Below are positions 1-64,000 of a stretch of 64,000 bases of DNA, in pieces; position 1 is the stretch's first letter, and every line of letters begins with the position of its first letter. The notes beneath the pieces were generated by a model. The model worked only from the letters and a program-made list of their open reading frames with translations. It made no database searches and had not been told where the DNA came from. The stretch lies in NCBI GenBank assembly GCA_964270895.1, contig OZ185439.1; one strand, given 5' to 3'. This DNA comes from Podarcis filfolensis. Its lineage: Eukaryota. The translations under genes and the position numbers were made by a program.

Positions 1-79
1 AGTACCAATTGCCGGAAACCATAGGAAGGAAGAGTGTTCTTGTGTTCGAATCCTGCTTGCAGGTTTATCACAGGTATCT

Positions 80-142
80 GGTTCTGTGATAACAGGTTGC
101 TGGACTAGATGGACCTTATCCAGAAGACTTCTTATGTTCTTA
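80..142 (+). mobile_element. CR1-type 3' tail fragment (LINE or CR1-tailed SINE)
   Basis: ctggactagatggacc...cttcttatgttctta, typical reptile CR1 3' end. Confidence 0.6.
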
Positions 143-480
143 CGTCCTGCACTGGCTACCTATTCTGAGCCCAGTTCAAGGCTGATGTTGACATACAAAG
201 CCAAACACAGCTTGTGGCCTGATTATCTGAAGGAGCACATCTCCCCCTTGCATGTTGAGATCAGCAGTGGAGACGTTTCTGTCATCCATCACTGGGTGAG
301 GTGCATAGTGTGGTGACATGGAATAGGATCTTCTTGGTGGTAGTGTCCTGTCTCGGCAGTAGTCTTCCCTATGAGGTACATCTGACACCATCATTGTTCC
401 TCTTTTCGTTCCAATTGCAATACATACCATTTTTTCTGGGCTAATATTGGTTGTCCAGTTACTGTACAAATTTTATTTTA
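143..480 (+). mobile_element. L2 LINE 3' ORF2 fragment, decayed
   Basis: Frames give LHWLP and LMLTYKAKHSLWPDYLKEHISP, resembling L2 ORF2 C-terminal HWLP...FKVL.LTYKAL..LGP.YL; right boundary approximate. Confidence 0.7.
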
Positions 481-1832
481 TGTTACTGTTTCTTGCTTGT
501 TACATATTAGTGTGGTGTTACTGTTGTTTGGGTGGTGTATATTGCATGTTACAGTTTATACTGTATTGCTGTTTTAAGTGTAACCCAAGTGTTCTCCATG
601 CCAGAAGCTAGTAGAAGTAGGATCATTTTAAAATTAGAGTTCAGATTTTCAGGGTAGAGATTTTCAGATTCTCCACTAAAACTGAGCAGTCTGTGAATCA
701 GACCTGCAGATAAACAGCCACAGGCAAATTGCACTTCTACAGACAGTTGTGTGGTGGAGCATTCCATGCGCTTGAGCCAGTGATCTCTGTCTGTGGAATT
801 TCTTAAAGCTGAGCCAATGATCAAAGCATATTATAGCTGCTCATGTGAGAAGTGTCCAGTAAACCACCATCACAAAGACTCAGGGCAGCTGTCTTAGTCC
901 TTAGCAGTGATTGCCTTGGATGGTGACATTCACCATGGAGGCTTAGTTACCTTGGAAACATGTTTTAACTGCATCTCTGCTCTGAAGAACCCATTTGAAG
1001 CTACTCTTCTGCCCTGATGCCTCTAAGTACAATATGGGCAGCAGACTCTTTCAAAGCTGGAGGCAGTGTGGCATATAGGGCATGCCCACAGTCCCCAAAG
1101 CACAATTCATTACACTAGCAAATGAAGCTATAAACACAAGACTAGGTATTAACACAGAGAAGCATGTTAATAGCATGAGGACAGTGGGTGTGTGCATGTC
1201 ACTGCAGCGGTGAGCTCATTAGTGCTCTAAATCTGAGGGCAAAATGTTATCTTCTAAATACAAGGATGAAATGTGTAGGTTTTTTAAAAAAGGAATTTGC
1301 AAAGAAGTTGTCTTTGGTTGTCATGGTTATATCTGTGATCACTAGACCGAGATGGAAATTGCTTCTCTGCCGTATTTGCTTGATTATGTTTTGGCCTAAG
1401 ATGAGTTTCTAAACATTTTATCTGTCTTTCTGTGATTAACCTGATGTACACAGACACCTGTAAAATAATACTAGTGTTATTGGATCATGTGGCCCTCACT
1501 ATCCTTCAGCTGTTTTCAATCATATCCAAAAGATGAGAGAGCCCCCCCTACCCTCAGTGCCATGATTGGTTCTTACTCCTCTCTTGTTCTATCATCTTCC
1601 CTGCAGTTATTGACTTGTGGCTGAAATCTGTTCCAAATGGATGAATATACTTTCACATGGGGCAGACTCCTCCCCCCCACCTTATCCTGCTTGTGTTTTT
1701 ATCCTACTAGTCATATTAACCTGGCCCACCCAATGCCCTCTTGACTAACTCATTAAACCTTCCACAACGTGCCTGATTTTTAACATTGTCTCATGACAGA
1801 GGATAATTTCTGAGCATTTCAAGTCTCCAGAT

Positions 1833-2152
1833 CATGGATAGGTAAACTACGGCCCAGGAGCCGGATCCAGCCCAATCGCCTTCTAAATCCGGCCCGTGAA
1901 CAGTCTGGGAATCAGTGTGTTTTTACATGAGCAGAATGTGTCCTTTTATTTAAAATGCATCTCTGTGTTACTTGTGGGGCCTGCCTGGTGTTTTTACATG
2001 AGTAGAATGTGTGCTTTTATTTAGAGTACATCTCTGGGTTATTTTTGGGGCATAGGAATTCGTTCACTCCCCCCCCTCCCATATAGTCCGGCCCCCCACA
2101 AAGTCTGAGGGACAGTGGACCGGCCCCCTGCTGAAAAAAAATGCCGACCCTG
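1833..2152 (+). mobile_element. hAT (Charlie-like) MITE with exact 8-bp TSD
   Basis: CTCCAGAT at 1825-1832 and 2153-2160; imperfect TIRs catggataggtaaact / aaatgccgaccctg; internal ~70-bp direct duplication (gtgtttttacatgag...ggggc x2). Confidence 0.88.
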
Positions 2153-3282
2153 CTCCAGATAAATGATCAGTTGGCAGTTGGATAATCTTTTGTTCTGGAT
2201 CCTGCCAGATTGCCTTTGTCTTAAATGGGCTTCCTGTTCTGGGAGTTCTCAGCTAGCGGATTATAGAGCATGTTGCTTTCTTGCACAGTGGTGGTTCTAT
2301 AAGTAGGAATGCTCTTCATGATAATGTTCCAGCTGTACCTGTAAAATTGGGCTCACAGACTGACATTAAGCCGATCCAGCTAGAAAGTGATGAAGAGCCT
2401 TTGACATAAAACTTCTTTGTATGGTTTCCTTACTGGGAAATTTGAGGCTAAGAATTTGATCACAGAACTGCTATATCTACACCTAGCTCCAGAGCAGAAA
2501 ATTGCTGTCAGTTCACATAATCAGAAGGGGATTCTTTCACTTGCCAAATAAGCTCCAAGTAAAACAGAAGTGCCTGTGTTTGAAAATTGCTTTCTATTGT
2601 TACCAGTGATTGTAATAACACTGTCAAGTATATAAATATCTTACCAGTATTCAGAATGCAGCAATTCCTCATAAACCATTCATGAGCCAAACATTTTTCA
2701 TTTACTAATCTGTCCATTCTCCTTGGGTGACTGTTGATATAAAAGAGGGATGGAGAATCCAGTGGCTAACATTTTCTTCTCTCCAGGCAATACTCCCAAG
2801 AGGAATCAAAAGCGACATGTGCCGGCGGGCCCTAAGAAACCTGGCACTCTGTGTAGTATCTACTTGGGTGTCATGCATGCCATTGTAAAACTAGTCAAGC
2901 TATTGCAGAGTTGCACTATACCTGCTTCTGCCTTGTGCATCATCAGCACAAATGACAGCTGAGATTGGTTCTCCGTGTCCTGTGCTGTCAGTGTTTGAAA
3001 CTGAAAGCAGGCAGCTGATTTCCCAGACCCTTGGTGCTACTTAAGGTGCTGACAAGTAGGGGGAGGAAACCCTCTGTGTCAGTTGATTTGAATGGCAACT
3101 GACTCAACATGGTATTGAACAGGAAGGATAAATCTGGGACAACAATACATCAGTTTCTGTGCCTGCTTATCTGTGACGGACAGGATTCTAATTAATCAAA
3201 CACTTTCTTTGAAGACTTTGAGCAAGTATCTGCTTATGATAATGTAGTTGCATTTAAAAAACTCTTTTCGTTCTTTTCTCAG

Positions 3283-3365
3283 CTCTGATTAATCTTTTGA
3301 AGTTTCTCTTGTCCAACGAGACTGTTTTGCTGGCAAAACACAACATCTTTACATTGGCTCTCATG
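3283..3365 (+). CDS. ARMH3: ARMH3 (C10orf76) internal coding exon, (A)[27 protein letters not shown]
   Basis: Acceptor ttcttttctcAG at 3271-3282, donor GTGAGT at 3366; 83 nt = 2 + 27 codons; peptide recognised as ARMH3 C-terminal region; phase 0 join to next exon. Confidence 0.95.
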
Positions 3366-3705
3366 GTGAGTTTCTTTCTGGGGGACAGTGAGAGTTAATA
3401 GCACTGAATTTAAAACATAGGAATTAGTGTGGAGCATGCCCACTCAAACACACACACACACAAACCAGATAGTGATCTTATTGGAGCCGTTTTTAGAAGT
3501 TCTGTTCTCTATCATGGCATCTCTCTTTTTCTGTGTATCTGGGTTGGGAGCACTTATTTTTGGCTCAAGCTGGAATTGGATTCAATGACTTTTCCTGCTT
3601 CTGGATATCTGTTTGGAATGTCAAAGCATTTGGGCAAGGTGTTCAGTGGAAATGTGAAAGAGGGAGGAAAGCCCCTTCATGTGTATGTTATTGACTGTTG
3701 TGCTG

Positions 3706-4149
3706 TGTGACAAATGGATCTGTCACTGCTTTAGGTAACAAGTGGAGTCTGCTCAAACAAACAAATGAAACAGTTGCACCGTATCCCCATCCCCTAACAA
3801 GACTGAACATGCTCAGGAATTCAGCCAGCCTGGAACAGGAACCTTGTAGTGGCTTACATGGGAGAGTGGGAGTTCCCCAGCAGGGCTGTATAATGTGAGA
3901 GGGCTCAGGTTTGGGCTCGGTTGCTGGATAGGGATGTTCTCGAGAGTGGTGAAAGGAAAATGCCTCCCCCATCACGCCCCACTGCTTTTCTTCCCCTAGC
4001 CTAGAAACAGCCCTGTATAGAGCAAGAAAAGGAGGTGTTTTTTTAAACCCTCTCAGGATACTTGCTTCTGCCCCTAAGCTCTGTCCTCTCACTATTAGGC
4101 TTTGGCAGACTCTCTTCTTCAGTCCTCCAGTTTCCTTCCCTCCCTCACG
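3706..4149 (+). mobile_element. Possible degraded solo LTR
   Basis: Starts tgtga, ends tcacg, ~440 bp, TTTTAAA box followed by short U5-like end; no TSD found. Confidence 0.3.
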
Positions 4150-4255
4150 GGAATGATGCCTGCTTTCAGTGTTTTGGGTGGCTTATAACCAGTTTTTATT
4201 TTTATCCCTAAATTTATCAGGGAAAGAAAAAAGTGGTTTATAATCAATTGAGGTG

Positions 4256-4311
4256 AAACACTTGTTATCTACAAAACAGTTGTTATCTACAAACACTTGT
4301 TATCTACAAAA
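4256..4311. repeat. Three-copy ~18-bp tandem repeat (ttgttatctacaaa core)
   Basis: Core at 4262-4275, 4280-4293, 4297-4310. Confidence 0.9.
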
Positions 4312-4409
4312 ATTAAGTAATGACTTCTTTATTTTAAATGCTTAGATAACTGCATATATTATATGGTACATTTTTCCTGTAGTAATTCCTATAGCTTTTG
4401 TTTTTGAAG

Positions 4410-4536
4410 GTGGTAAACCTGTTTAACATGTTCATCACTTATGGAGATACCTTCCTTCCGACTCCTAGCAGCTATGATGAGCTATACTATGAAATCATCA
4501 GAATGCACCAGAGTTTTGATAACCTGTATTCTATGG
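4410..4536 (+). CDS. ARMH3: ARMH3 internal coding exon, [42 protein letters not shown]
   Basis: Acceptor ttttgtttttgaAG, donor GTGAGT at 4537; 127 nt = 42 codons + 1; [22 protein letters not shown] is characteristic of the ARMH3/DUF1741 family. Confidence 0.97.
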
Positions 4537-5941
4537 GTGAGTAGTGTTGGATGACTTGGTTTGCTGTTGACAAAATACACAGATATGACAGATAAACTGT
4601 GTGGGTGTGAGAGAGAGCAATTGTGTACGATGCCTGATCAGCATGTGTGCTCACTGTGTGGCTGTCAGTTACCACATGGATGTGAAATAATCCTGTTCAA
4701 AAAGGATAAAGGTTCCTTGTTCTTGGCAAAGGACATTTTGAAAGCGACTCTTCAGGAGCAGACATGCAGAAACGATGCTGTTTGGGTATAGAATTGCCAT
4801 CTGGTTCACCTGTGTATACATGAAAGTGTGTTTGTTTGCTATTGCCAGGCATATAATATTTAAATGGTAGCAAGGCGCACGGTGCCCTCATTTAGAGTGA
4901 GCCAGCCTGCCGTGCGCAGAGAGTTCCCAGCTGGGAAAATATGCCTTAGTCTCAGGTCAGAGAGCAAGCGCACCCCCCAGAGCCAATCAGCAGCAGGAGT
5001 TGGTGTTGTAAACAAGAGGTGAAAAAAGCATTTGATGGATGCACAACAAGGAACCCACTGTACAGAACAGGGAGCACGTAGGCCTGCTAGCATCCACAGA
5101 ACCAGGTCAATGCCTCAGAAGCAGTTGGAAAACAACCCCCCCCCCACAATACCCTTTTTAAAATAGTGCAGCAAACAGTCTAGATCTGTAAATGATGTTT
5201 TTGGGTGGGGGAGTGAAGGTGCAGAGAGATGCAGTGAAATGCTGTAGAGCAAATACTTAGTAGGGAGGCAGAATGAAGGGGAGGAAGGAATGCTGGCAGG
5301 GAAACATAACCAAGGAATTATATGAATGCACTTAACTCTGAGTAACACTTTAGAAGGGCTGCATATAAAGGGCCAGCCCTCCCTGCCTCCTGTTGCTTTC
5401 CTCTCTGGCAAGCATATAATAAGGGTTAAATGGTCATTCATAAAAGGGACGTAGTTGATCCACTCACACAGCATGATAATGTTAGAACAGTTACATAAAA
5501 CTCTTAGAATAGCCTCTTCCAATAAATATCGATAATAACTTTAAAACAAAAAATTGAATGTACATGCGTATTCAAAGTGAGAACAAATAAAAGGAAAAAT
5601 GTGTTTTCCCATATTGTTTCTGCTGTATGCTGAACAGTGGAGGCAATAAGCTTCTTAATAGTTTTGTTTATATGTTGAGCAGTGTAGAAGCAGCCCAGTG
5701 AAGTTCCAGGAAGGTTCCTTAGGTTGGGATGTGTTTTCGAAGTCTTATCCTCCTTCTTATACCACATGCACCTTCTTTACTTGTGGTGGTGGTCACATTT
5801 GGATGATGCCTGTACTTCATCTAAGATTATTTATATTTTTCTAATAATTTGTTTAGTTATTTGATTGCCTTGGAAAATGTTGTACTGTTGTCAGAATAGG
5901 TGCCATAGAATGTAACCTTCCTTTAATCTTTTTTCTTTCAG

Positions 5942-6017
5942 TTTTGAGGCTATCTACCAACGCTGGCCAGTGGAAGGAGCCAGCCAGCAAGGTGACACAT
6001 GCATTGGTCAACATACG
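5942..6017 (+). CDS. ARMH3: ARMH3 internal coding exon, (V)[24 protein letters not shown](R)
   Basis: Acceptor ttttttctttcAG ending 5941, donor GTAAGA at 6018; 76 nt = 2 + 24 codons + 2; phases match both neighbouring exons. Confidence 0.96.
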
Positions 6018-7610
6018 GTAAGAAAAGGAAAGTTTTTGTTACTCATTTGTGCATTCTTGTTTTTATTCCCAGAACACTTCATTTTTTGTTGCAGTATAGC
6101 ATGCTGGTTGGTTTCTCAGCCAGGATATTGGGGTGGGGTGGGATATAAACCTGAAAGAGTCTTGTAGCACCTTGCTCCCCCCAAAGAAAGTGCTATGTTG
6201 CCTAGTTTGCTGAACATGTTCCCACTTCAGCAGTGATTGCTTTTGTAAACTTAGGGGGTACAACAACTTGTTTGTTCTTTAAAACGGGTTAAGGTATGAG
6301 TTTCAAAATACATTGTTTTCTAGGAGTAAGATGTAGACTTACTTTGGATAGTCAGAGGCAAGGTGTAAGTATTTGAATGCATCTTTTGCAATACTCTTTG
6401 CTGTTCCCAGAAGTTCCACTTTTTAAAGCTATGAGCAAGTGCCTATGAGCTCATCCTCATAATATCCCTGTGGAATGATACATGATTCTGCTGGTAGGGG
6501 GGGCTGATTGGCTAATGGGCTTTCCTCCATACTGAGGCTCTTACATCTCATGGGGCTTACAGGGGCTGCTGGAATCAATAGTGGCTGGCATGGTGGGTGA
6601 TGACCTTGGGAGCCTGTCCCCAAGGTAATATTTAAAATGAAAGATTGGAATAAAAACCAATACTTAAAAGCAGATTATGGCCTGAAGAGTATTCCTTTCT
6701 CAAGGGGCATGCAAACAACTAATTGCTAGAGCCTGCAATGCATCTTTCTTGAGAGGCTGTTTGAGAATTTGTGTCCCTTGCCTTTTCGTTCAGCAGCGGC
6801 TACTGCTGAAGACTGGAGACTAGCCAGGTTGGGAGAGAAGTTACTTTTAAATGTTTGGGGGTTGTGTAACTGGAAGTTTAAAACTGAACAGCCCATGATT
6901 CACTAAGAAGTACCAAATCTTCCCCCTTGAGTTCCCTAAGAGCTAGTCATTTGTGTCAGGGTAAGAAGGATTAGAAAGTCAGGCACAGAAGTCATGCTTC
7001 CCCTGTGACACAAAACTTACCTTTGTTGTGGTGTCTCCAGTTTCTTTGCTCAGGAAGACAGCATGTGGAAAACAAACTCCCTCCAGGCATTTTCCAAGTA
7101 ATTTTATGTGTCTGTAAACCACCATTAAAGATTCTCTCTGCAGGCCTGTGAGTTTCATGTCCTTATATATAGGTTCTGCAAGATTTACTCTGCTGCGCTC
7201 TTTATTTTTCATGAACAGAGTTAAATGAAGCTCTTGGGGACTGATAATGCTCTAAATGTACCAGCTGAACAGGCAGTCATAGGTAGGGGGTTGCTATCTA
7301 AAATGCCATAGAAGATTGAGCCTGCCCTTGGCATGGTCTGAATCTTTTGGGCGGGGGCGGGCGGGGACTGCTTAGAAAAGTCTCTAGAATTGAGAGTAGA
7401 AACAAAGTGAATTATGCTTGCAAATTGGAGGGATGTGACTGGAGAACAGTCTGGCTGTTATTTCCTCTGCAGGCTCCTTGACAATTATTTACTATAATTG
7501 ATCTTCTTGGAAAATAAGAAAACAGCCACTAGACTGTATTAGCAGTTTTGCAAAGAGAACGATCCTGCAAACCTTTTTGGTGTTAGACTGTTTGCCCAAC
7601 TAATACTTAA

Positions 7611-7697
7611 GGCTGCAGTCTTAAACCTGTTTATGTGGGAGTAAGCACCACTGAATTCAATAAGACTTACTTTTGAGTAGACAGTTAGGATTGCTCT
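7611..7697. mobile_element. Short palindromic squamate MITE-like element
   Basis: ggctgcagtc...gggagtaagc accactgaattcaataagacttac...ggattgctc with internal symmetry; related degenerate copy near 16790-16865. Confidence 0.55.
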
Positions 7698-8309
7698 GCA
7701 GATCCATTCCTTGCATTCCACATCTATAAACTTGCATGTAAAACTAAATTAACTTGAATGAGAAATAGTTTCTTACTGATGAATTTCTTACCTGGCAGGC
7801 ATTGATTCATTATATGTAGTTTTGAGAGGTTAGTTTGCTAAACTATGATAAGTGGCATACTCTTCCCTATTAACTTGTGGGTTTTAGTTTTGACCCACAA
7901 CTGTTTTGATGGAGGCAGCCTGAAATTGCATTTTAAAGTACTTAATTTTTTACTGTTGGAGCATTATGCAGATATGTCGTAGTTGGCTTGTTTAGGGCTT
8001 TCTTAAATTTGTCTCTTCATTTGGAGGTAGTGATGGTAGTTCTGTTCTTCCCTCATTTTCACTCTGGAGATAGATGTTAAAGCAACATGATATTGCATGG
8101 GAGGTGTTGGCTTTACAAATCTTTCCTTGTTCATAATTTTCACCTGCCTCTCTCTGCCTGGACGTGCAGATGCTGAGAGTTGTCCAGGGACTAGGACCCT
8201 GGGCAGGCAGACAGCATTGATAGCACTTGTTGCCCCAGGTGTGAAGCAACTGCAGGGACAGCTATATAAAGCTTGCCTGCCTTGTGGGTGGGGCTGCCAT
8301 AAAGGGGCA

Positions 8310-8640
8310 GCACCAAAGGGAATTGTCCCTTTCGGGGTGGCACTTTGGGGGTTTGGAACGAGGGCATGGGCCAGCCTACTTGTGGTAAGATCAATGTTTT
8401 TAAGGGGGATGGGGATGTTTTAAATTGTTTAATTGTTAAGGATATTTTTAATAGTTTGTATACATTAATATTGTTAATGTTTAAATTAATTTTATTGGGA
8501 TTTTTTGTTTTTTATATTGTAATCTTACGTTTGTGTAATGTAAAGTAGCCTGTGTGTAATTGTGTAATTGTGTGTAACTGTGTAATTCCCTGATACCTAT
8601 GGGTATAGGGCAGTATACAAATTTAATTAATAATAATAAT
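8310..8640 (+). mobile_element. L2-like LINE 3' end with (TAA)n tail
   Basis: ggtggcac...tttggaac segment, AT-rich UTR, gggtatagggcagtatacaaatttaattaaataataataat terminus. Confidence 0.55.
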
Positions 8641-11600
8641 TTTTTTGATCCATTTGCTGAAACAGTTGTGGCTTTATAGTTGAGACTTGCAGATGATGTG
8701 CAATCTTATGAGATCAGTGTGTAGCATAACATGATTTGAAGACAGTTTTCATTTAGACTTAACAAAGGTTGATCATCCTGTTGTATTCATTGGTGCTGAG
8801 ATACCATCAGTATGCAACGGATATGCATATTTTACCCCCAACCTCTTTGCTTCTGTGGTGCAAAGAGGGTAGAGCTTTTCTTTGACTTACTGTGACTTTT
8901 CCTGATCTGTTCACAGGAGGGTAAAGTTCTGCTCTTGTTTCAGAGTGCTTTAGACTATAGAGTCCAGGTTGGTTGCATAGGCCAATATATAGCTTCTTTT
9001 TATTTGCTCAGCTTATTTTGGATGGCTGATTCATTTTCCGTCATTTTTATGCTTCTTTTAAAAATAGAAATAGAATGCAATTTTCCTCTGTTTTACAAAT
9101 GGATTTTGTGCTAGTGGGAGCCATTTGGCCATAGGATACGGTTAGTTTTTTGTAGTACATCATTTGAGGAATTCTTCAGTTTAAAAAAGGAAAGAAAATT
9201 AATTTCAGAATGTTTTTCTAGTGTAATGCAGGGGATCATTTTATTCTAAATCACTTAAGGGCAAGAGAAGTCATATTAGTGATACCCAAGCTCTGTTGGA
9301 GATCTTTTAGTAATCTGGTCCTTGTTGATTGCTCAGCATTTTTCCACTTTTTCTCATATGATACCTTTTGTGCTTGCATGTTTTATTTTTTTGTTCAAGG
9401 TCTTACATTTTGAGTACTATTTTACACCAGATGTTTGTTTTCAAATGATTTTGAGGCAAAATGCCCTTCTCCTTACCTTCCACTTTGTTTGTGCCATTGG
9501 TTTAGTTTAGCTGATTCCAGTATTAAGTAGCCTGTAGTGCATTTTTGTTTGAACTTTTGATTTTCCAAATCTCACTAGCAAAGTAAATGGCTCAGTAAAA
9601 GAAGAAATATCTTTAACACACCACCACCTGTGCACCCCTAACACTGAGATTTCACTAGACATTGTCCATAGACTTTCAATACTATCCTTATAGTCACAGA
9701 GGCTAGAAGCTTGCTTTTAAAAAAGATTTAAAAATCTATCATTTTCAGGAAGTTGAATCCTCTTCCCAGAACTCATGTCTCCTTCTGCATAGCATGATTG
9801 TGGAATATATTTCCCTCTGTCAAAATGGCAAACCTGGCAATGTCCAGTCACCCTTGATTGTTGCAGAATTTACCATATTTTCAAGTTGCATGTATCATGT
9901 GGTAGTTTCCCATGTAAAGCGACTGGCTGCATTGGTTGAGGTGCTCAGCTGTAAGGTCGATAGCTGGAAAGCTGACCTTCACTTCCGTAAGGAAATAAGC
10001 AGCTTTCCAGGCGATCAATTTTTCCAGGCTAATGAGCCCCTTTACATTAACATCTTGCAGGTTTGCATTTAATGAGACTTTTATTAATGCAGGGTTTGAA
10101 GGGACATCCTCTGATTGCTTACTAAGTGATGGAGGTGGCGCCTGAATCATTGTATTCTTTTAATAGACTTTCTTCTGATCAGTAATTTTCTCAAGGTGAA
10201 TAAATAGATTAACCCCATGATTAATAGATTCAATTGCTCCATTATCCGTAATGCAGTGACATCATTTAAGGTCTTTTTTCCCCACTGAAACATTTTGAAA
10301 TTGGCTAGTGAAGTCTTTGCTATGCTACCTAGGCTAATAGATCTTTGATGTTTCATTTGGGTAATTGTGTTTCTTCTGGTGCTGTCCATTGTGGTGTCTC
10401 TGCCTCAGTGCTGCTGTTTGCTTTATTATCTCAGAATGCAGAGTTGCTCTGCTGTAGTTGCCCTTGTTAGTCCTCTTCTAATACACGAGGCCCTGCTGCG
10501 TTCAGCATTGTCACGAGAGTGATTAGTGAGGTGTGGCTGCTGTTAGAACATAATTTCTGCATGTGTATATAATGGATATGCTAGCTGTCGGGTTGTGTTG
10601 GCAGTAGTAGGCCTGTAATTTTTTGAAGTTTAAGTGATTTAATATTCAGGTGATTTCTCTTACAGAATTTGAGAGTTGATCATATTATAGTTGGGCTCAG
10701 GTGCTTGATGAATGCAAGTCAAACTTCTAGGTTGTTCACATGATGAAACACAGGGAGGCTGAAAGGGCTACCCTAGGATATCCATTATTATCCCAGCCTG
10801 TTCACTGTATATGTACCAGTTCAGAGACCTCATACTTGAAAGAAAGAAAAGGTCTTGCTGTTAAACATTTTCCAGATAGCACAAGAACTGTTCTCATTTG
10901 GGGTCCAAACCTAATCCAGTGCAGGATGTGAAACTATTGGTATTGTTAAGGGTTTCCTTTCTGCCAGAGTGTTTTTTCCCCACTTGTCCATTCAAATTAC
11001 TTTGGTGTCCTGGGAATATGGAGTGTATGTGTCTGCCTGTTTCTGTGGATAGCAGTGTCCTATACTGCCACATTGCATAAATGGGCACATTTAAAGCTAG
11101 ATTTTCCCTTTCACCTTCTTATACACCTTTTTCCTTAGGTGCCTTTTGGCTTCATCAACACTGATTGTTATGCCCCCATAATAAACTCCATCTAGTTGCA
11201 GTATAATGACTCCGTTTATATTGTTCACTGAGGTGCGTTTAACAGTAATGACCTTTGGCATACTGTCACCGCTAATCTAGCTTGGTTGATCTCAAATTGC
11301 AGGATAACAAAGAGCAGCCAAGTGGCTAAAAATGCAGTCCTAGTTGTTGTTGGGTTTATCGCTGAGATCTGGAATAGGTTCTAAAATGCAGTTGCAGGAA
11401 TAGGATAGCGATGTTTTTTTCCTCTCAGATGGAACGGTTTCACATAGATTCTCTCTCTCCCCCCCCCCCTTTTGGACGTTGTACAATGGGGTATGACATG
11501 GGAAGGAGAAGAAAGGAGGCAGGAGGGGAAAGTAGCAACAGGCTCTTGAGGGGAACGGAGAGGTAGCAATTTTGAGAGGCTGCTTGGAGTGCCTCATGAA

Positions 11601-12454
11601 ATGTGGCTAATGCATTTCATAGAGAGAGAAAATATAGTGCTTTCTCCCTCTGCATTTCTTTTAAGTGAAACATGGTATATGTGTATTGCCTTAGGCATAT
11701 TGCACAGTTGGTGTAAGAGGCATTTTGTGAGCTGCTTTTGATGCTGAATATATTTCATTGGTTAAAAATTCCTTTGTAATATCTTTCTGCAACCCCCTGT
11801 AACTTTCTTAGCTACGGAAGCAAATTAAAGTGAGTTTTTGGCATGGTGTGGGGGTGGGGGTGCAATGTGAGGCACAGAAAAGTTACATGTTTCTCTTTTG
11901 CACATATAAATGGCAAGACCAGAGATAGGGAGCCCTGACTTCCCAGCCCTTTTCTCCCCCCTGATAGCTTTTTTAATAGGTATCTTTCAAAGATTCATTC
12001 CTTCTGCATATCAACACTTCATGAAGTGGCAAAAATATCTGACCAAAAAATTGTTTGTTGTTATTCTACATCTTGTGTCTCCTTTTTTATTTTTAAGGAT
12101 GTCTGCTTCCACAAAGGTGTGTGGATACTGTGGGAATTGGTGTTAATATAATATATTGGGTTTCTGTTATGGCAGCTGTTCTGCCCTGTGCAGAGCTAAC
12201 TCTCCTAATTACATAGTTATGCAATCACAAGCAGGCTGTGAACATTTGAAGCTCCTCTTATATTGAGGTGATGTGACTACTCTGCCTGTGTCTGTCGACC
12301 CTGACAGTAGCTTTCCTCCCCAAGTTCAGATACAACTTTCTCCACTAGAGCACAAATTCTTACTACTGCTCTGAACAACATTTATGGACAAAAATGGTTT
12401 CAAACCAGTCCCAAACTCTGGTGTCAACTTTCAGCTAAGCAGGAAGCCTGGTTA

Positions 12455-13260
12455 TTCTTTTTTTGAAAAAAAATAATTTATTTTGCAAATAAATTTATTT
12501 TGCAAATAACAGATGGAAAGAGAGAGACAAAGAGATAGAAACATTGCCAGCTGACATTAACAATATTCCATCAATCCTAACTTAAAACATAAAGGCTTAA
12601 ACATACAAGGATTCCTTGTGTCCAAATAGGTTCCAAAATCAGATGGATGCTTACAAGCCATGCAATGGAACATAGAAAAGCCAGTGGGAACTTCAGACCA
12701 CTGAATAGTGGAAAGTCCAGCGTTTATCTTTCCAGACTTGCAATATAAGTTTCTTAGCCACCATAAGGATTTGTGAAATCCACTTTTGTTGTCCACCTGT
12801 TCATCCTCTGACTGTAGTGCTATAATTTAAGAGTGTCTGAACACCCACAGATATAAAGGATTTTTCCAGAACAGAGTTAAGATGAACAATAATTTCTGAG
12901 CAGCAAGAAAACATCCTGGGACATATTATACCTCAAAGAAGTGTTTTAGCATTACATTGCCAGCAAAAGAACTAGCCTGTTTTTTTCTGATAAAGGCATG
13001 CTGTGGAGTCCAATGTACTTGGAACACCAATGTTTGCTGAATAAATTTCAATTTTAAATCTAACAAAACAATACATATAGATGCTAAAGCAACTTTCCAT
13101 CAATTGAACTGAATGAAACACTCTAAATCTATATTCCATGCATCTCTTAAGTTCCTGAACATCAATTTACAGCATTCCAATAAAATTTTATAAACCATTA
13201 TTATGAGTTTAGCTTTCTGTGCAGATCCAATTATTTGAGGCACTCAAAGCTGATGGCCCA
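12455..13260 (-). mobile_element. L1-clade LINE ORF2 C-terminus and 3' UTR, decayed
   Basis: Minus strand VYKILLECCKLMFRNLRDAWNIDLE...QQTLVFQVHWTP, then CWQC (zinc-knuckle remnant) and QILMVAKKLILQVWKDKR. Confidence 0.78.
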
Positions 13261-13392
13261 TAAATTGACTCTAAAAGGTGCTGCAGTTGGATAATATTGC
13301 CCTTCAGGTCTAGTGGGTTAGTGGTGTCTGCACCACAAAACTGAAAATGACAACAGTTCTCCATCTGATCCTATTAACTGGTCTAACATATA

Positions 13393-13634
13393 CAGTGGTA
13401 TCTCAGGTTAAGTACTTAATTCGTTCCAGAGGTCCATACTTAACCTGAAACTGTTCTTAACCTGAAGCACCACTTTAGCTAATGGGGCCTTCTGCTGCTG
13501 CCGCGCCGCCGGAGCACGATTTCTTTTCTCATCCTGAAGCAAAGTTCTTAATCTGAGGTAATATTTCTGGGTTAGCGGAGTCTGTAACCTGAAGCATATG
13601 TAACCTGAAGCGTATGTAACCCGAGGTACCACTG
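13393..13634 (+). mobile_element. Tc1/mariner (Tigger/pogo-like) MITE, complete
   Basis: TA at 13391-13392 and 13635-13636; TIRs CAGTGGTATCTCAGGTTA / TAACCCGAGGTACCACTG; repeated internal taacctgaa motif. Confidence 0.9.
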
Positions 13635-16600
13635 TACATCCCACTATCAACCCCTTCTACAAAAATGAGGTTAATCTAGCTGTCCTTAACCACTGTTAGT
13701 GTTGATGCAGACATAACATTGAATTGAATTGAAGGGCAGGCAAGAATTTATGCTCCAAAATGGCAGGGAAGGAGGAAGGAGATAATTTGGGTGTATGGTT
13801 CCCCATTTCCCCCCGACACAGCTCCTTTTGACTGAAATAAAATTCTGCCTTTAGCTGGGGACTTGAGCATCAAGAGCAGATGGGCTCCAAAGGAAGAGCA
13901 ATCTTTTTTCCAAGCCAGTTGGACTAATGATTTTAAACGGGGTAGCTGAAGAAATAAAGCGGAAGGCAATATGCTTTGATGTATCCATGCAAAACCTGTG
14001 GAGCTACCACCTGTTCTTTCAGCTAATCTCTCAGAACAGTGCAGCTTCACGTGTAACTTCTCAGCGGAAGCAACCTGAAACCCTGTTTTTTTCTTCTTCT
14101 CGGCATATTTTACAGTTAGTATTTACATAAGAGGTAATATTTCTAGAAACTCAATCCTGCATTATGTGGCTTTATTATTAATTATTTATATAGTGCATTG
14201 CATATGCAAAAGCCTGCTCAGTACTTTTTCTTGTTTGTTTGTACACTTCTAAGGTAGGTGGTCTAAGGTAGGCGGTGGTAGTTTCTGCTGTATAAATGAG
14301 AAATTGAACCCATATGTAGGACTTGTAAGATTTGCATTGTGTATTAACAAAACCTTCATTCAGCGATCTGTATAACATGCCTAGTTGTGTTATTTGCCTT
14401 CATTTGCACCATTCCACTATCAGTTGTGTGGTGGAGCAGGGAGTTGTGCAGGAGGCTGAACTTTACCCTCACCCACTTCCACTAGAATCTTTTTCACCAA
14501 TTCCTCCTTTTGATTTCACCAAGCATGGCTCATATATTTAAAACTAATCTTTGCAATTTTTAAGGACTAGAAACTTGCTTTTCTAAAAGAATTGCTTTTT
14601 ATTGCTTTTATTTATTAAATTTATATACAACCTTACATCCAAGGATCACAGGGTGGTTTACAGTGTAAAAAATACAAAACTGAGATTCTTAATAAGTCAA
14701 ATTCTTCGCCAACTGCCATGTTTTAACATGTTTATACATAAAGATGGGTGAATCAGCATATTTCTAGTACATGTCAGCTTCACATGTATGCAGTCATAGG
14801 TCAATTTCATCCTGTCCCCCCCCACCCCCCCGGTTTAAATAGAAATGCACAAGACAATCATGTATAGCTTGTATGCATTTTATACATTTTCACCTGCATT
14901 ACACATTGAATTTTCCTGCAAAAATGCATTTTGAGTCTCATTTTGGGAACCAAAGCTATATTGGAAAAATTGGAGCAGTGCATAATCTGATTGATAGCTG
15001 CATTTCATCCACATATAACTGACCAACTAATGACCAACAAATCAGATCATTTCACTTTAAAATCTAATTCAAATGAATTTCTCTTCCTTCCTTACTTGTC
15101 CATAACATTACTGTTTTGATAGTTGCTCTAACTATGCTTGATATGCTGTCCAGAATATATATACCTCTGAATTCTAAAATTATCATGACTTTGCCTCTTT
15201 TGGATGTGAGATTGTCTCTAATCTAGAGACGAGGAACCTTTTTTCTACTAAGGGCCATTGACTCACAGGAAGTAAAAAAAAGGGAAAGGTTCCATGTTAA
15301 TTAATTGAAGGACGGATTGACCCCCTCCCCCCAGTGGGTCAATGCTTGAAGAACACCTTTGAAATTCAGGTTTGCTGTTAGTTGCCTGATCCACAACTTC
15401 TGAACATCTGAATGGCTTGGGCCATTTAAAATGTGTTTGTGGGAATATGATGTAATGTGTTGGAATGGGTAATAGGGAAGTGGGGATGATGTGAGAATGA
15501 ATCAATATTTCCCACAAAGAAAACAAGCATATGCCTGAATCCAAAAGAATGTACAGCTTTGAGCTTGTAATTGTTGAAGAACAGGCTTTTTGGCAAACTT
15601 GTTCTGCGACCAAAAGGGCTTTGAAAATTGCTTTGTGATGTGCATTTGGGAAGTACTGTTCAAAGAGACACAAATTCCACTGGTACACTCTTGTTTTTAA
15701 CTTATATTTACATATCTAATTAAATGCTTAAATGCATCTAAGACTAAACCTATATCTCAGAATTCAGATCTTGTCTTGGGAGTCTTTCAGTGTCTGCTAG
15801 AAGTCGTTCTGTTTTCTCTGTTGAAGAACTGTGGTATTTCCCCCAGGATCGTTCTTAATGGAGTTCAAAGTCAGTCAAATTCATCCCCAAGGATCCCCAT
15901 GATTTCATGTCTCTCTCCTCCCTCCATTCAGTGATATCACTCCTGTCATGCTGTGCTCAGCAGGTTTATATGCTGCCTATGGCTCAGATAAATGTTTGTA
16001 AATTAAGAAGAACCTCTTGGAGTAGAAGTCTCAGAGGAAATAGGATCAATCTGAATGTATTGATGAAGGATCTCTGGAAATGTAAAAGTCCAAATGTTCG
16101 GGGCATATAGAAACAGGGATTGCAATTAGAGATTTATTTAGTACATTATTAGTCTGAGGTTTTAACTGGAGACTCCTAGACCTACATCAAATACTGGTCA
16201 TTTTTTTGCTTGTTGTTACTAATTAGCATGGTCAAAGCTATAATTATTCATTACCCAAAATTATTGCCATTGGAAAAAATTATTGAGTACCATTATTTGA
16301 ACAAGTGGCAACAACCAGTGCAGATGGTTCTGCTGTCTATCAGATTACCCAATAATTTGGATGATAGCTTCCCTTTCTGCTGGTTGGCTTCTTTCCACAT
16401 GTCTCCCTGGAAGAATAACAACTACAGTCGGATGTTAGGCCTGTTTTACACTAGCTTTTGCTGTGTGTGTCAAAAAACTTCATGAGGCACTCCACTTTGA
16501 ATGCCATTAACAAATGTAATCATTCTATGATTTTTCTGCTCATAGCCAGATAAATCATCTGCCAAATTTCCCAGAGCCTCTTGTTGGTTGAGATGTAAGT

Positions 16601-19096
16601 GGAGGCTGATACCCATTACAAGAGGAGGGGAATCATGAGGTGGTGGCTTTTCCTTTTGACAAGGCAAGGCAGTTTTCCAAAAGCCACCTTACCAGGGTAA
16701 TATACTATCCCCTGCTTCTCTCTCACACCTGGTTTCTTCTAAGATGGTATGAGTATGGCATAGTTGAAGGATAATGGCAGAAGACAAATGGCAGCCTGAT
16801 CCTATGCAGGTTTACTAAATTCACTGGGCTTACTCCCAAATAAGGGTGCACAGTCCGTCCTGCAGTCTTTGGAAGTCTCTCTGTTCTATCTAGGTAGATA
16901 AGAATGCTGGAAGAAATGAGAAAGTAAAGAGGAAACCCACTTCTTCCTTAGTACTCTGCAACTTATTTCATGGGGATTAGCCATTTTAGAGTGGTTTCCA
17001 GAAATGTATGTATTGCTAAACATGACTGGAACCGCTTCTTAATCTTATTCCAGCAAAACCGAGTCTCCTGACTCAATATGAAAACTTTCCATGTTTAGGG
17101 AGTTCTCCCGCCATATGTTCTTACTGTGTGGTTTCAGCACGAGGCCAGGAAGTACGGAGGCAAAAGCTCATTTGATCTCCACAATACCCACATACCACCA
17201 GCTCCTATGGAAAGCAGCTGAACACGATCTTATCATATTCCTGTTGCTGTCTGCCTGGGTTTTATGTATGCCTGAATAAATACATTTTCGCTTTCCAACT
17301 GGCTTTGAACGTCTTGATTCAAAGATTGACTTTCATAGAGAGGTTTTAATTGCAACCCCCTCCCTGTGCACCAGTAAGAACCAAGCAGTTTCTTCCTTTT
17401 GTTGCTTAAATGGAAAGGAACAGCAAACATAATTGTTTTACTCCTGGTACCCTGAGACTTGTGTTTATTGAATAACAGACACTCCGGTATCCAATAATGT
17501 TTTAATTAATAGGTGATAAAATTGGGGTGTGGGCTGATTTTGCTGAAGAAACAGATTTGCAGTTTTGATTTTTCCCCCCTTTAGGACTGAATCAGCTCAT
17601 TAAGTACATCTGCTCATTAAGGTAACAAAGGGCCTACCTTGATTGCCAACAGAAAACAGTGATTATAGTGACTGGCAGAGCTCCAGTCCCTGAGATGAAC
17701 AAGAAGATTAGAGGAAGGAAATGGGCCAGAGATAAAAGCAAAGATTACAGTCCCATGTACTCAAGAGGACATTGCAGAATGCAAAGAGAAGATGGCTTTC
17801 TAGTTAGATGTGTAGGCTTGGGTGCCGATCATTCAAGGAATGCCAGTCGGCACAACAGGGAATAATTTGTCACCAAAACACTGGCTGCAAGGAAAGGGAA
17901 TGCAAATTAAATGAGTCACCAAATGAATGTTTTCTTTTCAGTTGTTAAAGGTGCCTCATAAGCCAAGTACCTGTCTGTCTGCAAATGCCAGCCTATGGGG
18001 ATAGAAAAGTTTGGCTGAGCTAGTTCCTGTCCCCTGGGAGTTAATGCCACCTTATGAGGTACTCAAGAATAGAAAGCAATGTTTTCCCTAAAGCCTGTAC
18101 CTATGGAGACTGGAGAACACACTCTGGGTTCAAAGGGCCACCCACTGCCTTGCAGTTCTGCTTGGCAAACAGAAGTTCTCTTTGCCAGTAGTGGGGTGGG
18201 CATGTGTTAAGTCATGGTGTGTTACCTTTAGCAATGCTAATTGGAACAAAAGAGGCCTGTTAGATGTTAAAGCTGCTGCTGCGCATGGAAACAGGTGTCA
18301 TATAGAAGTCCAAAAGGGCAAGGTATGTGTTGCTTTCAGTAATGTGTCCTTTGTGCTCTGATATATTTTTTGCACCAGGGACTGATGTTTCTTCAACAAG
18401 CTGAAATTCTGTATGAAAATGAAGGCTTTTTTGTCATAAGACTTATATTGTCTGTGATCCATCAGAAGGAGTCTGAGCCGCAGGGCACTAGTGACACCCC
18501 TGTTGGACATTTTTCCTAAGAAATTATGAAAGCTCAAAAAAGGTGTTTTTCTCGCTGTTGATTAATGATTAATTAGACCAGTGCCACCATTTTGTGTATT
18601 AATTACAGTCATTATTTTCTTCCTCATTAGTTAAGAGGTTTCCTTGGTTGTTTGGGAGATGCTAGAGAGTACCTGCTGTCTTCACAGAGCTAAGGAAATA
18701 TCAGTGTACATCCAGACCTCCTAATATCAGGTTTATTGAACTGTAAGGAGGATATTTATTAGGTGAAATTAGAAATCCTGCTATGCTTGGAGGAAATAGA
18801 GTTGGTGCTGTGGACTCTAAGGGACAGTAAAGGCAGTAAACAAGGACTAATGATATTGCTTAGGCTCGGAATAAGGGGAAATGTACTGCCTGTACCTGAA
18901 GGGTTTCCTACTGGGTAAATTAATCCAATACGTGTGTGTGTGCGTGCGCGTGCGTGTTCGCGTGGGCACTGAGATGTGTAGGCGATAGAATACACATGAT
19001 GTGTTTTGCATGTTAACCTTTGTGGAGTCTCCAAGGCTTTCAAAGAAACAGGTTGTTATTAATGCATATGCAAAACAGAGGTAAAAGGTAAGAGAA

Positions 19097-19466
19097 GTGG
19101 TGGCACTGTGGTGTAAACCACTGAGACTCTTGGGCTTGCCGATCAGTAGGTCGGCACATTGAATTCGTGCATGAGGTGAGCGTCTGTTGCTCTGTCTAAG
19201 CTTCTGCCAACCTAGCAGTTTGAATGAGTACCAGTGCAAGTAGATAAATAGGTACCACTGCAGTGGGAAGGTAAAAAGCATTTCTGTATGCTCTGGTTTC
19301 CGTCATGGTGTTCTGTCACACCAGAAGCAGTTTAGTCATGCAGGCCACATGACCCAGAAAGCTGTCTGTGGACAAACACCGGCTCCCTCTACCTGAAGCG
19401 AGATGAGCGCCACACCCCATAGTCGCCTTTGACTGGACTTAACCATCCAGTGATCCTCTGCCTTTT
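19097..19466 (+). mobile_element. Sauria-type SINE, older diverged copy
   Basis: tRNA-like head, ctgccaacctagcagtttga, gtgcaagtagataaataggtacc, gtcatgcaggccacatgacc, gcgagatgagcgcc. Confidence 0.85.
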
Positions 19467-21384
19467 TAAAATGCAAAGCAAAAGTAGCTTTTATTTATAC
19501 ACATTCTCCCTTAATTAATTATTTAAGAGCTTGCTTGTGATTTTGTGCCTTAGTTGATCTCCCCCACCCCCACTTTGGATTATGAACTTTCTGCATTAAC
19601 TTTTCATAGTCATCTGAGTCGAGCCAGTCTGATGCAGGTGTGCTCTTTCAGTTTTTCAGGGCAGCGTGCCTACCATATGCTGGTCATGATTGTTCTAATT
19701 GTTTAGCATTTGAAATACTTTTGTTGCCTTTCAGTTTGCCCAGAGATAATTGCTGGCAGGAGAAAGTCATGCTTTCATAGCATGTGTCTCCTCTTGTAGC
19801 TTCTGCACTGTCAGAAACAGTCAGCTGCAGCCATTTAGGAAGTGTGTGAACCAGAAGGCCAGAATGGGGTAACTTACTAAATTTAACCCTGAGCTGAAAT
19901 CAGATTTGAAACATTTGATCCTTTTTTGTTTGGATCTCTCCTTGTCGAAGTAAGAACAGTGAGACCTCACTTTCCCTCTGCACATTGTGTTCTGTGCAAT
20001 ATTGTGTTCTTGCACCTGGCTGCTGTACCTCAAAATTAGGGATTGCACGTTGAAAGCTAATTCATGCCACCATAAAGAGATGCCAGTTTACAAATGCTTT
20101 AAGTTTCTGGGGTTTTGATTGAAATTAGTGGCATATTTTCTGCCACTTTGAGAAACTGGTAAGACTACCTGTAGGGAATTTGGGAGGTGCTGCTGTACAA
20201 TTCACATTCATATCCCATTTAAAAGGTGGTTTTGCAACCCTAAGGGTCAGTAATCTATGAGTGTTCAGGGTGATGACAAGATGATAAATTCCTGGGGTCT
20301 GTTAGACTTCTGAGCCAGCCCAAGGTGATGATTTCTGATTTTGATTTATCGGAAATGTAAGAGGGAGTGGTTACTGTTAAAATCGTGAACAGATGAAAGG
20401 TCCCTCTTTTATGCTAGTGATTTTTCTCTCCCACCTTCATTTTTAATTTATTTTCATTTGCTTCACTGATAACCCTTGGGGTCCCTTCCAATTCTATGAT
20501 TGTTATAGCCATGTGTGAAAACATTACTTAGTGAAATATAAATTTTTAAAAGCGGGCTATTTGCAAATAGCTTTTTGTAGTTATTTTTAAAAGTTCAGTG
20601 AATAAAAAGCTAAATGCAGAAGAAAAACTGGAGCAGTTGCCTCATTCTGCCTCTTATCGATGAGCTTGTCAGCATGTTGGGTCTTGTGGATGAGCTCCAG
20701 CTTTGAAGCGTAGTCATTTATGAGAGAAAATTAGCCTGAGTATGATTAATGCTGTGCCTGACAATCTGACAGGGAGCTCCCTGTTGACTAGCAACAGTAA
20801 TTCTGCATTTCCTCCTATGAAAGATTCATCCATGACTGAAAGACCAAGCACAGTTCACATACAGCACTAAGCCCAAATCATAAGTTAACTGCAAGTTGTC
20901 CCATAAATGCTCAAACACACCATGTATCGTTTTTCTAAAGCTTTGACTGGTTTCCATCTGCTCTTGCTCTCTATCTTTGTAGCTTGATGAGCCTGGTTTT
21001 GGTGATCAAACAAACTGTGGTTAGAAAAGGTGATGGAATTCATGTAACACTAAACTGTAGTTAAAACAAACTATGATTTTAAGCCGGCAACAAACCATGG
21101 TTTCAGATAGTGATTTATTGGCAGCAAACAAAAAATAGTTAAGTTGCTGGGCAGGGTTCAAATGATCAATCAAACCATGACTTTGCTGCATGTGGCTCAA
21201 GCATTGGAATACCAGTTAAAGTTGTATTAAAATTCAGTTAGTGTGAATTGACCTCCAAGGAAATTAATGTCTTAGCATGGGAGGTAGATATGTTCTTGGC
21301 TCCTGGGACTTTTCTCCTCCATTTTTTTAAATGCATGTAAATTCCACTCCTGTGTCTTACATGTTGTGAACTGGGATTCTGTTG

Positions 21385-21775
21385 TTGTTGTTTCAATTTA
21401 TATACCACCCTTTATCTAAAGATCACAGGGTTATATACAACATTAAAAACTTAATTTACATAGTATAATAATAAAAGACAATAAAACAATATTAGAAAAA
21501 TATTATAATAATCCCCCCCATTTAAAAGGCCATAGATCATTTAATGGTGAAAGGCCATTTTTGACTGGTTCCACAATTACATGTCTTTAGGCACTAGGCA
21601 AGTCTCTCTGGGGAGAGCATTCTGCAAATGGAGAGCCACAACAGAAAAGGCCTGTTCTCATGTTGTCACCCTCTGAACCTCTCAGGGAAGAGAGACACAG
21701 AGAAGGGTCCCAGATGGCAAGTGCAGGGTTTGTATGGGGAGAGGCAGTCCTTAAGATATTGAGGTCCTGAGCACA
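21385..21775 (-). mobile_element. L2 LINE 3' end
   Basis: aatttatataccaccc...gatcacaggg tail, gagagcattctgcaaatggagagccacaacagaaaaggcc and tatggggagaggcagtcctt L2 segments; boundaries approximate. Confidence 0.7.
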
Positions 21776-22649
21776 CATGTGGTCTAATGTGGGTTCTAAT
21801 GTGGTCTAATTGGGTACTGTAATTTTACATGTGGACATAATAGATGGACCTCTTCTTAAGCATGAGTCCATTTCCACTGTTCGATTTTTGAACAAAGGAT
21901 CTATTAATTCAATACTAGTTTCTGGCTGCACAGCTTTTATCCTCTTTGCTCTGACTTGAGCACCCAGGATATTATTTTGGATGGAAGCTGCTTGTAGCTG
22001 AATGTTCCTAGCTTGATCTCCTCATTATTCTTTGGTCAGTGGCATAGCTTGGTGGACTGCAGGAATCTGTCATTTGAATTGATTCAGAGTGACAGCAGGG
22101 CAGGGAAGAGGTGGCGGAAGCTGCATGTCTCTTGCAGTCTTCACATCTGGCTCCTCTCTGATGAATTCAGTGAGCTTCGTTCGGATTAATCCATTATAGG
22201 AAGATGTATTGCAGTGCTGCACTGTGTATGGCAAGACGGAACTGGCGTTGCTGCTAGGATTGGATTTGCTGTGCAGATGACTAATTGTCCTGTCACCTTT
22301 TACTGTGTGGTTAGCCTTAAGTTGATTAGCTGTATAACAAAAGAGAGAGGACAAGGCAACATAACATACTGGAGAATAACATAAAATCCTGCTGAAGAAC
22401 AAGAGATTTTAATTGGAAGCTTGGTGGTTTTGGTCAGCAAGAACACTTTGAGAGCAAGTGTTCTCGAAAGTGGCAAATGGGGGTTTACAGCAGGAGCTCA
22501 CTGATATCCCACATCCACCTAGGCTAGCTTAGATTCTGCAAATTTGGGTTACATTTCAAAACTTACCAGTTCTTAAAGTATCTGCTTACCTACAACACTC
22601 ATTGACCTGCATCTCTTGCAGTCAGCGGAAGTAATGATAGGCGGTATTT

Positions 22650-22650
<1 letters not shown>

Positions 22651-22697
<47 letters not shown>
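22651..22697. repeat. (AAT)n microsatellite
   Basis: About 15 uninterrupted units. Confidence 0.95.
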
Positions 22698-22699
<2 letters not shown>

Positions 22700-23220
22700 T
22701 GTGACAAATTGAACAAAAGGGGGAAAAACCTCACAAAGATAGGTAATTTTGGTATATTTTTAGTATTAAATTTGAATGATGTTCATCTTCCCAAATTCTT
22801 AGGTATAGCCATTATCAGCCTATTTAAATTCATTTTAATCATTTGGGAGATCAGAACAAAAAATGTCAGGATATGTTATGACATCTGGGCACCAGCAAAA
22901 TTGCCCATTAGTATACAAAGTATGTGATTTACAAGTACCCATTGGCATTAATTTAGACTTAAACAGTTAATCATATATCTTGAGACACTACCAAAGTTAT
23001 TAATTAATAGTAATTCATCCACATACAAAGCTAATTTAAATTCTGCTTGCTTGTGAACAAAACCAACATTTGCCCTTACTTGCGATTTAGGAGAGTGGTA
23101 TAATGTTCTAATTCACTTCATATATTCTTGAGGAAATCAAAGTTTTTCTGAAGTAACAAACATAAATTGCCAGTATATTTTGTCAAACATTTTTTCAGTG
23201 TCCAGAGAAATAAGTGAAAC
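22700..23220 (-). mobile_element. L1-clade reverse transcriptase fragment with internal deletions
   Basis: Minus strand SLISLDTEKMFDKIYWQFMFVTSEKL*FPQEYMK*IRTLYHSPKSQVRANVG FVHKQAEFKLALYVDELLL INNFGSVSRYMIN, matching LDAEKAFD, LYADD and FSGYKIN motifs. Confidence 0.85.
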
Positions 23221-24549
23221 TGGATATTTGATACTTCCAAGGGCAGCAGCTTTGTGGGGTTTGAGCTTCATTGGAGTAAACCTTTAATTTCATTTTCCTG
23301 TAGTTCTTCCCTTCCACAACTATTCATACAGTTGAGTTAAGCACCCCAATACAGCCACTAAAGCTTTAAAGAAGGGTGGGAAGAGTTATGTAGAAAAATT
23401 CTTGCAATTGTGTGGTAGGAATATGAGGAGACAAGACAAATCAGCTATAAAGTGAACTTGAGAAAATGAATGTTTACTTAACCATCCTAAGTGGCCAATC
23501 ATCTTCTGTATTCCACCCAGTGCCAAATATCTTCCCACTCTCATCTAGAAAATTGTCCTGAGGTCTTATGATGAAGGGTGATATATAAATCGAATGAATG
23601 AATGAATGAATAGAAAAAAACCAACATTTATTTCTTACATTTGTATCCTACCTTTCTTCAATTGTGAAATCCAAGGTGGCATACTGATGTATTCTATTTC
23701 AATAAGGTGGTGGTCTTGTGTGCCTTCAGACTAAACCGAACAATTATGAACTGGGAAATGGGTTGGTAAAGAATTGATTTGTGACATGCATCCTACTAGA
23801 ATTCAATAAAGTAGTTTTGGTTGGGATAATTCCTTTGTGGTCTCCTCTGTCTTTCTATGTATGAGACCCTGTGCAAAATAAATTAGTTCATGAAAAGCTA
23901 ATGCTGAGTTCCTGGCTTTCTTCCTTTTCTGCATTAGACTGCATGAAAGATTGCTGTATTGGTTGGAAGGCTCTAATACCGTACTCTTATTCCTTGGTGT
24001 TTATCATTGCTTTAGTATATAGACCACACTCATTCTTTCCTGGCGGTCAGAAATCACTCTTCTGTGTGGACTAGATAACCACCTCAAATGTAAAGTCTGT
24101 GATCATCTGACAAATTGCTTGGAATACATTACTGGTGAAAAATGCAATCTCCTTAAAGGGAAACCTATTCATTTAACATAGTACTTCCAGGATTAATTGC
24201 TTGCCAGGCTAAATTGCTCCATAAAAGTGCATACTTTTTTATCCAATTTCTTCATGGCATGATTAGTTAGACCATTCCATGCTTTGTGTGCTAATTACAC
24301 TGGCTTTTTCTTTTCTTTAATTATTATTAATTCTTACACAGCATGTTTTGCTTTTAGTTTTTTGGCTGCTGCTTTAAAATCCTATTGCTGTTTCCTCTTT
24401 AAATATCATGTTGTGCTTTAGAAAACAGAGGAAGCAGCTCTACAAAATGTAGGCAGAGGGCAGCCCTTACTTCACTACCAGTTAGCAGTATTAGGAGCCA
24501 CAGGGTGCTAAATACTTCCATTTTATTTTCCACCCAGATGTCCTCAAAT

Positions 24550-24900
24550 TTGCATACCAAAAAAAAAATAGAATAAACAATGTTATTTCAAACAGAGAGA
24601 GAGAGCAAGAGCAAGAGCAGCAGGAAAATAATCAACACCAATGCAAGGAGGGAGAGCAAATAAATATTGAAGGCCTGTTGAAGTGAGACACTCTTCTCTA
24701 AATGTCAGAAGGTCAAATAAGGAAGGGGCCAGATGATCCTACCAAGTTTGTGTGCTGTAGCCAAGAGGGCCTTATCCTGTATTCTTTCCAGCTGCACATC
24801 TCACACCTGTAGGAAGCTGAGCGAGGCCTTTCTTGAAGACCTCAACAGATGGGCAAGATCAAGTGGGAGCAGGCTGTCTTTTAAGTAGACAACTTGGGAA
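24550..24900 (-). mobile_element. Old L2 fragment
   Basis: gtgctgtagccaagagggcc and gaggcctttcttgaagacctcaac...gggagcaggctgtc segments resemble the L2 3' end. Confidence 0.5.
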
Positions 24901-25214
24901 CAGAGAGGCTGAGGAATGTTTATTATGTTTGCTCTCTGTAACTGTTAGCAGAGATTGTATTTGATGGAGTTATTTTATAATAAGACACAAAGGTATTTCA
25001 CAGTGCAGTTCCTATACAGATTGGGCATCTCTCACATTTTTAAAGAAAGACTTAAAAAAAAAATTGTTCCCCAAAGCTTTTGATACAAGGTGTGAATTAG
25101 AGCTTTCTATTTCGGTTGAATCTGATAGTAATGTAGTCAGTATTTCTAGTTGTTTCAACATTTATATCTTGCACTAAATCTCAGTTGCCACTTAAGACTT
25201 TGTGAAGGTAAGTA

Positions 25215-25680
25215 ATAGTGTCTACTGGATTACCCCTATGCACTTGCTTATTGACACTCAAAAAAAAGGTTAATGAGACAGGACTTTCCTTTGCAGAAGC
25301 CTTGTTTCGTTTTTGGCAGGATTTGTCCTTTGTGCTTGATAATTTTATGCTTTCCAACAATTTATCTGGAATATATGTTAAGCTAACTAGCCTGCCATTT
25401 TCTGGATCCGTTTTTAAACACTGACATAACTTTGAGCACCTTACAGTCGCTTTGTACAGAGGCTGACCTTAGGAACATTTTATATATTTTTGTGAGAAGA
25501 TGAGCAATTCTACATTTGAGTTGTTTAAGAATTCTTGGAAGGATACCATCTGGGCCTAGTGACTTGGTTCTTTTCAGTTGTCAGTAATGTCTAGAACTTG
25601 TCACTACTATTTGCCTTGATTCCTCAGGCTCCCTTCCTGAAAATGGCAGTTCAGGCATGGGTATCTGCCCTACATCTCTG
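25215..25680 (-). mobile_element. CR1 LINE ORF2 (RT) fragment
   Basis: Minus strand KSLGPDGILPRILKQLKC (cf. KSPGPDGIHPRVLKEL) and GFCKGKSCLIN (cf. GF..GKSCLTNL). Confidence 0.85.
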
Positions 25681-26179
25681 AAGTTGTACAGTTGTGGAAA
25701 GAATGTACCTTGTAACTTCTTAAAAACAACATTTGAGTTGACTATTGCTTGAATCCACAGATAAGTGAATTTTGCAGAGCTACAAATCCAAGATAAATAT
25801 AAGAAAAGTCAAGAAATTAAGAAAAAAAGAAAAATGCCTAGTATCTAGAAGAGCACCAGAAAATAAATACTCCATGTATTGTCTATCCTTGAACTGTGTG
25901 TGCGCGCACACCCACTCACACCCCCACACCCCTTTGCCAGAACAAGGAATCAAGGGCACATTTATTTGGACCCATCTGCATTTTAGTTAGTTGCACCTGT
26001 AGTTCTGCTGAATCTCTGGCTGGTTGTCGACAACAAGATTTGGACTATAAATAGTTTCTCTCTTTTTTTTACCACGACCCCACTTCCAATCCTTTTACTC
26101 TGTCTGAGCATCCAAGCCCCAATGCCTTTCTTACATATTCAGACCCCCAAGATGTGCATTGGGAAACCCATAGTGAACT

Positions 26180-26520
26180 TAAAGGTAAAGGTAGAGGGAC
26201 CCCTGACTGTTAAGTCCAGTCGCGAACGACTCTGGGGTTGCGGTGCTCATCTCGCTTTACTGACTGGCCAAGGGAGCCGGCGTACAGCTTCCGGGTCATG
26301 TGGCCAGCATGACTAAGCTGCTTCTGGCGAACCAGAGCAGCGCATGGAAATACTGTTTACCTTCCCACCAGAGCGGTACCTATTTATCTACTTGCACTTT
26401 GACGTGCTTTCGAACTGCTAGGTTGGCAGGAGCAGGGACCGAGCAATGGGAGCTCACCCCATTGCGGGGATTCGAACTGCCGACCTTCTGATTGGCAAGC
26501 CCTAGGCTCTGTGGTTTAGA
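26180..26520 (-). mobile_element. Sauria-type SINE, young copy, slightly 5'-truncated
   Basis: aaaggtaaaggtagagggacccctga tail, gggagccggcgtacagcttccgggtcatgtggcc body, ggggattcgaactgccgacc B-box; many CpGs retained. Confidence 0.92.
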
Positions 26521-28162
26521 ACTTACACGTCTCCTAAGTGGCTCATCTGCATCAATACAAAGGATGGAAATAAACCTCCAGAAGTGTTTACAAAATACCT
26601 CAGTGAGTATGTGGAATAGTTCCTCATACAAGGCTAGATTCTCTGGTAAATTATTCCCCAGCATGCACATTGCAGATGCCGAGCAAACAAATAACTGAAA
26701 ACTCAGTAGGGAGCTGCTTCAGAACACCAGGCTAACACTGTCCCTCAGCTCTCCCACTTTTTAAAAAACCAGTATAATTTTAATGGGTTAGGAACCACCC
26801 CCCGGCCGACATCTGTTGAATTGTGGCAGCACTAGCATAGCCACAATAGTGCAGCTCATGGGAATTGTAGTCCAGATCTGGAGGGCACCAGCTTGGCAAA
26901 GGCTGCTGTATTTCATGATTCCTAAAATGGGCTATCATCTTTATACAATGTGTTACAACAGAAAGATACTTGGGGGTGAGATGTGATGTCAGTGAAGCTT
27001 CAAATAGAAGGTTGTAGATACCTCCTAGTAACAACAAAGTTTAGCAAATGATAATTGACTGGTGTAATGTATACTGTGCAAGTATATGTGGGCTTAGACT
27101 TTGTAGACATTTTTGTGTTCATTCAATGATACTGTAGCTGTTTAAGGGGAAAAATATTTTTATTTTCAAAAGCAACTTATGCTATAGCCTCAGTTCCTTC
27201 ACCTCATTTTAGAGATGCTGTTATTACATTTATGGTAGAATGCAAACCTGACATAGGAACATTAGTTGCATCCCATAATACCCAGTTCCACTTTTACTGG
27301 TGTTTATCCTAGTAACCTCAATGGTGGCAGTATTTAGTGTGTGACAATGTTAGGATGAGAATATTAATACTTCACTTTTTTCATCTGAATTCTCATCTCA
27401 AGTATTGCATCTGTACTACATTTTTAGAGATGTGCTTTATCTGTAAGGGCATTTTACCATAATTATTATCAGGGTTGAAGCTACTGTGGTCTGTAAGTAT
27501 TTTTTTGTGAGCACTGCTGAATTTTGAATATGTTACACATTGGCGATATGCTCCAAGCCAAGGGGATCACTGTTTTGAATTTCTTATTCTTCTGGGATGT
27601 TGAGAAGGGGTGTGCATCAGCACAATTTGGAAGTGCTTCTCTTGGCAGCAGCTAGAATTAAACTGCTAGGATACCAAGAGAAATTGCTAGTCCAACTCCC
27701 TGCTGAATCAAAAAATTCATTGCTTTAGTGAATTTCTATTGTCTTTCTGGAGCTCATTGTTAATGAGAACTCTGCGTGTGCTCTGGAACTATGTGATACT
27801 TTGACGTTACTCTGCACTTTAGATTCATTCCAGAGTAGTACGAAAACAAATATTGCTTTAAGCTGACTGACCCCCCTAGGCATGGGATTGAACAGCAGTA
27901 TTGGCTACAACATGTGCAAAAGCCAAATTAGTTCCTGGAACCTTTGCCATATATAATTCAACCACATGCCATTATTCAGCCATTATGTTTTCCCAGAAGA
28001 TTCCTCAAGGAAACATCTTTAACTAGTAATCAAGCTCAGTTCACATTTCCTGGGAAAGGGTCACCATCTTCTTCATGAGAAGCACCTTAAGTCTGCTGGC
28101 TGCTAGTTGTGATTGGCCAGAGACCCCTTGTGAGCATCCTGCCACTCTCTAGCAGGAAACCG

Positions 28163-28240
28163 ATAGAATCATAGAATTGTAGAGCAGGAAGTTAACCCAA
28201 GAGCCATCTAATTCAACCCCCTGCAATGCAAGAATCTATA
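28163..28240 (-). mobile_element. CR1 3' tail fragment
   Basis: atagaatcatagaattgtagag...ccatctaattcaacccc. Confidence 0.65.
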
Positions 28241-30529
28241 TTGATATGCCTGGTAGTGACTCAGAACTTGACTTGAGTAGCATTTAATTCCTCTTCTTTT
28301 CTTAACGTTATCACATTTTGGTTATGGTACACTGCCCATCAATAAGCACCTTTGCTATAACTGGGCATCTTGCAGATTCCCAAGCTATTCAACTGTTTGG
28401 ATGCCCCTAAAAAGCTGCTTTTCATGCCTGTTCTTCTACATGTTATTTTATTCCAGTCATGTATCTGATGTGAAACACAAGCTACTGTGTTCTTAAGAAA
28501 AGCTTTTCCTGTTTCTTAAACTTTAGTATGAGGAACCCATGGGGCGTGTTGTAAGCCTGGCTCTATTGTTTTCTTTCTGGAAGAAGAGTATGAGGTGGTT
28601 GAGCCCTTTCAAGGTAGTCTAGCCATTACATGAACCATTGTGTCAAATACAGAGGGCCAAGCATAGCATATGGAGGAATAAATCTCTGCGCACATTCTGT
28701 ATTTCACTTTACATTGTGTAAGCTTTGTGATAGGCATTATCTCTGTTGACTAACCTGGCTGCCCCTCTGGAATGTAGAATAAACATTCTAAATGTCACTC
28801 ATTGCTTGGCATATTTTGAAGCTGGCATGTGATCTGCACAAGCCACAGCAAAAGGAACCCCAGATGCGTCATGCTTTTTTTAAAGGGAAGAAGCATGTAA
28901 TAAAATGACTAATTAGACTACTAATGAGCGTAAAGAGTAATTAAAATATTTTTGCTTTTTGCCAGCACCAGACTCTGAAGTGTTTTAAGTCTCAGAGGGC
29001 TGGAATCTAAACCCATTATGATTTATTTTGAAGCATATGAGCCAATTTACAGTTATTACTGTTGCAGGGGGTGGGTGGGAGTAGGACTCAACATTTGCCA
29101 GCAGTGCCTATTACGAAGTGACTAGGGAACTGGTGCCTGAAGTTTTGTGGTAATTCTTACACTGTTGAGTCCCATCACATAGTCTAATGCTCATCCCTAG
29201 TGACCCATCCCTTTAGTTACCTTCTCCTAGAATGCAGGTTTCGCTAGAACCTTAATTTGCCTTTTACCTTCATCATCATGGTGTAATCGGCCAGAAAGGG
29301 ACACAAAGAACATAAAAGGTGTTTCTGAATATGTGTTTTCATTCACTCCCCATATTACGCAGGCTGTAGTGTGTGACGAGCAATGAGTAGGAGTAAGGCA
29401 GACCACTGAGCCTGTTTATCACGGTATAAGTTTAGCAAAGCAATTTGAGTAAGGAAACCTTATTACAGAAGAGAGAAAAACATTCTTCCAGCTTAATAAC
29501 AATTTCAGCCGGGAGATTGTTGAGTCTTTGGGTATATTAACCAATAGGATGAGAGATTATAATGTTTTGTGTTAAAGCTGATATGCGTGAAGCTCACTTT
29601 TAAATTGTTTCCCCCAGCAGCTGCCTCCACATAGTGAGTCAGCATCTTCTCTTCATACCACTTCTCACCCATCTTTCATATTTCACTCAGTGAAACATGC
29701 AGGCAATTATCCATGTAACCACCTGGTGAGATTTCTAGAAAGCAGTGTCTAGGGCAGGGGTAACCGGCCTATAGCCCTTTAGATGTTTTTTGTTCCCTTA
29801 GACTTAGACAGCATGGCCAATGCAGTTCCAACAACATTTGGAGGATTGTGGGTTAGCCACCCTTGGTTTTAGATACACAGAGAGGCCCATTCTCACCCAT
29901 TTGTAGCCTGAGGCAAGCATTCCTGTATAAAAGAGAAACTGCCCTAAGGAGAAGCAGTATTAAATAGTGACAACCATGAAACAATTGCAGATCAATAGTG
30001 AGATACATAGCTGCCATGTTCTGCTGGTGGTAGCCTACCCAGCATTCTGCCTTAGAGCCATAATTAGCCCTATGTAGCTACCAATACACACCTTAGACTC
30101 TATGTAGAGTGGGCCTCTCTACATTTTTGCCTCAGGACTTTTGTCTCTGGTAGCTGAATGTTGGAAGAGTGTGCATATGTAGCTGTGTCTGAATGTGTCC
30201 TTTCATATCAGACATTTTCTCCAGGTGACGTCTGCAATAACAAATAGCAATGTAGGCACCATGCTATTTCCACCCTTGCTTAAACATGGCATCTTTGCTC
30301 CACGGCAGGGCTGTTGGGGCTGATCGCTGCGTACAAGGTAGACCAAACAAAATGGAAAGCTTTTGAAAAGAAGGTGTTGCTTCACATACCCTTTGCCAAG
30401 CACAGTATAGAGTTGTGTGTATGAACTCCATAATACATCTGCGTTTATGCTTTTGATAGTTCACTGCCTTGCTCAATATTTAGGCTAAAGACAGAGTCAA
30501 GGGAAACAATGGTACCTCCCATGGCAATA

Positions 30530-31156
30530 CAGTGGTGCCCCGCAAGACGAATGCCTCGCTAAACGAAAAACCCGCAAGACGAAAGGGTTTTCCGATTTTT
30601 TAGCGGCTTTGCAAGACGAATTTCCCTATGGGCTTGCTTCGCAAGACGAAAGCCCATAGGGAAATCTCCGGGGACAGCGGGGAAGTGCAGCGCGCCTTCT
30701 CCTCTGTTCCCGGACCTGTCCTGAAGGCTTGCGGTGGGAGGTGCGGGAACAGAGGAGAAGGCACGCAGCGCTTCTCCTCTGTTCCCGGGGCTTGCGGTGG
30801 GAGGAGGGTTTTTCCTCCCCACCGCCAACAGGTCCGGGAACAGAGTCCGGAAACAGACTCCTCCGCAGCGCTTCTCCTCTGTTCCCGGACCTGTCTTGAA
30901 GACTTGCGGTGGGAGGAAGGTTTTCCTCCCCACCGCCAACATTCAGAACAGCATTCTGAATGTTGGCGGTGGGGAGGAAAGCCCTCCTCCCACCGCAAGC
31001 CTTCAGGACAGGTCCGGGTCTGAAGGCGGTCTCCATAGGAACGCATTAATTGATTTTCAATGCATTCCTATGGGAAACCGTGCTTCGCAAGACGAAAAAC
31101 TCGCAAGAAGAAAAAACTTGCGGAACGAATTAATTTCGTCTTGCGAGGCACCACTG
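30530..31156 (+). mobile_element. Tc1/mariner (Tigger/pogo-like) MITE with GC-rich modular inverted-repeat interior
   Basis: TA at 30528-30529 and 31157-31158; TIRs CAGTGGTGCCCCGCAAGACGAA / TTCGTCTTGCGAGGCACCACTG; several subterminal gcaagacgaa motifs. Confidence 0.92.
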
Positions 31157-33814
31157 TACTTATCCCCCTTGAAAAGTATGGACTTAGCCCTTTGAGTGTG
31201 GAAGCAAAAGTCATGTGTTAAGCCACCTTCAAATAATTTATTTAGTATAATTTAATACCATCGCAACTCATGTTCTGCTTCTTTAGTTTTAACACCTTGT
31301 CTCACAACAACTGCATTGTTACTTGAATGATTGCCCTACTCATAGCATTTTAAGAGGCATGATTCATAATTATTTCATATGTTTACCTTGAAAATTTATT
31401 TGGCAGGTTAGGGGGCTTCTACAGAAATTACAGCTAGCCACTGGGAAATATGGACAAAGTACATGTAGTAGATGAGCAGTGCAAAGTGGACTTATTTGTG
31501 TTGTACCCAAAGGCATAGTTAAGGTGCCTAACAGGAGCACTGGTGTCTGTGGTTGGTTAGAATAAATCCTCATGGTCTGTTTGCTTACTTTTAAGCCTCC
31601 TGGGCTGCAAATCTTTATGCAGAAGGATGGATGTCTTGGTGAATGATCCAGAATGCTTGAAATTTTTAACTGACTGGCTAACATGTGAATAATAAAAACA
31701 ATACAGTCCCTGCCTGCTAGCTTCCAACCCAACTAACACAATACAAAAGGAGAAAGAGATGAGAAAGGAAGAGGAGGCAAGCACACACCAGCTATTATCT
31801 AAGTTTAAGGACTAGCTGTTTAGGGAGAGGATGAGCCCAAATGTTGTTGTTCTCATAGCAGGACAGGTGGAAAGGCCATTCCTCTCATCTCCCTCTCTGC
31901 TGTGGCCTGATAGAATGGTTGCTGCCATGTGGTGGTTGAGGAATAAGCCTGATGGAGTTGGTCTTCCAACGGAGTTGATAGAGTGGCCCTGCTTCCCAGG
32001 GTTCCCTCTGAATTAATCAGCCATTAGCTTCACTAACAACTGCTTTGTAAATGAATGCCTTTTTGATGTTTATGGATGTTTAAAGAATCTATGTCCCAAC
32101 CAGGCACTGTTATTGTCCAATGTGAACTCATTATGGCTCATTGGGTGCAGAGGCGTTTTATTTCCATAGGAAAGCTCTTGCCGACATGTGACAGATACGC
32201 TGTGTGAAAGGTTGCTGTGAATACCTGCTTTTTATATGCATTGTGACTGGTAAATGGTCACACTGAAGTGGTTAATCTTTGGACCTCTGCTATCTACTCT
32301 GGCAGAAGTCAAAGAGCAGTGATTTAAGAGGGGTGGGGGATGAGAACTCGGATACATCACTCATCTTAAATCTACAGCCATGCGTTGCAGCAGAAAATTA
32401 GCTTATTCTTCAAGCCACAGAGATAGACTGAATTGCTTAATAACCAGAAAGTGATGAGAGATAGAAAATTGAGTGCCGGGGAAGGAATCAAAAGCATTCA
32501 GTGTGTTCCCTTTTGGAAGCAAACGGAGCCAGATGAAAACAGAGAGACTGAAAAGCTGCTGAAGGTTCAGCCTACACAAGCAGGCTCTCTTCTGTACTTT
32601 CCCCCCTGCTTCTTTAAAATGGGATGTGAGGCTCCCTCAACACAGAATCCATCTACCACACAAAGAATACATCCCTACTTGACAGGAATGAACAGGTGTA
32701 ACAGATCTGACAACACTGCTGACTCAAATATTTTTCTGTACCCTTAAAAAGAATCTGCTTATACTGTCTGATGAAACTATCCCTTTGTTTTGCTTTCCCC
32801 CCTGCCGTTTATTTTTGTGGCTAGTGGATCCCTCCTTTTAAAGCATAAACTCACTGGTTTATTTTTATGCTCATTACTGAGGAGGAAAACAACCCTGACA
32901 CTTTGCACAGAGGAACAGCAGCCTTATCATTAAAGCTGGGTCAGGAGGAAAGTCCTAGCTGCAGCAACAGCTTCCTTCTTTGGCTGCTTCTTGAATGGTT
33001 TACTTGACTTGAATTTACAATGGCAGAAGCCATGGGAGCTGGTTCAGAATGTCAGCAACCTCTCTGCTCAGGGTTGCCCATTACAGCACTATTAAGCCAT
33101 TGTTTAGATTGGGTTTTGTGTGTCAGCTGGCATATGGTGGGATGTTCTGTTACCATATGCCCTGGTTGACACACCTGAGTGCACTTTTCAGACACGGACC
33201 CTTAACGTTTGGAGAGGAATTTTGAATGTTGTGTTAATGCTGGTGTTCAAGTGCTACTGAAATCTGATGTTCTTTTTAAAGAGAATTGAAGAGGCCTGAG
33301 ACGATAGTATTCCAGAGGAGAGCAGTGAATTTTATCAAGAAGAAATTAATGAAACAATTTATTTAAAGCACTTAATCCTAACCAGAATTTATGGTGCTAA
33401 TAAATGCTCAGAACTGTTCATTATTCTGGCAACTATAGGTAAAAGCAGGAGCTAAGCAGAAAAGCAAGCATGTGCTGTAAAATATCCCAATTCTCTAGTA
33501 AGAGTATGGAAAGGGGGTGGGGGAGAGGAAATTGGGCACAATTAGAGGGTTTAAAAGTGATTATTGATGTAAATGCTAGGGGTTTCTGGGATGAGACGGG
33601 TAGAGAAGAGAGCAGGTTTCCAGGGGGTGCAAATAAGTGAGGATAGCAGAGCAGAGGAAGAGGTGCTTTTCTTGGGGCAGGGGCACAGTGTGTCATGAGG
33701 GAAGGTATGTGAATAATGCAGTGGTTTGGCAAAGAGTTAAGAGCTGAAGAGCTTATGCCTTAGGTGTGCAGAAAAACTAGGTTAGAAACAGAACAAAATT
33801 CGAGGGGGTGTGGA

Positions 33815-33987
33815 AATAGTGCTTCAGGTTAAGAACTTTGCTTCAGGATGAGAACAGAAATTGCGTAGCGGCGGCACGGCGGCAGCGGGAGGCCCCATTA
33901 GCTAAAGTGGTGCTTCAGGTTAAGAACAGTTTCAGGTTAAGTGCGGACCTCCAGAACGAATTAAGTACTTAACCTGAGGTACCACTG
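33815..33987 (-). mobile_element. Truncated second copy of the 13393-13634 MITE family
   Basis: Reverse complement matches most of 13393-13565; one intact end aacctgaggtaccactg-TA. Confidence 0.88.
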
Positions 33988-35429
33988 TAGTGGTACCTTT
34001 CATTATCTGCATAGCTGACTGGTGGTGAAGTGGAGGCAATAGGGCTCCGGTAATGAAAAGGGAGATGGAGGAGGATGAGAATGCAAGATTTCTCATGCCA
34101 GCAGACATCTTTGGGAGAAAGAACCCCAAAAATCTGGAGCAACTAACTCTGGCTTTTTTGCCCAGGTTTAATAAAACAACAACATCAACAAAGAATAGAT
34201 TCCTGTTACTTGATGACTCATTTAAAGCATGATTGCGATGTTAAAAGTTTTAAAAGGTGCACACAGTTTGAGCACTCTCACTTTGCTCCTGCCACAGTGG
34301 ATCAGGGAAACAGCAGTTGACTTAGCGTTACATCTGAATCAGTTCTCATGGTTTGCTTCCCTCCATATAAACCATGATCTGAAACCAACATTTCTTTTGT
34401 GGGAGAAACAAGCCACAAGCATGGAACTTTTGCCCAGTGTGATTAAATAAACCATACCTCTTGGCTCAGCATTATGTCTGAATGCATCTTCTATGCACTG
34501 AAGGAGATATAAACCTGGCTTTCCCCTTAACCTTGCCTTTCTAATCAGAAGCTTCCTGCCAAACAGGTGTGTTCTTTTCCAGATGAAAAGTCTGCCTTTG
34601 TCTCTCAGCAGGCTGACTTTCAGTTTGTGTTAAAGCAAATTCATCAATGTTGCAGAATTCCAGTGAATTTGTGTTGGCACTTCAGCGATGAAATATGTGC
34701 TAGTCAAAGGTGCCTTTGTTTCCTGCCCAGTTCTGTGCAAGAAAATTACTTTGACGTTCATTTGCCATGGAAAATAGTGTCTGTCTCAAACAGCTCTGAG
34801 TTTAAGGCAAATCAATATCCTGTTTGTGGCTAATCTATAAATTAGGAGACCTGTCCAGAGTATTCTGGATCCATAGCAGAGACCTGAATTACGACAGTTT
34901 TGCTCTTGAGTAGTTAATTCTTAGATAATTTGCCTCACAGTTGCATTATTAATCTGAAAAAGAAATTTAGAATAGCATGGAATAGATGCATCTTTAAAGC
35001 ACAGTGCTGTTTAAAACAGGGCTTTTGTGTTTGTACTAATGTGCAGTTCAGTGACTTTATGAGAAGTTAGAAGTTGGGGTGCTGTGAATAAAGCACATTG
35101 CTAAGGGAAGAGCCAATTGAACCCAGCTTCAGATGTGAACCAGGGGATTAGTACAGATTTTAAAATATTTTTTGCTGGCTTTGCTTTATTCTGTTTTGCT
35201 CACCTCCTTCTGGAATTGAAACAGTGAGGAGGATGCATTTGAAGAGAGTTAAGTCACAGTTGCCTTGATTATATATATATATCGGATTTGTATAAGCATG
35301 GTAACAATAAACTTATCCAGTTGAGTTAATTGCTCAGAGGCAAGTTATGAGGCAAGCAATGTACTCCAGGGCAAATTTCTTACTTGGACAAATACCCATA
35401 ATTAAACTTTCAGAGCAAAGGAGCACAGA

Positions 35430-35590
35430 ACGCTGTTTATACAGCGGCAGTTCATTTCTCCCTTTAGCTCAGTATTGCCTACACTGACTGGCAGCAGCTC
35501 TCCAGAATTTCGTGTGTCTCTCCCAGCCCACCTGGAGATGTCAGGTTGAACTTGGATCGTTTTGTATGTATCACATGTACTCTTTCACCG
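35430..35590 (-). mobile_element. Squam3-like SINE (tRNA head, CR1-like tail)
   Basis: Minus strand atagctcggtgaaagag...ggttcaa-like box...catctccaggtgggctgggagag...ctgccagtcagtgtaggcaatactgagcta. Confidence 0.72.
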
Positions 35591-35959
35591 AGCTATGATT
35601 CTCCCCACAATTTGATATGATGAGTCAGGGTAGTACGCATCATGTTCAAGAGGAAATTAGTGCTCTCATAAAATCTATTTGTTGTTTGCATGAAGCAACA
35701 GTAGTAGTAATGTTAGGCCTGCTGACTCTACCTGTATTACCACCAGTATCCGGAGGAAGTCGTAAGCAAGTACACCGAAGGAGTACTTGAGTTCTATGGA
35801 CATAACCAGGGTTGGGTGTCTTCTGGCTGAAACAGTTTAAGTATATGAACGCTCACTAGGAAAAGAGTAATGGCCAAGCTACACATTATGTAATATCCAC
35901 ACCCACATTATGTATTCTCTCTACACCCACGCCAGTGTTTTTTTCCAAATAAACTTGCT

Positions 35960-36300
35960 GGCTTAGGTGGCTATTTGCCTCTTAGAGCTTAAAATATGTA
36001 TATATAATTAAAATCTTATAGCAGAACAAAGCTGTATCAGAAATAAAACTAGTGTGCAAAACAAAAACAATTTAAAATTAAGAGTCAATAGTTTTCTTTA
36101 AAAAGCTTGTGTAAACAGGTAAGTTTTTAAGAAGCATTTAAAGGCTCATGAATTGCACATCATTCCACAGGGAGATGGCGAATGTTATCACTACAAGGCC
36201 TGTAGTAATCTGGTAGTGGTGGAACCACCAGCACGGTCTCATTGGAAAATCTTAAAATTTGCCCTGGTCTGTACTGGAGGTAATGGTCTTCTAGCTATTA
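35960..36300 (-). mobile_element. Old L2 fragment
   Basis: aaacaggtaagtttttaagaagcatttaaagg and cattccacaggg segments typical of the L2 3' end in reverse. Confidence 0.45.
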
Positions 36301-38295
36301 CTTAAAAATATGTTTTTCAATTGACAATATATATGAGTAGTTCATCAAGCATCACTCTCCTGGCTCCCACTCTCAGACAAAGTACTCGGACTCTCGACTT
36401 GAGAATTCTTAAAGGCTTTATTCCAAAAGTCATCACATAGTTTAAACATAGATTAAGATACAGGCTACAGAATCAGTAATTCAGAAATAAAAGTGTAAGA
36501 TACATGGCTGGCAGAAGCTAACACATTGTCACAACAGCTGACATGTCCACTTTGCTCCTGCTTTGCAGAGCGGGATGGTCACATGATTCATGTCCCAAAC
36601 AATGGGACTGGACAAGCAAGCGGGCACTCCTGTGTGTAGGCTGGATCTGCTTGCCAGCACATTTAACAGCACATCTTTGGAGATGGGGCCAGCTCACTAT
36701 CTGATTCAGGCTCATTTACCTCCCTGTTTGCCAGGGCAATCTCAATCTCTAGAGGCAGGTTGACAGCTGGGATGTCCAGCAGCATCTGGGCAGACTATCT
36801 GGACCCCTCCTTCTATTTCCCTCTCTCTCTGATAGATCCTGCCAGGACCATCCCTCCTTGTTTGATGCCATGGGGCTTTTGACAGTCACTTTTGACTGCT
36901 TTTATCAATTTGTTTTTATTGATTTATTCTCTGCTCTGACTCTATAGCTGCCCATAAGGTAATTTTACTTGGATATTTTATTCTCCGTTTTCCCCTTTTC
37001 ATCTTTCTGTCATATTCATCTCATTTCACATGTTTGGTACTTCTTGCCATTTATGCATGGCTGACATTAATAAGGTGGTACTATAAGGGAAGACTGAAAT
37101 CTTTGCAAAATTGCTGCTGAGCTCTCTACACTTAAAATACTGGATGAAATCCAGTATAGCGCTAAGTGAACAAGGATTGCTGCTTGTGCTGCTTGTTCTC
37201 CTTGAGGGGAGAAGGTCTCATTGTGTAGGTGGAAATCCTTACACTGACAGGGTGGGTTAGTTGAATACCACCCAATATTTTGAGAACACTTGAAGGGTCA
37301 GCCCAAACTTTCTCACAAGGAAGAGGAGCCCCTGAAAATGATGACTTCACCCTAGTCTTTCACTCTGGAGTTTATGGACAGGCACCAAAGTCTGATGGAA
37401 CTTCCTCTGGATGTCTACAATTGTATTGCATTGAGCGGTCACTCAGCTGCTCTCCACACACCCAGTTCCAGGCTTCAGAAGGCTTAGTGAGTTTCCCAGG
37501 GGATCTAAACGATGGCAGATGGGAATCCCTCCATTCATAGTTCGTTCTGTGGCCTCTTCACAGTTCTCCTTTTCTAGCTACTTAGAAGAGTGCTTTATAG
37601 CAAGCTCTCTTGCTCCGAAGTTCTGCAGAATAGGACTATGTAGGAAGGCTGGATCTGACTAAATTAAAGTGCAGTCATGTGTTATCTGTTTATGAAGGAA
37701 CCCCTCCCTGCACCTCATGAATACCATATGCTCCTTCTTACCATAGGAGGGCAGGGATAAAAGGTCATGCTGCATGTAGCTTGGAGTGAATCAATAACTT
37801 TTAGAAGTGCTAAGCCACACCAAAACTAATTATTTTTGTGGTCCAGAAAATACATTAGTGCTGCATTATGATGCTGGCATAGGCAAGTGGAATCCATCAA
37901 AGTCACTGGTCTCAGTTGGTGGGGGAGAGCAGCTTGCTTTGAGAAGAAGCTGCTCCTCCTGTTGCAGGCAGTGTTAAGGGGAGTGCTGAAGGGAAAGTGG
38001 AGGAGCGATCCCTGTTTCCTTCCCATAATACTTCTTGATAGAAATGTTCTAGCTACATACTACTCTGCCCCCCCTTCCAAGAGAGAAAAATTGGACTTAG
38101 TTTTGTTGGTTTACTTTACCCAAGTCCTAGAATGTCTGAGTGTGTTATGAATACAATATTTATAGAGGATATCACCTAGGTTGGGGACTCCTGGGGACTT
38201 CCAGCTACTCTTGTTCTCTTTGGATTGATAATATTGTTATCTAATATTAATGGTTTCCCCCCCTTGAATTCAATGTTTAAGTTTAGATATATCTA

Positions 38296-38541
38296 CAGTG
38301 GTACCTCTGGATGCCAACAGGATCCGTTCCGGAGCCCCGTTCACATCCTGAAGTGAATGCAAGCCGCGTCTGCGCATGCACGGGTCGCGATTCGCCACTT
38401 CCGCGCATGCACTTGACGTCATTTTGAGCGCATGTGCGAGCAGCGAAACCCGGAAGTAACGTGTTCCGTTACTTCCAGGTCGCCACAGAGCGCAACCCAA
38501 AAATGCTCAACCCGAAGCATATTTAACCCAAGGTATGGCTG
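38296..38541 (+). mobile_element. Tc1/mariner (Tigger/pogo-like) MITE, CpG-rich
   Basis: TA flanks at 38294-38295 and 38542-38543; CAGTGGTACCTC start, imperfect right TIR caaggtatggctg. Confidence 0.85.
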
Positions 38542-39974
38542 TATATTGAGAAGGATGTGTGTGTTTTGCTCCTCTGTTACTTTTTTGTAGCAGTAGGTAA
38601 AGCGTCTCCTCAAAGTATACTTCCCTCCCATCACCACCAAAAATGAAACTTTATTCCTACCCTGGCACTAATCTCCTTGATAAAGCATAGTGGGCTGAGA
38701 GCCAGTTCCTTCTCATTGGATGAATACAGCTGTCTTTTTACAAAGGGTTTTGCTTGTCCCCCTTTGCTCATTATGGGACACTGTATTCTGTACAATGATT
38801 ATATAAAAGCAAAATTATCAAAATAAAGACTTTTAGCATGCTTATGCGAATGCTCTCTAGTAGTTGGAATAAGGAATGGATTCTAAGGGTTCTGTGTGCA
38901 AGAGGTTTGGAGAGAGAACTTAGTTCCAAGAACTAAGAAAAGTTTTAGGTTAGGGAAACAAGTGCAGCCTTTGTAGGCAATCGTTTGGATCGTTTCTTCA
39001 TCTCCTTAGTGTTCATGTAATGTATTGACCTCTGCTATGTCTATGAAAGCAATTTACATTTAGAAGAGCTGTTATCACACTTACCATAAAGAAATCAGTA
39101 TTTGTATTCATAGAACCAGGAGACTTTTAACAACCTGAAACAAAAAGGAAGTTCATGCTTTATCTCCATTTGCCTTTGTTTTATTTTATTTTGTGTTGGT
39201 CACAAATTGCATTTGTACGTTGTGTGAGACTTAATTTTATTTGCACTTTTATATACCACCTTGCAATCTGCTGATGGAGGGTGGTTTAGAAATATTCTCA
39301 ATATATAAAAATACATTTTGATTGTCTTAACTCCTAAGACTCTAATAGCCTTGTACGGGAATTCAACATTGTACTGAGGAGTAAGTGGAAGTTATTTGAA
39401 ATATCATATTGTTCTTGTCAGCATCTCCATTCAGCTGTGACTTGTTTATTATGCGCTTTGCAGATAAGGTTGCTTACATGCTGTCCACTTTTGATGCTAT
39501 AGTTGGGTCAGAAGTGTCATTAGTATCATATTTTGCCGTTGACTATCTGTTTCAGTTAATATCACATTAGGCCACAGAGAGCATACTTAAGAAGCTACAT
39601 GCAACTGTATACACAATGCACCATAGACTGCCCTGGCTAATAAAATTTGCTTGGGAAGAACTCGACTTAAAACTGTCTCCTCTAATATACAGTATTGTCT
39701 TAGTGCTGGAGATTTTCTGGTAATATGACTGACCAATCCTCCCAAAATAGTGGTGCTATGGGATAGTCATAGGTGGCTCATCTGGTATGGTGCAGCTGCT
39801 ACATTAGTTTCTCAGCAGATGGATTACTTTTGCTTACCAAGAAGTCAATACGATGCGAATTTGGCAGTCCTGCTGGCATGCTTGCACTGCGCTGACTTCC
39901 CTGCCACATCTCCCATCTCCTAGTAAGTAACAACATCACAACTGCTGGGAAACTAGCATTGCAGCTCTGTTACC

Positions 39975-40661
39975 CTGGCAGCTGAGACCACATAATACCA
40001 GTCCTGAAAGACCTACCGTATTTTTCGCTCTATAAGATGCACCAGACCACAAGACGCACCTAGTTTTTGGAGGAGGAAAACAAGAAAAAAAATATTCTGA
40101 ATCTCAGAAGCCAGAACAGCAAGAGGGATCGCTGTGCAGCGATCCCTCTTACTCTTCTGGCTTCTGGGATAGCTGCGCAGCCTGCATTCACTCCATAAGA
40201 CGCACACACATTTCCCCTTACTTTTTAGGAGGGAAAAAGTGAGTCTTATAGAGCAAAAAATAAGGTACATTGGCTCCCGGTATGTTTCTGAGCACAATTC
40301 AAAGTGTGGGTGCTGACCTTTAAAGCCCTAAACGGCCTCGGTCTAGTATACCTGAAGTAGCGTCTCCTCCCCCATCATTCAGCCCGGACACTGAGGTCCA
40401 GCTCTGAGGGCCTTCTGGCAGTTCCCTCACTGCAAGAAGTGAGGTTGCAGGGAACCAGGCAGAGGACCTTCTCAGTGGTGGCACCCACCCTGTGGAATGC
40501 CCTCCCACCAGATGTCAAGGAAATAAACAACTATCTGACTTTTAGAAGACATCTGAAGGCAGTCCTGTTTAGGGAAGTTTTAAATGTTTGAAGTTTTATT
40601 CTGTTTAATATTCTGTTGGAAGCCGCCCAGAGTGGCTGGGGTAACCCAGCCAGATGGGCGG

Positions 40662-40710
<49 letters not shown>
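39975..40710 (+). mobile_element. 5'-truncated L2 LINE with (TAA)n tail, interrupted by a MITE
   Basis: Removing 40016-40265 and one TA restores DHIIPVLKDLHWLPVCF*AQFKVWVLTFKALNGLGLVYLK*RLLP...TFSVVAPTLWNALPPDVKEINNYLTFRRHLKAVLFREV; tail 40664-40710. Confidence 0.92.
40016..40265 (+). mobile_element. Tc2/Kanga-like mariner MITE nested in L2
   Basis: TA TSD 40014-40015 / 40266-40267; TIRs CCGTATTTTTCGCTCTATAAGA / TCTTATAGAGCAAAAAATAAGG; central 14-bp perfect hairpin at 40121-40150. Confidence 0.9.
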
Positions 40711-41451
40711 TCAATATGTTTCTGAGGACAGCATAATTGAAGTCTGAGAACCATTGTGGCAATTTCTGGATTTGAGTACTGCCTGAGACTACTTAGCACT
40801 GAAAGGCTGAAAGATTCCAACAGGCAAGAAGTATCATACATGCAGACAGGCCTGATGCCAGCATTGTTTTGCAACTTTGAAAATGAGCAACCCATGCCTA
40901 CATTCAGCTCTTGTGTAGCAAAACATAAGCTGCTTCATGTTTAGGGTGACTGTGAACACTGGAGCCATCAGAGGAAGGAAAATTGCTGATTGATCCCTAG
41001 AACCTCATCTCCTCAGCTGCATTTTTTGTTAGATCATAATTACTGAGAGCCTTTTTTTCCCCCCTCTGAAAATATATATATAATCTGTTTGAAGCAGAAA
41101 TATCCAGATGACTGAACAGACCAAGACTATATGTATGGATATATTATTCTAGAATCTGTTTCAGGCAAACTCAAGAGGAGGGCTTCAAGGACCAGTTTAG
41201 TATGGTGTCAAATAAGAAATCCTAGGTAACTTAGTAACCACCAAATGGTCCTAATTTTTATTGGTTTTCCATGTAGAACTGATATGTGTAAATATATCCC
41301 TTTGAGCTGTTGATTTTAAACTTTGTCAGCTAAAATGACACCACAGCTATGCAATACAATAGAAGAAAAGGCTTCTTTGCAACACGTAATGGAGAATATT
41401 TTCATTCTCCGACCTTCATACATGAATGTAAAATTTCTCTCTCTGTTTCAG

Positions 41452-41530
41452 AGCCATTATCAACCATTTCAATCCAAAGATAGAGTCTTACGCAGCTGTG
41501 AATCACATCTCACAGCTTTCAGAAGAACAG
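41452..41530 (+). CDS. ARMH3: ARMH3 internal coding exon, (R)[26 protein letters not shown]
   Basis: Acceptor tttctctctctgtttcAG ending 41451, donor GTAAGT at 41531; 79 nt = 1 + 26 codons; completes the CG|A Arg codon from the 5942-6017 exon. Confidence 0.96.
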
Positions 41531-44500
41531 GTAAGTTACATGCATCTTTTTAATTCTGTTATTTCTTATGGAGCACTGTTCAGAAGAGTTTACCCTACTC
41601 TGTCCCGGCTGACTGCATTGGAAGCCTTACAGTATCCGGAGCTAGGGTTTAGCAAGCTCTCAAAATAGCAGCCCATGAGCAATAAATGGGGCATGTGCTG
41701 CCACATGGTTAAAGTCTAGGAAGGCAGAGCTGTGGCCCAGGAAGACAGACTTTTCCCAAGACTATCCTGAATTGAAAAAGAATGCACAGCAGGGTCAAGG
41801 TGGTTTCTCATTTGCAAATGTGTACTTGATAAGTAATGACTCTGGAAATGCACAGTGAGATCTTGGCAAACATTTGGAATGCAACTTAATTTGGGGGAGT
41901 GCTAGGATTATGTGAACATACGCAATAGTTGATGCTGACTTTTCAGTGTAATGGAATTCACTAAGCCATGAATAGCTATTTTAAGTACATTTCTAAATGA
42001 GGAGATTTTTCATAGAGAGAGCAATTAGGGTTATATTTTATTTTATCATAATTCAACCTGATTCCTGTACTTCCTTGCCTGTCAGAGCTGTGTAAATGGG
42101 CCTTCCTGAAGTTAAATAGCTTCAGGGAGGAAAAGGTCAACCTTCTTGTCCATTTCATTAAAACACACACAGAGAGAACTGGGGCTTAGGAATTTTGAAG
42201 CTTGGCAGTAGCTAGTCATACACTCGGTCCACCCTTCTTTCCCTTCAGTTACAATTTATTATGTTGATGTATTGCAAGATAACCTGAAGGTAGGGGTTAA
42301 TGATGCAGCATCCTTGTTCTTGTTGGCTTTCCTTTGTACAGTTCCTCTGCAGAAAGAGTACTGCCAAGCTCCAGACAATCTATTCAACTTAATTTTCTTG
42401 CCAGGAGTTGCTGTACCCGTTACTATGTTCTATGATGTTGTATTTTACAGATTCTCATTCATCTGTTCACTGTTGATTATATCAGCCTATGCTTTTTTTT
42501 TACTTCTTTTTTTAAACCCTTTCAGCACGTGCAGTAATTGAAAATGGGGCCCTGGATGTGGGAGGCTTCGCCACCATGCTTGGCTTAGTCTGCTAGTTTT
42601 AAGAAAGGGAAGCAGCTTCTCCCTGTCAGTGCAGTGGAGCATTCATCCCCCAGCAGTTCAGGGAGGTCATGCTGAATTCTTTCTTCACCACACGCCTGTG
42701 CTTTAAATAAAACCACCAGCAGCAGCAGGCGGCAGGTAATGAAATCAGCTCTGATGCACAGAGCAGTTTGAGGAGAGATTATTAGGAAGCAGGGAAGTGG
42801 TTTGATTTCTTCTTTCAAATGGAAGCATTACCCCAAAGTGGCAGAAAGATCAAAATAGAGAGGAGTTAATTAAAAAGAGGTGGGACCTCCGGATGGCATC
42901 CAAAGGAGGAAGGTCTAAGCTATGCTAAATGGTAGCCACTTCAATTTTGTGCATGGAGGTAAAGCTTTGGAGAAGGGGTGGAATGTTCAGTGAACACTCA
43001 AATTTTGTTTACCTTCCTATCTCCTCGCTGCTATTCACTGCCTGGTTTTTTAAACTGGACCATCTTCCTGGGACTAATGAACCTAGCCAATCACAGATCA
43101 GGTAGTGAGAGTAATGATTTCACTGAGGGCAAATGAAGCCAATATATTTGTTTATATTTTTAGTTATTAAATTTGTATACTGCCCCCATCATCTGTAGTC
43201 CTCAGGTCAGTTTACAACATAAAAATACAAGGCCAAAAAACCCCTCAAGAACAGAAACAAATCAATAACCACCCACACCTCCTTCCAGCAGGTTGCTTTG
43301 CCCTCACCATGAACCATGATATCAGAGATTAGGGATAGGAGGGATCTTGCACCTGTTGTCAAGGCAACCAGGCTTGGCTATCTTGGTCATTGCTACATTG
43401 GACTGGGGTGGATTCATTGGTTAATAGCCTTTTCTGTCACTGTCCCCACACAATAGGTGAACATTTGAGCCCCTTTTCTTCGACCCTTCCAAAAAAAATA
43501 AAAAAAATGAAGGAAGGGTCTGCATTTTGTAGATGCTTGAAAGGTTTTGAGAAACAACTCTCTTTGATTCAGCATTTCTCTATATGTCCATCCTAAGAGG
43601 GCCTTAGATCTGCTTCTGTAGTGAGAATCATGGAATCATTCTGGATATGGGATTCTGCTCTATTTTTTATTTTTTTAAGCTAAATATTTCTGAATGCTTC
43701 TGCTTTTAACCAATCTGATAATGAGCTAAAATATATATTCCAGTGTTTTGAACAAATAGCTTGACTAGATAGCACACACAGACTGTTAATAATTTGGAAC
43801 ATCATATTAAATACATTGGCTAAAGCAGGGGGAGGGTGAGAGAGCGCAATATTTTTTGGCAGTAGTGTGTTGTAAGCATTGAATATGCTTTTTTGAAAGG
43901 ATATCTCCTGTTAAAATCTGATAAGAAATCCAATTTTGTAACTTATAAATAATTAAGTAAATTGCATGATTATTCATGGGTTATATCAGTGCTTTTTTGT
44001 AATCCTAAGCATTACTACTATCAAGCATACAACTACCAGCATTGTAGTAGATAGGAGAGAAGTTACATCTGGTGAAAGGTCTGGCTATCTGGTTTTCAAA
44101 ACTAGGGAATGTCATTGTGATCAAGTCTACCCCCACCCCCACCCCCTGGCTATGCAGGCAACTCCACAAAGCATTTGTTGCATCCAGGCATTGTGATTTA
44201 GTTAACATGCTTCTCAGTTTGTGTCCACATGCAGGCTTTCCCAATTTTATAATACGTAGAGTACTTTTTATTGTTCACTATGCATTTGCCTCTCAATACT
44301 TGCTCATTTTTTGTCCCTCCATTTCATTTTCTACTCTACTGGATGTGGATGTGGGGAGGATAATTAAGTTTAACCCTCAGAGTGTGTGGGTTACTCTGCT
44401 GGTCACTCCCCCAAATAGATGGACCAGAACAAGCCATATTGTGGAAACCTTCAAGGTGACTGCTGTAATTTTTGCTGCACAGTCAGGGCAGATGTATTCA

Positions 44501-45392
44501 GCCAGTTCTGTCTTTGTGCCCCGTTTCTTTCAAGCAGCTGTAACAAAACTACTATATCATGCTGTCATTCCACATTGTCATTCCACATTGTCATGCATTT
44601 CCTATGTAGTTCTCCTGATTCAAACCTTTAGTAATTTTGCTGGGATTGTCTGTCTGATGACATTTAGCTCTTCCCTTAGTGATTACAGTTATGATGTAAT
44701 AAGAGCTCTGTTGCTCAGTAATACTAATTTGCGTAAAGCTATTAGCTAAATTTTCTTCTGCTCCCTCTGCTTTTCATCAGTTTATTTCAAACAAGTTTTT
44801 AAAAGCAAATAAACTTAGGAGTTGCTATTTGCAAGCTCACATATCCCCACCATGATCCTAAGTGCTCTGCTCTGTTCTCTTTACATCTGGGTATGTACTG
44901 AGTCCCCAACTACAAGTAAATTAATATAGTAGTTGCTTTAAGTGGCTGTTCTTGGTATTTTGAGCAGGAAAGAATATGTTCAAGCTTTTTCAAGCCACTG
45001 TTAATTTGTTTCATGGTCAGGTCATATATCCATGTCTTTGTGCATGTATATTTAGTACTCCAAAACCAATGCAAGAAAGATCTGAAATGGTCCTCATTGT
45101 TCTCAGGCTCTTTCATACACACTCACCAAAATACCACCAGAATTTCATAAATGTCCAGCTTTCATTTAAATATGAAGTGTACTCCGGAATTTTAACCTTT
45201 TTTCCCTGGGGCTTGAATTCCATGCTCATGAATGATATCAGCTTGCTGAAGTGGTGGTTTTCTTACTTCTAGTACACATTGTGCTAGTTTATTGTTCGAG
45301 TAGCACACATGAGTTATGTAATACCTTGTGACAGCTTTAGAGCATGCATATGACAACATTAATTGTGTCCCAAAAATATCCCTTCTTAACTA

Positions 45393-45395
<3 letters not shown>

Positions 45396-45442
<47 letters not shown>
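45396..45442. repeat. (GA)n microsatellite
   Basis: About 23 uninterrupted units. Confidence 0.95.
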
Positions 45443-45444
<2 letters not shown>

Positions 45445-46009
45445 CCTCAGAGCAATTGCTTTAGTGCCTTTTAGTGGCTTCCATTAAATTTAATGTATTG
45501 GATGCAATAAAACAAATGTCACTGGAGCAGGATGGAATGGGCAGAAAAGCCATATTGGAGACAGGATTGGCTTGCCATATACCGGGGGCAGTTTATTGTC
45601 AAGGAGAGTTGATCCCTCCTTCCCCTGGTTTTTCAGCCATTTCATAAATGCATTTTTTAATTTAGTTATATTTTAATTACATGGAAGAATCAAGGCTTTT
45701 CAGGGCAGCAAGTATACTTTGGCAACGGTGTTTTCTGAGTTTATCAGCCTCACTTGTATCTATGTACAGGACTTAGCTTGACAGTTTAGGAAAGATCTTC
45801 AAGTGCAACTTCTTCATAGTTCAAAAGCAAAAAATATTTCTTTTTGACAACTAAAGGGGAACACACATTACAGGTTTCTGTCTGAGATAGCCAAGATGCC
45901 AAGGTAAATTATTATTTTTTAATTACTTGAATTAAAATTAATTGAATTCAGTTACTGCGAACAATTAAATTTCCAAAATATCTGTCAGGTTTCCCTGAGT
46001 ACATATGTG

Positions 46010-46225
46010 ATGGGTGGAATTCAATGTCACGCTCCTCCAAATGTTCCATCTGTGCAAGCATTGCAGCTTGCCAGATGAAGCAATCCCCCCTCTCCTACCG
46101 CTGTGAGCTATTCTTGGATTTCTCCCGCCACTGCCCCTGAGCCACATTCAAGGTACATGGTGACGGAGGAGAGGGTGCAAAAGCAAAAGTCCTTGCACAG
46201 GACTTTCACTGATGGGACACATTAG
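46010..46225. mobile_element. Old palindromic MITE-like element
   Basis: Inverted ctgtgcaag (46050-46058) / cttgcacag (46192-46200); architecture like the 54630-55090 element. Confidence 0.35.
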
Positions 46226-46711
46226 GTTAACTTTGCCCATTATGATCAGCTCAATGAGAAGATTACAATTTTTGCAAGATCAGGATGGAAGACATTCCTC
46301 TGATGGGGTGACACTTGCCACCAGATGTGACATGCAGGGTCCATCCAACCAGGTCTTCTGCCTCATCTCCAAAGGGAGGAGCCATTCTGCCCACCAAGCC
46401 TACCCAGTTTGTGGGTGGTCTAGGTGGTGGGTTGAATGGCACTATATAGCAGTTTATCTTCTGACTATATGGTGTGTGTGTTTTCCAATTTTTTCTAAAC
46501 TCTTTTTTTATCCAGTTTGGTTGAGTATGTTCCTTCCACTCCATGTTCTCATTCTGTCTCCTGCCGTGAAACATTAATTTTCTTCTTCATTAGTTTCTTT
46601 CCAGCCCCTTTCTTCTTCTCGTTCAACCCCATTAAGTGTTTGTTCTCCTTCCTCCACCACCCACCATCCCGGTGTGGTTCCCTGGGGTGTATGTGGGGTT
46701 TATTTTAGGAG

Positions 46712-47228
46712 TGATGCTGAGGAGTCCTGTGATCCTCAGAAAGGGTCTTGGAGGGTAGTTAGCAGTGGTTTCTCCTTTTGAGATTTGTCTAGTGACACAG
46801 AGCACAACAGTTCCCAGTCACCTCTTCCAAAGGTGGAAATGTTTAAAGTGGTCTTTCAGCCACACCCCTCTCCTTGTTTCCTCACCACTCCATAGTGAGC
46901 TATTCAGCCCTGCTCTCTGGTTCCAGGTATTCCAGCACCTTTAGTTCATCTGGACTGTCTGTGCTCCTTAGCCTTCTTGGCAATTGGTGTGTGGGCATTG
47001 TTTGAGAACAGAGCAGCTTCAGGTGCATCTCACCAATAGACTGGCTTGGCAGGAGCATCATTTTGGATTTCATGCATGTCTGCAGGTACTGGTTTCCCAC
47101 CAGGAAATTAGCTCAGCGGGGAGGCCTGTTGAGGCTAGGGCATTAGGTACTAGGTGCATCGTCCCAATAAACTGGCTAGGCAAGAATACATTTCCTATGC
47201 TATAGGTGTTTAGTAGTTCACCGTCACA
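46712..47228 (-). mobile_element. Solo-LTR-like element
   Basis: TG...CA termini with GGAG on both sides (46708-46711, 47229-47232), ~517 bp, TTTAAA box near 46843; alternative left end at 46728; orientation inferred. Confidence 0.5.
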
Positions 47229-47314
47229 GGAGTGTGCTAGTCAGTAATAACACAGTTCAAAGATGGAGTTAACTTTCTATTAGCAAAAACATGACCTCCA
47301 CAGACTTGGTTGTG

Positions 47315-47804
47315 TGTCAGGCCTAATGAGCAGAGTAGCTCATTCCCAATGGTCTTCTTCCATGAAATGGTCTTCTTCCATGAAAAGTCCCTGCCTCCTC
47401 ACCAGGGCTTTTCCCAAGCAATCAAAGACCGCACATGCATGCAGTCAACCTCTCCTCCAAACTTTTTCATATCTCTTCTGGTTCTGGGAGACAAGTGGGG
47501 AAGGGAGCTTGCTGCAGCAGGAAGAGGAGACACCTGTGACTCTTCATCAGCCTGACTCATTTCTGCCTCTTGGCCTCCTTCATCCTACTGTCCTGCTTCA
47601 ACTTCTGCCTCTGATTTTGGACTTCTCTCTGCCACAGACTCTCCCAGCTCACTAAGTCCTGTTACCTCTTCAGCTTCTAACACCTCTTCTTCCCAGTCTT
47701 CTCCCTCTGACTACTCATCGTTGTCCCACCACCACTCCCTGGGCTTTGAGCCTTCTCCAGCTGGTTCCTTCCATCATTCCTCTTTCTCCAGCCAGTTCAT
47801 GGCA
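47315..47804 (-). mobile_element. Solo-LTR-like element with decayed acidic ORF
   Basis: Minus strand begins tgccATGaac and ends ...ttaggcctgaca; ~490 bp; 18-bp internal tandem duplication near 47349-47384; no TSD found. Confidence 0.6.
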
Positions 47805-50800
47805 ATGACTATATCCTAGGTATAGATTAAATTTGAATTTAGACGTTTGAATTTAGAAACTATAGGTGGTAAACTACTAATGCATCAAAGTGAACACAAG
47901 AATTTCCGCTTGCACAGTGAAACTTCCCTCCCTCTCCACTTCCTGTGCACACCCTCACCCTCCTCAAATTTAAGAAGCATGCAGGGGGAGGTGAGGTGAG
48001 GTTGGAGAACATACCGTTGCACAAACAATAGTCCTTGCACTGATGCAACAATTGCCTTAGTGTTATGTTGGATTCCACCCTATATTTTTTCCTGTTTTTT
48101 TGTGGTTTGCTTATTTCTACTGTACTCCAACTCCTGGCCCACACGTCTTGTATGCTGGGATATTCTTAAACAAATCTTTACCATTTGACTGCTAATTATT
48201 TTAAGGGCTGTTGCTTGTTGGTAAATCTAGTTATTTCAAATAATTAACTTTGATGTTACTTCAGTTAATTAACTTGAACCAATTAATCTCTTGTTTTATA
48301 GATACTCCTTGTCCCATCCAAGCACTTGGGGTCAGAAAGCACTTTCTGCTACATGGCGGCGGGGTGGGGGGGACTAAGACAGGACTAATCAAGGAGGATC
48401 TTTTCGCTACTAAGGATGTTCAGATTCTGTGTTTCTAATGTGCAGTTAAAAGGCAGTGGTTGGGATACTAGGGATCCTCTCACACCAGGTGTTTTTTATT
48501 GTACAGATATAGAGGTCAAGAGTTAAGACATCCTGCTATGCAGCGCTAAACATCCAGCATGGAATGCCTGTCCTGGTGTCAGAATAGCAAGCTGAGTTTA
48601 GTCGTCAACATATTTGTTCCTAGCTGTCCTGTACAATAGGGTGTGCTATCTTAAGTCTGCATGAGGATGCAGGCAGAAACATTTTGAGAGACAAGGCTGC
48701 TATTTTGAACAGCTTTCAAAGTGTTGTATGATGTGTCTAATTTTAGGTACTCTTTCAGAGATGGTTTTGTTTACTGTTTTGGTATATTGAAACTTGCCAC
48801 GAGCCTCTGTGATAGGGTAGGTTCAGTGGTAGTAAAACTGCTGCTCCCTAAGCATCAACTCAAGAGTAGCATAGCAGATTATTAACCTATTTTCTATTTA
48901 TAATCCAAATTCACTGGGTTACAGGCTAGTGCTCAGAGCACACTCATTAGTTCTATTTTTTATTATCTCTGCATTTGCTTGTAGAAAAATGCCTAGTAAC
49001 TTCCAGAATTTAATTCCATCAGTTGGAGCAGGGGGTACTTGTGGCTTTCTTAACACTGAGACTTAATGTGTTGGGACTTGTGAAGCTCACTGAGATTTTT
49101 GTGATGGAGGATGTTGTCAAGTTCAAAGTGATGCTGTTGATTAGCCCTGCCATTAACCATCTGCTCCAGTTGGTTAAAGTGCCACTGAAGAACAATCAAA
49201 AGAGTCTGCATTTAAAATAGATTAAATTACAACTTTTTGCATCTGATATTAAAGAAGGAGCTGTCGCTTGTTAGCTTTTGTGAGCATTTGATTATCTGTA
49301 TTTTCTATCCCCCCCAGTTTTAACCCTTTCCTGAAACGAAGGGGACAATAAGCACTGACTGCTTTCAGGCATTGACTTCAGTAGCATGACATGCAGGTGC
49401 TATGTAAGCTGCCCTCCTGACACTGCCTGCCCGCCCGTTGCTTTCCCCTGGATTATCTGCGCTGTGTAGGTGACATCTATTCCCCATGGTGGCAAACTAG
49501 GTCATCTGATTTTTGTTTGCTTCCTAGGAGGGGGAAGCAGATCAACCACTATGTCTCCTGGAGCATCAGAACAAATGCTTGTGAGGCAAAAAGGTGCAGT
49601 GTCTGTAGGGAGACAATGTAAAAGCAGGAGAATGAACGCTGCTTTGGTGGTTGGTTTGCCTCTCACTTGCAGATGCTGTGAATTCAATTCAAAGTGTTAG
49701 CGGGCAAAGACTGTCAGCCCCTAGGTGCCCAAAGGGATGCTTTTCATTCCACATGAAGGGAATCCTGCATATCTCGGCTGAGATGTGTCACTGTTCTGTG
49801 TTGTATCTGTCCTGGAGAGCCAGGAGATTGAATAATGCCAAATTAATGGAGAACTAGGTGCAAAAAAGGGGTCACTATTTTGTTAAATTGAAATAGCTGT
49901 ATTGAGTCCCGTCAAGGGAAATGGTGGGTATAAAAAATGTATAAATAAATAACTATATGGAGAGCAACCAAATTTTTAGTTTAAGGAGAGCAGGGCAAGT
50001 CAGAAGGGTGATATGCAGGTGCCAAACAAATGGACCATTGTACTGACATTCCTCTCTTCTCCTTGAGGTAGAGGAGGGTAGTTTTCACCTGCTGTACCTC
50101 TTCCTGGTGAAAACTGAATTCTGGACACTAGGATGAGGGATGGCCCTATTTTCTTAATAGGGTTCAAGATCTTTACAGAGCTTCTTTTTCTTACCATGTT
50201 CTCTTCCCTGTCTTTGCTAATTAGAGGCCCATGGTACCCAGACCAAAGTAAGAAAGAAAATATACCCTATGCCATCCTGTCACTTTAAGATTACCCAGTT
50301 TTTCTAGCCCTTGGTTCTCCTCTGGTGGGGAGTCATGTCCTTCCTGCCAATTTCCCAATACGCAGGCTGGGGAAAGGCTGCTAGGCTGCTGTCTCCTAGG
50401 TGCCATTGCTACCTTGCCTGATTCATCCCCTGGTTAAGAGCCACCTGTCAGGCAGAACCAACGTGGGTCAAGTGCCTTAAAAGCTGGACTGTTGCAAACA
50501 AAATTGGTTGTCCCTCAACTTCACAAATAAAATATTTTTGATCTCTGATGTCTTTAGTTTTATACCAATAGCTTTAAAAAATTTTGGAAGCGTGTTGGTT
50601 TCTTTTTACAGTACTTGGAATCTGAAAGTCAGCAAGATGGTCAGGTATATGGTTCTATCCCTCTTCTGACGATGGGCAGATAAGGGTCTATGTTGAACGT
50701 ACCATATGATTGCCTGGCAACCATTCCTCTTGCCACCAGTAGCAGCTTCTGAATGCTTTGCTCCAGTGAAGCAAGCAAACAATCAAAATAAAACAAAGCT

Positions 50801-51839
50801 CCCCCCCCCCCATAAGCAAGGCAATAGTTTATCTTCTTGACAAAGAGGCAGATGGTCTCACAGATACGTAGTTCCATCCCCCTGAAATAATTAAAGTCTC
50901 TATTTCCCCCCCTTAAAGGGAATTTGGTATGGGACAACAGAATCTGTCACTACATCCTCCATGCCAAAAAGTTCCAGATCTAGAGGACTTCCTACAGCTT
51001 CTTAATTCTTATTCAAAAGTAGGCCCTGATTCTTCATTTAACAGATGACAGACCTACCTCCCAGCTTTTACCCTGCCCAGCTTCTAGTTTCCCAAGTTAT
51101 GCTGTTTGACTAGGATATATCCATCCCTGTATGGAAGATCAGTTCAGATCACTTGCACATTCACAGCCAGTGTTCCAGACCATTCTTTTCCCTTGGTCCA
51201 TCTGAGTGTGTGTTTTAAAAGAAAAGAGTCAGACAGGTATGGTGTTCTGAACTGCCCTGATTTTGCCTCAGAGGTCTCCCACACATTGTGGATAATGTGC
51301 CAAACTACTATCAGCTTAGCTGAAATGTTTGTCTCTTCCTAAACCTGACGTCTCTGCTCATGGGACGAGGAGCTCACACTCCTCTGCTGCCCAGCACAAA
51401 GTAACTGTGTCAATTGTCCCTTACCTTCCTTTGTACCACATGGTAGTTCTTCTCTCCAGCCAATTCCTGGCCAATAAACTGATTCAGCCTGCATTTTTAC
51501 ACTGCTAAGCTGTCTTGCACCTGGGTGAGGACTTCAAGCATTTAGTGATCTGCATTCACAAACTAGAAACTACTGGGGGGAATATCTGGTACCCAGGACT
51601 TTTAGGGGATCCTATGCAAATCCTTAGCAATGCATACATAGAACAATAAATAAGATTTGTAACATTTGTGTGCACATGATATTTTTAAACCAATCATTAA
51701 ACTGTGAATAACTTTTCACGGAAGCAGGCAAACAGTTTCAGACATCACAACCCCTGATAGTAAAATCTAACCACTCCCAAAGGTCCTGGGCAAAGATGTG
51801 CATCCTCATCTGTCGAGAGGACACCAATAGCATCAGCAC

Positions 51840-52060
51840 AAGATGCACCTCAGAAGAGAGATCTATCTTTCCACAAGTGGGGGACCACCAGATAAAAGGT
51901 CTTCTCCTGCACTGTCACCTGTAAATGTAATTTGCAGGTGGAATCACAAAGACTGTCTCCTCTGTAAGTCTTAATGCACAAGCAGGTCAATATTTCTTTT
52001 GAATATGGGGTCCCAAGTTGTTTAGAGCTTTTTATAAGCACCCAGAATCTGGCTAAGAAG
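51840..52060 (-). mobile_element. Old L2 fragment
   Basis: ttccacaagtgggggaccaccagataaaaggtc and gggtcccaagttgtttagagcttttataag segments. Confidence 0.55.
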
Positions 52061-52682
52061 AGAACTGACAATCCTTTTTCACCCCATCAAATTTCCCACT
52101 ATCTAGTCTCAGTGCCAACATGGAAAGGAGGATTGAATCTTTAGCTGGACAGATAGCTGTCCCACAGAGGAAGAGTTTAAAAAAATCATATTTTTTTTAG
52201 CTCTCAGTCTTTTCTGACCCACGCTCAAGGTATCATGAGTTTTGGTGCAGAGGAGGCAGTTTGACATAACGTGGGCTTTATTTTATCAGCATGAAACAAC
52301 TCTCTTGCTGCTTCTCTGTCACAATTGCTGCAGTTACTTTTCCAGGAGGTTATACAGGAATATAAAGTAGGTCATGCTGTGCACTGTGGATTCCGTGCAA
52401 TCCCAAATATGGAAACCTGCCTGTGCAGTCTATAAGTGGGACATTCTAGAAAGTTCTGGAAGATTAGAGGTGCCACCACTCTCTTCTTTACCCAGGTATT
52501 TTGGCGTTCTTTACATGGGCTGAGGGAGTTTAACCAACACCTTTTGGCTCAGTTTCTTTATGACCACATAGTGAGCAGCAGCAGAAAGGGATCTCTCATC
52601 ATTTGGTAGTTCTGTAAGTTGTTGTTCCCATTCTTTTCCCCACCTCCAACTCTGTACGGATAGGGTATTGCTAAACCAAATG

Positions 52683-53304
52683 TGTCATGACTTCTTCCAC
52701 CCCTTCCAAATTCTCTGAATTGGCCCGTCCTTGTCATTGCCTAGTTTGTCAACATTGTGAAGGCATCAGCCTTGTAGCGCTTCTTGAACTCTTCATCAAC
52801 ACTGCCTTTGGAATCTTTAGGCTCAGAAGCCTTTGGCTACTCAGTGCCACTACTGTATTTCATCACCTAAGCAGTTGTGGCTAAGTCTTGTGCCAGTGCC
52901 TGTTGGTACTAAAGGGTTAAGAGGTAACAAGTCGCTCTAATCACTGAGCAGCTGGAAGTCATTAAGCATCCAGGAATGTGAGTTAGTTTGTATAAATAGT
53001 CAGTTCACCCGTGTGTTTTTCCCCCTTGACCTGACTCGCAGACTCAGTTTGTGGCCATTGGCATGTTTGCTGATATGAGTTAAGTTTAGAGTAAAGTTTT
53101 CTTTATGCTGGAGATAAAAGCATGTGTACTTTATCGCCAGGGTTTTGCTTTTGTAAATAAAGTTTTTTCCTGAGTTCCAAAGTCCTTGCTCCAGGATTCT
53201 TCATTGAAAGGTACTGACTCTCCTGCCTTCTTCAACCGCTGCACGAAATTCTCTGCTGAGATAAGATTTATGGTGTTGGAAGCGCACTGGACGTTTACTT
53301 AACA
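52683..53304 (+). mobile_element. Possible solo LTR
   Basis: Starts tgtcatga, TATA-like gtataaata near 52990, AATAAA near 53156, ends ttaaca; no TSD found. Confidence 0.35.
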
Positions 53305-53367
53305 TTAAACTAATTAAAGTTTAATGGACAGTGCCCCCTTTGTATTAGCATGTTAAGAAGCTTTATA

Positions 53368-53579
53368 CAGTGCTACCTCTAGTTACGGACTCGATCTGTT
53401 CCAGGGTGCTGTTTGCACCCCGAAAAGTCCGCAGCTAGAGTGCCACTTCTGTGCATGCATGAGAAGCACAGAGCGCTTCTGCTCATGCGCGCACGGTGAA
53501 ACCTGGAAGTATACACAGGTTTGCCGCGTTCGTATCCTAAAAAAATGCAACCGGAGACTGATGTAATGAGGTACGACTG
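53368..53579 (+). mobile_element. Tc1/mariner MITE related to the 38296-38541 element, more decayed
   Basis: TA flanks; CAGTGCTACCTC / GAGGTACGACTG termini; shared gaaacc(c/t)ggaagta and gcgcatg-derived interior. Confidence 0.8.
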
Positions 53580-54629
53580 TACAGGATCTCCTTCTAATAC
53601 TCCTACTTGTTGCATCATCATTTTCTCAACCCTTTGACAGTGGCCAAACACTATAAACAGTTCAACATTACCTACAGCAGTGGAAGTTTTAAACCTAACC
53701 TAATGGGCTGAAGAAGTTACTCTTAGCTATCGTTTAAAATGGTTGAGAAGGAGAGAAGTGAGAAACATCCTTTTTCCTCCCCTCTGAGGTCAGAAGACAG
53801 AAGCGACGGACCAGACACGTGTTTCATTCCAGAAATCGTTTTTCCTCTGTACTTCACAAAAGGAAAAGAAGGCAAAGAGCCGCGATCTCCTCCTTCCTCC
53901 TGGCCCCTTGCTGTTCACTGAGGAAGAGGTGTGAATTCTCATTGCATTTTTCATCTATCAAGTTGGGAGTGGGGGCAGGGGAACAGGCATGATGCCAGCA
54001 CACTTCCTCCCCATCCACCAGCATTGGGGGTTGCCTCTAGCACTTCAGCCATGAAGAGGCAAAAGCAATCATAGACTCCCTACATGTTGAAGCCAGTCTT
54101 CCAAAGATAGTTGTGGAGTCTTTGAAAGCACCAAGCTATGCTGATGTCTGTCCAGCACGACTTCAGAGGTGCCATTCACAGTGACAACACCTGTAATTCT
54201 CAACTGTCTGGGCACTTAGAGTGAGTTAACATGAACATTGTTGTGAGCACTTGATTCTTCTAAGCCTGTCCCTTTCCCACCTGGACTGTCTGACTAGTGC
54301 TGCTCTGCTGTTGAAGTAAGTTAATAAAATTGTTGACTGGATTGATTCTGAATTACACTCTGTATTACTAAAAGAAATTAAATGCTAGATGAAGACATCA
54401 CTGCTCGGATGTCCTAGGATTCAAGACTTTGTTAGGCTAAAATACTGGGTTTTGTATAGAAACAATAATTTAGAAGAGGAAGTCTCCTTCTGCATGTCAA
54501 CTTCCCAAATCATATATTCACAGCAACATTAATACTTGTGTCAGACTTTCAAAATAAGTAACGATATACACAGCTTTTCCTTTATGGGCATTATCTCTGT
54601 GTAGGCAAAATCACCAGAGGGTGGTATTT

Positions 54630-55090
54630 TGGCTACTACATGCAGTCAATGCAAGGATTTCTGCTTGCACACTAGGACTTCCTCCCCTCTCTTCCCCCTT
54701 GTTCCTGTTCTGTGCCCTCCCCTAAACTACTCTGGAGGGCTGTAGGGGGCATGCAGGCAGGGCTGTAGCTAGGGGGTGGTGAGGTGGGCCCCTGCCAGGG
54801 GCGCACAAAATCAGCTTAAAAATATGTTCATAAATATAAATATTGAGTATTGCCTCATAAGAAATGGTTTTAAATAGAGGGTAAATTGAATGGGTGGAGG
54901 GAGGGGGGTTGTAGGACATGGCTAGGGGGTGCAATCTGGACGGTTCTGCCAGGGGCGCAAGATCACCTAGCTAAGGCTCTGCATGCAGGGGGAGAAGAGG
55001 GAGAGAATGTTCTATTGGTCAAGCAGAAATCTTTGTGCTGATGGAGTTTTCACTTTAGCACTATGTTGAATACAACCTAGACATGATTCT
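54630..55090. mobile_element. Old palindromic MITE-like host element split by a hAT insertion
   Basis: Inverted aaggatttctgcttg (54653-54667) / caagcagaaatcttt (55020-55034), and C-rich / G-rich arms; outer boundaries approximate. Confidence 0.5.
54758..54981 (+). mobile_element. hAT MITE with exact 8-bp TSD
   Basis: CATGCAGG at 54750-54757 and 54982-54989; TIRs CAGGGCTGTAGCTAGG / CCTAGCTAAGGCTCTG. Confidence 0.9.
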
Positions 55091-56001
55091 GCTGAGAAGG
55101 GATAATGGGGCAAGTCCATTAGGAGCGGGGAACCAAGCAATACGAAAATAAAGACAAGAAAATAATAGAGAGAACTATTTGACTTGGGGCAAATGAGTGA
55201 TTTTAAAACAGGAAAAAGCAGCTAACATATTAATCCCTGCTGTGCAGCCTCTGTGTTCTTTTTGCAAATGATTTCTGAATGTCATCTAATCCTTCTAAAA
55301 CTTAGGAAATACAGGCTTGTCTCTGTACGCAATGCTATGTAATCAGAGGAAATTAACCAGATGACGTGAAGGGAGCTAACTAAATTGATAAATCATTGAC
55401 GGTAAGGAGTTGTGTATGTACTGCATCTAATTGCATTTTGTAAATTAATGCCCAACATGTTCCTGAAGGGTTGGTGTGCTGAACATATATGCAGAAATAT
55501 GCTAAAATACCCCAGTGAGGCTTTGAAATCTGCCTGTTCATAGATCATTGTGCACATCACCTTCAATTGCTCTGGACAGCTTCTAACAGGGACTTTTTGC
55601 AGCCCTTGAATTTATGCAGTGGAAATTCACAATGGAAATTGAACAAGCCTCAGAGTCATGGAATAAATCAAATCTCATTTCTCCGTGTGTGGAGGGCGGG
55701 CTTTTTGTCCTGTCCCTTTGCCTTTCCAGCAACTTTTAAATTGTACTGTTTTCACACCACCAGGTCAGATCCACCTTTCCTTTTAATGATCAGTTCTTAG
55801 TGCTTGGCCACTTCCCTGAACCTTTTTTATTTTTTATTAAATCTGAGCTAATGGCTTCTCAGATGCCTGGTGCCTTGCTATAGCTCTGTAACTTTAATTC
55901 TTGCATGAGAATTGTTAGGCAGAAAGAATGATGGCCCTCTCAGGAATATAGGAAACTGCTTTATATTGAATCAGGCCATTGAGCTCATGTATTCTCTGCA
56001 C

Positions 56002-56116
56002 CAATGATGGAAACCTGTGGCCCTCAAGATTTTGCAGGGCTACAGTTCCAGTCATCCCTGAGCCATGCTCGCTGGGGCTGATGGGATTTAGAGGGCCAGA
56101 GGTTTCCCAACCCATG
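56002..56116. mobile_element. Short hAT-type MITE
   Basis: gatggaaacctgtggccctc...gagggccagaggtttcccaaccc inverted ends; tctgcac / tctgtac flanks; degenerate relatives near 26850-26910, 29750-29865, 56393-56468, 63290-63345. Confidence 0.7.
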
Positions 56117-56139
56117 TCTGTACCAACTGGTAATAGTTC

Positions 56140-56240
56140 TCCAGGAAAGGGAGTCTTTCCCACCTCTTTCTGGAGGCACCAGGAATTGAACCTGGAAGAC
56201 CGGGTTCTGCATACTAAGGAGACACTGTACTACTGAGCCT
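56140..56240 (-). mobile_element. tRNA-derived SINE head fragment (Squam3-like)
   Basis: ggaattgaacctgg (reverse B-box) and tactactgagcc (reverse A-box); no cloverleaf. Confidence 0.55.
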
Positions 56241-57170
56241 TGAGCATTCTTTAGGCTCACATGTAACACATTTGGTTGGCAGTACAGGCCAGAATTCCTA
56301 AATGTTTTCTATGAAATGCTTCTTTCACTGATAAGAAAATCTTAAATGATTTAAATGCGCCGCTTCTTTTCTTTTCTTTTTTCATTTAGGCCAGGGGTGG
56401 TGGGCAACCTCTGGCCTTCCATATGTTGGTCTGCAGCTTCCATCAACTCCAGCCAGAGGTTCCCCATGGATGTACATACAGGATGTAAATAAGGTTACTC
56501 AGGGCTGTAAATACTGTAACATTGGGCTGCAGTCTAGAGAACTGCACAATTCTTCTCTCTGTCTATTTTTAAGGCAGATATTTGGACACCAAGGCTGGCA
56601 CTATAAAAGAGGATTGCCCTCATTTTTATTGTATACTTGGAATCCTATTGATTCTCTGCCTCTTTGTAAAGAGGAGGGCAGAGTTTTCTTTATACCCATG
56701 AGAGACTGATGTAACCACTTTCCAAAATCTTAAACAGAATGACTGTTTAAGATCCACCCAGCATTTCTTTAGTAGCCCCTACAGAGTCCACACCCAAGCC
56801 TTAGCAGATATGGTTTGGCATGTTGGATTTGTGCACTACTTGGTGGGGGATATTGAAGAAGTGGATTTTGGGGTATTAGCTGTAAATTCTTAGTCTAATA
56901 GTTATGCATAGTACTATTCTCTCCTGCCTTAACCATTGCTTGAGAACTTTTTTTGTTGGGGGGGCAGTGCTTTTTACACCCTTGAAAAACCTGACTGGCA
57001 CTTTCCCCCCTTATCTTCTGAGTTGTACTTAATAAAGGTTGCAATGATAAGACTAGCATGTAAGTTTGCTCATGGCCATGAAGGGTTATCTTTTCCAAAG
57101 CCTACCTCACTATCAGGGCTTACAGTTCTACTCATTCCCTCATCCTTGATGGGGAGCCATGTGCCTAGAT

Positions 57171-57453
57171 CAGAGGTTTTCAACCTTTTTGAGTTATGTC
57201 ACCCCTTGCCTGCAGAGCTGGCACCCTCTCACTCTTTCTCGAACACGCTCACTTGTGGAGTGTTCACTCAGCCTCCTCTCCCCTCTCATTGGGAGTCCTC
57301 TGAGCTGCCCCTCCCCCACCCTCTAAGAGATGTGCTTCCTCACATTGCCCCACAGATATCTGGGACCTGTCTGTCCATTCCCAACAGTGGGTCTGCAGCT
57401 CCCAAGTCTCTAAAAGCTTTTTGATTGCACTGTAGGGACAAAGGTTAATACTG
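57171..57453 (+). mobile_element. hAT (Charlie-like) non-autonomous element, degraded
   Basis: Left end CAGAGGTTTTCAACCTTTTTGAG after gcctagat; right end aaaggttaatactg degenerate; TSD not convincing. Confidence 0.5.
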
Positions 57454-59000
57454 GCTCTTAGTTTTGTAAAGGTAATTTCATCCAGAAGAAATCTATCAGG
57501 CTTGTATGTGTGTGCCCAGCACAGAAAAGTCAGCTGCCTTGCCTGGACCTGCAGCAGCCTCTAGGGTGGAGTTTGGCAGATGTTTTGCATTGGCAGTGGT
57601 ATCATGAAGGGTACAGCAACGAATTGCTCCCCTGATTAAATCTGCAGGGTGCACTTTAGGGAATTGGGATTGAATTACCGGAGCTGGAACTTGTTCAAAA
57701 GCCTGAGGACCATCCCTGCTGTGATTAACAACAAAAACAAACCAACTGTTGGTTCTCTTCTGCTTCAGACATTAACTCCCTGGGTTGTACAGGTGCCCCT
57801 ATTCCGCCCCCCCCCCAGTGCACTGCATAAAAACGGGGAGTGGTAACTATTATGGATTCTGTAGGCAAGATTATCTGCATTTTGCTGTGGAAGTGGGGGA
57901 GATAAATTCAGTTAAATAAAAAGGAAAAGTGTATTGACCTTTTGATTAAACAAAGCATCTCAATATATAACATAGACCCTTTTCAGTTTTGCTCTATGGA
58001 AGCTTACAATTTTTTAAGCAACGGGAGTAGGTTCAGTTGGAGGTGATATCCTCTGGTGTGAGAGCTATCTCACCCTTCCCTGCACCTGCGTCAGTGATCC
58101 TTCCTTCTGATCACCATTGCCTGTTTGAGCTTTGCCTTCCCACTTCCTAACTGCAGTTTGCATCTCTTGAAGATGCCCCGTGATGTTATTGTGCTCCCTT
58201 TTTGTCAGTTGTAGTCCTAAGAAGCAATTTATCTTGGTGCCCAGCCTCAGTGACCTGGTACACAAATCATGGTAGTAGTACTCGTGATCCAGAACTAAGC
58301 TTACTATGGGTTATAACACTAATTTTGCCGTAGCAGCTGTCGAAGAAAGGACTGGTACTGCTTTGGAATGATAGGGAATAAAGAAACAATAGTGTTTGTT
58401 TAAAAGAACAATAATTTTTGAGAGGGGGGGGCGGTTTGAGAGAAGTGCTAATGTGCCTGGATTGAATAAGCAAAAGGAGTGCAAGCAGCATAAATGGTAT
58501 TTTCCCTAGTGAATTGTAGCCACGTGATTCTCATTGACTTGAATGGGTGTCGTGCTGCTAAAACACTTTTAAATTCAGCCCATTTAATGGCCAGGCTGGG
58601 AGCCAGCGGGAAATTACTGCCATTGCTAATACATGCTTGCATCTTTGCAAAATCTGAGAGTAAACCTAGGTGGAGGAACTGTGGGTTTTTTGTACTCTCC
58701 TCTCCACCTCCAACCACATCATTTTTCCTCTTCACTGAAACTCTGCCCATGTCAGACTGTGGTCCCTGCCCCCTCTACAGTCTTGAACAGTGCACAGCAC
58801 AAGGTCTGTTCTAGTTGGTAACTTTGAACTAGTGCTTGACCATTTTGCTGTGTCCTCATGAGGATCTGGGCTGTGTGGAGAAGTGATTTGCTAGCCTCTT
58901 GGAGTATTGCAACAATAATGTCGTCTACTGTGCAGTAAAGCAAATGAAAGATGATCTTCTCCCCAGATTTCCAGCTGTGTTGGCCTTGGGGTCCTGGCTG

Positions 59001-59472
59001 TGTCATGACTCTAGAGTCTAGCAGCAAACCAGACTCTGAGGCTGCAGAGGCTGCAGCTAAGGAGCTGAACCAGATTTAGGGCTCTGAGCCTGCTGTTGGA
59101 GATTGGAAGACCAGTGAGGCTGACTAACGGGAGCACCCAGAACAATCTCTCACACCACCAGGATCTATAGGACCAGAGCCAAGACCCTAATGGGAGCCTT
59201 CCCCCTGAGCCTGAGGAACAAAATGCCTCTCACAATAGCAGCACAGGGAGGAACATAGGCAGGAGGCTATGGGACAGAGGAAGAGTGCCTGTCTTCCAGG
59301 CAGAGGATTGACCCTTTAAAATCTAAAGTTATCCACAAAGGCAAGGAGCCTGGGAAAGGCAGTCTGGGTAGCAGAGACTAAAGAAGACTCAGTCTGCTCT
59401 CAACCTTTGTTGAATGAGTAAGTTGCTTGCTCAGAGCTATCCATGGTTCTGCAGCTCCTGCCTTGCCTTACA
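59001..59472 (+). mobile_element. Solo-LTR-like element
   Basis: TGTCA...TTACA termini, flanks gctg / tctg (3 of 4 match), TTTAAAA box at 59315-59321; alternative right end near 59553. Confidence 0.55.
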
Positions 59473-60249
59473 TCTGACTGGAAGAGGACATATGCATCCC
59501 TTTTTGGAGGCTAACGAGCCTGAGTCCTAATCTCTGTATCCAAAATCCCTACAATATGGTGTTGGTCACATTTATGATTTGGTTAGGAACATTCCCATGA
59601 AAGAAAATGTAAAATAGAAAGTGTCAACAAGATTCTGGTGTTCTAATAAGTTATTAGCTCTTCATTCGAAGATGAGAGTGCCTATTCCACCCCACCCATT
59701 TCTATTAATGCTATGTATCCTTTGGTTGCAAGATCCAGTTTGTTAAAAAAATGTAAGAAATACTGCCCGAAAACTCCTAACGTGTTGTTCCTCTCCACTA
59801 GAGGAACAAATAGGACAGTTTTGCTCTAATTCTGTCTCTGATAATTCTCCCAAGGTGTTATTCTTTTCCATCAGAGAGGAGGGATCAGGAAGAAAAGGAC
59901 AATATTGTTCTAATTCTGTCAAAGCCATTTACTTGCCATTTAGGGGTATATTCTTGTTAGCCTCAGAATTTCATGTAATAGAACGCTATCCAAATTCACT
60001 TATCATGGGAGTGTTGCTCCTCTCTCTGGTGAGTATGAGCCCCAATTCCCTCTCTAGCTCTGAGCTTGGGAGAAGGGCAGAGGTTTCCCTCTGCTATCAA
60101 GTTATTCTTTGGAGGCACTTGCAGCACAACCCAAAGTTCAGGATCATGTCAGACAAGCTCTTGCCCCTGCTTCAGTGAGGAGTAGAGTTGATGGTGAGCA
60201 GCTGTGTACCACCTTCATTTGAAAGAAACTGGAAATGGACATGAAATCT

Positions 60250-60482
60250 TAAGAACATAAGAAGCATTTGTTGGATCAGGCCAATGGCCCATCAAGTCCA
60301 GCATCCAGTCATCACATTGACCAACCAGTTAGCACTTGCCTCTCTTGTGGATTCCAGCAACTGATATTCAGAAGCATACTGCTTCCAACCATGGAGGCAG
60401 AGCAGAGCCATCATGGCTAGTAGCATTGACAGCCTTCTTCTTCATGATAATCCTATTTTAAAGCCATCCATGTTGATGGCCA
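60250..60482 (-). mobile_element. CR1 LINE 3' end
   Basis: aagaacataagaagc...ggatcaggccaatggcccatcaagtccagcatc tail and gagccatcatggctagtagcattga...tttaaagccatcc segment. Confidence 0.82.
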
Positions 60483-61060
60483 ACTGTTCTATGGCACAGT
60501 CATTTAGGGAATCTAGACATTTTACCTTTTGTCATAGGTGGAACACATATGCAGCCATTTCTTTGTGAGGATACTTGAAGCCATCCATTACTACAACAAA
60601 CTTCCCATGATATGCTTTTATCGGTCACCAGAAATTCTTTGTTGCATTGAAAATGCAAACTAGGCACAGGTGGCAGTGCAATTTTGTTTTGAACAATTTT
60701 GAATTTGGCAAATATTTGGTTTATTTTGGAAAGTATGCCCTTGGTTAATGCAAATCATTGACTTTGGCTACTGAGGGATGTTTTTAAAAGCTATGAACAC
60801 TTAATTCATATGTGTTCCTTCCAGCTGAACTAATGAATGTATACAGTAAACAATAGAGAGTAAAAAGAGCCAAATTTGTCTGGGAAGAGAATGTCTTGCC
60901 AGGTTCAGTTGTGTATCCTCTTTAAAGGGCTCCAGCTACTTTACTGTTGCCAGAATGGTACACCCACCCACAGAGAGAAAGAGCCTAAGACCATTTCTAA
61001 CAGCATACTTGCTAGGCATGCCTGAGGGAGGAGCTGGACTCCAGGACAGTAACCTGTCAT

Positions 61061-61175
61061 CCCCAAATACCATGTATAAGAAGATTCTCCTCCTCCTCCT
61101 CCTCCTCCTCCTCCCCAAATACCATGTATAAGAAGATTCTCCTCCTCCTCCTCCTCCTCCTCCTCCTCCTCCTCC
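61061..61175. repeat. Tandem duplication of a 26-bp unique segment plus (CTC)n
   Basis: ccccaaataccatgtataagaagatt at 61061 and 61113, each followed by a CTC tract of different length. Confidence 0.92.
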
Positions 61176-61574
61176 ACCCCCAGTTTGGTCCTACTTCTAC
61201 TCACTTGTAATTTCTGCTAGTTGAGTTTAGTATCCGTAGTACATTATCTGAAGAATGTAGTGAGACTCAACTGATAGCTCCATCTGCTTGAACTAACATA
61301 CGAGAATGACTTGATTCTGTGGTTAGTCGTACGGATAACTGCTGATAGTCTGAAACAGCACTGCTGTAAAAACCTTTCAGTTTGGATCATGAACCGCAGC
61401 CTGCTTAGCCATTCTGTCTATAGCTTAGCATATTTGTCTGTGGAAAAGTGGTCTCCTGCTTCAAATTCCGGCATTGTGTGTTCTATGCCTCTACAATAAA
61501 ACGGAGTAGGGCACTTCACTTGATCAGGTGCTAACTATGTAACTATTGTGGATGCTAGTTTTAGTCCAGGGCTA

Positions 61575-62230
61575 CTGCTTTAAATTTCTATTCCGCCTTT
61601 CCACACAATAGTGTTCAAGATAACAACAACAAATGAGATACAATGCAAAATATAGAACAAGTAAAAAACAGATCAATAAAGCAGTGGCTGTTTAACAAAA
61701 GGCAGGCAGTAGATGAAACAGATCAGTGGAACTGGCCAAAAGCCTGTCTAATTAGAAAGGTGTTCTCTTGTCAAAAGATCGCTAGAGAAATAAGGCTTCC
61801 TAAGAAGGGAGTTCCAGGGCCTGTGCAGCCACTAAAAAGGACCTTTTTCTACCAAATGAATGGTGGCAGGACAGAAAGAGGAGCCTCTTCTATAGATCTT
61901 AAAACCCAGGCATGTTTGTATGGGAGAAAGTGGTCCTTAGGGTCACCTCAACCAAAGCTGTTTAAGGCATTGTTGAGCATCACCAGCAGTTTGAATTGCA
62001 CTTGGAAATAGACTGATGGCCAGTGAAGATGTTATATGAAGAAAGTCACATACTGCCTATAACCAGCCCCAGTTAGCATCTCGGCTGCAGCATTCTGAAC
62101 CACCTGAAGTTTCCAAGCACTCTACATAGGCAACCCTCCACAGAGTGAAAATACAGTAGTCCAGATGAATGAAATGTAACCAAGACATGTGCCATATGGC
62201 CAGATCTGAAATTTCTAGGAATGGACACTG
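61575..62230 (-). mobile_element. L2 LINE ORF2 C-terminus and 3' end
   Basis: Minus strand PFLE..DLA, LDYC and KLQVVQNAAA motifs, followed by L2 3' segments and tail tttaaatttctattccgcc. Confidence 0.82.
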
Positions 62231-64000
62231 TACACTAGCCATAACTGTGAAGGGCCATTCATGTAATGGTTCTAATGTGCATGTTCCTTAATAAATACCT
62301 TAAATGAAACTAGATTCAGATACATTCACTACTTCTTCATTTGCTGAGATAACACAATGCTTGTTAATGTGTTGAGTGCTCTAAGGAACATTAGGCTGAA
62401 TTGAAAAGAAGTTGAGGGAGGATTAAAAAAAATAGAAACGATGGAAACTTGGACAAAGCTTCTCTTGGTTAGGAGTAGTGTTTATGCACAATTCCCTTCT
62501 CTTGTCATTTGTGCAGTTATATATTACCTTTTACCTTGCTTTCTCGCTTCCCCAAGGCCTCACCTAAATGTTCAGCACACTATGAAAGACTAAGTGTTGC
62601 AGTAAATTACACAATAGTTCAGAAAGTATGCAAATTTAATTTAGTAAATAATTACTCTTGAGTGAGGAATTGGGATTTTGGTGGAATTGAGCTGAACACT
62701 GTTAATGGATCTCAGATGAATATTGTGGGTGGTCCAGTCACAGTCTAGATATCTAGAAACAGTTACAAAATGTGCTGAGTGTTTTGTTTTTATTTAACAT
62801 CTAATTATTTAGTTACATACTTTGTCTTTGCTGCTTCTAGGAATTAATTCCAGCAGAGTCTTCAGCTGCATCAGCAAATTCTTAAGATGCTGTCTGCAGA
62901 CTGATACAATTTTTCAGCTTTTTCTGTATTAATTAGAACACTCTTGTAAAATTTGTCAATTATCTGTTGTTTTATGTACAGATGCAGTCACTGCTTTCCA
63001 GTTAAAGTGATAAGTCTTTCAATTACAGGAAGAAATTATATTAGCAGCTAATAGTTTCCAGAGACATGCTTTTGGATAATGGATGGGCATGTTAAGTGTA
63101 GGACCATTTTTGTGACATACAGTGCTTAATTAACTTCATTTGTTTTGGAAGAATGCATAGGAAATAGCTGTTTAAATCAAACTCATTGGGCTGATCTGTC
63201 CCATCTAGCTGTATTCTGGAAGGTAAACACTGCAGGTCTAGCAGTTCATTATATTTTGCTTTGAAAGGGCTTTAGTTAAGATGGTCTTCCCCAACCTGGT
63301 GTGTGCCAGATGTGTTTTGGACTATAACTTCCATCAGCTTTCTGTTACAGGGATAATATAGGTTGCCACTTTCAAAAGAAACTAAGGCAATTGCATCTTT
63401 GGCCTATCTTCTCAGCTGTTTCTGAAATAACCTCATGACAGATATTACTGCGAGTTCGTATGACCCCCTTTGTGTGCTCAAATTAGGAGGGGGGGGAAGC
63501 AAAATAGGGGCACTAATTGCACAACCTTCCTTGTTTCCAAGGTAGCTATTAAAATCTTAACACTTTTCGATTTCCCATATATGCAGTTCCACAGTCCCCA
63601 GAGCTACAATTATTTCCTTGCCGTGGGGCGTTTATTTTTTCTTGTTACTAAACCTATAAGAGAGGTCATGGAGTGAAGGCCTATTCAGTGATAACATAGT
63701 GAAAGATAGATCTAATCTTCAACAATACATACCTGTTTGAAAATGGTTACAAGTTCCTTCTTAAAGCAAGAATCTAATGGGTTCCTTCCTCACAAGGAAC
63801 ATCATTTTCAAATGTTGCAACAAATAGGCTATCTTTACATGTGCACAAGAAATGTGACTCATGAAAGAGCATTTAGACTATAGCCCCCACCCCGAAGTAC
63901 CCTTGATGGGTGCATAGAATGGTTAAAACCTGTGACGTTTTATATAGAAGTGTTCCTGATATGCAGAATATAATAATCTGAATTTTTTTAGTGCCGATTA

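Follow-up and report, generated by a model that had tools for sequence, protein, structure and literature searches.

The window, a 64,000-nucleotide stretch of Podarcis filfolensis contig OZ185439.1, contains three LTR-like elements, termed E1, E2, and E3. We focused on E1, a probable solo LTR on the minus strand whose first part carries a decayed acidic reading frame. The features that bear on this element are as follows:

47239..47804, minus strand: E1, a high-copy lacertid repeat and probable solo LTR of ~566 bp (from read depth, ends, and a target-site duplication search)
47798..47804, minus strand: 5' terminus of E1, containing the ATG, with one mismatch to the Sushi attachment motif TGTYANR
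47471..47800, minus strand: decayed frame of 110 codons, acidic and Trp-rich and then Ser/Pro-rich (from translation and shuffles)
47774-47776, 47711-47713, and 47585-47587, minus strand: stops in this frame (from translation)
47380..47470, minus strand: end of the frame, shifted out of phase in E1 and interrupted by another stop at 47422-47424; other copies are basic here
47382-47804, plus strand: Ser-rich frame, 141 codons with a single stop (from translation)
47348..47385, no strand given: 18-bp tandem duplication, likely promoter/R region of E1, a poor match to other copies
47276..47281, minus strand: position of a poly(A)-type hexamer, ~40 bases from the 3' end of E1
46712..47228, plus strand: E2, LTR-like, tail to tail with E1 and flanked by a perfect 4-bp repeat, with AATAAA at 47166 and a weakly acidic frame in the same phase
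59001..59472, plus strand: E3, LTR-like, with both ends fitting Sushi motifs, flanking 4-mers that agree at three of four positions, and an ATG at base 5

Other repeats lie elsewhere in the window. A GC-rich block at 30535-31158, in which direct and inverted repeats are nested (the 65-nt arms are 94% complementary and separated by 5 nt), is probably a MITE-type element. Two inverted copies of a ~300-bp repeat at 19171-19465 and 26187-26462 presumably represent a Sauria-type SINE. A 177-nt inverted pair lies at 13391-13567 and 33813-33989 (89% complementary), and related ends occur at 31116-31158 and 38293-38352; these are likely ends of the Tc1/mariner MITE type. No stop-free frame in the window is longer than that at 44051-44749 on the plus strand, which has 232 codons.

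The extent and abundance of E1 were examined through depth profiles of four public runs over 46500-48100; part of this stretch was present in 20 of 24 runs. Depth was flat over the flanks and E2, at 11.7 in run X1 and 6.85 in run X13, and peaked within E1 at 49,917 and 26,897, respectively. This is an approximately 4,000-fold difference in read depth, a ratio that does not equal copy number. An earlier note on this DNA had ended the element at 47400. However, the high depth persists from ~47800 down to ~47240-47250, so the element is ~566 bp long, with its 3' end placed to within ~10 bases. Depth falls to 474 in the bin 47364-47417, at the 18-bp duplication. E2, which lies 10 bases from E1 and has an internal 34-bp repeat, was at single-copy depth at 80% likeness, despite its 4-bp repeat, AATAAA, and intact 3' motif. 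Upstream of E1, at 48012-48100, depth rises again (181 versus ~12 in X1), marking another repeat of lower copy number.

Most copies of E1 have diverged. Among the 5,208 X1 contigs on 46500-48100, 129 were at least 99% alike and 4,437 were less than 95% alike. In X13, the 3' junction of E1 was spanned by one contig (46500-47343, 18 differences) and the 5' junction by another (47727-48093, 16 differences). Since the insertion is common to a lineage that is 2-4% away in these junction pieces, it is old. The family is lacertid because the named protein relatives are gene models of Podarcis raffonei and P. lilfordi. E1 is the remnant of an old, very abundant lacertid repeat family, and this copy is dead, neutrally decayed, and of no likely function. 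Seven of the nine best-supported near-fixed differences listed between E1 and the other copies are the same strand-specific transition, and none is in a CpG. This bias hints at deaminase-type editing, strand composition being the other possible cause; for bird ERVs, a passage of PMC4866542 describes deaminase-type editing that turns Trp codons into stops.

Translating the minus strand from 47800 gave the same 110 codons and three stops as in the earlier note. The frame bias in acidic residues was likewise reproduced: our recount over the first 90 codons gave 31 Asp/Glu in this frame and 8 and 5 in the other two. In dinucleotide shuffles, the best frame averaged 17.8 ± 1.8 Asp/Glu, and none of 20,000 reached 31. 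Nowhere else in the six frames of the window was there a 90-codon stretch with at least 20 Asp/Glu, other than this frame's own overlapping windows. The periodicity is visible in the codons, with G at 55 of 110 first positions and A at 45 of 110 second positions. Simple-repeat expansion was excluded as its source, as no tandem repeat scoring at least 50 lies inside the frame and a low threshold shows only runs of 10-12 bases. The count of six Trp codons is marginal (P = 0.024), and three stops in 110 codons are within chance (P = 0.20).

The E1 family carried a longer open frame than E1 does. Near 47756, E1 has five codons fewer than most copies (a gap against the protein P0003), and 191 contigs in X1 and 168 in X13 have loose ends behind this point. 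The proposed one-base shift in the tail is supported near 47463-47470, where the tail of protein P0005 scored 54 with the shifted frame versus 16 with the continuing one. Loose ends at this frameshift were found in 42 contigs (X1), 33 contigs (X13), and 26 reads (RNA run X23). Among the positions listed, ~92% of the depth differs from E1 within the second stop codon. This difference, together with the loose ends at the frameshift, implies that at least some of the breaks are private to E1.

The same frame was found in database proteins. An index-free search of 1.84 billion representatives returned nine matches at E ≤ 0.001, of 55-185 aa, all in the E1 frame, and a word-indexed search added P0003 (two matches among 14 candidates). 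P0003 (XP_053240991.1) and P0013 (XP_053240971.1) are from P. raffonei, and P0008 (CAI5773736.1) is from P. lilfordi. In all three, the matching part begins at the same Met as in E1 and is open for 84-89 codons; in P0003, ~88 codons are open, and the 88 residues include 31 Asp/Glu and 7 Trp. A stop-free frame of 110 codons was seen in 0.27% of shuffles, a figure to be read with the fact that the compared records had been preselected by gene callers. The LTR piece forms the end of each of the three models, preceded by host sequence, which in P0013 includes a SCAN domain (Pfam). Podarcis SCAN zinc-finger-like gene models thus have, as their last part, a copy of the LTR frame that is open over 84-89 codons, possibly through exonization or through annotation that reads into an intronic LTR. 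The three look like products of one locus or gene cluster, and we therefore count them as about one observation.

Other copies extend further. P0005 and P0006 run uninterrupted from an acidic part (11 of 49 and 15 of 72 residues Asp/Glu, respectively) through a Ser/Pro linker to a basic tail (11 of 33 and 10 of 28 residues Lys/Arg). P0011 changes frame in midsequence, and the tail of P0006 scored nearly equally across the frames (20, 22, and 21). The tail of P0002 fits the shifted tail of E1 (67 versus 25), so the basic tail has not been kept in all lineages. Among the homologs, most are singletons and products of gene callers. Since gene callers and our search selected them, they show inheritance of the frame and not selection on it. 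In Pfam, P0001, P0004, and P0006 had no match (for P0001 and P0006, no family at E ≤ 1), and P0005 had a single sub-threshold match, KAAG1 (E = 0.041). The best ESM Atlas score for residues 123-210 of P0003, 0.78, was within chance. Taken together, these data support one half of the earlier note's main claim, an inherited protein-coding frame in the first part of a repeat family; the other half, a separate activator or chromatin-tethering microprotein, is not demonstrated by them.

We regard E1 as a probable Gypsy LTR and do not assign it to Tf1/sushi, its superfamily being unproven. The Sushi 5' attachment motif is TGTYANR (PMC3601003 Table 3), from which E1 differs at one base, and the Val-Met ahead of the frame in P0003 and P0008 would agree with this motif in those copies. 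The likely 3' end of E1 has two mismatches to the Sushi motif CNTNACA, and a search of the flanks found no 4- to 6-bp target-site duplication around it. At 566 bp, E1 is close to the Sushi training mean of 572 (PMC3601003). It matches both the ~570-bp length and the 3'-proximal position of AATAAA that the same source gives for Tf1/sushi LTRs, with the hexamer at 47276-47281 being canonical in most mapped copies and degenerate in E1 itself, which has no canonical poly(A) hexamer. The Sushi U3 is described as T-rich in section 12 of PMC3601003; the first 60% of E1 is 16% T and 66% purine. The upstream flank is devoid of a purine tract (longest run, 4), and we therefore read E1 as a solo copy. 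Sushi-type end motifs with a near-target-site duplication occur 12 times in the 64,000-nt window by pattern alone, so the end motifs prove little.

We also looked for full-length elements. A 20-base pattern returned one viral and four metagenome loci as candidates. In all five, the match covers just 20-21 bases and CpG depletion is missing, and we consider them chance matches. Further sequence patterns gave no matches, and P0005 had no relatives in the 296 viral or the 600 genomic stretches that were candidates. The alignment offered no segment of sufficient conservation to serve as a search seed.

E2 and E3 have no BLASTN match to E1. The most acidic frame of E2 has 9 Asp/Glu versus 2 and 2 (86 of 5,000 shuffles reach 9), with no ATG at base 5. 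E3 has a moderately acidic decayed frame with 16 Asp/Glu versus 5 and 7 (87 of 5,000 shuffles reach 16) and a basic patch ahead of TTTAAA at 59315; these shuffle P values for E2 and E3 are uncorrected over four tests. The E3 count is the highest among the 12 end-motif pattern matches. Compared with E1-family proteins, the E3 frame scored 30-39, values reached by 281 to 1,184 of 2,000 shuffles. In all three elements, the most acidic frame begins at element base 2, for which the chance is 1 in 9. The similarity in layout that the earlier note saw in E2 and E3 is weak, more so for E2 than for E3. We consider a U3 design that recurs across the three elements plausible.

Expression was assessed in one RNA run, X23, of which ~12% was read and for which strandedness is unrecorded. 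E1 drew 406 reads in both orientations (peak bin 48.9 versus 128.1), while its flanks were at no depth. None of the 406 was 99% alike, and 95 in 100 continued into unrelated sequence. These reads thus suggest that host transcripts carried other copies of the repeat, and the E1 copy itself showed no sign of expression in the ~12% of the run.

How, then, might the frame have been expressed? LTR transcription starts downstream of U3 in the U3-R-U5 architecture. The ATG of E1 is upstream of the likely promoter, and we infer that the LTR's own transcript would lack it. An ATG that lies upstream of the likely promoter and inside the attachment motif is weak evidence of a start, and the frame could be read only from a 3' LTR inside a longer RNA. 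In Gypsy elements, pol ends adjoining the 3' LTR, and pol read-through would be the simplest route of expression. The common phase of the acidic frame in E1, E2, and E3, with E2 having no ATG, fits a phase that is set upstream. We therefore favor, with about even confidence, the reading that the U3 frame of E1 encodes the end of pol/integrase, translated on into the 3' LTR as happens in the plant CRM group A.

In detail, E1 would be a solo LTR left by a lacertid family of Ty3/Gypsy type, probably Tf1/sushi-like. In its active ancestor, part of U3 would have been protein coding, the pol frame crossing the polypurine tract to enter the 3' LTR and U3 supplying the last ~140 residues of integrase. 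This tail would begin with a flexible acidic stretch interspersed with Trp, continue with a Ser/Pro linker, and close with an Arg-rich end that would serve nuclear entry or chromatin tethering at integration. Every LTR copy would inherit the frame, and a solo LTR would remain silent unless a host transcript spliced or read into it. The composition alone suggests that the basic end could be a nuclear localization or chromatin-tethering motif; the acidic and aromatic residues fit an activation domain and equally any disordered tail. The absent target-site duplication, the two mismatches at the 3' end, and the T-poor U3 (16%) are points against a Sushi-type LTR origin. If the frame is an integrase tail, a vertebrate retrotransposon would have a candidate targeting module, and the acidic, Trp-rich ends of lacertid gene models would be explained.

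No pol-length protein with an E1-type tail appeared among 486 candidates, among 7,999 candidates, or among the nine index-free matches (longest, 185 aa). We treat this as weak counterevidence to an integrase tail because most copies are less than 95% alike and an intact pol may be lost. It would also suit the model of the earlier note, in which the LTR encodes a separate small protein, an activator or chromatin tether. Such a protein would start at the ATG at base 5, be made by a spliced or internally initiated RNA of the 3' LTR, and serve the element itself. The Met of P0003, P0008, and P0013, the ATG at base 5 of E3, and a frame that occupies U3 and stops ahead of the likely promoter agree with such a protein. 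However, the ATG falls on positions 5-7 of TGTYANR, where it is expected 1 in 8 times by chance, and E2 shares the phase without an ATG. The X23 reads look like passengers in host transcripts, and P0001 has no Pfam family at E ≤ 1; we consider a separate protein rather unlikely. A parent other than Gypsy is the most doubtful of the origins weighed here. The frame would then still be coding, either in an ERV (as an accessory gene or an env/pol tail in U3) or in a DIRS or nonautonomous non-LTR-type repeat. The internal domain is unseen, E1 has no target-site duplication, the Sushi-type ends recur 12 times in the window by pattern alone, and crocodilian solo LTRs of ERVs and Gypsy elements are described in PMC4299795 as not distinguishable. 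On the other side, the 5' end (one base off the motif), length, and 3'-proximal poly(A) signal suit Sushi over the retroviral motifs given in Table 3 of PMC3601003.

The periodicity could also stem from something other than a minus-strand frame, either a regulatory U3 that is rich in purines and structured in triplets or a mirror image of the plus-strand Ser-rich frame. Such an origin is consistent with a stop count that is not below chance, with homologs that are largely singletons and gene-caller products, and with a plus-strand frame that has fewer stops than the sense frame. Codon shuffles of the plus-strand frame kept at least 32 Asp/Glu in 7,065 of 10,000 cases, so the strands are not separable in this way. 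However, there is no tandem repeat beneath the frame, and 32 of the 35 Ser codons in the plus-strand frame are TCN (P = 0.0007 versus one-third AGY). This excess is the shadow expected of antisense Glu codons, and a pyrimidine-rich strand pushes in the same direction. The sense codons alone yield one stop or fewer in the plus-strand frame in 53% of shuffles (P = 0.53). Moreover, the sense frame points the same way as the poly(A) signal, and its acidic, linker, and basic parts follow one another in order. We ranked the plus-strand Ser-rich frame below the sense frame and hold a noncoding or mirror origin to be quite unlikely.

The reading of the frame as an integrase tail can be extended, although we regard the extension as speculative and improbable. 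The U3 of several unrelated reptile Gypsy families would encode an acidic-plus-arginine-anchor module that docks either the integration complex or a free microprotein on the nucleosome acidic patch, as HMGN does. Thousands of solo LTRs would then be ready last exons, which Podarcis SCAN zinc-finger genes would have started to adopt.

Coding within an LTR is already known from plant chromoviruses and a few retroviruses. Among the latter, MMTV sag and HIV nef are accessory genes coded in U3. E1 is like them in having a U3 coding frame and differs in that they are known proteins while P0001 has no Pfam match; neither P0001 nor P0006 showed Pfam homology to retroviral U3 accessory proteins (E ≤ 1). 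Sag and nef were the precedents that the earlier note named, but the closest one, plant chromoviruses with pol running into the 3' LTR, had been overlooked. As for the HMGN-like tail that it proposed, RRSARL occurs in none of the 13 proteins compared. The nucleosome-binding core of HMGN and Dsup is given as RRSARLSA in PMC12487698. The likeness, from sequence comparison only, lies in a short Arg-rich motif closing a low-complexity stretch, with an R-S-x-R-L pattern in one of the three natural copies that reach the tail (P0006), while RRSAR is absent from all E1-family sequences.

The passages on Tf1/sushi in PMC3601003 and 10.1101/2022.12.06.519325 mention no U3 frame. E1 resembles these vertebrate chromovirus LTRs in length, in its 3'-proximal poly(A) signal, and, to within one mismatch, in its 5' attachment motif, whereas its U3 is purine-rich, T-poor, and coding, its 3' end is degenerate, and it is known from a solo LTR alone. 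In the literature searched, no coding LTR is reported for Gypsy elements of lizards or of any other vertebrate, although one may already be noted in Repbase/Dfam or by Butler et al. (2001), which lay outside the search. In plant chromoviruses, the pol frame enters the 3' LTR and encodes an integrase targeting tail there, according to passages of PMC3059260, and the Beetle and Bingo elements are described as further cases of the CRM group A type (PMC3605345). E1 shares with CRM group A a U3 that holds coding sequence, in the position that an integrase targeting tail would occupy in a Gypsy-type element. As described in these sources, CRM group A elements have angiosperm hosts, TGATG/CATCA ends, a 5-bp target-site duplication, and centromere targeting; E1 has different ends and is lacertid. 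Read-through has been shown for CRM group A, whereas for E1 it would follow from a likeness of layout. Taken together, we believe that E1 may have worked like CRM group A, yet it is not a member of that group.
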